Notes under the pieces: model-generated
What the model was told of the DNA's origin: nothing
Databases searched by the model: none
What the model saw: only the letters and a program-made list of their open reading frames with translations
Translations under genes and position numbers: made by a program
Shown: positions 1 to 64,000 of the stretch, in pieces
How the letters are laid out: each line of letters opens with the position of its first letter
Position numbering within the stretch: position 1 is the stretch's first letter
From: the human T2T-CHM13v2.0 reference genome, Homo sapiens
NCBI RefSeq assembly: GCF_009914755.1
Contig: NC_060929.1
Strand: one strand, 5' to 3'
DNA length: 64,000 bases

Positions 1-313
1 CTTTCTTTCTTTCTTTTTTTTTTTTTTTTTTTGCGATGGAATCTCGCTCTGCCACCAGCCTGGAGTGCAGCGGCTTGATCTCAGCTCCCTGCAATCTCGG
101 CCTCCTGGGTATAAGTGATTCCCCCCTGCCTCAGCCTCCTGAGTAGCTGGGACTACAGGTGCGCACCACCACACCTGGCTAATTTTTTGTATTTTAGTAG
201 AGACAGGGTTTCACCATGTTGGCCAGGACGGTCTGAATCTCCTGATCTCATGATCCGCTCACCTCACCCTCCCAAAGTGCTGGGATTACAGGTGTGAGCC
301 ACCGCGCCTGGCC
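1..313 (-). mobile_element. Alu (AluS-like)
   Basis: Poly-T then reverse-complement Alu dimer ending ...GCGCCTGGCC. Confidence 0.95.
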
Positions 314-319
314 TGCACT

Positions 320-470
320 GTTTCATTTGATTGTCACAACTTCATGAAGGAGATAACACTATTATATCCATAATTTTTTTCAGATGAGAAAGCAGAAGTT
401 TGGAGAGATTAAATACTTTTCCTAATTTAATGTATGTGAAGAAGCAGAGCCAGGACTTGAATATGACTCT
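320..470. mobile_element. MIR fragment
   Basis: CAGATGAGAAAGCAGAAG...AGAGCCAGGACTTGAA resembles the MIR core. Confidence 0.55.
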
Positions 471-485
471 TAACATCATAAAGTC

Positions 486-794
<309 letters not shown>

Positions 795-840
795 TAAAGT
801 CTTAATCACCACTTTAAATATTTCCTTAAGATATTGTTAA

Positions 841-1312
<472 letters not shown>

Positions 1313-1900
1313 TCACATCATTCGAGAAAAATCTTATTTCCTGCAAAATCAGAAATACTTCATCTGCAGTAGAAAATCATTTCAATGGGTTTGTGTTTAA
1401 GTTGGTACCATAAAATTAAACTTAGCTTAAACCTCACCTCCTCTGAGACTCTTCCTGATACCTCACTTCTGTTCTTAAATATCCCTTTTTAGTACCTGAT
1501 AGTGCCTATGCAAATCACCGAGTCACCTTTTTAATATTCTAACCTCCTGCGGTGTAGGCACCAGACTTTACTCAACTTTATATCCCCAATGTCTTTTACA
1601 GTGCTTGAATATAATCTGTGTGTAAAAAATACCTGCGAAGAATTAATCAGTTCAATGAATTTATGGCCAAATGACTGGCTTGATTGAAATGAAAGAAATC
1701 CAATTCGGTTCCTCTCAAAGGAAATCTCACAGCTGATATTATGATAATAAACAACCATTGTTTTTGTTCACATTAAGTAAACTAAATATTGGAGAAGTAA
1801 TTAAAACTCAAGAGGTGAGAATTCCGCCCCTAGATGTGAATATGAACAGATTTTGACAGTTTCCGCAGGAAAGCGCTGTACAGCCCAGGTTTTCAGTTCG

Positions 1901-1925
1901 GACGCCTGGTGGCACTACAGGCTAA
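1901..1925 (+). promoter_or_regulatory. Orphan CSE / putative CTCF site of relic 1
   Basis: GACGCCTGGTGGCACTACAGGCTAA, 23/25 identical to the PCDHB5 CSE and about 240 bp upstream of relic 1. Confidence 0.8.
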
Positions 1926-2148
1926 AAAGTAGGAGGAGGAGGAGCCCTGCATTTGCCTGCAGACTCCATCTTAGAAAAGACAAAATCTGAAAGGTGCTGG
2001 GAACAGATACGAGTTGGAAAACGTCCGCAGCGAGCTCAGATTTTAGAGCTTTCTTCAAACGAATGGGGACTACACAAATGTTTGGAAGTCTTACAGGACT
2101 TCCGAAGACTTCATTTACTAAAGGCAATGCACTCAGAGGATATACAGG

Positions 2149-3358
2149 AAATTGTGCGAGAAAAAAATCTGGCAGAAAACGCAGGTGGTGGGTTTTCATT
2201 TTCTTCCCGGGTGTAGCGCAGGCGGCCCAGGAAAAGGAAAACTGCTTTTTTATGGTCAGGGTTTCTGGAGATTGGCGCTGGCGGCGGAAAGGGGAGCGGC
2301 GGGAGGACAGACTGGAGCAGGATAGTTTCCAAAGAGACCAAATAATATTTCAGATCGACCCACAGAAGAGTCCTTGCTCTCAAGTAGAAAATCGGACCTA
2401 TAGGAGCCCTGCATTTCCAAGAATTACCTGTATTTAAAAAAAAAAAAAATTTGTCTTTTGAGAAAAATCTGTGTCTGAGGTGTAACCGTTTCCTCCTTTG
2501 AAAAATTCTTCTGAATGTTCCAGAATGTGCACCAGGAACATGTATGAGGTTTGGGTAAATTTTCCATCATTGGAAACTACACACTCATTTTCAATTTCCA
2601 TGTTCACAATAATGTGCTGTGCAATATTGGGGTAAGTAATTTGTCCATACGCGTGAAAAAAATCGCTGGATGAACCACAGCCCAAGGTAAGTTTAACTCT
2701 CCCAGAGAAGAATGGTAGATATCTGAGACCTCCTAAGTCCAAGTCATGACAATCAATGACAATCTTTGAGATGCAGGTCTCACAGCAACCGGCTGAAGAT
2801 TTAGTCTGAGTAAATAATTATGAATCGGCTCTCAGAATTCTCCAGGCTCACTGAATTCTGCAACCTCTGGAGAGCATTTTAAATGCTAGCAGAACATTTT
2901 AAATACCACTGATACCCCATGCATCATAAGCATCCACTGCAAGAGAATTACCAGGAAATTTCAGTGCCACGTGGCAAATACTCAGGCAATTACAAGCAGA
3001 AATAGTTTCAGAAATTGTTTCTTCATGTGAAGGACGGTGGAAGACCATGCCATTGGATGACAATCACATAGAATTGGTCATGTTGACACTTATCTGCCTC
3101 ATCCTGGAGCACTTCTGGGAAGACTTCATCTGTTTAAGAACCATAATCTCAGCACCCTGAGATAAAACAACAACAACAACAAAAACAAAACAAAACAAGA
3201 AAAAGCTTTGATCCTTCCTACCAGAGTTTTCTTTTCATTGGATATTTAAAATATTCCATAATCTGACAACCTAATAATGCAAACCAGAAAAGAGAGCTAC
3301 ACGCAACATCACTGTATTTCCAATGAAATTAGGTTCCAGGAAGCTCAAAACAAGACAG
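2149..3358 (+). pseudogene. Decayed protocadherin-beta relic 1 (signal peptide to EC4)
   Basis: Collinear peptides across frameshifts: QKTQVV (2173; cf QKRQV), FIFFPGVAQA, RIVSKETK (cf RVVSKGNK), KILLNVPECAPGT (2502; cf [14 protein letters not shown]), NYTLIFNFHVH (2575), SLDEPQPKVSLTL (2663), VQVMTINDN (2737), KDGG (3030), LDDNHIELVMLTLI (3053; cf [14 protein letters not shown]), NITVFPMKLGSRKLKT (3305; cf [16 protein letters not shown]). Confidence 0.85.
3164..3205. repeat. (CAA)n/(CAAAA)n simple repeat inside relic 1
   Basis: AAAACAACAACAACAACAAAAACAAAACAAAACAAG. Confidence 0.8.
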
Positions 3359-4512
3359 TAGGTAGAGACAGCTATCATCCTTGGCGTTCTTCCTTTTGGA
3401 TTCTGGATAAAAGGTAGAGGAATAACAGCACCGTTCTGAATGTTTTGGTTATTTTATGGCTCTAATTTCCATCGTGTTTTTTTTCTGAAGCATAGCTAAT
3501 TGTTCATTAACAGTTAACAGATATTGATGGCTTAGCTATTTTTATCTTTTTATCTATTTCACAAAGGTCTATTTAGAATCTAGTAGTGTATTTCCTCTTT
3601 ATTGTTAAGCACAGAAAAGGAACGCATTTTTTTCTGCTCATGCCTAGTTTCCTTTGATCTTTCTCAAAGGTAAATTACCCCTAAAACTTTGAGTAGACTG
3701 TCCTAGCAGATATTCTGAAGCTTGACAAGGAAATTCATCCCACTTCAATCCATAAAATGATAGTCTTCGTAACTTCTCAAAGAAGGTCAAGCTATTTATT
3801 TTAAAGTCATCTTTTGCTTTTCTTGATATTTCGTAAATGATGGCTGACAAGTTGTGATAGTCTACTTTTCAGCAGGACTGGTCTCCATTTACTTAGTTTA
3901 AGTAACTATTTACTTGATTACTATTATTAATATATGGTTTTAACTTTTTATTTGAAATAGTCATTTGATGATTTTGGTGATATTGATGACCACGAAATCA
4001 AATGGAGATATACAACTACAAGAAAAAAAACTGTAGAAATAAATGTCTTTTTCGTTATTTAAGACGTAAATCAACTGAGTTGCTGTGTAGCTTATTTATG
4101 TCAATGTTAAATTTGTGTTTGTTAATTTTTACTGTTTCCTTATTAAACATCAAAAATGATTAATTCTTTGGCAATTAATATCATAGCATATCCAGTACAT
4201 TAAATGTCATGTAAAACAGACCGACAAAACAATCTTATCTTTTTTTTCTTTATGTCAGTGTTTAATACTCTCCTGTATGGCTTAGGAAAATTAAAGAAGA
4301 TACAACAGAATATGCCTCAAATAAGACCTATTTGTTGATATTTAATATATTTATGATAGTTGCTGATAAAATGAAAACAGACATTATTCAATACACTGGA
4401 TAATAATTACATAAATACAAAGTGTTTGGTGTTTTCATTTGCCTTTCTCAAATACTTTTTTTCTTTCTAGAGAGTTTAATGCACTGACGGGGGGTGGGGG
4501 GCGGTCCTATAA

Positions 4513-4529
4513 TGGCACTGCAGGCTCAA
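4513..4529 (+). promoter_or_regulatory. Degenerate half-CSE upstream of relic 2
   Basis: TGGCACTGCAGGCTCAA matches the 3' half of the CSE (TGGCGCTGCAGGCTAAG); the 5' half is diverged. Confidence 0.55.
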
Positions 4530-4699
4530 ATGGTGGTTAAAGCAGATTGCAAATACAGTGCTGTATGTTTCATATTATATTACCCTGTCTGTGAAAGTTG
4601 TATTGGATGTCTAAGATTCTGGTGGCATAAGTAATAGAAACATTAGGGTGATCAGAGTTTGTGTAGGACCATATTTGCTGGAAGGTGTTAGAAGAAGGA

Positions 4700-6660
4700 A
4701 TAATGTAATACTTAAAGCCCAGTCTAAAACAAAGTGTGATTCTGTTTTACTAAGCATGTACCATTCAGGATACTGAACTGCAGAATTCTGTTCCAGAGGT
4801 GCTGGAGAGTGGTTCCTTCATTGCTAATTTTGCAGAGATTTTGGGCCTTAGGATGGGGAACTTGAGAGGTATGGGGAGCGAGAGGGTAATTCATGTTTCT
4901 ATAGATTTAAAAAACTGCATTTTCAAATCAAAAGACTCAGGAGTGGGTACTAAATAGAAATTGGATCCATCTGTGAGTCTCAAAGCACCTTGGAAAAATG
5001 TAACTCATTTGAGTTACTCATTTGCCTTGAGAAAGGTAACTTGGAAAAATGAGTTACATTTTTACAAGGTGCCTTGGACTCACAGATATAGCCATTCACT
5101 AGTGTGTATTACTGGATCTAGGAATGCTGCAAAAAATCAAGGAGAGCATCTTGTAGAGACCATATAGATGGCAGAACATGTAGACAGAGCAGTATTCATA
5201 AGTATATTTTGAATCCTAATTCCCATGTCTTCTCTTCTGTTTGCTTAGAGAATGGTGGCAGAAAATATCCTGAATGAGGATGGGCAATTTTCTCAGTGGA
5301 AAGAAATGGGTTGAGGTTAATTTAACTATCATGATATTGGATGGTGGGTCCCCACATAGATCCAAATCTGCATTGGTCTTCACCAAAGTTGTGGGTTATC
5401 AGTGATTTTACTCAGCTGTAATATATAGTAGTTCAGTACAGTAATCCCAGAAAAAAAGTTTTTCCTCCCTGGCTATCACTTTTCTATCAGGAATTTGGAT
5501 ACAAGGTATAATATAAAACTATCTTTAAGGTTTTACCGGGCTACTGAAGACTTAATGAAAACTTTAATAAAGCATTTACATTGGTATAAAAGTACCAAAA
5601 GCAAACCCATCACTCAAACCCGTAAATTCCAAGGCTATACTAATCTACAGTGTGGATTCTGAGATCATCAATAATTAAAGACTCTAGAAAATGTAACTTC
5701 TTGCTGTAAAAGACAGTCCACTCCTAATCATCATGTCATCATTTATGAACTAGGTCCCAAGGAGCCATATCTGCTTTAAGACCATATCTGCTGTTTCCTG
5801 TGTTTCAGATCCAGATCACAGAAAAAAAAATAGATATTTGGGCTTCATAATACCACCTTCCCTTCACCCTAAAGCCTTCAATAGAGGTAGATTAAAGACA
5901 AGTACAATTCTATGATTACTGCCAGAGATCTGGAGTTACTGTAAGCTGAAAGGAAACAATATAACCAGGTCTTCATTTTCACCAAACTGCCTCTGCACTT
6001 ATCAAGTATGAAAACACAGCCCTAGAGTGTGCATTTTAGCAGCACACTGCCATAAACAGAGACTTAGAAAAACACCCAAGTAACTTATTTGCTTCTGGTT
6101 TCCCAGGATGTGCAGTACTCCATGACAGTGGACACAAAGAATCTGTTTGTAAGGCCCATAAGAGTCAAGTTCTGTATGAGAGAAACAGACACTACTACTA
6201 CCATGAGCTAGCAGCATGGTGTTGGTGTGGTTGGTAATATTTGATGGCAATGGCAATTCTCCTTTGTGTTATATTTAATGCAGAACGGATTATGTGATGT
6301 TCAAGGTGGTGGCAGTAGAAGGAGACTAGGTCTGGAAGGTCTTCATGTCCTATCAGTTACTCAAAGACTTGAGTCTCCATCTGTATAGCGTGTTAGCCCA
6401 ACACTGGGAAGTGTGCACACTAGGTTTGTGAGTGATGGTAATCTAGCCAATCATAGACTTCAGGTTATGGTCAAGGACACTGAGATGCCACCTATGTATT
6501 CCAGATTCAGACAACAACTGCTGCTGGTCAGCTGTTTCTTTCAGCTCTACTGGCTACATCTTGACAGACCTCAGGAATATGGGGTCTGTCACTTAGATTC
6601 CTCACTTAGCATATACTATGGTTTTAGTATTCCTTTGTTTTCTTGTTGGCCTGCTTCTTT
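4700..6660 (+). pseudogene. Decayed protocadherin-beta relic 2 (EC1 to EC6/juxtamembrane)
   Basis: NSVPEVLESGSFIANFAEILGL (4784; cf [22 protein letters not shown]), KYILNPNSH (5200), GGRKYPE* (5254), LDGGSPHRSKSALV (5337), AVSCVSDPD (5790), LPFTLKPSIE, TQVTYLLL, IFDGNGNSP, KVVAVEGD*, SYQLLK, HRLQVMVKD (ORF 6413). Many stops and deletions; ends approximate. Confidence 0.92.
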
Positions 6661-6708
6661 ACACAGTAGATGTTCAAATAATTACTGTGATATGAAAATA
6701 TGTTATAA

Positions 6709-7186
<478 letters not shown>

Positions 7187-7576
7187 CATATTTTCTTTTA
7201 AAGTAAAATTTCAATAGTGATCTTAGTGAAAATTCAATCATCTACCAGATTACCTAAACCTGATTTAAGTTTTAACCTATTTTAATCATAAAAAAAAGTC
7301 TGAGATTTTTGGAAGAGGTCATACCTCTGTCTCTCTCATCTCTATTTCCATCTATATCTGTCTATCTAGCTTTATCTGCAGTCCTGGTCAAGATTTTTAT
7401 TTTCAAGGGGACAGATTGTCCTAATAGACTCTGATGGTTCTCCTTAAACAAAATTGGGCAAGATTCTTGTGCAGGTATCATTTTAAAAACCTTTTCTTGC
7501 TTATTTGTACTGTGGGAAGAGAATAAACAACACCATTTCCCCTTTTTGAGTTATATTTATTTCTTGTTTCATTTGC

Positions 7577-7892
7577 TTGTTTGTTTGTTGTTGTTGTTGT
7601 TGTTTGAGACAGGGTGTCGCTCTGTCTCCCAAGCTGGAGTGCAGTGGTGTGATCTCGGCTTACTGCAACCTCTGCCTCCAGGGCACAAGTGACGCTAACA
7701 CCCCAGCCCCCTATGTAGCTGGGACTATGGGCGTGAGCCACCACACCTGGCTGATTTTTTTTTTTTTTTTTTGGTAGACATGGGGCTTTGCCACATTGCA
7801 GGCTGGTCTTCAAAACTCCTGGACTCAAGCAATCCACCCATCTTGGACTCCCAAAGTGCTGGGATTACAGGTGTGAGCCACCACGTGTAGCC
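7577..7892 (-). mobile_element. Alu (AluJ-like) with (GTT)n tail
   Basis: Reverse Alu with GGACTCAAGCAATCC J-type segment. Confidence 0.9.
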
Positions 7893-9619
7893 GACCTTTA
7901 TTTTGAAATCTTGTTTGCTTGAGCTTCATGAAATGTATGTCTTGATAGATTATGGGGAAACTTATTTGTATCCTCAATAAGGTAAAAGTAAATTAGTTGA
8001 ATATGCCCCCAATTTTCACACTAGATTAGGGTAATAAACTATGCCAGAACACTCCCTTCTTGTCCTAGAATATTTCTCTTATATTTTCTGCAGAATCTTA
8101 GTGTTAGATCACTGAAAACCCCTCCTTCTTCTGCCATCTTATGGCTGAGTAAGTAAAGCCAGCTTGTGGGCAGAAGGCATTGAAAGGCTGAAGATCCCTC
8201 TCTATTGAAAGAGGGATACTAGTGGGGATAATATCTCCATATCATTTGGCATTATCTTTGATAGGAAAATGGTCATGTAAATCCCTTTGACTACCCTTTC
8301 TCCTAATTCTTGTAATTTTCATCTCATGGCAGTCAAAAGATCAAATCACCCTTTAGTCCAAAAAAGAGAGAGGCAAGCTTAATTATGACAGATACTCAAA
8401 CAATGTGTTCTTATTTAGTTTTTGAATGGCTGTACTTTTGTAATAAGACTGTAATGACTTGCTTTCATTTTTGGTATGTTTTTGAAAATATTTTTCTATT
8501 CCTGTATATGAAATTATTTGTGTAACATTTTAATATGTTAGATTTTATTAAATGAATCTTCAAAATTATGAAAGTGACTCCTAGGATAATGTCTCTGCTT
8601 GTGCAGCATATGAAAAGTAAAGCGAAACCTAAGAAATTAAACCTACTGTAATAACATAATTTTTAAATTATGCAATAGATTCCCCTCATTATAATATAAA
8701 TAATTACTATATGTAAACATATTTCATTCAGACTTATAAATATGCTATAAATTATAATCTAATATATATGATTCCTTATTAAAGGAGATTAAGAAAATAA
8801 GAGCATTTGTAAAGAAGGAAGGTGTATTCTCATCAAGGTTTAAGAAAATAAATGATTTAAAATAGCATAGCGGATATAATGCATTTAAAGCTGGAAACCT
8901 ATATACGAATATAAAATATTGGTGTTGGTTATATAATCTTTGAAAAAGAGAAACTTACTTCTATTTCTAGGTGTGTTAATAGCATTGAAATGAAAGATGG
9001 GTAAAACCTTCTGAATTGTGAGGACACATGACAACATGAGAGGTTTTAAAATTTTTTTCACAATAAAACCTAATGTGTTCTTGGTTATTGTATCCTCTGA
9101 AATATCTTAGATATTAAGTTTTCTATTCTCCAGCTTGTGAGAAGAGATTATGTTATTTTCTTCATATTACCTATTTTCCTCTCCTTTATGTTATCCCAAA
9201 TTAACCATAACTGCTTTAGTTCAGAAAACCTGTCCAAAGGAAATAGCCATATACCTGGTTAAATATAAAATTTCGAGTAACCTACCAGTTATAATTTGCC
9301 TGTATGATATAACTGATCTTCACTACATCTATTTCGGACCCTAATCAGGTTTTGCAGATTATATAAAAAGCTGTTTTTAAAGACTTGGACCTTGGGTGTT
9401 ATTCACCTCAATGAATTTGTTTAATGCTCAATGTCAATGAATTAACATATTTTGAATTATTATAACATCCATATAAAAGTAATAATCATGGAAAGCAAAA
9501 AATAATATCAACAGGTAGAGATAGGCATTTGTTTTCTAAATGTTAAGAAAAGGAACCTGTGATTATCCTTTTTTTAGCCAGTTACAAGATGATAAATGAG
9601 AGCTTTTTAAAATATTATG

Positions 9620-10230
9620 CTATTGTTACATTTAATAAATCATCCAGTCCAGTTTTCTGAAAATACAGGGGATAGAAGAACAGGTTAAATGATACCATGA
9701 GGAAACAATCAAATTTGGAATGTAGGACATCCTACAAAACAACTAGTCTGGACACTTCAGAAATCTAATGTCATTAAAGATGGGGGAGTATTCTAGAGTA
9801 AATAGATCTAATAGCCAAATACAATTATCAAAGTTGGTTGAAAAAGTTTCTAAGACATTCCTTATAACAAATAGTTAAAAAAGTAAGTGCATTTGTCAAA
9901 GGAACTTGAGTGAGTGTGAATTCTTATCAAAATTGAGGAAAAGATAATGGAAAGACAGTGAAATTTGATTGGGGCTGGATTTTAGATAACTGTAGAATTT
10001 TTTTAAATTTTCTTAGGTATGATAGAACCATTATGATTATATGAGATAATATTATAATTATGTGATACCTGCTGAAATATTTAGAGGTGAAATATGATGT
10101 CTGCAAGTTACTTTCATATAAGTCATCAGAAAAGCGGGTGTGTGTACAGAATAAGATAGAACAAATATGGTAAAATATAAACAATTGTTAAGTTTGGATG
10201 GAGGTTAGAGTTGTAGTTTATGTATAGTTC
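9620..10230 (+). mobile_element. Old L1M 3' region fragment
   Basis: Resembles L1MC/ME 3' UTR (GAAATATTTAGAGGTGAAATATGATGTCTGCAAGTTACTTTC). Boundaries approximate. Confidence 0.5.
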
Positions 10231-10298
10231 TTTTAACTGTTCTATATATTTAATTTTTTTCTTCATCCCCCAATTTTTTAACCCAATGGATCTTTTAG

Positions 10299-10584
<286 letters not shown>

Positions 10585-10589
10585 AAAAT

Positions 10590-11060
10590 TATTTTTTAAA
10601 GCAGCCTTAGAGTTTACAGAAAATTGAGCAAATAGTACAAACAGTTCCCCTCACATACCGATTTTCTCCCACTCAAAGTTTCCCTGTTATCAAAATCTTG
10701 CATTACTGTGGTACATTTGTTACAATTGATGAGCCAATACTGGTAAATTATTAACTAAATTTCATAGTTTAGTGTTCACTCTTTGTGTTGTATAGTTCTG
10801 TGGATTTTGACAACGGCATAATGTCATGTATCTACCATTGTAGTATCGTAAAGTACCCCATGTTTAACCTCTTCATCCCCCTCCCTCTTCTTCCTAGCTA
10901 TCACTTGTCTTTTAAATGTCTCTATAATTTGGCCTTTTTCAGAGTATCATGTAATTTGAATTATACAGTATCATTGCCTTTTCAGACTGGATTCTTTCAC
11001 TGAGAAATATGCATTTAAGTTTCCTTCATGTCATTCTGTGGCTTGATAACTTCTTTATAT
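10590..11060 (-). mobile_element. Old L1M (L1MC/MD-like) 3' fragment
   Basis: GTGGTACATTTGTTACAATTGATGAGCCAATACT and TTTCAGACTGGATTCTTTCACT are typical of reverse L1M 3' ends. Confidence 0.65.
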
Positions 11061-11865
11061 TAACATTAAAAAAGAAACAAAAAGACAAAATTAAAAAACC
11101 TAACAACAAACAATGACATATATACCCTGTTTGGAAGCAGATTGAAGAAACCATCACTGAAAAGACATTTTTAAAGATAATTGGGGAAACTGGAATATTT
11201 ACTGGCTATTTAATATTATGAAATTGCTCTTTGCTAGATGTGGTAATTGAATTGAGGTTATGTTGAAAGTTCTCCTAGGCATTAGAAAGGAAAATAATAT
11301 TGATACATTTACAATAAGGAAATATCTGGCTGCTCTTGGAGAGTTTCATGAGGCTCAGACACATCAAAGTTCAGGAAAATGTGAAGTGGGAGCAGTGCAA
11401 AGAAAGAAATATGAGTAAGGAGACTATTTCAGTGCCCATTAAAATACTCTTATTTGGATTCTGTGCTTTTCCTGGGTCTCTGTTTTTCAGCTGGGTTTGA
11501 GTGTGATGATGGTAATCTAACCACCACTGAGTTGCACACATGCCCAAACTCTGAATAAAAATAGAACTTTCTTAGTCTAAGCCTTCTTTCCGAAGCATGC
11601 TAGGACTGAGATCACTCCCTTCCAGGTTCTGAAATTTATTTTTTCCAGTTTGAAAAAAAAAAAAAGCTTGGATTTGTGAGGGAAGTGAAGATTTATTTAT
11701 TCTTGCCCTGTCTCTATGGGTGCAATGAAGAGCCTTTCGAAACGCCAATAAGACTTCGGTACACTGAGAGACACTACTTGAAAATACTCAATTTCGATTG
11801 CCATCAGCCTGAAAGAAAGCACTGGGATTTTCTTAAAGTTTAGGAGAAAATAAATACTCGGAAGA

Positions 11866-11891
11866 GACGCGGGGTGGCGCTGCAGCCTTAG
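11866..11891 (+). promoter_or_regulatory. PCDHB2 promoter CSE (CGCT box / CTCF site)
   Basis: GACGCGGGGTGGCGCTGCAGCCTTAG; TGGCGCT core 234 bp before the ATG. Same motif and spacing in all four genes. Confidence 0.88.
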
Positions 11892-12069
11892 AAGTAGCAG
11901 AAACAAAGCACCCAGCCGACGCTCCCTTACCCAGATACTCAGCTAAAGAAGCAGCAAGCAGGAAGAGGAGGCTTTCTAAGGCGGTCGCTCCGGGAAATCC
12001 GGGCCCTAGGATTGTCCACTCATCCCAGTATCAGCGAGATACGGGGAGATAGAGTTAGCGACAACGTGA

Positions 12070-14505
<2,436 letters not shown>

Positions 14506-14669
14506 GTGTTAATAAGGATCTACTGAGGCTAGTCTCGTTTAATTTGTGGAAAGTCCTTTTTTACTGCTTTGCCCATTGGAGGTGTCTCCTTTTATTAGAA
14601 AGTAACCATCTTATTCCAATTCTATGCATGTTACTGGTATTTATAAATGTATGAGTTTTTTTGCGGTAT

Positions 14670-14675
14670 AATAAA
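14670..14675 (+). terminator. Candidate polyadenylation signal of PCDHB2
   Basis: AATAAA 165 bp after the stop, followed by T/GT-rich sequence. Use not demonstrable from sequence. Confidence 0.4.
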
Positions 14676-14955
14676 TGTAAATTTTCTTTGTATTCTAATT
14701 GTTGGTTAGTTTCATTGCAATTTAATTGCATTTAAAGTGTAAAAGTAAATTTTGTATTTTCAGAAATCTTTAAGTTAGAGCATCTTTTCCAGACCTCACA
14801 GTCTATGGTCCTAGATAATTTTGAAGTCCTACATTTGAAAATATTTGTTATCATTACATGAGTTATATTTTCCAGCCCAGAATATTTGTGTTTTTTATAT
14901 CCTCTTAGGCTAGTGTAAATTCTATCCTGTGAATTCACATTGGCTAACCCTTTAA

Positions 14956-15317
<362 letters not shown>

Positions 15318-16659
15318 CAATATGTATACTTCTTTCAAGTGTTGACATATGAAAAGTATTAGTCTTTAGAGATTGTAAGAATTTTAACTGTTGGATTCTA
15401 CAAGGCACTAACATCATAAGTGCTCTAATAAATTTTTGTCAAAAGTCAATCATTAATATTCAAAAATGTAGATAAATAATACATGTCTAGCAATTTTCAA
15501 AGGCATGCTAATTCATCATGCTTTCTCTTTCAAATAGTTTTTTTAAGAGCCCTCTGCTTATTCCAGTCCCCCCCTTTAAAATCTTTTAAAATTATTAATA
15601 ACCTATTAACTTTGAGCACTTCATTAAAATCCAAAAAATTTGAGGGAGTACATGTCTTTGTCCTTTACCTTTAGAACCCTCAAACATAGCTTGGTATTGC
15701 TGTTTTTAAAATTTTCTGGAGCATTTAGGATTCACTTAGAAACAAGCCTTTAGGGAGAAAAATTTATCTAGCACCACTCACTCTATTTTTTTGCACTGAC
15801 TACTTCTATTTTTCCCCCTTTCATTTCCCTAGACTTTTCAATGCTTTTTTATAAAGGTGCTTGAGTTCTGTTTCTCAACAGCTCCCTCATTTATTGAATG
15901 ATTCACACAGTCACTGGAATATTATAGGCTCTTAATAAAATTTTTGAATGATTGAAAGAGAGAAAAGTATTTTACCTGTGATATATTGATATTTAAATAA
16001 ACTAGAACACTTAAAGGAAAACATTTTGCTGGAATCAAATACTCTTTGGTGTACAATGAATTATAATTTTGTTATTAATTGAATTGGTTACCATTGTTTG
16101 AACATGCAGTTATCATTCTGTTGTCGCTTTCCTTCAACATATTTTTACTTTTTCTCTTAATGCTTAAATTGAGCCTCCTTTCCTGTCCACTGGCTTAAGG
16201 AATACAGATGGCTTTTAATTTTATTACTTAAATTTCCTTCCATAGTTCCCTAAATGACTCACCCAACTGTTTTCATTTCTTGCAGTTTACTTTCTGATCC
16301 ATACATTAAAACAAATCTTAATTCTTAATGTTACTCAGTCTATCTTTATATTTTTATATCATTTTTACATACATTTGAATGAGCTATCCTATTAAAATTT
16401 TAATATTAACTTTGAAGGTCTTGTTTTGAGATTAGCAATGGTGTAGAGCGCTGTGTTGGTATCAAAAGTCTCTGATCAACCAACTCATTACCTGTAGGAT
16501 TTTGGATGAGTCACAAAGTTTCTTTTCTTCTACCCAAATGATAGCAGGTATTTGAATAGCTTGCAGTTATACTCAATATAAAGACATAAAAGTGAAATTG
16601 CTGTTATTTTTAGTATCACTAGTATTAAGAGCAAACATTCTTGATAATTGTGTAGAAGT

Positions 16660-17200
16660 ACAAAAGCGGCTACATTGAACACATATTTGCACTGTTTTAT
16701 TTCTGTACCAACAACCTTGCAATGGCTTCCTTTTGTTCTTAGAATAATAAAATCCAAGCGCCCATTATTTGGCCTTGGTTTACCTTTTCAGCCTTCCTTT
16801 CCACTTACTCTTGAGACATTAAGTTTTGTATTCACTGTACTTCATTCATTATCTATTAATAGCTATGCTTTGCTCTCTCAGGGCCTTCACACATTCTACA
16901 GTCTTAGCCTGGCACACTTCTCCTATTTCATGTTTCAGATTAAATGGTGCACCTTGGGGGAAACTTTCTTAATCACTCTCCATTAAGTTAGGTCCCCGTA
17001 TTGCATACTTTCAGTGCACTCAGTACCTTTTCTATGTAGCACTTTTCACACTGTTTAAACATCTGTTTAAAGACTGTACACCCACTAGATGGAAAATTGT
17101 TGTAAGATATACAGACATTGTCTTGTTACCACCACTTGCCTAACTTCTACAAACTCAACAATTATCTGTGGAAATAAACTAATACAGATGAAATGAATAA
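16660..17200. mobile_element. L2-like fragment
   Basis: CAACCTTGCAATGGCTTCC...CTCAGGGCCTTCACACA resembles decayed L2. Confidence 0.45.
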
Positions 17201-17713
17201 TTGTAAATTTGCTCTGAAATAAGAAGAGAAAGCACTTTAAGTGTTCCTTGAGCATGATAATCTGGAAGAAATTAGGTATTTGTAGTCCTCTGGATCCACC
17301 TCTGACATGATATATTTTCTTTTTTACCACCTTGCAGGAGGTGTCTTTTCCTTGTGTTTTTCTGGTATATGCAATTCGGGCTCATTTCACAAAGTTTAGG
17401 AAAAAAAGAAAAACATAAATAGGATAGTGAAGCATGCTATCATCTAGAGCAAAAATCTTTTGAAGTTTGTGTGTAATTATTACAAAAGGGGAGGGGTAAA
17501 CTAGTATGTGTACACTTCCGTTAAATCGTGTAAATGAGGACTCTACCAGGAAGAATCGCTGCTCGTAGATAAAAGTGCATTTTATTTCCCTAGATTGCAT
17601 TTATTTAATTCATATAACATGAGAAACTCCTCCAGTAGCGTCAACTAGGGTTGATAAGAATAATCGATAAAGCAAAATAAAAACACCTTCTCCAAGATTT
17701 TGTAACTGCAAGC

Positions 17714-17740
17714 GAACGCATGGTGGCGCTGTTGACTAAG
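17714..17740 (+). promoter_or_regulatory. PCDHB3 promoter CSE (CTCF site)
   Basis: GAACGCATGGTGGCGCTGTTGACTAAG; core 244 bp before the ATG. Confidence 0.85.
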
Positions 17741-17871
17741 AAGGCGAATTAAACCACAGGCATTGTGCATGCTCGGTGACGCACGGATCCAGTGTGGTAA
17801 ACCAGCGGTTGAGAGCCCAGGCAGATTTTTGAGCCAGCAAGTCTGAGCCTCTGGAAAGGCTTATTCACTAG

Positions 17872-20358
<2,487 letters not shown>

Positions 20359-21249
20359 GTGTTAATAAGGATCTACTGAGCCTCGTCTTAGTTAATCTGT
20401 GGAAAGTCCTTTTTTACTGCTTTGTCCATTGGAGAGGTCTTTTTTGGTCTGGTTCAAGGCAAGTAGCAAGAATAGAGCAAAATATCAAATCCAGGGATGG
20501 CTTAGGTTTCATTAACAGTACTGGAAAGTAGTTGTGTGGCTCTGAATGTTTTGTATTTCAATCGAGAATCCTTAGTCGATAGAACATTTTGTTTATATAT
20601 TGATTCTACTTTTTCTGTAGTTAATCCTTGCATATTCTCCTTTCATCCTGGCTTGCCAACGCAGTCTTAATTCCGCCTTTTTTTTTTCTAATGGGGAGCA
20701 AAAAGAAATTCACTGTCTTTTAATAGTGATTTCAAATAGCTTATTAAAATAACTCCATTCAAATTTTACATTATAAAGCAATGTAGAGAGAGTTCCAAAC
20801 CACCAATTTTATAATTTCCCTTGTTGAATATATTCATATAATGTGTTCTATAATATGCCCAAAGCAGCTTTGTCTATAGTTAACAAAGTTTTAAGGATAG
20901 ACAAGAATGTGTTTTCTTTAATAAATAGTAATATATCATCTTTTTAGGGATATAGTACTCAAATGAAAGTAATTTAGTTCATTTTCTGTGTTGACATTTG
21001 CAATTAATATTTCAATATTTTATGTGCTTATATTGGCCAAAATATGGACACAAATATAGACTAATATGGGTAATTACCCTTTGGTTTATCTAAAGTGTGT
21101 TCATGATGACTGAGGAAAAAAATTAAACCTATGCCATTTAAAAAACTGACTGTTCTTTTCCATTTGACACAAAAACGTTGTTTAGTAAGACATCTGGTGG
21201 AACAACTATTTGTTTCATAAATTCTGAGATGTAAGTGTTATGAATCTGA

Positions 21250-21640
<391 letters not shown>

Positions 21641-22229
21641 CAGTCCTATTTTATTATTAATACCTACTTGCCACTTGTATGATGATATAGGAGAAAGATA
21701 TTTTCTTTTTTTCCTGTCTTGGTTCCCTCCTTCAGATTTTAACCTGACATGATTTAGGATTATATATGGTCTTTCTGGGATAGAAACTGTCCATCCTTAT
21801 CAGCATCCTACCTCCTGCAATGTAATTAAAAGAAGATGTACAAGAATAGAAAGTTCTAAAAAGGAGAGGGCAATATCGTTGTGAAACTCTAAATTAGCTA
21901 CAACTAAGAATAAAATCTGGAAGCAACCAAAACATGGAATCTTATGGTTATCTTGAGTAAAATAAAAAAACTTATTTTAAGCGACAAAATATTTAGCTCC
22001 TAATTAGGGAAGTGTATTAGGAAAAAATTAATTTTCTTCTTACAAGCATTTCTTCACCCACAGAACATCCATATAACTTTCTAGCAATTAAATACTCATG
22101 ACTAGAGAAAAGAGAATTTCTCAAAGATTTTAAAAATTCCCCAAAAAGCAAGAGTTTAAGATTGACATGCTTTCAAACATATGTTAAAGTGTAGTTATTA
22201 TCACATTTAAATGGTGTAATTTTATGTAA

Positions 22230-22560
<331 letters not shown>

Positions 22561-23179
22561 AAATATGTGAATCTTTAATAGTCAGAGGAAAATTAATATA
22601 ATATTTCCTTTCACTTTAAGTACTTTATAGAGATGTTTGAATCTGGCTGTTTTGGTCAGATATTTTTCTTCTTTGCATACGTAGCTGATTTTCCATGAAT
22701 ATCAGGAAAAGGCATAGAATTCTGATCAAGATTTCTCTCTCTTTGATTACCTTAGTCCCAGGTGGTATCAGAGCCAGGGAAGTACTCAACTGTGGAAAAT
22801 ATAGAGGGCAGTTCTTTTGGGGACTAATATGGTATATGATCGGAGACTAAAGTTCAAAAGGCAATATGCTGAGTCATTTAGACACTGAAGATAGAAGAAC
22901 AGATACCATTTGTAATTTAGTTTTTAGATGTACTGGACTTATACATTGTTGAGAAAATGAATAGAATTTAGCAAAGCCAGAAAAGATAATCTATACTAAA
23001 TTTGAAGGTGGGAAACAATCACATCTTACTCTTGGTTCAAAGCTGCTTCTCTTTCAGGGCAGTTAGAAACCTTTTACCCTTTTATTTGAAGACAACTTCC
23101 AAAAACATATTCATCTGGATATTTCATTAAATACAGAACAGAGAGAGTACCACATGTACAGTACTAACTAGTGTTGCCA

Positions 23180-23510
23180 CGTTTTGGAATTCCACGAACT
23201 AAATGCCTGGCACAAGGTAAAAGGGTTATTAATAATTTTCTAGTAATTTTTCTTCTAGGCAGGCTAATTCATTATTGTAAAATATTTACAAATCGATCTC
23301 ACCAGTATTCCAATTATCAAAAAGTAAGAGAAGGAAAAATTTTACTCCCTTCCCTCATTCTAGAATATATAAAATGACCTTACTAGACTCTAAACAACTT
23401 GAAGGTAGAGTCTGTTTCTGGTTTATTCACAGTGGTATTTCCAGCAAATAGCACAATGCCTCATTCATAGTAGACACTCAGTTTATATTTGTTAAATAAA
23501 TAAATTTTAA
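23180..23510. mobile_element. L2-like 3' end fragments inside relic 3
   Basis: ATGCCTGGCACAAGGTA and AGCACAATGCCT..ATAGTAGACACTCAGTTTATATTTGTTAAATAAAT resemble L2 tails. Confidence 0.5.
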
Positions 23511-24987
23511 ATTATTTGGGAAATAAAATAATGCTGTAAGGACTTACAAACTTGTTTATTTGGACCTGATCTACACATTGAATTTTAAAAGAACTATCTG
23601 TATTCAGAAAGGGGTGGAGTATGAAGAATAATTCCCTATAGAGGCAATTTTTTATTTAATGTCTCCCTTTGCATCTTGAGACTTGTGGAAACTTGGAGAA
23701 CTGTAAAATTATGTATTAATCTCCAAGTTGGTTCCAAATTGAGCTTATTTATATCTTTGATTTCAGGGACAAAGAAGAAATTAAATATAAGACTTTTTTG
23801 TACATCAAATTAACTTTCTGAAATTGGTATTTAAATTCTCTGGCCTCTAATTGGTACTTCTGTTGAACTTGGGTTAGTCTTAATGATATCAAGATTAAAT
23901 AAAATTTGCAAGATCCCAAAGGCTTAAAAATTTTTTTAATAGCCAATCATTCATTTATTTTCAAAACATAATTCTCGATCACGTGCACACTCCTTTCTTC
24001 TCTCTACAAATACATTAGTTCAGAAATAACTTAAATATTTCCTTGACATTCACAATCTAGTTTTTAGCACTGAAAATCAAAGGGATACAAATGAATTTTA
24101 AATTTTTATTTGGGGAGTTGTTATAAGACTAAGCTATATTCAAATATCAATCATTAAAACTAGTGAGGCCACTCACTATACCACCATACTTTTCATAAAT
24201 CTCCTTTGATGAATAAATTCTACTTCCTTACAAAAGAAGACTCTGTTTAAAAAAGGTACCAACTTTTCTATATATCCCCCTACTTTATTCTGGAAATGTC
24301 TTTTGCTTCTTAAAGTAATTGTTAGATTTTTTAAGCCAGAAATCTGTTAGTCCTAATTATGAATTATTTTAATGTCAAATATGCATATGGTTAATCAATA
24401 GTTTTCTTTATCATAGATTCAAAATTTTAAGCTTATTTTCCTTCCATTCTTTAGGCATTCAACACGTTGATGAAAAGTACAATGTCAGTCTACTTCTCAT
24501 TCTTTTATCCGTAAACTTCTTTACTCTCTTTTAGATTCTTAAATTTATTCTTGCTGTTCTGATATATATGGTAGGCCCCAACCTGAGATTCACATAACGT
24601 ACTGCATTTTTTTCTTTGAGAAATTACAATTTTCTTTTGAAAACTTTCATTTGGCAAGTTTTCACAACTATTTGTTCTTGTTTCAAAATTGCTATTTCCT
24701 TCTTTGTTGTTTGAGTCTTTTACGTTTAAGTTCTTGCCATATTGTTTCGAATTTCAATTTCTTATAGTAGATAAAACAATTCTTTTATTTGTTGAGTCTC
24801 TTTTTCATGGTGTCAATCTTCATTTGCTTGGTGATATTTTACTGAGAACTTATCTCTTATTGGAAGCTTCTTTCACAGTAGTACTTGTTTTGACAATCCT
24901 GGGGAAGGGAAGAAGGAGAAGAGGGGTCTCAAGGTGGTTTCAGCCCTGGCCTCTGCAAACCCAAGCCTTAATTTAAAAGCTTAGCTC

Positions 24988-25441
<454 letters not shown>

Positions 25442-25805
25442 TCAGGGAATGTCACTGCTTCTTGGTTGTCACGGTTTCTGCTAAGGCTATAGACATGGAA
25501 GCTAATGGAGAAATTTAAAATGTTTCAATCTTCAGAGTAAATAAGTTGATTTTTAGGAAAAGTGAACTGTAACTGAAGCAATTGACACATGGGGACTATG
25601 TGGAAAACATCATGGTCTGGATTCAAGTTACAGCATTCATGGTAATGCTCAGAAAGATAATAACATACTCCAAGATTCCACTGAAATAGTGGTTGCTATT
25701 TTTTTTTTTAGAAAATAGCTTGGGACTCTGGTGATAATGCAAAATGGGCTTGCTCCTTCCAAGACAATCTCCTCATGAAACCATTTGTCAAAAATTAGTG
25801 TTCTG

Positions 25806-26090
25806 GGACTGGGCACAGTGGCTCATGCCTTTAATCCCAGCACTTAGGGAGGCCGAGACAGGAGGATTGCTTGAGCCCAGGAGTTCAACAACAGCCTGGG
25901 AAACATAGTGAGACTCTGTCTCTACAAAAAATTTTAAAAATTGACTGGGTGTGGTGGCATGCACCTGAGGTCCTAGCTACTGAAAAGGGTGAGGTGGGAG
26001 GATCCTCGAGCCCAGGAAGTTGAGGCTGCAGCAAGCCATGATCATGCTGTAGCCTGGGTAATACAGCCAGACTCTATCTCAAAAAATAAA
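25806..26090 (+). mobile_element. AluJ inserted in relic 3 (EC4)
   Basis: Diverged Alu interrupting KPFVKN..|..ILVTEK. Confidence 0.9.
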
Positions 26091-27806
26091 ATTATTTTGG
26101 TAACAGAGAAGTCAGGGCTCTGCACCATCTCTTACTAGGGTGGAATCTAACATGCAGAAATATAGCACAACATAATCACACTGTTCTTCAACACTGTCAA
26201 CAATTCCCTGACCCAAACCTCATGTACCTTATTAATTCACAATAAAAAGAAAGTCCTACTCAGAATGATGATAGTATCACTGCCAAAAACAGAGACTATC
26301 TAGGGACTAATACCTAAGTCACTTTCCCACAGCTGCCCAAAGACGTATTCCTCAGCCCTCTCTTGGTATCCATCTGCATGGACAATGGAACCTGTGTGCT
26401 TTGATGTCCCTGGTTTTTGAGATTCTTGAAGAGTTTGAGTTCTAAATGTGTCTGGAGCTTTCTGGAGTTGAGCATCAAGATGTGCAGATCCTGGATGACA
26501 CACAGCTATAATAGCTAGATAACAAAGAAAATTTATTATAAAGCAATTCTATATTGTGTACTGAGCTGTCCAGGTAGAAAAAAAGTGGTAACCCAGTGAT
26601 GACTTGGGCTAGAACTCATGACTATTTTATTGGTGATTCGAGGCCTCAGAGCCCTGGATGTTAGCATGTGGGCCCACAGCCTGGAAGTACAGAGTATGTG
26701 AAGCACATCTAGGCTTCTAAAAGACAACCACAACCAGGCATAAGCTGGTGCTGTTATTAAGGACAAGTGGAAGCCACCTTTATTTGCCATGATCATCCTA
26801 CACCTGGTCTAGGACTTACCCCAGTCTTCTCTTCCATTCCTTTAACCACCCATAAAAGGATTTCCATTTTCTTGATCACTGATTTGACTCAGTCTTCTTT
26901 CTCTTTCAATTCTCTCTGTTCCTGTGCTACTCAGATGTGGAGGGTCAACTGGGAAACTTCAGTGCATTGCTGCTCAAAAGAAAGACTCTTCCTGAGCATT
27001 TTGGGAGTATCAACACCACTGGGATTTAGTTCTAGAGCTTTCAGTGTGAGAAGTTTCTGGAATATCAGAAACAAATATCAAATTTCTGAAGCCAATTGTC
27101 TCTAATTAATGTGAGCTATCTATGAGGAAAGACTTTTAAAAGAAATTTAATTTCTAGAACAATGTGAGATTTATTTTTTAAAAATTGTATTCTCTAAATT
27201 GTATCTTTCTGAGGTTTTTTGTTTAAATTTATCTCTGAGGAAATGAATTTCTTCATCCCAAATGTTTCAATTCTATTTAATTTAAAGTAGGTAACTGGCA
27301 GTGTTGAAGTTTCATTGTCTATGTTTGTTATTACAAAAAAGGGTATTGTATATTTTACTGCAATTTTAAAAAAGAATATATTCTGAGCATCAGTGAAAAT
27401 GGTAGAGAATGGACCTCTGAAAAATCTCTTCTCCAGGAAAGCACTGAGGAAAATGAGAAAAATTTTCAAAATCTACTGCTTCAGAACTCTGAAATTTAAA
27501 CAAAGATGTACAGCAACTTAGGGAAAATTTATTGAGGGAAAAAGGTCTGACTCTTGGTTAAAAATAGTGGTTTTTGTGGCATTTTAACTGGCCTATTTCC
27601 ATCTCCATCTCTCTAGCTTCTTAGTAGCCTTTAAAGTTAACAATTTACAATCACAATGAAAATTAGCAGCTTGGCAGCCACCAGAGGAAACAGAACAGCA
27701 CCACAAAGAATTGTCATTATTTGATCTGTTTGGTGGTTCCCTGGAGGACTCCACTTGCAAGGCTGTCTTTAATTGCCTGAATTAGAGCTTGTCTAGTACA
27801 AAAAGT

Positions 27807-28264
<458 letters not shown>

Positions 28265-28689
28265 TTAGCAACAAAAAGATTTTCAAAAATGAAAATGAAC
28301 AGAGACCTGTGGGACACCATGAAGCCTACTAACTACACATACTTGAAGTCCCAGAAGGAGAAGAAGGAGACAGAATAACAGAAAGAATAGCTGAAATAAT
28401 GGCTGAAAATTTCTCAAATTTGATGAGAAACATTAACCTTCACATTCAAGGAGCCCAGCAAACTCCAACCAGGATAAAGTCAAAGAGATTCATGCCTTGA
28501 CATCATGATCAAACTGTCAAAAGCTAAAGACAAGAAGAGAACCTCAAAAACAGCAAGAGAGAAGCAACTCATCACATACCTTATCCTCAAAAATCTTATC
28601 CTCAGTATGACTGACACTGATTTCTTACAGACATAATGGAGGCCAAAGGGGAGTGGGATGACACATTCAAAGTGCTAAAAGGGACTATC

Positions 28690-31839
<3,150 letters not shown>

Positions 31840-33804
31840 AAAGGGACTATCAACCAATAATTCTATATCCACCAAAAGTATCTTTCAAAAATGAAAGAGA
31901 AATTAAGATATTACCAAAAAATAATAAGTGACTGATTACATTGGTAGCAAACCTACTCTACAAAGAAATATTAAAGGTAGTCATTTGGGCTAAAATAAAA
32001 GGACACCAATAAGTAACTTTAATCCACATCAAAAAATAAAAGCCTCATAAAGGGAAAGTAACTTATAGGCATATATATATATCTAGGGAACTATAAATGT
32101 GTTTTTATTTGTAAATTTTTTATTGAAAAGAACACTGCATAAAGCAATAATAATCAATCTATGTTCATAGGTATATAATTTGTAAAGATGTAATTTGTAT
32201 GACAATGTAACACAAAGGAGGGGAGAGATAACATAGCTATATAGAAACAAAATTCTATATACTATTGAAATTTAATTGATATTAATCTGAACTAGATTGG
32301 TAAAAGATGTTCACTTTAATAATCAGAGAAACCACCAAGAAAATAACTAAAAAAGGTAAAAAAAATTGAGAAGTCAATTAAAATGGTACCCAAGAAAATA
32401 TGTGTTTAACACAAAAGAGAACAATGAGGAAATAAAATAATAAGACATAGAAAACAAAGCAAATTGTCAATATAAATCTACCTTATCAGCAACTATGTTA
32501 AATATGAATGAATTACACACTCCAATTAAAAAGCAGAAGTTGGCAGAATGGATTTTTAGAAATGATCCAACTCTAGGCTGTCTACCAAGGGAAACTTTAG
32601 ATTCAAAGACACACATAAGTTGAAAGTAAAAAGATGGAAAAAGATATACTATGTAGATAGTAACCAAAAGAGCTAGAATGCCTACATTAATATCAAGCAA
32701 AATATACTATAAAACAAGCACAAAAGTTACTAAAAATGAAAAGTTAAGGAGGGGAATTTTATAATAGTAAAAGGGTCAATCCATTAGGAAAACATAATAA
32801 TCATAAACATATATGCACCTAATAATAGAAACCCAAAATAAATGGAGCAAAAAGAGACACAAATGAAAAGTTAGACAATTTGACAATAATAGCTGAAGAC
32901 TTTAATACCACAATTTTCAATAAATGATAAAACAATGAAATAGTATCAACATGAGAAAAGAAGACTTGAATAATGTTATAAACCAACAGTACTTAACAGA
33001 ACACTCCATCTAACAACAGCAGAATACACATTATTTTCAAGTGCATATGAAACATTCTCCAGGATAGACTATATTTTAGGCCATAAAACAAGTCTTAATG
33101 AATTTGAAAGAGTTAAAATCATATAAAGTATGTTTTCCAGCTACAATGAAATGAAATTAGAAAGCAGTGGCAGAAGAAAATTTGGGAAATTCACAAATAT
33201 GTGGAAATTAAACATTTAAAAAAACAATGAATCAAAGAAGAAATCACAAAGGACATTAAAAAATACTCTGAAATGAATAAAAATGAAAATGCAACATACC
33301 AAAACTTATGGGATACAATAAAAGTTGTGCTTAGAGGGAAAATAATAGCTGAAATACTTATATATTTTAAGAAGATCTCAAATCAGTAACCCAGACTTCC
33401 ACCTTAAGAAGCTAGAAAAAGGAGAGCATACTAAAACCAATACAAGCTGAAGAAAGGAAATTATTAGAGTGGAAATAAATAGAATAGAAAAACAATGGAG
33501 AAAATAAACTAAAAGTTGGTGCTTTGAAAAGATCAATAAAATTGGCAAAGCTTTAGCTAGGCTGATGATGAAAAAAGAGGACTCAAATTACTAAAATTAA
33601 AAAAAAGGAGGAAAAAGTATGACCTATTTCACAGGTCTTAAGGGAATACTATAAACAATTTTAAGCCAACAAATTAGAAAACCTAGATGAAATGGAAAAA
33701 AAAAACCCTAGATTAAATGGAAAACACAAACTACCAAAATTGACTAAGGAGAAATAGAAAATGTGAATAGACCTGTAATTGCCAAAACTGACTAAGGAGA
33801 AATA

Positions 33805-33883
33805 CTAGGTTGGTGCAAGAGTAGTTGTGGTTTTGCCATCACTTTCAATGGCAAAAAACACAATTACTTTTACACCAACCTAA
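33805..33883. mobile_element. MADE1 (Hsmar1-derived MITE)
   Basis: CTAGGTTGGTGCAAGAGTAGTTGTGGTTTTGCCAT...ATGGCAAAAAACACAATTACTTTTACACCAACCTAA; about 80-bp palindrome inserted after TA. Confidence 0.93.
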
Positions 33884-34284
33884 CAAAAAACCTGAATAGA
33901 CCTGTAATAAGAGATCGAACCAGTAATCAAAAACTTTCCACAAAGAAAAGCCCAGAACCAGATGGCTTCACTGGTCAATTCTACCAAATGTTTAAAGAAG
34001 AATTAACACCAGTACTTAATATACTCATTCAAAAAATAGAGGAGCAGGGACCACTTTTCAACTCTATTCTATAGAGGCCAGTATTAACATGATGACAAAA
34101 CCAGACAGTGATAACACAAGGGAAAAATACATACCAATTTCTCTTATGGATATAGATGCAAACATTCTCAACAAAATTTTAGCAAACTGACTCTAGTATC
34201 ACATAAAAATGATTACATACCATGGCCAAGTAGGATTTATCTCAGGAATGCAAGGTTGGTTCAGCATGTTAAAATCAAACAATG

Positions 34285-34570
34285 AGCCAGTTGCAGTTGT
34301 TCATATCTGTAATCCCAGCATTTTGGAAGGCCAAGGTGGAAGGAATGCTTGAGGCCAGGAGTTCAAGACCAGGATGATCAACATAACAAGACCCCATCTC
34401 TACAAATTTTTTTTAATTAGCTGAATATGGTGGCTTGCACCTGTAATCCCAGCTACTCAGGAGGCCAAGGCATGAAGATTGCTTGAGCCCAGGAGCTCGA
34501 GGCTGCAGTGAGCTATGATGGTGTCACTGCACTCCAGGGGCCTGTGTGACCTTGTCTCAAGAAAAAAAGA
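34285..34570 (+). mobile_element. Alu (AluJ-like)
   Basis: Diverged dimer. Confidence 0.88.
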
Positions 34571-34587
34571 TTTAAAAAGGGATTTGA

Positions 34588-34947
<360 letters not shown>

Positions 34948-35529
34948 CTATTTTAAAAATGAAAGAGTATTTTTAAAACTTCACCATGACTTGAGGATGG
35001 TTTTGTTCTTACTTTGAAAGGGGAGAATAGAGGAAAATTAAACATTAATTTTTGAGAGAAAGAGATAAATTTGACTATTATTTCTTTAAATCATATTTCC
35101 AATAGCACTATTTCAAAATGTTAAGCTCTCAATAATAAATGGTTACTATCAATGGTTTGTGGAATTTATTAGAAATTCTTATAAAAGGAATGATCTCCTG
35201 GAATGTTCTATTAAATGGGTACAATAGATACATCAGCTGACCATTTGAATGAAATAGCTGTAAAGCAAACAATAGTGCTCAGTGGTGAAAGCAAAGTAAA
35301 TTTTACATTAGCTAACTTTCCAAACTTAAACCTATAAGATATTTTTAAAGTCACACTCACTGAAATGTACATGTAGGAAGGGGATACTTGAATAATTAGA
35401 GTTTGACTTGAGAAATTTGTGATGGAATCTAAGATAATTTCTAATAATTTTTTCTAGAATAAAAATAGCATTTATAAGTTTAATATATCAAAATACTCAA
35501 ATATGTGATATATAACTTAGAATATATCT

Positions 35530-36297
<768 letters not shown>

Positions 36298-37039
36298 TCA
36301 AATTTCTTTAAAATGATTTTTATCTTTCTTCAACGATAAGGTTCTTGCCTATATTTTACCAGAGAGCAACTAGTTTCCTGCGTATCCCTCTATTTTATCT
36401 TTCTTTGTATATTTAAAATGAAAAAAATTAAATATCATGCTTCAGATCTGGCAACCAATTATGTAAATAGTCATATGAATCCTTCAGAATGGATAACACA
36501 GCTTTTCTGACTGGTGTGAAATAGTTTTCAGGTGCTCATTCTTTACTTCATTAGCTTATCTTATATCATTAGCTTATCCTCCATTCAGGTATAACAGATC
36601 TTTTTTTTCTGATAAATATGGCAGTTTAGGGAAATAAACTATGGCATAATATGCTAGGCCATTCTTCTAGGCCACGCTTCTTGATTGTAACCTTAAACCC
36701 TTTATCAGAACCTAAACAACTTTTCAAAAGATCTATACATATTTTTATCCAATGTTTAAGGCTATGAGTAATTCATTATGTCACTCTTCATTTTTTTCAC
36801 CTGATAATGATCTCGACAAAAATGTTGAGTATTAGTTTTCCTTCCAATGTGTAAGTTGTATAAACATCTCTCTTTACTGGTAACTAACTATCTCTAAAGG
36901 GAGACAAGTAATTTTTAAGTTTCTAATAATAATTGAAAATTTGAATATAAATATATTTCACCTATGATAACCATGTACCCAAGGCAAGGCTGAAGTTGGG
37001 ATCTAAATTATCTGAAAAGTTGTTCACCTCTCCAGCTCT

Positions 37040-37290
37040 GCTTAGGTATAGAAAAGAATGGTTTCTGGAGTCACATAGTAACAGTTTAAATCCTGGCTCT
37101 GCCGTTTCACATGCTGTATGACTTTGGACAGATTATTTAAACTCTGTGTGCCACAATTCTTCGTCTTTAAAATGTGGCTAATAAGACTGCCCACCTCATA
37201 GGGTTGTTGGGGTGATAAAATGAGTCAACATACGCAAAATGCTTAGAAAAATATCTGGTGTATAGTGGATATATATGTTAATGTTATTGA
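37040..37290. mobile_element. MIR
   Basis: TTTAAATCCTGGCTCTGCC..GCTGTATGACTTTGGACAG..CCTCATAGGGTTGTTG. Confidence 0.75.
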
Positions 37291-39044
37291 GATTTCATTT
37301 ACTTTTGGATTGCAAAAGGAACTGAAAAGACCCAATTCTTACTCTATGTCAACATGTAGGAATAAGTAAACAAAATATGGTTTGAATTTTGTCCTGAATG
37401 CATTAACTTGAATCTAACTAAAACCTGGTTACTATATTAGAAACAATTTTCTCTTTGATTTGCCCAGGAGATTTGTTTTCCAGTTATGTCTAAAATAATA
37501 CTCTTTCTTTTTATTCTTTTCAGTATATATTTTTATTGTTTTTCATTTAATAGTGATGCATAGTGTATCTTTTCTGATTTACTTTAAATGTGAAAGAAAA
37601 TTCTAAGATGTTAATATTATTATTACTGCCATTGATATATCCCTTATAGGAATTAATTAATAGAAATAGAATCAAAGTAAATTTAGTTATATAATGCTTA
37701 GCATGTATTATATTCTCAAAATTCTGTATTCAGTTTCAGACATGTTCAAGGCTGAATATATGATCTGACAATAATCTGCTTATATAGATAAAAACATCAT
37801 TTGAGTGGATTAATTTATTAATTCAACTGGTATTTACTAAATAAAATCCATGTATCTTTCACAATTTTTACTAATACTTTCTATCACTATCAGAATCTGA
37901 AATCTCAGATTTCATGCTTTAAAAAGAATTAATTTAACATGAATTATAAATTATAATTACTTATATGAATTGGATAACTAAATAAAATAACAAGATATTT
38001 AAGGGGAGAAAATCTTATATGTGGCAAGATAAGTGGTGCTCCATTCAGTGTATTAATTGCAACCAATAAATTGGTTAACTGTGTCTCAGTGGTACCATTC
38101 TTTCTTATTGTTTGAGAGTAATCACAGTAGCTACACACTGTGGTGGGATCCATTTTATACACAAGTCTCTTTACTTCACCATATCTGAGTAGAGACAGCC
38201 TAAGTCACCCTTTGGTCACAGAATAAAATATTTTAAATCAGTGCTTCTTGTTTTCCCCAAAATTAGCTGGTCAAGGAATATGATATCTGGGATACAAAAG
38301 GTGAGTGTGGTAACAGGCAAACTCATTGTAAAATATAGATTACATCTATCTTGCTAAATAAGCTCAGCTTAAAGCCTTTATCTTCACAAAATTCTGTGAC
38401 TGTTACTCACTTTTGTCTTGACATTATCCTCATAATAGTCACATAGAATAATCAAGTCCTGTTACCCTCTGAGCTTCAGTTTTAGTTTCCTTATCTTTTA
38501 TTTCCTCTTTAGTTCTAAGAATCTGTGATTCTAATACTATTTGCCTTACTCCTAGGTTCAATGTAGGTTCACACTATAAATTACTTGATACAAAACAAGA
38601 TACCTGTCTATTCACCTGTATTACTATTTGCACATTAAAGTAGGAAAATAGAACCTTTCGTTTCAAAGGTAGTCGCGCTTTAGACCATGTATAGAGAACA
38701 TCTTAAACTTTTGCATCATCACAAAGTCCTCACATTCTTAGAAAAGAACATTTATAACTACTAAGAATTGAATTGAAAGTGTATAAAAATTTGTCTCCTG
38801 TGGCTGGATTATGTAAAGAAGAAATGGAGTTCTTTGAAGTTTCACTGATAAGCGTGTGGGGAGTCTGAGATATCTTCTTGATTTGTGCTCATGATTATTC
38901 TGGTTCGTGCACTGTAATTAAATAACCTTTTAAATTATGCAGTTTAATGTAACAAAGTTTGTAAAAATTCTATGCTCTTAAAAATGGCTTTTATTTTAAA
39001 ACTTCCCAAATACGTTGTCTTGAAGTTGTTAATTTCTCAATCAA

Positions 39045-39070
39045 GACGCAGGGTGGCGCTGCAGGCTAAG
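39045..39070 (+). promoter_or_regulatory. PCDHB4 promoter CSE (CTCF site)
   Basis: GACGCAGGGTGGCGCTGCAGGCTAAG; core 263 bp before the ATG. Confidence 0.88.
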
Positions 39071-39121
39071 TTGTGAATAATGAGCCCTAAAAAGCTCGCG
39101 CGTATTCTTCTGTGTCGCTAG

Positions 39122-41704
<2,583 letters not shown>

Positions 41705-42452
41705 GTATTGTATTTAGTTCAGTGAACCGCCCGTTAGTTTTGTCAAACTTCCCACTGCAATGCCTTTATTTAAAAAAATTGTCTACTTATCTAAATATTC
41801 ATACCACAATTTCAAACCTACTCATGTCCCTGATAAAGCTAAATTTGTCCCTTTTTTATTGTTATTAATTGCACTTAACATTTTTAGTTATACTGGATAT
41901 TGAGTATGGATTTTCTCTATATTTGATCTATTGGTGATTAATCTTTTTGTAATCATAAATTACTCAATTAGGATAAAAATAAATTATGTTTTAATGAAAT
42001 TCTTAAATTAACATCTTTTTAATGGAACATTTAAGTGAATATATGAATATTGAATTTCTAAATATTTGTTGTGCCTGTCTTTACCATGTAACTTAATGTT
42101 TGCAAGGCCAGAGTGTTTGAAAGTTTTGTATTTAACTTTATAATTACCTTGTCCTTTCTGGTTGACTATACTAGGCTAAGCCCTCTTAATAGCCATGAGT
42201 GTAAAATTTAGTTTACTCATTTTTCACAAATTGTATATAAACATGCACTTCACTACATTGGTAATACACTAAAATTGTGGTCCTTTTCCTCTTGTGACCA
42301 CCACATGTCTAGTGATTATTTTGTTTATTTGGTTGCTACTTACCTAGCACATTGTAATGTTCCATGAATGCTAATATTAAATTTTGTAAAAATAACTTAT
42401 TTATAAATAATTTTTAAAGAGAAAAATCTCATATAATTTGTCATAACCTTTC

Positions 42453-42462
42453 AATAAATAAA
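42453..42462 (+). terminator. Candidate polyadenylation signal of PCDHB4
   Basis: Overlapping AATAAATAAA in the AT-rich 3' region; several alternatives exist nearby. Confidence 0.3.
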
Positions 42463-43345
42463 ACTGTTAAATCATGGCCTGATATCATCTTAAAAAAAAA
42501 TCTCAGAATCTGAAATAAGCCCTAAATTTCTCCCCAAAATCAAGACTCTTGAGAGCATCATAGGTCTCCTTGTGCTACCTTTTACTCCCTATAAATAGAA
42601 ATCCAAGTATACTTTAATATGTGTATATTTTTTGGTTTTCCTACAGCTTCTCCCCATCTTTCAAAAGAATCACGAAATTTCTTCTGCACCTTGGCTATTC
42701 TGTTTAAATCTGATAATCAGTTGATCTCAGGTTTTTCACTGTACATTACTTTGCAGATATGGACAGCCTTTACAAAAATAATTTTTAAATGCTTAATTAT
42801 TTTAATTTGTTCTTTAAGGTAACCTTCAGTTATTTTGAATTAATTTAACTTCTCAATTATGCCAAAGTTGCACTTGCATGAAATAAATATTATTTTGTCC
42901 TTGTATAGACTGGAACAGTAATAAATTTATCTGAATTAAAATTGTTTTATGCTGTGATCAGTAAGCCCAGTAAGCTAGGTAAAGTTGTATGGATATAACT
43001 ATAGTACACCTCTATTTTACTTTTGGCAGAATATGAGCAACTGAAGAACTTGCTTTATAATCTAACATTTATTTTTAAATCTCAAGTATCATCCTACTGG
43101 AGTTAAATTACTTGCACTTTTCCTTGAATTACTCTTGTTTTCTAAACGTGTAATGAAATAAAAAGGAAAATTGACTGTTATTCTTGAAACATATTTTTTA
43201 GCATTTATTCAATTTAAAAATCAAAGTGAAGAAGATATAAAGTGAGAACAGAATATAACATACAAATATGTAAGACATAAATATGGTAGTCAACTTTAAT
43301 GTCTTCTTCCATTTATTATTAGCTACTTAAATGAAATAGCTTTGA

Positions 43346-43655
43346 GGCCGGGTGTGGTGGCTCATGCCTATAATCCCAGCGCTTTGGGAGGCAGGCAGAT
43401 CACCTGAGGCCAGGAATTCAAGACCAGCCTGGGCAAAATGGCAAAATCCCGTCTCTAAAAAAAACACAAAAATTAGCTGGGTGTGGTGGTGCACACCTGT
43501 AATCCCAGCTACAGGAGTGGCTAAAGCAGGAGAATTGCTTGAACCCGGGAGGTGAAGGTTGTGGTGAGCCGCACCTCCAGCCACAGAGATCACACCACTG
43601 CACTCCAGCCTGGGTGACAGAGTGAGACTCTGTCTCAAAAAAATTTTAAAAAAAA
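43346..43655 (+). mobile_element. Alu (AluS) with short internal insertion
   Basis: TSD-like GAAATAGCTTT at 43333-43343 and 43656-43666; extra CGCACCTCCAGCCAC in the right arm. Confidence 0.9.
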
Positions 43656-44060
43656 GAAATAGCTTTTATTTATGATGACAAGTAAGAAATCTGGTTGAAG
43701 TTTTCACCAACTATATACTGACATGATGAAAGTCCAAAATCATTTTTTTTGTTGTTTATGCAGGGTAAGTCCAATTCGTATAATCACCCAAATGAGACCG
43801 TTCAAATAAACACCCCAAACCGACATCATCCTTGGAGGTATTCATAAAGCATGACTCATTCCTTACCAGCTAGGTGTAGTATAGATCAACATTTAAAAAT
43901 TCAATTATTAGAATTTAGTTGTAAACACGATCCAAATAACTTTCACAACATGCATACCTTATGAAAATAGGCCAGTTCTATTGTCACAGAACAAAATTAG
44001 AGAATGGAGGCCAAGAATCTTGATAATAACACCCATCCCAACAGGTATTTTCTCAAATTA

Positions 44061-44543
<483 letters not shown>

Positions 44544-46095
44544 TTACAAAATATATTTTAAATAGTCTAAGGTTAAAACTATGCATATATTTGGTGAAAT
44601 TCTGCTTCCAGAGTAGATGGATTATCTAGCCGCAGAAAGCAACTCTAAAAATTGGTTAAAATGTAAAATTATCTGTTTTGAAGTAACTGAAAACAGATAA
44701 TATAATAAGATCTGAATGGGCCAAGATTCCTGAGAAGGAAAATTCTTGGAGGTGAAAACTGACTCCTGACAGGAGTTTTACCCTGAGGAAATATGCTAAG
44801 TCTGAGAACAAACAAAAAGCTTTTGTCAGAGACAGAGTAACTTCAATAGCTGTTGGGGTTGACTGGAAGATTCAAGTTCATGGCCAAATTTTCCCCTCAG
44901 GACACTTGTCAAACTCAGGGAAGCCCAGAGAAAAAGACTAAAATCCTAACTGGAAAATTTCTGAAAAGGAAAGTGAAGTTTTAATAGTCTTGCTATTGAA
45001 ACATTAGAGTTTAGGATCTGCCATGGGAAGGGGCTGTGGAGAATATACCAAGTTCTCAGCTGAAAATTCTGGAGAGCCAGGTGCTTATCAGGACTGCAAA
45101 GAACCTTGACAAAGCCCAGTGCCTGTTTCAGTTGAGATGATTTGTTTAGACAGAACTCTATCAAGTTAACAGTGGAAAAGGTGAACTCTTGTTGGAGGAA
45201 GATAATATCTTAACCTTGGATAGCTTTTTATGTAAATATTCAACATTCAATAAAAAATTCCTAAGTACACACACCAAAAACTGGATACATGAATAAAACC
45301 GAGAGAAAAAAAAGACAATAAAAATTACCCATAAATGATTCAGATATTAAAATTAACTGAATGATATTAAAATAAGTAAGACTAATATGTTAAAAATAAA
45401 GAACAATAGAGAAAATAAGGAGATAATTTCACTGGAGAATTGAACTTTAAAAGTGAAAGTTAATTCTAGAACTGAAAAATTATATTATCTGAAATTAAAA
45501 CTATTTAAATGGTTTAATGTCATAGTCATAAAATGATACAGGATTAGTGGATGCAAGACAATTCAATATTAACATCCAAATATAAGCACAGAGAATAAAA
45601 TAATAAAATATACAGAAAAGAACATTAGTGATGTGTGGAATGTAATTTTTAAAAACTCTAACATACTGAAAGAGAGAACAAGCATGAGGCAATATTTGAA
45701 GAGATAATGATAAAGAATTTTCCAAAACTGGTGAAAATCCTTAATCCTTCAAGATATTCAAGAAATAAATAATAACAGGCTAAATAAAAACAAAGCCTAA
45801 TTAGGCATATCATAGGAAAGCATCTCAAGACCAAAGTCAAAGAGATAATTTAAGAACCAACCATGTAAGAAATAAAACATTCCTGTTAAAGGAGCATCAG
45901 TAAAATGGAGAGCTGACTTTTCAACATAAATCAGGAAATCAAAAGACAAAGGAATGACATCTTTAAAGTCCTGAAAGAAAATTACTACCAGGTTAGAATT
46001 CTATTGCCAGCAAACATATCCTTCAAAAATGAATGCAGTTTTCAGACAAAAATGAAGGGAATTAACGACAGTCACATCTGCACTAAAAGAAATAC

Positions 46096-46394
46096 TTTTT
46101 TTTTTTTTTTCGAGACAGAGTCTCACTCTGTTGTCTAGGCTGGAGTGCAGTGGCACAATCTCGGCTCACTGCAATCTCCACCTCCTGGGTCCAAGCTATT
46201 CTCCCCATCTCAGCCTCCTGAGTAGAGGGGATTACAGACATGTGCCGCCACGCCTGGCTAATTTTTGTATTTTTAGTAGAGACAGGGTTTCACCATGTTA
46301 GCCAGGCTGGTCTCGAACTCCTGACCTCAAGGGATCCACCCGCCTTGGCCTCTGAAGGTGTTGGGATTACAGGCATGAGCTACTGCATCTGGCC
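46096..46394 (-). mobile_element. Alu (AluS)
   Basis: Reverse dimer; TSD AAGAAAT(A/G)CTTTT. Confidence 0.92.
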
Positions 46395-47447
46395 AAGAAA
46401 TGCTTTTAATGAAATGCATTAGGCAGAAGGAAAACAATCCAAAAGAAATCACAGAATTGCAGGAATAAATGAAGAGCAATAAGAAAGGTCAATGTACATG
46501 AATGTTGATTGAATATTGATTATACAAGGCAATAATATTAATACTAGTTTCTTAAAGGATTTAAATTATATGTAAAATTTAAATTTATAACAACAATAAT
46601 GTAAAAGGCAAAGGTATAAATAGAGTTAAAAAGTGTTAAGGCTGTAAGCATTATCATGGAAGTAGTAAAATTACTAACGTGTGTTAGATTCTTGTATATT
46701 GAAGATGCATGCTGTAATTTATTGGATAATCCTCAAAGTAATAAAACACTAATTGAAGGAAGAAAAATTAAAAATATCTGAATAATCAAAAAGAAAAATT
46801 AAACTTTAGTGACAAATAGAAAAGTAATTAGATGGTAAGCATAAATGGAAATATATCAGATATTGTATTAATTTTATTTGGATTAAATAATCCAATTAAA
46901 CAACAAAAATTGTCAGACTAGATTAAAGAAAAACTCAACTCTATGCTATCAAATTGTGTGTGTGTGAACACAGAAAGAGTGAAGGTTTAAAAGAATTGGA
47001 TAAGGTATATAGTAATATAAACACTAGCCAAAATAAATCTAGGTAGCTGTATTTACATAAGACAAAAGAGACTTTAAGGAAAGATACATTACTAGAGATA
47101 AAGAGAAGTTTTTTTATAATCATAAAGAAGTAAATATACCAGAAATATGTTAGTTTTAAGACTGAATACATCCCAATTAGATAACTACAAAATATATAAA
47201 GTTGATAGAATACAAATACAAAGTAGACAAACCCAATTACACAGGGAGATTGAATACAACTCTCTCAATTCCTGTTAGAATAAGAAGAAAAAACACACAC
47301 ATACAAAAAATGTTGAAGATCCGAACCACACGAACATCATATTCAAATAAATTGACATGCATAGCACACTGGAGCATACACATTCTTCTTATATGCATGT
47401 GGGATATATAAAAATTGTTCATGTTCTTTGTCATGAATGAAGTCTCA

Positions 47448-47876
<429 letters not shown>

Positions 47877-49575
47877 TCACAACAGAAATTTCCAAATATT
47901 TTGAACGGGGAAAAATTAACACCTGGCGTATCAAAACAGTACTTAGAGGGAAATTTAAAATCTTAAATGCACATGTTAGAAAAGAAAGGCTAAAAATCAA
48001 TAATCTAAGCTTTCATCTCAAGAAGCTAGAAAAAGAACAGCAAATCAAATGCAAATAAAGATGGAAGACAATTTTATACACACACACATAGGCAGAAACA
48101 AAATAAATGACAAATATACAACAGAGGAAATCAGTGAAGCAAAAAGTTGGTTTCTACAATGATTAAAATTTAAAACTCTTAGACTAATCAAGAAAAAAAG
48201 AGGGAAAACACCAACTGCCAATATCAGGATAAAAAAAACACAACTACCAACCTACAGACATTTAAAAAATAAAAAAGAAATATTATGAACAATTTTATGC
48301 CAATAAACTTGACAATTTATGTAAAACAGAAACCATCCTTTAAAAACACAATTTTCCGAAACTGAAACAGGACGAAATTAAGATCTGATTAGTCATATCT
48401 ATTATATTAATTAAAGTTGTTCATTAAAAACCTTCCCACTCTAATTCACAGCAGTGAATTCTCCCAAATACTTATGTCAAAATTATCACTAATTTGTACA
48501 AACTCCTTCAGAGAGTAGAAAAATAGACATTTTCCAAATCATTTGGGTGCCAGCATAAATCTGAATAGGTTATAACATTCAAACCTGAATAGGATATTAT
48601 AAGAAAAGAAAATTACTATTCTTTTTTATAAATATGTATGGAAAATTCATTTTTAAAAATATTAGCAAATAAAATTTTAAAATGTATAAAAGAAAAATAA
48701 TAATTGGAAAATGGAGTTTATTTTAGGAATACAGAGGCAGTTTAATATTTGAAAATTGATCATTGTAATTTACCATATTAAAAGATAAAGAACAAAACAT
48801 GATTATTTCAATGGATACAGAAAAAAGTCATGTGATAAAATTCAACACACAGTAGTGGTAAAATTATTAGCAAACTAAAATCAAAGGGAACTTTCAGAGT
48901 GACTTTAAAAACCTACAGGAAACATCATTAACAATAAATTTTCAAAAATTTTCCCCTGGAGATCAAGAATGAAACAAGGATACCTGTCTTTTCTTCTCCA
49001 ATTTAGTATTCTATCACAGGTCCTAAACAGCGGAATAAAGCAAAGAAGGAATAAAAGGCACTATGATTCGAAGGGAAGAAATAAAAATGTCTTTTTAAGT
49101 GGACATACTTGTATACCTTGCAAGCCATGAAGAATCTACAGGCTACTGGAATTAATAAATGAAGTTAACAATGCCACTGGATACAAGGTCAACATACAAA
49201 CATGAGTTCTATTTCTATTTAGCAACAAAAAAAGTGAAAAATTTAAACATTATGCACAATAATTTCAAAAATAGCAGCTATTTATAAACAAATCTAGTTG
49301 AATATGTATAAGACTTCTACATTGAAAACTAAAATATGAGAAAAATTAAAGAAGATCTAAATAATTACAGGAATATACAATGTTCACTAATTGGAAGACT
49401 CAATGTTGGGAATATGTCAGTTATCTCTTAGTCAATCTATAGATTCAATAAAATCTTAAACAAAATTCCAGCAGCTTTCTTTGTGAAAATTAATGAGCCG
49501 AGCATTAAGTTTATTTGAAAATACAAAAACAGTAATAACCAAAGGAACCCTGATGAAAAGGAACCAAACTAGAGA

Positions 49576-50797
49576 TACCACACCAAAGTCACAATCCGCA
49601 GAATAAAGAGTTAATAAGCTGGACTTCATTAAAATTAAAACTTTCTGCTCTGCAAAAGATACTATGAAGAGAATGAAAAGACAAGACATAAACTAGGAGA
49701 AAATATTTGCAAAAGGCATATCTGATAAAGGACTGTTATTCAAAATATACAAAGAACGACTAAAACTCAGCAACAAGAACCCAATTTAAAAATAAGGCAA
49801 AGACCTTAAGAGACACCCACCAAAGAAGGTATACAGGTGGCAAATAAACATATGAAAAGATGCTCCATATCATATGTTAACAGGGAAATGCAAATTAAAA
49901 TAACAGTGAAATATGACTACACACCTATTAGAATGACCAAACTTCAGGACACTGACAGTGCCAAATGCTGGTAATGAGAGCAAAAGGAGCTCTCATTCAT
50001 TGCTGGTGGGAATGCAAAATGGTACAGACACTTTGGAAGACAGTTTGGCAGTTTGATACAAAACAAAATATACTCTTACCATGTTATCTAGCACTCATGT
50101 TCCTTAGTATTTGCCCAAAGGAGTTGAAAATTTATGTTCACACAAAAACTTGCACAGAGACGTTTATAGCAGTTCATTCATAATTGCCAAAACGTGGAAG
50201 CAACCAAGATGTCGTTTAGTAGGTGAATAGATAAACAAACTGCAGTTCATTCAACCCATAGAATACTATTCAGCATCAAAAAGAAATGACCTAACAACCC
50301 ATGAAAAGACATTGAGGAAATCTAAATGGATATTACTAAGTGAAAGAAGCCAATCTGAAAAGACTACATACTGTGTGATTTCAACTACATGGTGCTCTAG
50401 AAAAAGCAAAACTGTGGAGACAGTAAAAAAATCCACTTGCATTGGGTTCTAGGGGAGGGAGGGAGGTATAAATAAGTGGAGCACAGGGGATTTTTAGAGC
50501 AGTGAAACTACTTTGTATGATATTATAAAGGTGAATACACATAATTTTAAATTTGTCCAAAGCCATAGAATATACAGCACCAAGAATGGGCCCTAATGTA
50601 AACTATGGACTCCAGGTTATAATGACGTGCCAATGTAGATTCATCAGCTGTAGCAAATGAACCACTCTGGTGGAGGATGTTGATAATGGGTGAGGCTGTG
50701 CTTGTGTGGGGACAGGGGCATATATGAAATCTCTGTACTTTACTCTCATTTTTGCTGTGAACCAAAAACCATTCTAAAAATTTAGTCTACTTTTAAA
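49576..50797 (+). mobile_element. L1MC-like 3' fragment nested in the older L1
   Basis: 3' end ...GAAATCTCTGTACTTT..TTTTGCTGTGAACCAAAAACCATTCTAAAAA; flanked by AAACT(A/G)GAGA at 49566-49575 and 50798-50807. Confidence 0.7.
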
Positions 50798-52500
50798 AAA
50801 CTGGAGAACTTACTTCTCAGATAACAAAACTCATGATAAAGCTATAATAATTAACACAATGAGTTATTGTAGGATAAACAAGATTGAATAAAACATCTTC
50901 AGAGCTATGGTTACCTAATTTATAACAAAGATGACATTTCAAAAACAATGGAAAATGGATTGTCTTTTAAATAGATGGTGCAAAGGTTTAAAGCATTCAG
51001 ATACTTACATTTTAAACCTTTTGACTCCAAACTCATTCACTTGAAAAGTTAATTTCAGGTTGATTATAGCTTTAAATATGAAAAATGGAATAATTAATCT
51101 TTCAAAATACATCATACAAGAATATTTTCATGACCTTGGAGTATGTGAACATTTAAATAGAACACAAAAAAATGCTAATCATACATGAAACTTATTGACA
51201 AATCTGACTAAAGGTAAGAAATTTTATTCATCAAAGACACATAATAGACTTGAAATAAAAACCATAGAGTGGGAAAAGATATTTGCAATACATATATCTT
51301 AAAAAGGACTTATGCCCAGAATATATGAGAAACTTCTGCAGATCAATAAGCAAACAGGCAAATGCCTCCCCCCAAAAAAGTAAAAAGGTTTGCATAAGCC
51401 CTTCACAAGATTGTATCCTAATGGCTGATAAACATGAAAATGTGCTCAAATTGTTTAATCATCAGGGAAAATGCTAACTAAAATTACAATATCATATCAC
51501 CATACACTAACCAGAGTGGTTTAAAATGGAAAAGATAGCATCAAATGTTGACAAGAATGTGGAGCAACTGGAACTCTCATACTTTGCTGGTATTAGTACG
51601 ACTACTTGAGAAAACTTTCTCATTATCTGCTAAAGCAAAATATATGTGCACATCTTAATGCATAGCAATCCAACTCCTTTGAATATATTCAACATAAACA
51701 CATATATGTGGTCACCAAAAGACTAGTACAAGGATGTTTATACCAGTACTACCCCAAAGAGCTTAAACCTGGAAAACAATGTTCATCAACTGGAGAATGA
51801 ATAAATAAATCATAGTATATTCATACAACAGAATGATATAAAGCAATGAGAATAAAACAAATAAGAACAAGATGCCACAGATCAATTTGCTGAACATAAT
51901 ATTGAGGAGAAGAAGCCAGACACACGAGAGTAACAATCTATAACTCCATTTGTATAAAGTTAAAAAAAAAAAAAGCAAAAAAAACCTATGACAACAGAAG
52001 TCAGGACAGTGCTTATCTTTTGGGGAGAGGGTGGTAACCAGACAATAGCAGGTGGGGACTTGGGTTTGGGTAGTATTTTTAATCTAGGTTCTACTTACAG
52101 GAGTGTGTTCACTTTGCGAAAATTCATTGAGTTATACACCTATGATTTGTGCCATTTTCTGGGTGTTATTGGTGTTTACTTCAAAGTGAAAGTAATTTTT
52201 CTTAAACTTTAAATTTCTATAGATATTCCTGATCACTTATTTAATATAATCAAATAAGAAACACCAAACAAAGTGTATTTGTGTACTCAAGGGTACTTTT
52301 ATGGAGATTAATATATAATTTTAGTTTTTTTCTCAAAAGTATTTTCTCACTGAAAATTAACTCCACAACATTTATTTAGAACTTTCAGCAACTAAGAGCT
52401 GGAGATACCATCGGGAGAGCTTATGTGACAAAAGGGTATGGATACACGTCAGTTAGAATTTAGGATGAAATGGCAAATACTATATGCAATAGTAAATTAG

Positions 52501-52526
52501 GACGCCTGGTGGCGCTGCAGGCTAAG
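52501..52526 (+). promoter_or_regulatory. PCDHB5 promoter CSE (CTCF site)
   Basis: GACGCCTGGTGGCGCTGCAGGCTAAG; core 243 bp before the ATG. Confidence 0.88.
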
Positions 52527-52749
52527 AGTGTGGATAGTGGGCTCTGCGGATAACTCAGACGCCATTAAGCTGGGGAATCCAAACTCTAAAAGAAGGACGC
52601 ATTTTAGGTAAGATCTAGTGGCTAGATCTTCAGGGTGGGCTTCGTTCTTGTGGAAATCAGTCAAGAAAGATCGGATTCGCGGTTATTTATGCAAATCATC
52701 TGGGTGGATTGTGTACGGAGTTAAACTGCGCCTTCTGGACCGGGTCTGA

Positions 52750-55140
<2,391 letters not shown>

Positions 55141-55417
55141 AGATCTCGTGATGACGCGTTGTTTTCTGCCATTTATCCCAAACTTTTTCAGATCTAGAAT
55201 TCGAGAGTGTCATGGACAAAAATTTCACCTTGAGATTGAGCTTTTATTTCCCTTTTTAATGGATTTGTCTGTTGAACTTCATGCTGTCCAAGTGTTGAAA
55301 AGTCAATTTTATTTCATTGCATTTATTTACATAGTGTCATTCCAAATCCATGCATGCTGTTGATTTTCCTGAGATTTTTTTCTCTTCTTGTTGGTATTTG
55401 TTGTGATAAACCACCTT

Positions 55418-55423
55418 AATAAA
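55418..55423 (+). terminator. Candidate polyadenylation signal of PCDHB5
   Basis: AATAAA about 280 bp after the stop, followed by a T-rich tract. Confidence 0.35.
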
Positions 55424-55669
55424 ATCAAGTATTAATTTTATTTTCTATATATTCTGCCCATTCTATTTCATCACACTCTTAAGTATTATATATTTGATGC
55501 TAAAATGCAAAAATTAAAAATGTTTCACATCATCATATTTTAATTGTTTAAAACAAAGACAAATACATACATATGCTAACAAATGAAATATGTGAAAAAA
55601 TATGTAAAAGGAAACAATCTTCTATTTACTCTTTTTTGCAGCCCTGAGTCCTATTAGCAAACTTTTTAA

Positions 55670-56380
55670 AAACAGTTTAATTGAATTATTACTTACATGA
55701 AGAAAAATGAACAAATCCTTTATGTTCAACTCAATATATATTCACAAAGTAACATATTTATTACCAGCAGCTTGAAGAGAAAATGAAACATCACTGGCAC
55801 CCCAGGTGCCACACAAATTACTCCTTACAATCACTACTACCCCAAGTATAGCAAATATGCTGACTTCCAATACCATAGTTTAATTTTGCCTCTTCTGAAT
55901 TTATATAAATGGAGTAATAAAGTATGAACTGCTTGTGTCTGGCTTTTTTCACTCAGCATTATGTTTATGAAATTTATCCATAATACAGCTTTTAAGTTTA
56001 GTCCTTTCATTCTCATTGCTGTATAATATTCCACTGTATGAATATACCACAGTTTATTATCTATCCTTTAGATCAGTATTTGGGATGGGGCAAAGTTTGG
56101 CTGTTATGAATTATACTGCTATAAACATTCTTTTAACATGCCTTTTGCCAACCTGTATATGCAGTTTTGTTGGGTATATGCCTAGGAGTGGAATTGTTGC
56201 CCATCTTGCAAGTACACGTTGACTTTTAGCAGACATTTCCCAATAGTCTTCCAGTGGTTGTACTAATTTACATTGCTATTCCCAGTGTCTGGATGTACAA
56301 ATTTTTCCACATTTCTGCCAACAAACTGGTATTGTCTGTTTTTCATTTTATCCCATTGGCAAGCACTTTATACAGTTTTT
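55670..56380 (-). mobile_element. Old L1ME-like 3' fragment
   Basis: TGTGTCTGGCTTTTTTCACTCAGCAT..ATATTCCACTGTATGAATATACCACAG..CCTAGGAGTGGAATTG. Confidence 0.7.
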
Positions 56381-56429
56381 AAAGCTCTTATATTTACTTG
56401 CTTATCACTAAGGAATATGTTTGTAACCA

Positions 56430-56850
56430 TTATGAGCTGAACTGTGTTCCTATATCCCCCTCAAATTCATATGTTGAAACCCTAACTCCCACTACCTCAG
56501 AATGTGACTATGTTTAAAGATAGGCCCCTAAAAACAGGTAATCACATTAAAATGGGTCCTTAGGGCAGAACTTAATCCAATATAACTGCTGTACTTATAA
56601 GATGAGGAGATTAGAACATAGAGAAAGAGATGTCAGACATGTAAACACACAGAGGGATGATTATGTGAAGACACTAGAAGAAGATAGCCATCTACAAGCC
56701 AAAGAGAGAGGCCTCCAAATGAAACCAACCCTGCCAACACTTTGATCTTGGACTTCTAGATTTCAGAACTGGGAGGAAAGAAATGTCTGTTGTTTAAGCC
56801 ACCCAGTCTGTGGTATTTGTTACAGCAGCCATCACAAACTAATGTAGTAA
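56430..56850 (+). mobile_element. MaLR LTR (MLT1-like)
   Basis: AATTCATATGTTGAAACCCTAACTCCC...AAGCCACCCAGTCTGTGGTATTTGTTACAGCAGCC. Confidence 0.8.
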
Positions 56851-57146
56851 CTTTCACAAACTTTAGACAATTAATTTCCTATCATGATTGCTGAGTAACT
56901 AGCACACTTAAAACAACTTCAATCTTTTGTTTTTCAGAGGTATCTATATTACTATTTTTGGGTACTTCTCTGGTCAATCTGAAACCTTTCTTTATTGTTC
57001 CAGTAACAACAGTTTCATTAGATTTTTGTATGAAGAAAAGAATAGCATTCTTATTCTTCTTTTTATATCTGTTTCTCTCTTAACACTTTCCAACCTCTCT
57101 CAGTTGAACTTCTACTCTTACATTTTATTTTTACAACCATAGCTAA

Positions 57147-57529
<383 letters not shown>

Positions 57530-59130
57530 CTATATAAATTATGAATGCCCTGCAGTCCCAAATCACCAAGAACACACCGAATCAGAACAAAGTTGGGTTT
57601 ATTGACTTGTTGCAATGAAGGAGACTGCACACAATAGGAAACAGAGGTCACTTTAGTAACAGGGTCTTGCAGAGGAGTTATAGGATTTGGTCTTCTGTTA
57701 GGTGGTTTTAACAGAGGTTCAAGAAGTAGAGGTTAGCTCTGGATTGGATGCTTTCAGAAAATTGGGTAATTCTATATTATTTTAATGAATTTCATTTAAG
57801 AAGTGGGAAAAACACTGAAATTAAATCTATAATTGGTAAATAAGCAGCATTCACTCATACTAGCAAGGAAAAAGAGCTCTTTTGTCTTTTTCTTTTTTTT
57901 TTTTAGACATTGTCTCCTCAGGCATGAAGTCTGGCTCCAACCGGGTTATAAGGTTATTTTCTGGTCTTGGTGTTATATGAAATTATTTGCATTCAATAGG
58001 AGAAGATTATGGCCAACCTGTGAGTGTCAGAACAGTTCCACGTTGTTGGGCTGATTCTCTTCTCAAAATATTGTTCATTGCAGAGCCATATTACTTACTG
58101 AAACCTCTAAGTATAGTCTGGGATTGCTTATGGATCTAAGTAATCTTAGAGCTGAGATTACTTAATTTCTACTATTATTTTCTTGATAATGTATCCCTAA
58201 GTTTAATCTTGTTATTTCCATCTGAGATTTGTGCTTGTCTGTTATTAAATATTCTTAATAAAAATTTAAAAAACAAACAAAAAAGATATTGAATATTCTT
58301 ATTTTTCTGTTTCTTATATTTCTCTTTTATTTTACATTTTTAGCTTTTCTTCTATGTCCTGATGTCTCTCACTTTATGTTTTAGTGATAGGGACTATCTT
58401 TCCTGCTCTTTGGATCCAATGTTGCACTTCCTGTACCATTGAAAACAGTTATGTTCCTAAAATCAAGACCAAATAGAGTCATCATTTTAGACTCCATTAG
58501 TTGGCTTTACCATATTTTCAAAATCTCAATCAATAATTCACTTTACCATCTTTTCTAACCTGAAGCCCTCTAGCTTTCTGCTTCCATCTGGACTAAATGA
58601 TCTTTAGGTCTGTACAAAACTGTCATCTTGTCTTCATACCTCTCTTGGTTGAGTGCATTATTTAACAGATCACTTGTCTCCCTTTTTATTCCCTCTCTTT
58701 GCTACAATATATCCTGAAATGTCTTCCTAAAGGAGAGTTCACAAAAAAGCCAATTTCTGTGTCTCTGCCTAAAATGCATTTAGTTTTCCTTCATATTTAA
58801 TTGATGATTTGGCCAGACACAGAATTATTGCTTGGAAATTTAAAATCATTAATGTGTTGATTATTGATTCATAATTTTTGATAAAAATTTTATGCCAGTG
58901 TGATTGTTGATTTTTTTATACCCCCATCTCTCTCTCTCTCTCCATATTTCTGTAGAGAAAGGAATCTTCTGTGTCTCCTTCCCTCAGAATTTTCTCTCTT
59001 CTTTTTAGATGTCTTGAATTTCATAATAGTATTATAATTTTTTCATTCCTTTGACTGAACACTCAATGTACTTATGATTCTAACAATTTATACCTTTTTA
59101 TCTCTGGGATTACTTCATTTCTATTATTAT

Positions 59131-59425
59131 TATTATTTTGAGACAAATCTTGCTCTGTTGCCCATGCTGGAGTGCAGTGGTGCAATCTGCAGTCTCGGCT
59201 CACTACAACCTCTGCCTCCCAGGCTCAAATGATTTTCCTGACTCAGCCTTCTGAGCAGCTGGGACTATAGGCACACACCACCACATCCAGCTAATTTTTT
59301 TTTAAAATAGAGTTGGGGTTTCACCATATTGGCTAGGCTGGTCTCAAACTCCTGGCCTCAAGTGATCCACCTGCATCAGCCTCCCAAAGTGCTGGGATTA
59401 CAGGTGTGAGCCACTGTGCCTGGCC
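59131..59425 (-). mobile_element. Alu with TSD
   Basis: TSD CATTTCTA(T/C)TATTAT at 59116-59130 and 59426-59440. Confidence 0.92.
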
Positions 59426-59842
59426 CATTTCTACTATTATTTTCTTAATAGTTGTATCCCTAAGTTTAATCTTGTTATTTCCTTCTGAAACTTGTGCTTG
59501 TCAGATATTGAATATTCTTAATTATTTCTGTTTCTTATATTCTTTTTTATTTTACATCTTTAGCTTTTCTTCTATGTTCTGAAGTCTCTCACTTTATTTT
59601 TGAGCATTTCTAATGAATTTTTAGTCTTAGTGGCATATTCAAGTTTCTACGAACTTTATTATTAAACATTATTATATATTATGTACTATTATTACTACTA
59701 CATACTTTCAGTGTACTTGGCTATTTTCTAAATACTTTATACATACTCATTTAATCGTCAAAATAATGGTACAATTAGTGTCTATATTTTCAGGGTGAAC
59801 AAACTGGAGCACACAGAGGTAAAGCAATTTGCCCAAGGTCAC

Positions 59843-60212
59843 TGTCCTAATCAGTTTGGGCTGCTGTAGCAAATACTATAGATTGAGTGGCTTATAAATA
59901 GCAGAAAGTAATTTCTTACAGTGTTAGGGCTGGAAGTCTAAAATCAGGGTGCTAGCATGGTTGAGTTCTGGTGAGGGCCCTCTTCCAGGTTTCAGAGTGC
60001 AGACTTCTCCTTGTATCCTCACATGGCAGAAAAAAAGGCAAGAGAATTCTCTGGAATCACTTTTACAAATGCACTAATCTCATTCAGGGCTGCTTCTTCT
60101 CTGGAATCACTTTTATAAATGCACTAATCTCATTCAGGGCTGCTTCTTCGTGACCTAATTGCCACTCAAAGCCCTACTTCCTACCATCACGTTGGGGGTT
60201 AGGATTTCAACA
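59843..60212 (-). mobile_element. MaLR LTR (MLT1/MST-like) nested in a MIR
   Basis: TG...CA termini; 5-bp direct repeat GTCAC at 59838-59842 and 60213-60217. MIR core (TTGCCCAAGGTCAC|CTAGCTAATAAG..GAATTTGAATCCAGGCAG) is split around it. Confidence 0.8.
60047..60149. repeat. 50-bp tandem duplication
   Basis: TTCTCTGGAATCACTTTTA(C/T)AAATGCACTAATCTCATTCAGGGCTGCTTC x2, one mismatch. Confidence 0.95.
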
Positions 60213-60297
60213 GTCACCTAGCTAATAAGAGGCAGAAGTAGAATTTGAATCCAGGCAGCCTGACTCCAGAGAAATTGCTTCATTTTTATGAAAGAAC

Positions 60298-60422
60298 TTT
60301 TTTTTTTTTTTTTTAGCGACAAGGTCTTGCTATGTTACCCAGGCTGGTTTTCAACTTCTCAGCTCAAGTGATCCTCTTGCCTTGGCCTCTTGAGTAGCAG
60401 GCAGATGCTACCATGCCCAGCT
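60298..60422 (-). mobile_element. Alu monomer (FLAM-like)
   Basis: Poly-T plus a single degenerate Alu arm. Confidence 0.7.
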
Positions 60423-61267
60423 CAGAAATTGCTGTTTGTTTGTTTTTACTTTTTTCTATTTTAAAATCTATCAAAATTCAAAAGAGTGTATACAACATAT
60501 ATGTACAATAATAATAATAAACAATAATAACATGGTCACTCATCTACCCATTACCCAGCTTAAGAATTAGAATGATGCCAAGATGTTATGCCTCCACCAT
60601 AACATCTTTCAACCCTATGAAAAAGAACCAGTTTTCTGAATTTTTACTTAATTGTTTGTTCTTCTTTATATTTGCAATAGAAAAGCATGTATTCCTAAAT
60701 GACTTACCATTTAGTTGTATCTGTCTTTGCAATTGATACAAATGAATTTATATAGTATGGATCCTCTGTGAACTTGCTCTTTTTAATCATTATGGTATTG
60801 AATTTATCCATGTTAATTCAGTTTATTCACTTAACTGTTCTATAGTATTCCATTATATAAATGGAATACTATGAACTTTAAATTCTTTTTACTAATGATT
60901 TACTTTTTGGTTGTTCTAAGAGTTTTGTTACTATAAACAATGCTGCTATAAGCATTCTTGAATATATTGCCTCATACATTTGGGCAAGGGTTCCTTTTGG
61001 GTACAGGCACATCCAGGAAGGGACTATCTGGGTCATACCAAGAATCAGGAAAATATTAAAGTGAATGAAAATGACAACAAGGAGATGCTGACACCAAGAT
61101 GACAGATGTTAGAATTATCTGACAAATTTTAAAAACAGAGCTCATCAAAATGTTTAAATGAGCAATTATGAACATATTTGAAACAAATGAAAAACAGTCT
61201 CAGCAAAGAAATGAAAGATATAAAGAAATGCCTATGGAAATTTTAGAAATTAAAGTTATAATAATGG

Positions 61268-61573
61268 GGCCGGGTGCAGTGGTTCACACCTGTGATCCCA
61301 GCACTTTGAGAGGCCGAGACTGGTGGATCACCTGAGGTCAGGAATTCGAGACCAGCCTGGCCAACATGGTGAAACCCCGTCTCTACTAAAAGTACAAAAT
61401 TAGCCAGGTGTGGTGGTGCATGCCTGTTATCCCAACTACTTGGGAGGCTAAGGCAGGAGAATCACTTGAACCCAGGAAGCGGGGAGGTTGCAGTGAGCCA
61501 AGATTGCCTCGCTGCTCTCTAGCCTGGGTGACAGAGCAAGACTGTCTCAAAAAAAAAAAAAAAGAAAGAAAAA
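61268..61573 (+). mobile_element. Alu (AluS)
   Basis: Full dimer with A tail. Confidence 0.93.
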
Positions 61574-62905
61574 CCCAGATATAATAATTGAAATAAAAAC
61601 TCAAGATATGGGCTCCACAGCAGAATGGAGGGAACAAAGAATCAATGAACCAGAAGATGGAACAATAGAAATTACCCATTCTGAACAGGACAGAGAAAAT
61701 AGAGCATAAAAAATGAACAGAGGCTCAGGAACCTGTGGGGGCATACCAAAAGAACTAACCTTTGTGTCACTGGAGTCCCAGAAGGAGGCCAGAAGGAGGG
61801 TGGAGCTAAAAAAAGTACTCAAAGAAATAATGGCTGGAAACTAAGCAAATTGGCAAAAGGCATAAACCAGAGATTCAAGAAGCTGAACAAATCCCAAACA
61901 GGATAAACCCAAAGGAATCCACACCGAGGCATCATAGTGAAATTTCTGCAAACTAAGGACAAAACATCTTTAAAGCAGTGAAGGAGAAATGACACCTTAC
62001 CTACAGGGCAGTAACAATTTGAATGAGAGTAGATTCCTCATCAGAAACCATGGAGGACAGAAGGAAGTTGCACAATATTTTTCAAGTGCTGAAAGAAAAC
62101 AACTGTCATCCCCAAATCCTATATCCAGTGGAACTATCCTTCAGGGAAAGAATTTGTTGCCAGTATACCTACCTTAAAATATTTGCTAATGCAAGTTCTC
62201 CAAACAGAAAGGAAACAATTTAAAAAGCAATCTTGGAATATCAAGAAGGAAGAAACAACACAAGAAACAAAAATATGAGTAAATACAATAGACTTTTCTT
62301 TTTCTCTTGAGGTTCCTAAATTATGTTTGGTGGTTGAATCCAAAATTATAACACTTTCTAAATGTGGTCCTAAGTGTATGTACAGGAAATATTTTAAACA
62401 TATTATAAATGAAGGAGGGTAAAAGGACACACAGGGAGGTACATTTTCTATGCTTCATTTGAACTGGTAAAAATATCAGTTAGTGATATCAATCAGTAAA
62501 CTGATAAGTTGCGTATATATAGTATAATACCTAGAGTAATCAGTAAAAAGCTATAAAAAGTGATACACTCAAAAAAACAACCCACTACAGCTAAATCAAA
62601 ACAGAATTCTAAAAAAATGTTCCAATAACCCACAGGAAGTTAGAAAAATGAAAACAGAGAGACAAACAAAAAAACAGAGAAAACAAACAGGAAACAAAAA
62701 ATGGCAGAGTTAATCTCTACTAATCAATAATTATGTTAATGTAAATGGTTTGAGCACATCAATTAAAACAAACATTGGGAGAATGGGTTTAAAAAATCAT
62801 GACCCAACTATATGTCTCAAAATTAATTTCAAATATAATGATATATGCAGTTTGAAAGTAAAAAGACAAAAATGCATACAATTATTAATGTAAAAATAAA
62901 GCAGG

Positions 62906-63245
<340 letters not shown>

Positions 63246-63575
63246 AATAAAGCAGGAGTAGCCATAATGTCATATAAAGTAGACATGAGAGCAAAGAAAA
63301 GCATCAGAGACAGCATGGGACATATCAGAGACATAGTGGGATATTATATAGTGATAAAAGAAGAAAACATAGCAATCCCAAATGTATATATACAAAACTG
63401 CAAAATGTATGAAGCAAAAACTGACAGAAGGAGAAATAGAGAAATCCACAATTAATTACAATTGGAGACTTCAATGACCTTCAACAACTGATAGACCAAC
63501 AAGACAGAAAATCAGCAGAGATATAGAAGAACTCAATAACACCATCAACTAACAGCATCTGATTAATATTTATAA

Positions 63576-63699
63576 AACACTCCAATACCAGAATACACCA
63601 GAACACTCCAATACCAGAATACACCAGAATAAAAAATACTAGAATACACCAGAATAAAAAATACTAGAATACACCAGAATAAACAATACCAGAATACAC
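63576..63699. repeat. 25-26-bp minisatellite, about 5 units
   Basis: AACACTCCAATACCAGAATACACCAG x2, AATAAAAAATACTAGAATACACCAG x2, plus a partial fifth unit. Confidence 0.93.
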
Positions 63700-64000
63700 A
63701 TTATTTTCAAATGCTCACAGAACCTGTATAAGATAACCACAACCTCAGCCGTAAAACTGACCTCAACCAAATTAATAGTGAAATCGTACAGAGTGGGTTC
63801 TCTACGCACAATGAAATTAAACTAAAAATGAATAATGGAAAGATAAGAGGAAAACCTTCAAGTGCACGGATATGTAGCAACATACTTCTAAATAATCTAT
63901 GAATCAAAAAGAATATCTCAAGGGAAATTTAAAAATACATTGACCTGAATTGAAAGTGAAAATACAACACATCAAATTTTGTGAGACATAGCTAACACAG

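What the first reader, a model, noticed from the sequence alone, without database searches (positions are those of the whole stretch)
1820..2400. Orphan CSE/CTCF promoter element preserved in front of a dead protocadherin
Seen: GACGCCTGGTGGCACTACAGGCTAA (1901-1925) differs from the PCDHB5 CSE at only 2 of 25 bases. It has the same orientation and the same ~240-bp spacing to a gene start, yet the downstream coding sequence is wrecked. CpGs also survive nearby (1825-2310, e.g. GGCGCTGGCGGCGG, GAGCGGCGGG), unlike the AT-rich flanks. Established: CSEs of clustered Pcdh promoters bind CTCF/cohesin and loop to distal enhancers during stochastic promoter choice. Inference: the element outlived its gene and may act as a decoy promoter, a loop anchor or insulator, or a non-coding RNA promoter at the start of the beta array. 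Caveat: the CGCT core is changed to CACT.
Basis: partly seen in the sequence, partly recalled or inferred. Interest (0 to 1): 0.8.

Follow-up and report, generated by a model that had tools for sequence, protein, structure and literature searches.

The report
Dead protocadherin promoter still a CpG island

Summary
Window 1901-1925 differs from the PCDHB5 CSE at 2 of 25 bases, on the same strand. It lies about 245 bp upstream of the position aligned to the paralogues' ATG; live genes have 239-272 bp.

A PCDHB profile aligns 1747-3121 as promoter plus about 1.1 kb of destroyed coding sequence (E 4.5e-31). This "relic A" is sister to PCDHB2 on a long branch. It is not unique:
- Relic B (4504-6557) has its own decayed CSE.
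- Relic C lies at 22733-27106.
- A bare CSE remnant lies at 65774-65865.

The CSE is the best-kept 25-mer of relic A, but the excess over the relic's general decay is only borderline (P 0.04-0.12). Its one change at a family-invariant column destroys the CGCT-box CpG. All 3 orphan CSEs lost that CpG; 0 of 17 gene-linked CSEs did.

The real anomaly is CpG content. Region 1854-2321 meets classical CpG-island criteria. The 581-bp patch has 23 CpGs, against 9-25 in live PCDHB promoters and 3 in relic B. It is the top intergenic, non-Alu window in 214 kb of the beta cluster.

Best reading: the dead gene's promoter has stayed unmethylated in the germ line, as an orphan CpG island. CTCF binding is untested.

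The parts
1747..3121 (+). Relic A: a decayed PCDHB variable exon with its promoter, sister to PCDHB2. It may extend to about 3358.
   Evidence: nhmmer with a PCDHB2-5 profile gives E 4.5e-31, profile positions 52-1548. The 15-gene profile gives 1885-3119, E 2.3e-29. A weak tblastn hit reaches 3358. In the tree it pairs with PCDHB2 (support 0.875), with branch 0.60 against 0.17.
1901..1925 (+). CSE-derived element (GACGCCTGGTGGCACTACAGGCTAA), forward orientation, with the CGCT box changed to CACT.
   Evidence: It has 2 of 25 mismatches to the PCDHB5 CSE. A CSE-only profile built from 4 live genes scores 1896-1952 at 20.5 bits. The 11 live genes not used for the profile score 12.9-30.0 bits. G to A at 1914 is the only mismatch at the 12 columns invariant in 15 live genes. 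The second change, at 1917, is also present in live PCDHB14 and PCDHB6.
1854..2321 (.). CpG-island-like core around and downstream of the old transcription start. The wider patch is 1820-2400.
   Evidence: GC 0.50, observed/expected 0.72, 20 CpGs over 468 bp. The 581-bp patch has 23 CpGs. It is the top of 1395 intergenic non-Alu windows in the window (median 2) and of 3654 across 214 kb (median 2, 99th percentile 13).
2145..2148 (+). Position aligned with the paralogues' start codon. It no longer reads ATG.
   Evidence: nhmmer and MAFFT alignments.
2063..2437 (+). 124-codon open frame across the CpG patch. From about 2193 it follows the ancestral signal-peptide/EC1 frame.
   Evidence: No Pfam family at E up to 1. 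An ORF this long arose in 7 of 1000 local and 19 of 1000 relic-wide dinucleotide shuffles.
4504..6557 (+). Relic B: a second dead PCDHB exon with its own decayed CSE at 4504-4528 (GTCCTATAATGGCACTGCAGGCTCA). It serves as an internal neutral control.
   Evidence: nhmmer E 6.4e-59 for 4781-6557. The CSE profile hits 4513-4558 at E 0.0027. The CSE matches 12 of 18 invariant columns, equal to the relic's overall 0.665. The body has CpG observed/expected 0.07, and the promoter-equivalent window has 3 CpGs.

Best explanation
Window 1747-3121 is the remains of an ancient PCDHB variable-exon gene, a tandem sister of PCDHB2. The 25-mer at 1901-1925 is that gene's CSE, the forward-oriented CTCF-type promoter element of clustered protocadherins.

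The coding body has decayed like neutral DNA. The CSE itself shows no clear extra constraint. It has lost the CpG of the CGCT box, as the other orphan CSEs of the cluster have.

The roughly 580 bp around and just downstream of the old transcription start (1820-2400) has kept, or keeps regenerating, the CpG density of a live PCDHB promoter. The most likely mechanism is inferred, not shown:
- The region has stayed free of germ-line DNA methylation because it is still occupied as a promoter-type element, by transcription factors and the start-site chromatin that excludes de novo methylation.
- That would make it an orphan CpG island left by a dead gene.
- Its sequence drifts at the neutral rate, but CpGs are not lost and new ones persist.
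- The CACT variant of the CSE may still bind CTCF weakly in the forward orientation, and could then act as an extra upstream anchor. That step is untested.
For: **It is a relic with its promoter.**
- nhmmer E 4.5e-31.
- CSE to ATG spacing of about 245 bp against 239-272 bp in live genes.
- The tree places it with PCDHB2 on a long branch.

**The CpG content matches a live promoter.**
- 23 CpGs (observed/expected 0.71) in 1820-2400.
- The equivalent window of the 14 live genes tabulated (all but PCDHB6) has 9-25 CpGs; the two annotated pseudogenes have 17 and 18. Relic B has 3.
- Region 1854-2321 meets the criteria GC at least 0.5, observed/expected at least 0.6 and length at least 200 bp.
- The patch is the single top locus among 3654 intergenic non-Alu windows over 214 kb. 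Only one other locus reaches 10 CpGs.
- Relics B and C have observed/expected 0.07.

**Drift is neutral, but the substitution spectrum differs.**
- Match at paralogue-invariant columns is 112 of 146 in the patch against 231 of 314 in the rest of relic A (P 0.49).
- Strong-to-weak versus weak-to-strong changes are 13:17 in the patch and 235:58 in relic B (Fisher 3e-5).
- Changes that created a CpG persist at 4 of 75 ancestral A/T sites in the patch, against 2 of 184 and 1 of 493 elsewhere.

**Position fits a promoter.** Annotated starts of PCDHB2-5 lie 0-67 bp past the CSE (hub table). The patch therefore spans roughly -150 to +450 of the predicted start.
Against: - No methylation, chromatin, transcription or binding data could be consulted, and no other species could be compared. 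Germ-line hypomethylation is inferred from sequence alone.
- Ancestral CpGs were mostly lost. Only 1 of 10 CpGs shared by at least 3 of 4 paralogues is kept. The region was therefore not protected throughout its history, or the paralogues are a poor guide to its own ancestral CpGs.
- The CSE's CGCT-box CpG decayed to CA, as expected of methylated, unconstrained DNA. The same CpG was lost in all 3 orphan CSEs and in 0 of 17 gene-linked ones.
- Non-CpG weak-to-strong changes are also mildly raised in the patch (0.173 against 0.141 and 0.116). GC-biased gene conversion would produce that too.
- RefSeq annotates no gene or functional element here (hub table).
- The Wu-laboratory papers, read only as keyword-matched passages, describe one CBS per beta promoter except beta1 and name no site here.
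Confidence: 0.5

Rival explanations
1. This is a neutral leftover with no present function. The CSE is simply the most recognisable part of a decaying relic. The CpG patch is a by-product of GC-biased gene conversion at a recombination hotspot, of GGC-type slippage, or of chance.
For: - The CSE excess over the relic background is weak (P 0.118; 0.036-0.106).
- The CGCT-box CpG is lost, as in the two other orphan CSEs.
- Overall divergence of the patch equals the rest of the relic.
- Most CpGs are not ancestral.
- Five CpGs sit in one GGCGG-rich 30-bp stretch at 2274-2303.
- Non-CpG weak-to-strong changes are mildly raised.
Against: - The patch is the unique maximum of 3654 intergenic windows in 214 kb.
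- It sits exactly over the old promoter and start site rather than at a random place.
- It matches live promoters in CpG count.
- The excess of persisting CpG-creating changes (4 of 75 against 3 of 677 elsewhere) points to reduced CpG loss rather than a general GC drive.
Confidence: 0.3
2. The CSE is a selectively maintained, occupied CTCF/cohesin site. It works as the 5'-most forward loop anchor, insulator or decoy promoter of the beta array.
For: - It has forward orientation like all live CSEs, and the same 3-mismatch fit as PCDHB5 to a CTCF core consensus that I recalled from memory.
- The G to A change falls on a position that this consensus writes as R.
- The profile score of 20.5 bits lies within the range of live CSEs.
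- It is the first CSE-like element after PCDHB1, and beta1 lacks a CBS (PMC7811963 passages).
- The CpG at motif position 2-3 is kept (1903). Motif-strand methylation at C2 is reported as the dominant inhibitor of binding (PMC10325916 passages).
- It sits at the edge of a CpG-island-like patch.
Against: - G of the CGCT box is invariant in 17 of 17 gene-linked CSEs despite being a hypermutable CpG. That argues it matters, and it is lost here.
- The statistical excess of conservation is borderline and post hoc.
- The CpG patch is centred about 290 bp downstream of the motif, not on it.
- Three mismatches to the recalled consensus also occur about 29 times by chance in the window.
- Passages of four papers describing the cluster's CBS layout name no site here.
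Confidence: 0.2
3. The CpG island belongs to a different, unannotated unit that reuses the relic's DNA. It could be a non-coding RNA start site, an enhancer, or the 124-codon open frame. The CSE would then be irrelevant to it.
For: - The island core (2010-2300) lies downstream of the CSE.
- A 124-codon ORF spans 2063-2437 and is longer than in 993 of 1000 local shuffles.
Against: - The ORF has no Pfam family.
- No Rfam family matches in 1200-4970 at E up to 1.
- RefSeq annotates nothing here (hub table).
- The geometry fits the old promoter without a second element.
Confidence: 0.12

Closest known systems
CSE / promoter CTCF-binding site of live clustered protocadherin genes (nearest in sequence: PCDHB5; nearest gene by tree: PCDHB2)
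   Same: - Same strand, and the same distance to the start codon position.
- 23 of 25 bases identical to PCDHB5.
- The profile score is within the live range.
- It is followed by a CpG-rich 5' region, as in live genes.
   Different: - The CGCT box reads CACT.
- The variable exon behind it is destroyed.
- CTCF binding is not shown.
Protocadherin 'relics' (r) and pseudogenes drawn in maps of the three human clusters (figure legend in PMC7766791; the original papers of 1999/2001 were not held and are only recalled)
   Same: It is a heavily decayed variable-exon remnant inside the cluster. Relics B and C and the remnant at 65.8 kb are further examples.
   Different: - I could not check whether this particular relic is among those catalogued, or whether its CSE was noted.
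- Unlike relics B and C, it keeps a CpG-island-like 5' end.
Orphan CpG islands (CpG islands away from annotated promoters; the concept is recalled, not read here)
   Same: It meets classical island criteria, no gene is annotated, and it has promoter-like geometry.
   Different: - It is small, with GC only 0.50.
- Its origin from a dead paralogue's promoter is evident.
- Its methylation state is unknown.
PCDHB17P and PCDHB18P, annotated beta pseudogenes
   Same: These are dead or dying beta genes that keep a CSE and a CpG-rich 5' end.
   Different: - They are young: nearly full-length profile scores of about 2400-2550 bits against 96 bits here.
- They keep the CGCT box, so their state needs no special explanation.

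Membership tests
Pcdh conserved sequence element (CSE, promoter CTCF site) | Lies at a fixed distance upstream of the variable exon's start codon, on the same strand. | tested here: met
   About 245 bp, against 239-272 bp in 15 live PCDHB genes.
Pcdh conserved sequence element (CSE, promoter CTCF site) | Sequence matches the family profile. | tested here: met
   A CSE profile built from PCDHB2-5 scores it at 20.5 bits (E 2.7e-5 in the window). The 11 live genes outside the training set score 12.9-30.0 bits.
Pcdh conserved sequence element (CSE, promoter CTCF site) | Highly conserved CGCT box (PMC7811963 and PMC6881428 passages). | tested here: not met
   It reads CACT. The CpG is present in 17 of 17 gene-linked beta CSEs (PCDHB6 reads CGGT) and absent in all 3 orphan ones.
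Pcdh conserved sequence element (CSE, promoter CTCF site) | Binds CTCF/cohesin and supports promoter activity. | not testable with these tools
   No binding or expression data were available.
CTCF core motif | Fits the 15-base core consensus (recalled from memory: CCASYAGRKGGCRSY). | tested here: inconclusive
   It has 3 mismatches on the + strand, identical in number to the live PCDHB5 CSE. Matches at this level number 53 in the window against about 29 expected by chance.
CpG island (classical criteria: length at least 200 bp, GC at least 0.5, observed/expected at least 0.6) | Composition criteria. | tested here: met
   1854-2321: 468 bp, GC 0.50, observed/expected 0.72, 20 CpGs.
CpG island (classical criteria: length at least 200 bp, GC at least 0.5, observed/expected at least 0.6) | Unmethylated in germ line and early embryo. 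| not testable with these tools
   This is inferred only from CpG density and the substitution spectrum.
Functional PCDHB gene | Intact single-exon reading frame of about 795 codons with cadherin domains. | tested here: not met
   The start codon is lost, there are many gaps and frame changes, and only about the first 1.1 kb is recognisable. No Cadherin_2 match, against 3e-36 for PCDHB5.

The most novel reading that the evidence does not exclude
A beta-protocadherin gene that died before the mammalian radiation left behind a promoter that is still kept unmethylated and occupied. With beta1 lacking a CTCF site, this relic would supply the 5'-most forward CTCF anchor and decoy promoter of the beta/gamma loop domain. 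Loss of the CGCT-box CpG would make part of its methylation gating obsolete, so it would behave as a more constitutive stop for cohesin than the stochastic live promoters.
Probability: 0.15. Interest if true: 0.65.

Novelty: new member of a known kind. Interest (0 to 1): 0.4.

Why it matters
Models of protocadherin promoter choice count the forward CTCF sites that cohesin meets between the downstream super-enhancer and the 5' end of the beta array. Passages of the Wu-laboratory papers consulted here describe one site per beta promoter except beta1.

An occupied relic promoter 10 kb upstream of PCDHB2 would add an uncounted site at the edge of the beta/gamma domain.

Independently of CTCF, this would be a clear case of a promoter-type CpG island outliving its coding sequence by a very long time. 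It would bear on where orphan CpG islands come from.

If public methylation and ChIP tracks show nothing here, the locus is just one more protocadherin relic.

Tried and rejected
- **Recent gene conversion from PCDHB5.** Rejected. The identity tract is only about 29 bp. Of the seven variable CSE columns, relic A matches the PCDHB2-5 majority state at five, and only two (1906-1907, CT) are specifically PCDHB5-like, so the CSE is close to the family consensus. In the coding part relic A is closest to PCDHB2 and farthest from PCDHB5.\n- **Relics A and B as duplicates sharing an ancestral CACT.** Rejected. They are 49% identical, less than either is to live genes, and shared derived states are at chance level (33 observed against 27.6 expected).\n- **The patch as foreign DNA or a repeat.** Not supported. 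The profile alignment runs collinearly through it and it is not masked (hub table). The 5'UTR-equivalent part does align poorly.\n- **The 5' part being younger or constrained in sequence.** Not supported.\n- **An RNA family here.** None in 1200-4970.\n- **A REST site in the patch.** None, using a recalled consensus.\n- **Literature.** Ten full-text searches found no description of a CTCF site, CpG island or transcript at a relic between PCDHB1 and PCDHB2.\n- **Papers that could not be read.** Wu et al. 2001, Wu 2005, Guo et al. 2015 and Monahan et al. 2012 are not held.

Full report
**The observation**

The 25-mer GACGCCTGGTGGCACTACAGGCTAA is at 1901-1925 on the + strand. Allowing 3 mismatches, its only other match in the window is the PCDHB5 CSE at 52501-52525, with 2 mismatches. 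No shuffle gave any match.

A looser core pattern finds five sites: 1907, 4510, and the PCDHB2, PCDHB4 and PCDHB5 promoters.

**What lies behind the motif**

A DNA profile was built from PCDHB2-5, from -450 to the stop codon. It aligns 1747-3121 to profile positions 52-1548, which is promoter plus about the first 1.1 kb of coding sequence (E 4.5e-31).

- The alignment is full of gaps.
- The base triplet aligned with the paralogues' ATG (about 2145-2148) is no longer ATG.
- Protein-level matches are weak and lie in three frames.
- The distance from CSE start to that position is about 245 bp, against 239-272 bp in the 15 live beta genes.

**It is not alone**

- The same profile finds relic B at 4781-6557 (E 6.4e-59).
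- It finds relic C in pieces at 22733-27106.
- A CSE-only profile made from the four live genes finds exactly two further sites in the window: relic A (1896-1952, 20.5 bits) and relic B (4513-4558, 14.2 bits).
- For relic C the expected CSE place falls in a masked repeat, and no CSE is detected.

**The whole beta cluster**

The window's own assembly could be searched. I fetched 40 kb upstream and 110 kb downstream and scanned the whole beta cluster.

- Nothing protocadherin-like lies between PCDHB1 and relic A.
- Relic A's is therefore the first CSE-like element of the array.
- PCDHB1 aligns only from profile position 367 on, with no CSE. This agrees with statements that beta1 has no CBS (PMC7811963, PMC6881428, PMC10703910 and PMC7087399; passages read).
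- A third orphan CSE remnant without any gene body lies at 65774-65865, outside the window.

**Is the CSE preserved beyond neutral decay?**

It is the best-kept 25-base window of relic A, at 23 of 25 to the best paralogue. The next best elsewhere reaches 21 of 25, and the mean is 13.1.

Living paralogues also hardly vary there, so the fair comparison uses only columns that are invariant among them.

| Column set | CSE match | Rest of relic A | P |
|---|---|---|---|
| Invariant in PCDHB2-5 | 16 of 18 | 332 of 448 | 0.118 |
| Invariant in all 15 live genes | 11 of 12 | 170 of 237 | 0.106 |
| Same base in at least 14 of 15 | 14 of 15 | 228 of 316 | 0.051 |
| Same base in at least 13 of 15 | 17 of 19 | 286 of 416 | 0.036 |

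- This is borderline at best, and the window was chosen after the fact.
- Relic B's CSE matches 12 of 18, exactly its body's rate of 0.665.
- Promoter against coding part of relic A gives 41 of 49 against 307 of 417 (P 0.16).

**The CGCT box**

The single mismatch at the 12 fully invariant columns is G to A at 1914, which turns the CGCT box into CACT.

- That CpG is present in all 15 live beta CSEs and in PCDHB17P and PCDHB18P. PCDHB6 reads CGGT.
- It is lost in relic A (CA), relic B (CA) and the 65.8-kb remnant (TG).
- Three of 3 against 0 of 17 gives a Fisher probability of about 9e-4. This is my own arithmetic, not a tool result.
- Relics A and B are not sisters, so the two CACT changes arose in parallel.

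Against a CTCF core consensus that I recalled from memory, relic A and PCDHB5 both have 3 mismatches on the + strand. The G to A change falls on a position written R.

The CpG at core positions 2-3 (1903) is kept. PMC10325916 (passages) reports that motif-strand methylation at C2 dominates inhibition of CTCF binding. Binding by the CACT form therefore remains possible, but it is untested.

**The real anomaly is CpG content**

- Region 1820-2400 has 23 CpGs, with observed/expected 0.71. The flanks give 0.36-0.38, and the bodies of relics B and C give 0.07.
- Region 1854-2321 satisfies the classical island criteria.
- In the window defined as CSE -81 to +499, the 14 live genes tabulated (all but PCDHB6) have 9-25 CpGs and the two annotated pseudogenes 17 and 18. 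Relic A has 23 and relic B has 3.
- Among intergenic, non-Alu 581-bp windows the patch is the maximum, both of 1395 windows in the 64-kb window (median 2, 95th percentile 7) and of 3654 windows over 214 kb (median 2, 99th percentile 13).
- Only one other locus in the 214 kb reaches 10 CpGs.

**How the patch evolves**

- Its overall divergence equals that of the rest of the relic (112 of 146 against 231 of 314, P 0.49). It is neither younger nor constrained base by base.
- Ancestral CpGs were mostly lost, and only 7 of 31 present CpGs align with a paralogue CpG.
- The substitution spectrum differs. Strong-to-weak versus weak-to-strong changes are 13:17 in the patch, 36:28 in the rest of relic A and 235:58 in relic B. 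Patch against relic B gives P 3e-5.
- CpG-creating changes persist far more often in the patch: 4 of 75 ancestral A/T sites, against 2 of 184 and 1 of 493.
- This is what an unmethylated stretch drifting neutrally would show. A contribution from GC-biased conversion cannot be excluded.

**Age**

- Relic A pairs with PCDHB2 (support 0.875), but its branch is 0.60 substitutions per site against 0.17. Relic B's branch is 0.65.
- Match at invariant columns is about 0.72-0.75.
- I infer that the gene died long ago, probably before the radiation of placental mammals. This is not shown, and alignment error inflates the branch lengths.
- At that age a methylated stretch should look like relics B and C.

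**Explanation**

The annotated starts of PCDHB2-5 lie 0-67 bp past the CSE, so the patch covers roughly -150 to +450 of the predicted start.

The simplest account is that the dead gene's promoter has remained a promoter-type, germ-line-unmethylated island. The CSE at its edge is no longer held to the family's standard.

Rivals are:
- A functionless patch made by biased conversion.
- An unrelated unit reusing the DNA. A 124-codon frame at 2063-2437 is unusually long (7 of 1000 shuffles) but has no family match.

**What is known**

Relics and pseudogenes in all three clusters are drawn in published maps (PMC7766791, figure legend).

I could not read the original catalogue, so I cannot say whether this relic or its CSE is already listed. 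None of ten full-text searches found a description of a CTCF site, island or transcript here.

**Verdict**

This is a real and correctly described element. The motif itself is ordinary decay of a known kind. The island over the dead promoter is a modest but genuine oddity, and public epigenomic tracks would settle it within minutes.

Noticed in passing
window 4504-6557: Relic B is a second dead PCDHB exon 2.6 kb downstream of relic A. It has its own decayed CSE (CACT core, and the 5' CpG also gone) and is fully CpG-depleted.
   Followed up: yes
window 22733-27106: Relic C lies between PCDHB3 and PCDHB4, in four profile-matching pieces separated by repeats. No CSE is detectable, and the expected position lies in the masked repeat 22240-22567.
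   Followed up: partly
L006:1774-1865 (window coordinates 65774-65865, outside the window): A bare CSE-block remnant lies about 1.5 kb upstream of the PCDHB6 CSE, with no gene body behind it. Both CSE CpGs have changed to TG, and the surroundings are CpG-poor.
   Followed up: partly
window 2063-2437 +: A 124-codon ATG-started open frame spans the CpG patch. From about 2193 it keeps the ancestral signal-peptide/EC1 frame. It has no Pfam match and is longer than in 993 of 1000 local shuffles.
   Followed up: partly
window 13875, 19728, 41074, 54510; relic B 6302: A conserved exonic 15-mer, CAAGGTGGTGGCGGT, has 3 mismatches to the recalled CTCF core consensus. It is present in PCDHB2-5. The PCDHB5 copy lies inside the RefSeq 'enhancer' 54222-54755. 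In relic B it is one of the best-kept blocks, again with CpG changed to CA.
   Followed up: no
window 13532, 19385, 40731, 54167: Perfect matches to a recalled REST/NRSE consensus (TCAGCGCCACAGACAG) occur at the same coding position of PCDHB2-5.
   Followed up: no
window 4971-5085: A near-perfect long hairpin lies inside relic B, with weak sub-threshold matches to microRNA families (mir-7883, MIR7533). It looks like a small palindromic transposon insertion.
   Followed up: no
window 6926-6985: A sub-threshold mir-3135 match (46.9 bits against a gathering score of 80) lies inside the repeat-masked stretch 6872-7215.
   Followed up: no
L005, window coordinates about -5860 to -5280: This is the only other intergenic non-Alu locus in 214 kb with 10 or more CpGs per 581 bp (12 CpGs). 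It lies about 1.2 kb from the annotated 5' end of PCDHB1-AS1.
   Followed up: no
L006 (PCDHB6 CSE, about 67314-67338) and L013 (PCDHB14 CSE, 140578-140602), window coordinates: Live PCDHB6 has CGGT instead of the CGCT box. PCDHB14 and PCDHB6 carry the same CTACA variant as relic A. Five live genes (B8, B9, B10, B11, B14) lack the 5' CpG of the CSE.
   Followed up: partly

What the first reader, a model, noticed from the sequence alone, without database searches (positions are those of the whole stretch)
2149..3358. Hidden PCDHB relic 1, PCDHB2-like, ending near the start of the homogenised block
Seen: about ten collinear cadherin motifs from signal peptide to late EC4 once frameshifts are allowed. 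Some resemble PCDHB2 in particular (GVAQA vs GIAQA; NFHVH vs NFHFH; ELVMLTLI vs ELTMSTLI). I could not trace homology past RKLKT, which is about where the CpG-rich shared block begins in intact genes. The ORF track does not show it as a gene. Inference: an ancient lost paralog. Relic sequences have been reported in Pcdh clusters, so novelty needs checking.
Basis: partly seen in the sequence, partly recalled or inferred. Interest (0 to 1): 0.7.

Follow-up and report, generated by a model that had tools for sequence, protein, structure and literature searches.

The report
Dead protocadherin gene, surviving promoter
This is the decayed front half of an old copy of a human neuron-identity (protocadherin-beta) gene whose coding sequence is wrecked but whose promoter is still as CpG-rich as those of working copies and still carries the cluster's CTCF-type motif, so it likely remains a live regulatory site that could act as an extra, uncounted chromatin anchor in the cluster.

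Summary
The relic is real. Window 2121-3357 aligns collinearly to PCDHB2 nt -5..1310 (59% identity; score 12,602 against 2,005±190 for 60 shuffles). It runs from an ATG at 2127 to late EC4 with about 42 indels. The 3' half is absent, not merely hidden. PCDHB2 is the best of 19 beta paralogs, but tree support is weak (UFBoot 45-65). Relics in this cluster are already in print as a class.

A family-grade conserved sequence element (CSE, the Pcdh CTCF site) lies at 1898-1925, 229 bp upstream of the ATG. It is the only such site in about 211 kb that does not precede an annotated gene. The 529 bp around it hold 21 CpGs (intact genes 7-22; equally old neighbouring relic 3; background mean 1.7). Its CGCT box reads CACT, which removes the CpG whose methylation blocks CTCF.

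Best reading: a gene dead probably since before the placental radiation, whose promoter likely stays unmethylated and CTCF-bound. Binding, methylation and cross-species conservation were not testable here, and CSE sequence retention alone is not significant (P 0.01-0.15).

The parts
1898..1925 (+). Promoter conserved sequence element (CSE; Pcdh CTCF-site motif) in forward orientation; CGCT box changed to CACT
   Evidence: 25 of 28 identical to the PCDHB5 CSE, 229 bp 5' of the relic ATG against 242-275 bp in the 17 genes and pseudogenes that have a CSE. 34.1 bits on a beta-CSE matrix whose leave-one-out range for intact genes is 25.9-47.0. 11.4 bits on an independent alpha+gamma matrix on which intact beta genes score 0.1-26.5.
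1798..2326 (.). CpG-retaining promoter-like region
   Evidence: 21 CpG, observed/expected 0.72; the same window holds 7-22 CpG in intact genes and 3 in relic 2. Among 876 non-gene, non-Alu windows the only equal is the annotated PCDHB1-AS1 5' end.
2127..3357 (+). Decayed PCDHB coding relic, from ATG and signal peptide to late EC4 (PCDHB2 nt 1-1310, residue about 437)
   Evidence: 59% DNA identity, far above shuffles; about 42 indels, 31 frameshifting (alignment-dependent); stop at codon 30 from the ATG.
2177..2419 (+). Signal peptide and EC1 remnant (PCDHB2 nt 38-301)
   Evidence: Score 5,523; 0 of 200 shuffles reach it.
2489..2785 (+). EC2 to start of EC3 remnant (PCDHB2 nt 402-765)
   Evidence: Score 5,625; 0 of 200 shuffles reach it.
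2917..3167 (+). Late EC3 to early EC4 remnant; also present as a 250-bp copy at window -18768..-18518 (L007) inside an old LINE-1
   Evidence: 76% identity over 214 columns, K2P 0.29. The copy is PCDHB-derived and its host matches the LINE-1 ORF2 endonuclease at E 0.001. 30 of 120 conserved columns are shared-derived and both carry a 7-nt deletion.
3192..3357 (+). Late EC4 remnant; 3' end of the relic
   Evidence: Anchored score 1,811 against 1,128±92, 0 of 200 shuffles. No homology to the 3' block in 3360-4490 (1,336 against 1,320±96), whereas relic 2's block scores 13,611.
2063..2437 (+). 124-codon ATG ORF overlapping the signal-peptide frame; probably incidental
   Evidence: 32 of 1000 shuffles of 1900-3400 reach this length; no significant BLASTP match to PCDHB2; its only database hit is a near-identical unnamed prediction.

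Best explanation
This is an old, unprocessed, 3'-truncated PCDHB pseudogene relic, closest to PCDHB2, whose coding part is destroyed but whose promoter likely still works as an unmethylated, CTCF-bound element. Shown: collinear homology from promoter to late EC4; loss of the 3' half; a forward CSE at the canonical distance; promoter-level CpG density against a fully decayed sister relic of the same age. Inferred: tandem duplication near the base of the beta radiation; death probably before the placental radiation; lasting germline hypomethylation as the reason the CpGs survive; CTCF binding. Because the CGCT box has become CACT, the CpG whose methylation blocks CTCF at normal Pcdh promoters is gone. 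If bound, the site would be less switchable at that position than a normal promoter CSE (an upstream CpG at 1903 remains). It would be a forward cohesin barrier at the 5' end of the beta array, where PCDHB1 has no site. No protein is expected.
For: Homology. CSE in family range and the only family-grade site without an annotated gene in about 211 kb. CpG 21 against 3 in relic 2: binomial P 1.4e-4, or 0.006 after adjusting for composition; both relics match invariant coding columns equally, 73-79%. Natural positive control: the only other non-gene CpG-rich window is a known lncRNA promoter. Flanks of the CSE match no paralog well (z at most 3.3), so this is not a recent promoter conversion. An A at the changed position occurs in the HS5-1b site (mouse guide sequence in the supplement of PMC7087399; matching human site at window about -41330), which that paper calls CpG-free and constitutively bound (passage). 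It also occurs in 1 of 48 intact CSEs. Methylation of the CGCT CpG precludes CTCF binding (PMC7811963 passages).
Against: No binding, methylation, accessibility or cross-species data were available. CSE sequence retention (17 of 19 conserved columns) is significant against a 63% decay baseline (P 0.011) but not against the 73-77% seen in well-aligned columns (P 0.08-0.15). CGCT is kept in 45 of 48 intact CSEs, so CACT may be ordinary CpG decay in a dead site. On the independent matrix the site scores at the low end (11.4; 13 of 15 intact beta genes score higher). CpG richness shows hypomethylation at best, not CTCF as its cause. The RefSeq functional-element list supplied with the finding has nothing here. 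The PCDHB2 grouping is weakly supported.
Confidence: 0.6

Rival explanations
1. A wholly inert relic: the CSE survives by chance, and the CpGs by GC-biased conversion or passive spread of hypomethylation, with no factor bound.
For: CSE retention is not significant against well-aligned coding columns; the near-invariant CGCT box is altered; relic 2 still shows a recognisable CSE remnant by decay alone (13 of 19 conserved columns).
Against: CpG enrichment is centred on the CSE-to-ATG interval and has the same profile as intact promoters (8 and 12 CpG in the first two 250-bp bins, against 1 and 1 in relic 2). The nearest known promoters are 6.5 and 10 kb away with CpG-poor DNA between.
Confidence: 0.2
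2. The old promoter is alive but reused for something else (a non-coding transcript or an enhancer), with CTCF incidental.
For: The CpG-densest part is 2150-2310, 3' of the CSE. A lncRNA promoter lies 6.5 kb upstream (annotation). A 124-codon ORF and donor-like GGTAAG sites at 2631 and 2686 follow the promoter.
Against: No annotated transcript starts here (annotation supplied); the ORF is only marginal (32 of 1000 shuffles) and has no homologs beyond a near-identical copy.
Confidence: 0.17
3. On origin only: the copy was born truncated (a partial duplication of promoter plus 5' half) and never encoded a protein, so no intact ortholog ever existed.
For: The 3' half is absent and 3360-4490 is 30% GC; the relic branch is 0.57-0.62 substitutions per site against 0.17-0.18 for PCDHB2, which fits death soon after birth; the end falls near the edge of the conversion-prone block.
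Against: Relic 2, of similar age, is nearly full length, so whole-gene deaths happen here; the relic has many internal deletions of up to about 27 nt, so later loss of the 3' end is plausible; branch lengths are inflated by misalignment.
Confidence: 0.3

Closest known systems
'Relic (r)' variable-exon sequences of the human clustered protocadherin loci
   Same: Unprocessed, in-cluster, same-strand and far more decayed than named pseudogenes. A review figure legend states that relics or pseudogenes are present in all three human clusters (PMC7766791, legend only).
   Different: I could not see the figure or the original cluster maps (not held), so whether this exact relic was drawn is unknown. 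None of the passages read mentions a relic that keeps a promoter.
PCDHB17P and PCDHB18P (named beta pseudogenes)
   Same: Dead beta genes that keep a CSE (40.5 and 38.7 bits) and CpG-rich promoters.
   Different: They are young (350 and 342 of 356 invariant coding columns intact), so retention needs no explanation. The relic keeps its CSE after losing about a quarter or more of such columns and half the gene.
PCDHB2 (intact neighbour)
   Same: Best-scoring of 19 paralogs; shares GIAQA-like and NFHFH-like motifs and the ATG context.
   Different: Weak tree support; the relic's CSE is closer to PCDHB5's (25 of 28) than to PCDHB2's (19 of 28).
HS5-1b boundary CTCF site
   Same: Shares the GGTGGCA core without the box CpG; described as constitutive.
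   Different: HS5-1b is a reverse-oriented, enhancer-flanking site with a near-perfect core; the relic site is forward, promoter-derived, keeps one upstream CpG, and its binding is untested.

Membership tests
PCDHB unprocessed pseudogene/relic | Collinear homology to a beta single-exon gene, above chance | tested here: met
PCDHB unprocessed pseudogene/relic | Closer to beta 2-16 genes than to PCDHB1, in tandem on the same strand | tested here: met
   PCDHB1 scores lowest of 19 (3,855); + strand. Alpha and gamma coding sequences were not compared.
PCDHB unprocessed pseudogene/relic | Disabled reading frame | tested here: met
   Stop at codon 30, about 31 frameshifting indels, no EC5-EC6, transmembrane or cytoplasmic part.
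PCDHB unprocessed pseudogene/relic | Duplicated with its promoter (not retroposed) | tested here: met
   CSE 229 bp upstream of the ATG.
Ortholog or direct duplicate of PCDHB2 | Supported sister relationship | tested here: inconclusive
   Sister in 3 of 3 trees, UFBoot 47, 65 and 45.
Pcdh promoter CSE / CTCF site | Family motif at about 240-275 bp upstream of the ATG, forward orientation | tested here: met
   34.1 bits, 229 bp (slightly short), + strand.
Pcdh promoter CSE / CTCF site | CGCT box | tested here: not met
   Reads CACT; CGCT is in 45 of 48 intact CSEs and CACT in 1 of 48. So it is a variant CSE, not a canonical one.
Pcdh promoter CSE / CTCF site | CTCF/cohesin occupancy | not testable with these tools
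   No ChIP data; the one mouse peak list read has no peak between chr18:37.22 and 37.65 Mb, where I recall the Pcdhb cluster lies, so it is uninformative.
Pcdh promoter CSE / CTCF site | Conservation across mammals | not testable with these tools
   No relatives are held for this genome.
Live (germline-hypomethylated) promoter | CpG retention at promoter level | tested here: met
   Observed/expected 0.72, 21 CpG in 529 bp; this is a proxy, and methylation itself was not measured.

The most novel reading that the evidence does not exclude
A protocadherin-beta gene that died over 100 million years ago left its promoter behind as an exapted, gene-less forward CTCF site. By losing the methylation-switch CpG it became a near-constitutive loop anchor facing HS5-1b and the downstream super-enhancer, a 'null isoform' slot that sets the 5' edge of the beta array and tunes how often PCDHB2 and its neighbours are chosen.
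Probability: 0.2. Interest if true: 0.7.

Novelty: new variant of a known kind. Interest (0 to 1): 0.42.

Why it matters
Models of protocadherin promoter choice count one forward CTCF site per beta gene, none for PCDHB1 (PMC7811963 passages), and hold that the number and spacing of these sites balance isoform usage (PMC7087399 passages). An extra site with no gene behind it would be a natural experiment that separates the anchor from the gene it served. It can be deleted without touching any coding sequence, and relic 2, 2.6 kb away with a decayed CSE, is a built-in control. It would also be a clear case of a pseudogene kept for its promoter. If the site is unbound, the finding is an ordinary unannotated relic of low interest.

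Tried and rejected
Chance resemblance: rejected.

Hidden 3' half in 3360-4490: rejected with plain and CpG-depleted queries, while relic 2's block is found easily.

Recent conversion of the promoter from PCDHB5: rejected, since the flanks are barely similar and a genome search found no other copy of the promoter.

That 2917-3167 is a repeat rather than cadherin sequence: rejected. Its single other copy (these searches skip common words) itself aligns to PCDHB nt about 940-1150 (best 5,002 against a shuffle maximum of 2,376). The apparent extension to 2809 is not significant (82 of 500 shuffles).

CSE conservation as proof of selection: weakened by my own stricter baseline.

The 124-codon ORF as a new protein: no support.

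Pfam on the read-through frames: nothing. Rfam on L001 and L009: one Alu/SRP-like hit only.

One search had a column-mapping bug; its identities are discarded and one search replaces it.

Literature: 10 searches found no paper describing this relic or a CTCF site between PCDHB1 and PCDHB2; I saw listings for most hits. The key primary papers (Wu 2001, Wu 2005, Noonan 2004, Guo 2012 and 2015, Yin 2017, Canzio 2019) were not held, and the main supplement of PMC7087399 was too large to read. These may show the relic or a peak here. Passages in PMC10703910, 10.1101/525543, PMC11968269, PMC6617643, PMC4700959, PMC2819257 and 10.64898/2026.07.18.739380 did not bear on the site; PMC5674152 was a wrong paper.

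Full report
Observation. Local DNA alignment of window 1500-4600 to PCDHB2 gives one collinear match, 2121-3357 against nt -5..1310, with 668 of 1133 columns identical and a score of 12,602; 60 dinucleotide shuffles gave 2,005±190. A profile built from 15 intact beta genes finds 1889-3119 at E 1.7e-28. All four quoted motifs appear in the read-through frames. At protein level the signal is faint (best tBLASTn piece E 0.022; no Pfam hit), which may be why annotation has nothing here. The relic has about 42 indels, 31 of them frameshifting (alignment-dependent), and a stop at codon 30 from its ATG at 2127.

End point. Identity among intact genes rises from 0.69 to 0.83 at nt 1231 and to 0.97 at nt 1351. 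The block is absent: 3360-4490 scores 1,336 against 1,320±96 for shuffles, also with CpG-depleted queries, while the same test on the neighbouring relic scores 13,611. Whether the coincidence with the block edge is mechanistic I cannot say; the two other relics in the window include the block.

Affinity. PCDHB2 is the best of 19 beta genes and pseudogenes by local score (12,602; next 9,307) and by identity in confidently aligned columns, and is the sister in 3 of 3 trees, but with UFBoot of only 45-65. 'PCDHB2-like' is fair; 'derived from PCDHB2' is not established.

Age. At coding columns conserved among intact genes the relic matches 73-79% where the alignment is confident and 55-63% in a cruder alignment; PCDHB17P and PCDHB18P match 98% and 96%. 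A 250-bp piece (2917-3167) has one other copy about 21.7 kb upstream, 76% identical, K2P 0.29, embedded in an old LINE-1. The two share a 7-nt frameshifting deletion and 30 derived states in 120 conserved columns, against 18 and 8 private ones (joint misalignment inflates the shared count). So the gene was already well decayed when the copy was made, roughly 0.15 substitutions per site ago. Taking the human-to-placental-ancestor neutral distance as about 0.15-0.2 (recalled), death probably predates the placental radiation.

The promoter. At 1898-1925, 229 bp before the ATG, lies a CSE that is 25 of 28 identical to PCDHB5's. It scores 34.1 bits on a matrix of 15 intact beta CSEs (leave-one-out range 25.9-47.0). 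In about 211 kb from PCDHB1 to beyond PCDHB15 it is the only site of that grade not in front of an annotated gene; the next best unassigned site scores 19.2 and relic 2's remnant 13.8. The CSE is the CTCF-bound element of Pcdh promoters, and PCDHB1 lacks one (PMC7811963 passages; PMC3333863 parts 2-4 of 7). Sequence retention alone does not prove selection: 17 of 19 conserved columns gives P 0.011 against the crude baseline but 0.08-0.15 against the strict one.

CpG retention is the stronger evidence. The 529 bp from 100 bp before the CSE hold 21 CpGs (observed/expected 0.72). The same window holds 7-22 in the 15 intact genes and 3 in relic 2, which is equally decayed in its coding part (P 1.4e-4, or 0.006 adjusted for composition). 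Among 876 overlapping non-gene, non-Alu windows across the cluster, only the 5' end of the annotated lncRNA PCDHB1-AS1 equals it; the 855 windows away from the relic average 1.7 and, that promoter apart, reach at most 8. Methylated CpGs decay quickly (established), so their survival over this span implies lasting germline hypomethylation. That step is inference. The flanks resemble no paralog closely, so a recent promoter conversion is unlikely.

The altered box. The CGCT box reads CACT. Against function: CGCT is kept in 45 of 48 intact alpha, beta and gamma CSEs examined, and the relic scores low on an independent alpha+gamma matrix. For function: one intact alpha promoter has CACT (L050, probably PCDHA9 by gene order), and HS5-1b, described as CpG-free and constitutively occupied (PMC7087399 passage), has an A at this position (identified by match to the mouse guide sequence). 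Methylation of the CGCT CpG precludes CTCF binding, so the change removes the usual off-switch; a second CpG at 1903 remains. The structural paper that would say whether zinc finger 3 accepts this base was not held.

Mechanism. Most likely: a tandem duplicate with its promoter arose early in the beta expansion; the coding part died and lost its 3' half; the promoter stayed unmethylated and probably CTCF-bound, leaving a forward site between PCDHB1 and PCDHB2. In the loop-extrusion model each forward site is a partial barrier that helps allocate enhancer contacts, so this site could take part without producing an isoform. I put a live element with CTCF at 0.6, a live element for other reasons at 0.17, an inert relic at 0.2, and a measurable effect on isoform choice at about 0.2.

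Novelty. Relics in the human Pcdh clusters are known as a class (figure legend of PMC7766791); I could not see whether this one is drawn. Ten searches found no description of a relic with a retained promoter or of a CTCF site in this interval, but the main primary papers and one large supplement were unavailable, and public ChIP tracks may already show a peak. The relic itself is an ordinary new member of a known kind; the surviving promoter makes it a variant that is worth one look at existing data.

Noticed in passing
window 4655-6555: Second, nearly full-length PCDHB relic (E 1.6e-66) with a decayed CSE at 4501-4528 and no CpG retention; a natural control of the same age.
   Followed up: partly
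window 22704-22852 and 25414-27173: Further relic pieces between PCDHB3 and PCDHB4; the 3' part is interrupted by an Alu-like insert near 25810-26090; no CSE or CpG excess.
   Followed up: partly
L007, window -18768..-18518: A 250-bp copy of relic sequence sits inside an old LINE-1, between ORF1-like (recognised from memory) and ORF2 endonuclease sequence; it looks like a templated insertion.
   Followed up: partly
window 4948-5108: Inverted repeat, 70% over 162 bp, inside relic 2; possibly a small transposon or hairpin insertion.
   Followed up: no
L009, window -5400..-4200: CpG-rich promoter at the 5' end of PCDHB1-AS1, with no protocadherin homology.
   Followed up: partly
L050, position about 269-296: An intact alpha gene (probably PCDHA9 by order) has CACT in place of CGCT in its CSE.
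   Followed up: no
L010, window 65781-65808 and 67311-67338: A CSE-like 28-mer (19.2 bits) lies 1.5 kb upstream of PCDHB6's own CSE, which has an atypical CGGT box.
   Followed up: no
L020, upstream of window 157226: PCDHB19P has no CSE-grade site, unlike PCDHB17P and PCDHB18P.
   Followed up: no

What the first reader, a model, noticed from the sequence alone, without database searches (positions are those of the whole stretch)
4500..6660. Hidden PCDHB relic 2, nearly full ectodomain with a half-CSE
Seen: unmistakable EC1-EC6 motifs (ESGSFIAN, GRKYPE, LDGGSP, VSDPD, LPFTLKPS, KVVAVEGD, SYQLLK, HRLQVMVKD) compressed by deletions into about 1.9 kb. TGGCACTGCAGGCT at 4513 lies upstream. Together with relic 1, two dead gene-plus-promoter units sit in tandem upstream of PCDHB2. 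Inference: the beta array once held more members here (birth-and-death evolution).
Basis: partly seen in the sequence, partly recalled or inferred. Interest (0 to 1): 0.7.

Follow-up and report, generated by a model that had tools for sequence, protein, structure and literature searches.

The report
Ancient dead protocadherin-beta gene copy
This stretch is the badly decayed remains of an extra protocadherin-beta gene with a broken promoter motif, an ordinary leftover of gene duplication and loss in this cluster that the RefSeq gene table does not list.

Summary
A DNA profile of 15 living PCDHB coding exons aligns in one continuous hit to window 4779-6557 (+). The hit has E=8.7e-76 and 59.7% identity to the consensus. 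It corresponds to PCDHB2 residues 33-675, that is EC1 to EC6. None of 200 shuffles, nor the reversed sequence, gave a hit.

The copy is dead. It carries 52 indels and 10 in-frame stops, GC is 39% and CpG o/e is 0.07. The signal peptide, membrane span and tail are not detectable.

It is beta-type. 17 of 17 beta proteins hit it and 0 of 22 non-beta protocadherins did. A tree places it with beta2-16 to the exclusion of beta1 with 100% support.

The promoter motif (CSE) survives as a 3' half at 4513-4526, matching 13 of 14 bases with CGCT changed to CACT. A probable 5' half lies at 4487-4497, displaced by 15 inserted bases.

Relic 1 (CSE 1898-1930, coding 2163-2763) is also real, so birth-and-death turnover in the array is supported.

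"Relics" in human Pcdh clusters are already in print as a category. I could not check whether this particular one is. Low interest.

The parts
4487..4497 (+). Probable 5' half of the promoter conserved sequence element (CSE): ACGGGGGGTGG against the living-gene consensus ACGCnTGGTGG
   Evidence: match with 2 mismatches. The pattern has 51 matches in the window against 21 expected, so a match on this strand within 40 nt of the 3' half has a chance of about 0.01 (my arithmetic).
4498..4512 (+). 15 extra bases (GGGGCGGTCCTATAA) splitting the CSE core. In living genes the two halves share one TGG.
   Evidence: Read and compared with the alignment of 17 PCDHB upstream regions. That it is an insertion is inference.
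4513..4526 (+). 3' half of the CSE: TGGCACTGCAGGCT, 13 of 14 bases matching TGGCGCTGCAGGCT. The one change is CpG to CpA.
   Evidence: 6 matches at 2 or fewer mismatches in the window, all on the + strand, against 0.18 expected. Four lie upstream of PCDHB2, B4, B5 and relic 1; sixth-best CSE-profile hit in the window (E=0.61 window-wide), after the four living genes and relic 1.
4527..4778 (+). Decayed 5' UTR and signal-peptide region. The start codon is inferred near 4688.
   Evidence: Inference from profile position 92 aligning to 4779. No alignment is detectable here.
4779..6557 (+). Relic of the ectodomain EC1-EC6, equivalent to PCDHB2 residues 33-675
   Evidence: nhmmer E=8.7e-76, 1014 of 1699 aligned columns identical to the consensus. 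maps profile positions to residues. One search gives the PCDHB2 domain limits (Cadherin_2 at 33-114, Cadherin_C_2 from 688); 10 stops in 507 complete codons.
6558..6616 (+). Weak protein-level extension to about residue 688, just before the membrane span
   Evidence: tblastn HSP 6407-6616 aligned to residues 621-689. The nhmmer envelope ends at 6575.
4945..5112 (.). Imperfect palindrome (long hairpin) inside the EC1/EC2 part of the relic
   Evidence: arms 4981-5010 and 5047-5076 are 93% complementary. MFE -72.3 kcal/mol, z=-9.8; the profile alignment has low posterior probability at about 4993-5050.
1898..1930 (+). CSE of relic 1, the neighbouring dead unit (context)
   Evidence: E=1.2e-5, whole motif kept apart from CGCT to CACT and one G to A change.
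2163..2763 (+). Coding remnant of relic 1, profile positions 18-714 (EC1-EC2)
   Evidence: E=8.2e-18, 346 of 573 columns identical to the consensus.

Best explanation
Window 4487-6616 (+) is an ancient unprocessed pseudogene (a 'relic') of a protocadherin-beta single-exon gene. A tandem duplicate within the beta array, of the beta2-16 lineage, lost function. It has since decayed without constraint. Its CpG island was erased by methyl-CpG deamination. Many small indels accumulated, with a bias towards deletion. Its CTCF-binding promoter motif was broken, and both ends of the coding exon have become unrecognisable. It most likely does nothing today.

Shown here: the homology, its extent, its beta affinity, its broken reading frame, the CpG loss and the CSE remnant.

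Inferred: the tandem-duplication origin, the loss of CTCF binding and transcription, and an age of more than about 100 million years.
For: (1) One continuous DNA-profile alignment at 4779-6557, E=8.7e-76, 59.7% identity. 0 hits in 200 shuffles plus the reversed sequence.

(2) With a search space the size of the genome, 17 of 17 beta proteins hit it (E from 3.8e-8 to 0.022) and 0 of 22 alpha, gamma, C-type or chr4 protocadherins reached E<=1.

(3) The ML tree puts relic 2 with the beta2-16 crown to the exclusion of beta1 at 100% support, and as sister to the crown at 89%. The AU test rejects 'sister to beta1' (p=0.022) and 'outside beta' (p=0.033).

(4) Decay: 35 deletions and 17 insertions. 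10 stops in 507 codons. GC 39% against 55-57% in the living genes. CpG o/e 0.07 against 0.69-0.76. Of 75 consensus CpGs, 2 are kept and 40 are now TG, CA or TA.

(5) Relaxed constraint: the branch-length ratio of codon positions 1+2 to position 3 is 0.72 for the relic (0.593/0.825), 0.24 for living crown lineages and 0.20 for beta1.

(6) Promoter remnant on the same strand, about 175 nt before the inferred start codon. Living genes in the window have 234-263 nt.

(7) The PDB search of the EC1 piece finds Pcdhb1 (E=0.0014) and Pcdhb8 (E=0.0066) at the homologous residues. The EC5/6 piece finds gamma-A4 (E=0.04).

(8) The region has no second copy elsewhere in the genome apart from its own internal inverted repeat.
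Against: Pfam gives only a sub-threshold PF08266 hit (E=4e-4, 20.6 bits against a cut-off of 23) and no PF00028 hit on the 12 frame pieces tried.

The CSE profile hit is not significant window-wide (E=0.61). It gains weight only from its position and strand.

No other species could be examined, so the age and neutrality rest on one genome.

Mismatches are still uneven across codon positions (0.386, 0.294 and 0.522). This fits a period of constraint before death, but alignment bias could also produce it.

No expression, methylation or CTCF data were available, so 'does nothing' is inferred.
Confidence: 0.93

Rival explanations
1. The relic has been co-opted as a non-coding element, for example a weak CTCF or insulator site, an enhancer, or a source of small RNA from the 4945-5112 hairpin.
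For: A very stable hairpin lies inside it (MFE -72.3 kcal/mol, z=-9.8). Its arms are 93% complementary, much better kept than the 60% identity of the relic as a whole. A G-rich stretch with CSE halves remains at 4487-4526.
Against: Decay is even along the whole alignment and CpG o/e is 0.07. Rfam gives only hairpin look-alikes far below threshold (24.1 bits against 50, and 22.7 against 230). The CSE core is split and mutated. In print, 5-15 bp linkers between the SSE and CSE, or point mutations in the CSE, abolish promoter activity (PMC3333863, passages seen). RefSeq lists no functional element here (hub table).
Confidence: 0.04
2. It is a processed (retrotransposed) copy of a PCDHB mRNA that landed inside the cluster, not a tandem duplicate.
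For: PCDHB genes have a single exon, so the absence of introns cannot tell the two origins apart.
Against: A CSE remnant lies upstream of the transcribed region at about the right distance and on the same strand. A retrocopy would not carry the promoter. The relic sits in the array in the array's orientation, beside two more relics of the same kind.
Confidence: 0.02
3. The motifs are chance resemblance in AT-rich intergenic DNA.
For: Individual Pfam and PDB hits are weak.
Against: nhmmer E=8.7e-76. 0 hits in 200 shuffles plus the reversed sequence. Six collinear tblastn pieces.
Confidence: 0.005

Closest known systems
'Relic (r)' variable-region sequences of the human clustered protocadherin loci. 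The term appears in the Figure 2 legend of PMC7766791. From memory, not seen here, it was introduced by Wu & Maniatis 1999 and Wu et al. 2001.
   Same: A fragmentary, frame-broken remnant of a Pcdh variable exon lying in the array in the array's orientation.
   Different: I could not see the original maps, so I cannot say whether this relic is one of those drawn. It is longer than 'fragment' suggests, covering all six EC repeats, and it keeps a recognisable promoter remnant.
PCDHB17P, PCDHB18P and PCDHB19P (named PCDHB pseudogenes). PCDHB17P is in the hub table and is locus L020.
   Same: Dead members of the same tandem array.
   Different: These are far younger. PCDHB17P still matches PCDHB2 at 68% amino-acid identity with a 588-residue open frame, and it sits inside the living crown of the tree. 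Relic 2 matches at 34-48% over short pieces, has a branch of 0.86 substitutions per site and is not annotated.
PCDHB2-PCDHB16 (living beta genes)
   Same: The same exon architecture from EC1 to EC6 and the same CSE type. They are its nearest relatives.
   Different: The relic has no open frame, no CpG island, no detectable membrane span or tail, and a split CSE.
PCDHB1
   Same: Beta family. It is the upstream neighbour.
   Different: The relic is not of the beta1 lineage. DNA identity is 50.5% against 55-58% to beta2-16, and the AU test rejects a sister relationship (p=0.022).

Membership tests
Protocadherin-beta variable exon (PCDHB family), by descent | Six cadherin repeats, collinear, in one uninterrupted stretch of DNA | tested here: met
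   One nhmmer alignment of profile positions 92-2017 to window 4779-6557, equivalent to PCDHB2 residues 33-675.
Protocadherin-beta variable exon (PCDHB family), by descent | Closer to beta than to alpha, gamma or C-type protocadherins | tested here: met
   17 of 17 beta queries hit and 0 of 22 non-beta queries hit. The beta clade including the relic has 100% support. 'Outside beta' is rejected, AU p=0.033.
Protocadherin-beta variable exon (PCDHB family), by descent | CSE promoter motif about 230-260 nt upstream of the start codon on the same strand | tested here: inconclusive
   The 3' half matches 13 of 14 bases at 4513-4526, but the profile E is 0.61 window-wide. A probable 5' half lies at 4487-4497, displaced by 15 nt. 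The distance to the inferred start is about 175 nt.
Functional PCDHB gene | Open reading frame of about 800 codons | tested here: not met
   52 indels and 10 stops in 507 complete codons. The longest stop-to-stop frame in the region is 120 aa.
Functional PCDHB gene | Membrane span and cytoplasmic tail (Pfam Cadherin_C_2, residues 688-770 in PCDHB2) | tested here: not met
   The profile alignment ends at position 2017 of 2388, and there is no further hit at E<=10 in window 1-11900.
Functional PCDHB gene | CpG island over the exon | tested here: not met
   CpG o/e is 0.07 and GC 39%, against 0.69-0.76 and 55-57% in PCDHB2-5.
   PF08266 scored 20.6 bits against a cut-off of 23 (E=4e-4). PF00028 gave no hit on 12 pieces. 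The pieces between frameshifts are only 30-76 residues long, so this test has little power.
Processed pseudogene | No promoter carried along, with a poly(A) tail and target-site duplications | tested here: not met
   A promoter remnant is present upstream. A poly(A) tail and duplications were not searched for.

The most novel reading that the evidence does not exclude
Relic 2, perhaps together with relic 3 at 25414-27106, is a fossil of an extinct beta paralogue that split off before the radiation of all living beta2-16 genes and died well before the placental mammals diverged (roughly 150-250 million years ago). It would then be shared at the same place by most mammals. It would also preserve a partly readable ectodomain from an otherwise lost early generation of the beta array.
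Probability: 0.4. Interest if true: 0.3.

Novelty: new member of a known kind. Interest (0 to 1): 0.2.

Why it matters
It matters little on its own. It adds an unannotated dead member, with two neighbours, to the gene census of the human PCDHB cluster. It also gives direct evidence that the array turned over by birth and death of genes. If the relics are shared across mammals, their common lesions would date the early history of the beta cluster. On the practical side, annotating them would prevent stray cadherin-like matches and CSE-like motifs here from being read as new genes or CTCF sites.

Tried and rejected
Pfam on 14 queries covering 12 distinct frame pieces gave only one sub-threshold hit. 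The pieces are too short for the generic cadherin model.

The PDB search of the EC1 piece put a designed 'CAP REPEAT' chain first (E=4.6e-9, but with 0 stretches passing on their own). I treat it as a composition artefact and did not follow it up.

Rfam on window 1-12000 gave Alu-derived SRP and miRNA look-alikes outside the relic, and two weak hairpin look-alikes on the palindrome. Nothing there is usable.

I first read the palindrome at 4945-5112 as an inserted foldback transposon. The own-genome search found no other copy (that search is a lower bound). The profile aligns the right arm to coding sequence with high posterior probability, so a local inverted duplication is equally possible. 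This is left open.

Papers. Wu et al. 2001 (two look-ups), Wu 2005 and Noonan et al. 2004 are not held. Full-text searches for protocadherin or Pcdh with 'relic' gave only one relevant sentence, the Figure 2 legend of PMC7766791. PMC9004415, on protein fossils, mentions only PCDH19 as a landmark. Its one held supplement has no PCDHB entry.

Only the 28 kb upstream of the window could be added, and it holds no further relic (best E=0.041).

hmmalign placed only 228 columns of relic 1, so its grouping with PCDHB2 (79% support) is not reliable.

Full report
**What is there**

TGGCACTGCAGGCT is at 4513-4526.

tblastn with the window's own PCDHB2-5 proteins against window 1-11900 gives collinear + strand pieces:
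- 4787-4906 (residues 36-80)
- 5185-5274 (residues 164-193)
- 5292-5393 (residues 200-235)
- 5854-5886 (residues 388-398)
- 6201-6428 (residues 539-631)
- 6407-6616 (residues 621-688)

Identity in these pieces is 35-50% over 27-91 residues. The 10-11-residue piece at 5854-5886 is 73-80% identical. A further piece at 5483-5566 (residues 265-292) appears with other paralogues.

**Strength and extent**

I fetched the other clustered protocadherin exons from the window's own genome. From 15 PCDHB coding sequences I built a codon-aligned DNA profile.

- nhmmer finds one continuous alignment, profile 92-2017 to window 4779-6557, at E=8.7e-76 and 244 bits.
- 1014 of 1699 aligned columns are identical to the consensus (59.7%). 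There are 35 deletions (227 nt; the largest are 44, 38, 21, 18 and 16 nt) and 17 insertions (80 nt).
- 200 dinucleotide shuffles of 4500-6660 plus the reversed sequence gave 0 hits at E<=10.
- The aligned part corresponds to PCDHB2 residues 33-675. That runs from the start of EC1 (Pfam Cadherin_2 at 33-114) to just before Cadherin_C_2 at 688.

So the whole ectodomain is represented. The signal peptide and the membrane span plus tail are not detectable. The net shortening of the aligned part is only 147 nt, so 'compressed by deletions' is an overstatement.

**It is dead and has decayed**

- Read in the PCDHB2 frame, it has 10 stops in 507 complete codons.
- GC is 39% and CpG o/e is 0.07. PCDHB2-5 have 55-57% and 0.69-0.76.
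- Of 75 CpGs in the living-gene consensus, 2 survive, while 19 are TG, 13 are CA and 8 are TA. This is the signature of methyl-CpG deamination.
- On the fixed tree, the relic's branch is 0.593 substitutions per site at codon positions 1+2 and 0.825 at position 3, a ratio of 0.72. Living crown lineages give 0.154 and 0.640 (ratio 0.24). Beta1 gives 0.224 and 1.11 (ratio 0.20).

If position 3 is taken as near-neutral, about 60% of the branch was unconstrained. That is roughly 0.4-0.5 substitutions per site since death. By my own arithmetic with textbook mammalian rates, this points to well over 100 million years, perhaps 150-250. The estimate is a rough inference from one genome. The initial CpG richness inflates it.

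**Which family**

With the search space set to genome size, 17 of 17 beta queries hit the region. The sixteen beta2-16-type queries gave E from 3.8e-8 to 7.8e-6, and beta1 gave 0.022. None of the 22 alpha, gamma, C-type and chr4 protocadherin queries reached E<=1.

DNA identity over 1591 columns is 55-58% to beta2-16, 50.5% to beta1 and 42-47% to the others.

The ML tree puts relic 2 as sister to the beta2-16 crown (89% support). That group excludes beta1 at 100%, and the beta clade has 100% support. The relic's branch is 0.86.

AU tests reject 'sister to beta1' (p=0.022) and 'outside beta' (p=0.033). They do not reject placement inside the crown beside PCDHB2 (p=0.08) or PCDHB3 (p=0.205). A stem position could also be an artefact of gene conversion among the living genes (a recalled idea from Noonan et al. 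2004, which I could not read) or of long-branch effects.

**Promoter**

An alignment of 17 PCDHB upstream regions gives the beta CSE as ACGCnTGGTGGCGCTGCAGGCTAAGA.

- The 14-mer TGGCGCTGCAGGCT at 2 or fewer mismatches occurs 6 times in the window, always on the + strand, against 0.18 expected. The places are upstream of PCDHB2, B4 and B5, at 1910 (relic 1), at 4513 (relic 2, one mismatch, CGCT to CACT) and at 30128.
- A CSE profile ranks the four living genes first, then relic 1 (1898-1930, E=1.2e-5), then relic 2 (4513-4533, E=0.61, 3' half only).
- The 5' half, ACGGGGGGTGG, lies at 4487-4497 and is followed by 15 extra bases. PCDHB2 has ACGCGGGGTGG. The chance of such a match that close on that strand is about 0.01 (my arithmetic from the counts).

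The motif is therefore better described as split than as halved. It lies about 175 nt before the inferred start codon, compared with 234-263 nt in the living genes of the window.

In print, the CSE together with the adjacent SSE is bound by CTCF. CSE point mutations, or 5-15 bp linkers between the SSE and CSE, abolish promoter activity (PMC3333863, passages seen). I infer that this promoter no longer binds CTCF.

**Surroundings**

- Relic 1 is a separate dead unit with its own CSE and a coding remnant at 2163-2763 (E=8.2e-18, profile 18-714). It overlaps relic 2 in profile coordinates, and the two are only 44-51% identical to each other.
- A third relic lies between PCDHB3 and PCDHB4, at 25414-25800, 26162-26500 and 26599-27106 (E from 1e-17 to 1.5e-25). 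A possible 5' piece is at 22732-22852. It groups with relic 2 (90% support), though long-branch attraction is possible.
- The 28 kb upstream of the window holds no further relic.
- The rest of the cluster could not be surveyed.
- The region has no second copy in the genome apart from its own inverted repeat.

**An unexplained detail**

An imperfect palindrome at 4945-5112 folds at -72.3 kcal/mol (z=-9.8). Its core arms are 93% complementary, far better kept than the relic itself, so it must be younger than the gene's death. No other copy was found in the genome (a lower bound). Rfam gives only sub-threshold hairpin look-alikes.

**What is known**

The RefSeq table supplied with the finding has no row for window 1-11900. 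'Relic (r) or pseudogene' variable-region sequences in all three human Pcdh clusters are mentioned in the Figure 2 legend of PMC7766791. The original maps (Wu & Maniatis 1999, Wu et al. 2001, Wu 2005) are not held, so I cannot say whether this relic is drawn there. From memory I think it likely, at about 60%.

**Verdict**

This is a real, ancient, unannotated dead PCDHB unit of a well-known kind. Interest is low.

Noticed in passing
window 25414-27106 (+), with a possible 5' piece at 22732-22852: A third PCDHB relic lies between PCDHB3 and PCDHB4. Three collinear nhmmer hits cover profile positions 726-2319 (E from 1e-17 to 1.5e-25). It is as diverged as relic 2 (branch 0.81) and groups with it in the tree (90% support).
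   Followed up: partly
window 1898-1930 and 2163-2763 (+): Relic 1 has a nearly complete CSE (E=1.2e-5) and an EC1-EC2 coding remnant (E=8.2e-18). Weak tblastn pieces run up to 3358. Only 2.6 kb separates its CSE from that of relic 2, so most of its 3' part has been deleted.
   Followed up: partly
window 4945-5112: A long imperfect palindrome lies inside relic 2 (MFE -72.3 kcal/mol, z=-9.8; core arms 93% complementary). It is younger than the relic. No other copy was found in the genome. Its origin, foldback element or local inverted duplication, is undecided.
   Followed up: partly
window 30128-30141 (+): A CSE-like 14-mer, TGGCAATGCAGGCT (2 mismatches), lies inside the large masked repeat at 28663-31499. 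It may be chance or the promoter remnant of yet another relic.
   Followed up: no
window 31-312, 505-786, 928-1208, 6904-7185, 7609-7891, 10335-10484 (-): Alu elements, seen as sub-threshold Rfam SRP, mir-1268 and mir-3135 matches. The one at 6904-7185 lies within the region where the relic's tail and 3' UTR would be.
   Followed up: no
PDB chain 8vd6_A against window 4778-4957: A designed 'CAP REPEAT' chain was the top hit for the EC1 piece (E=4.6e-9, but no single stretch passed on its own). It is probably a composition artefact.
   Followed up: no
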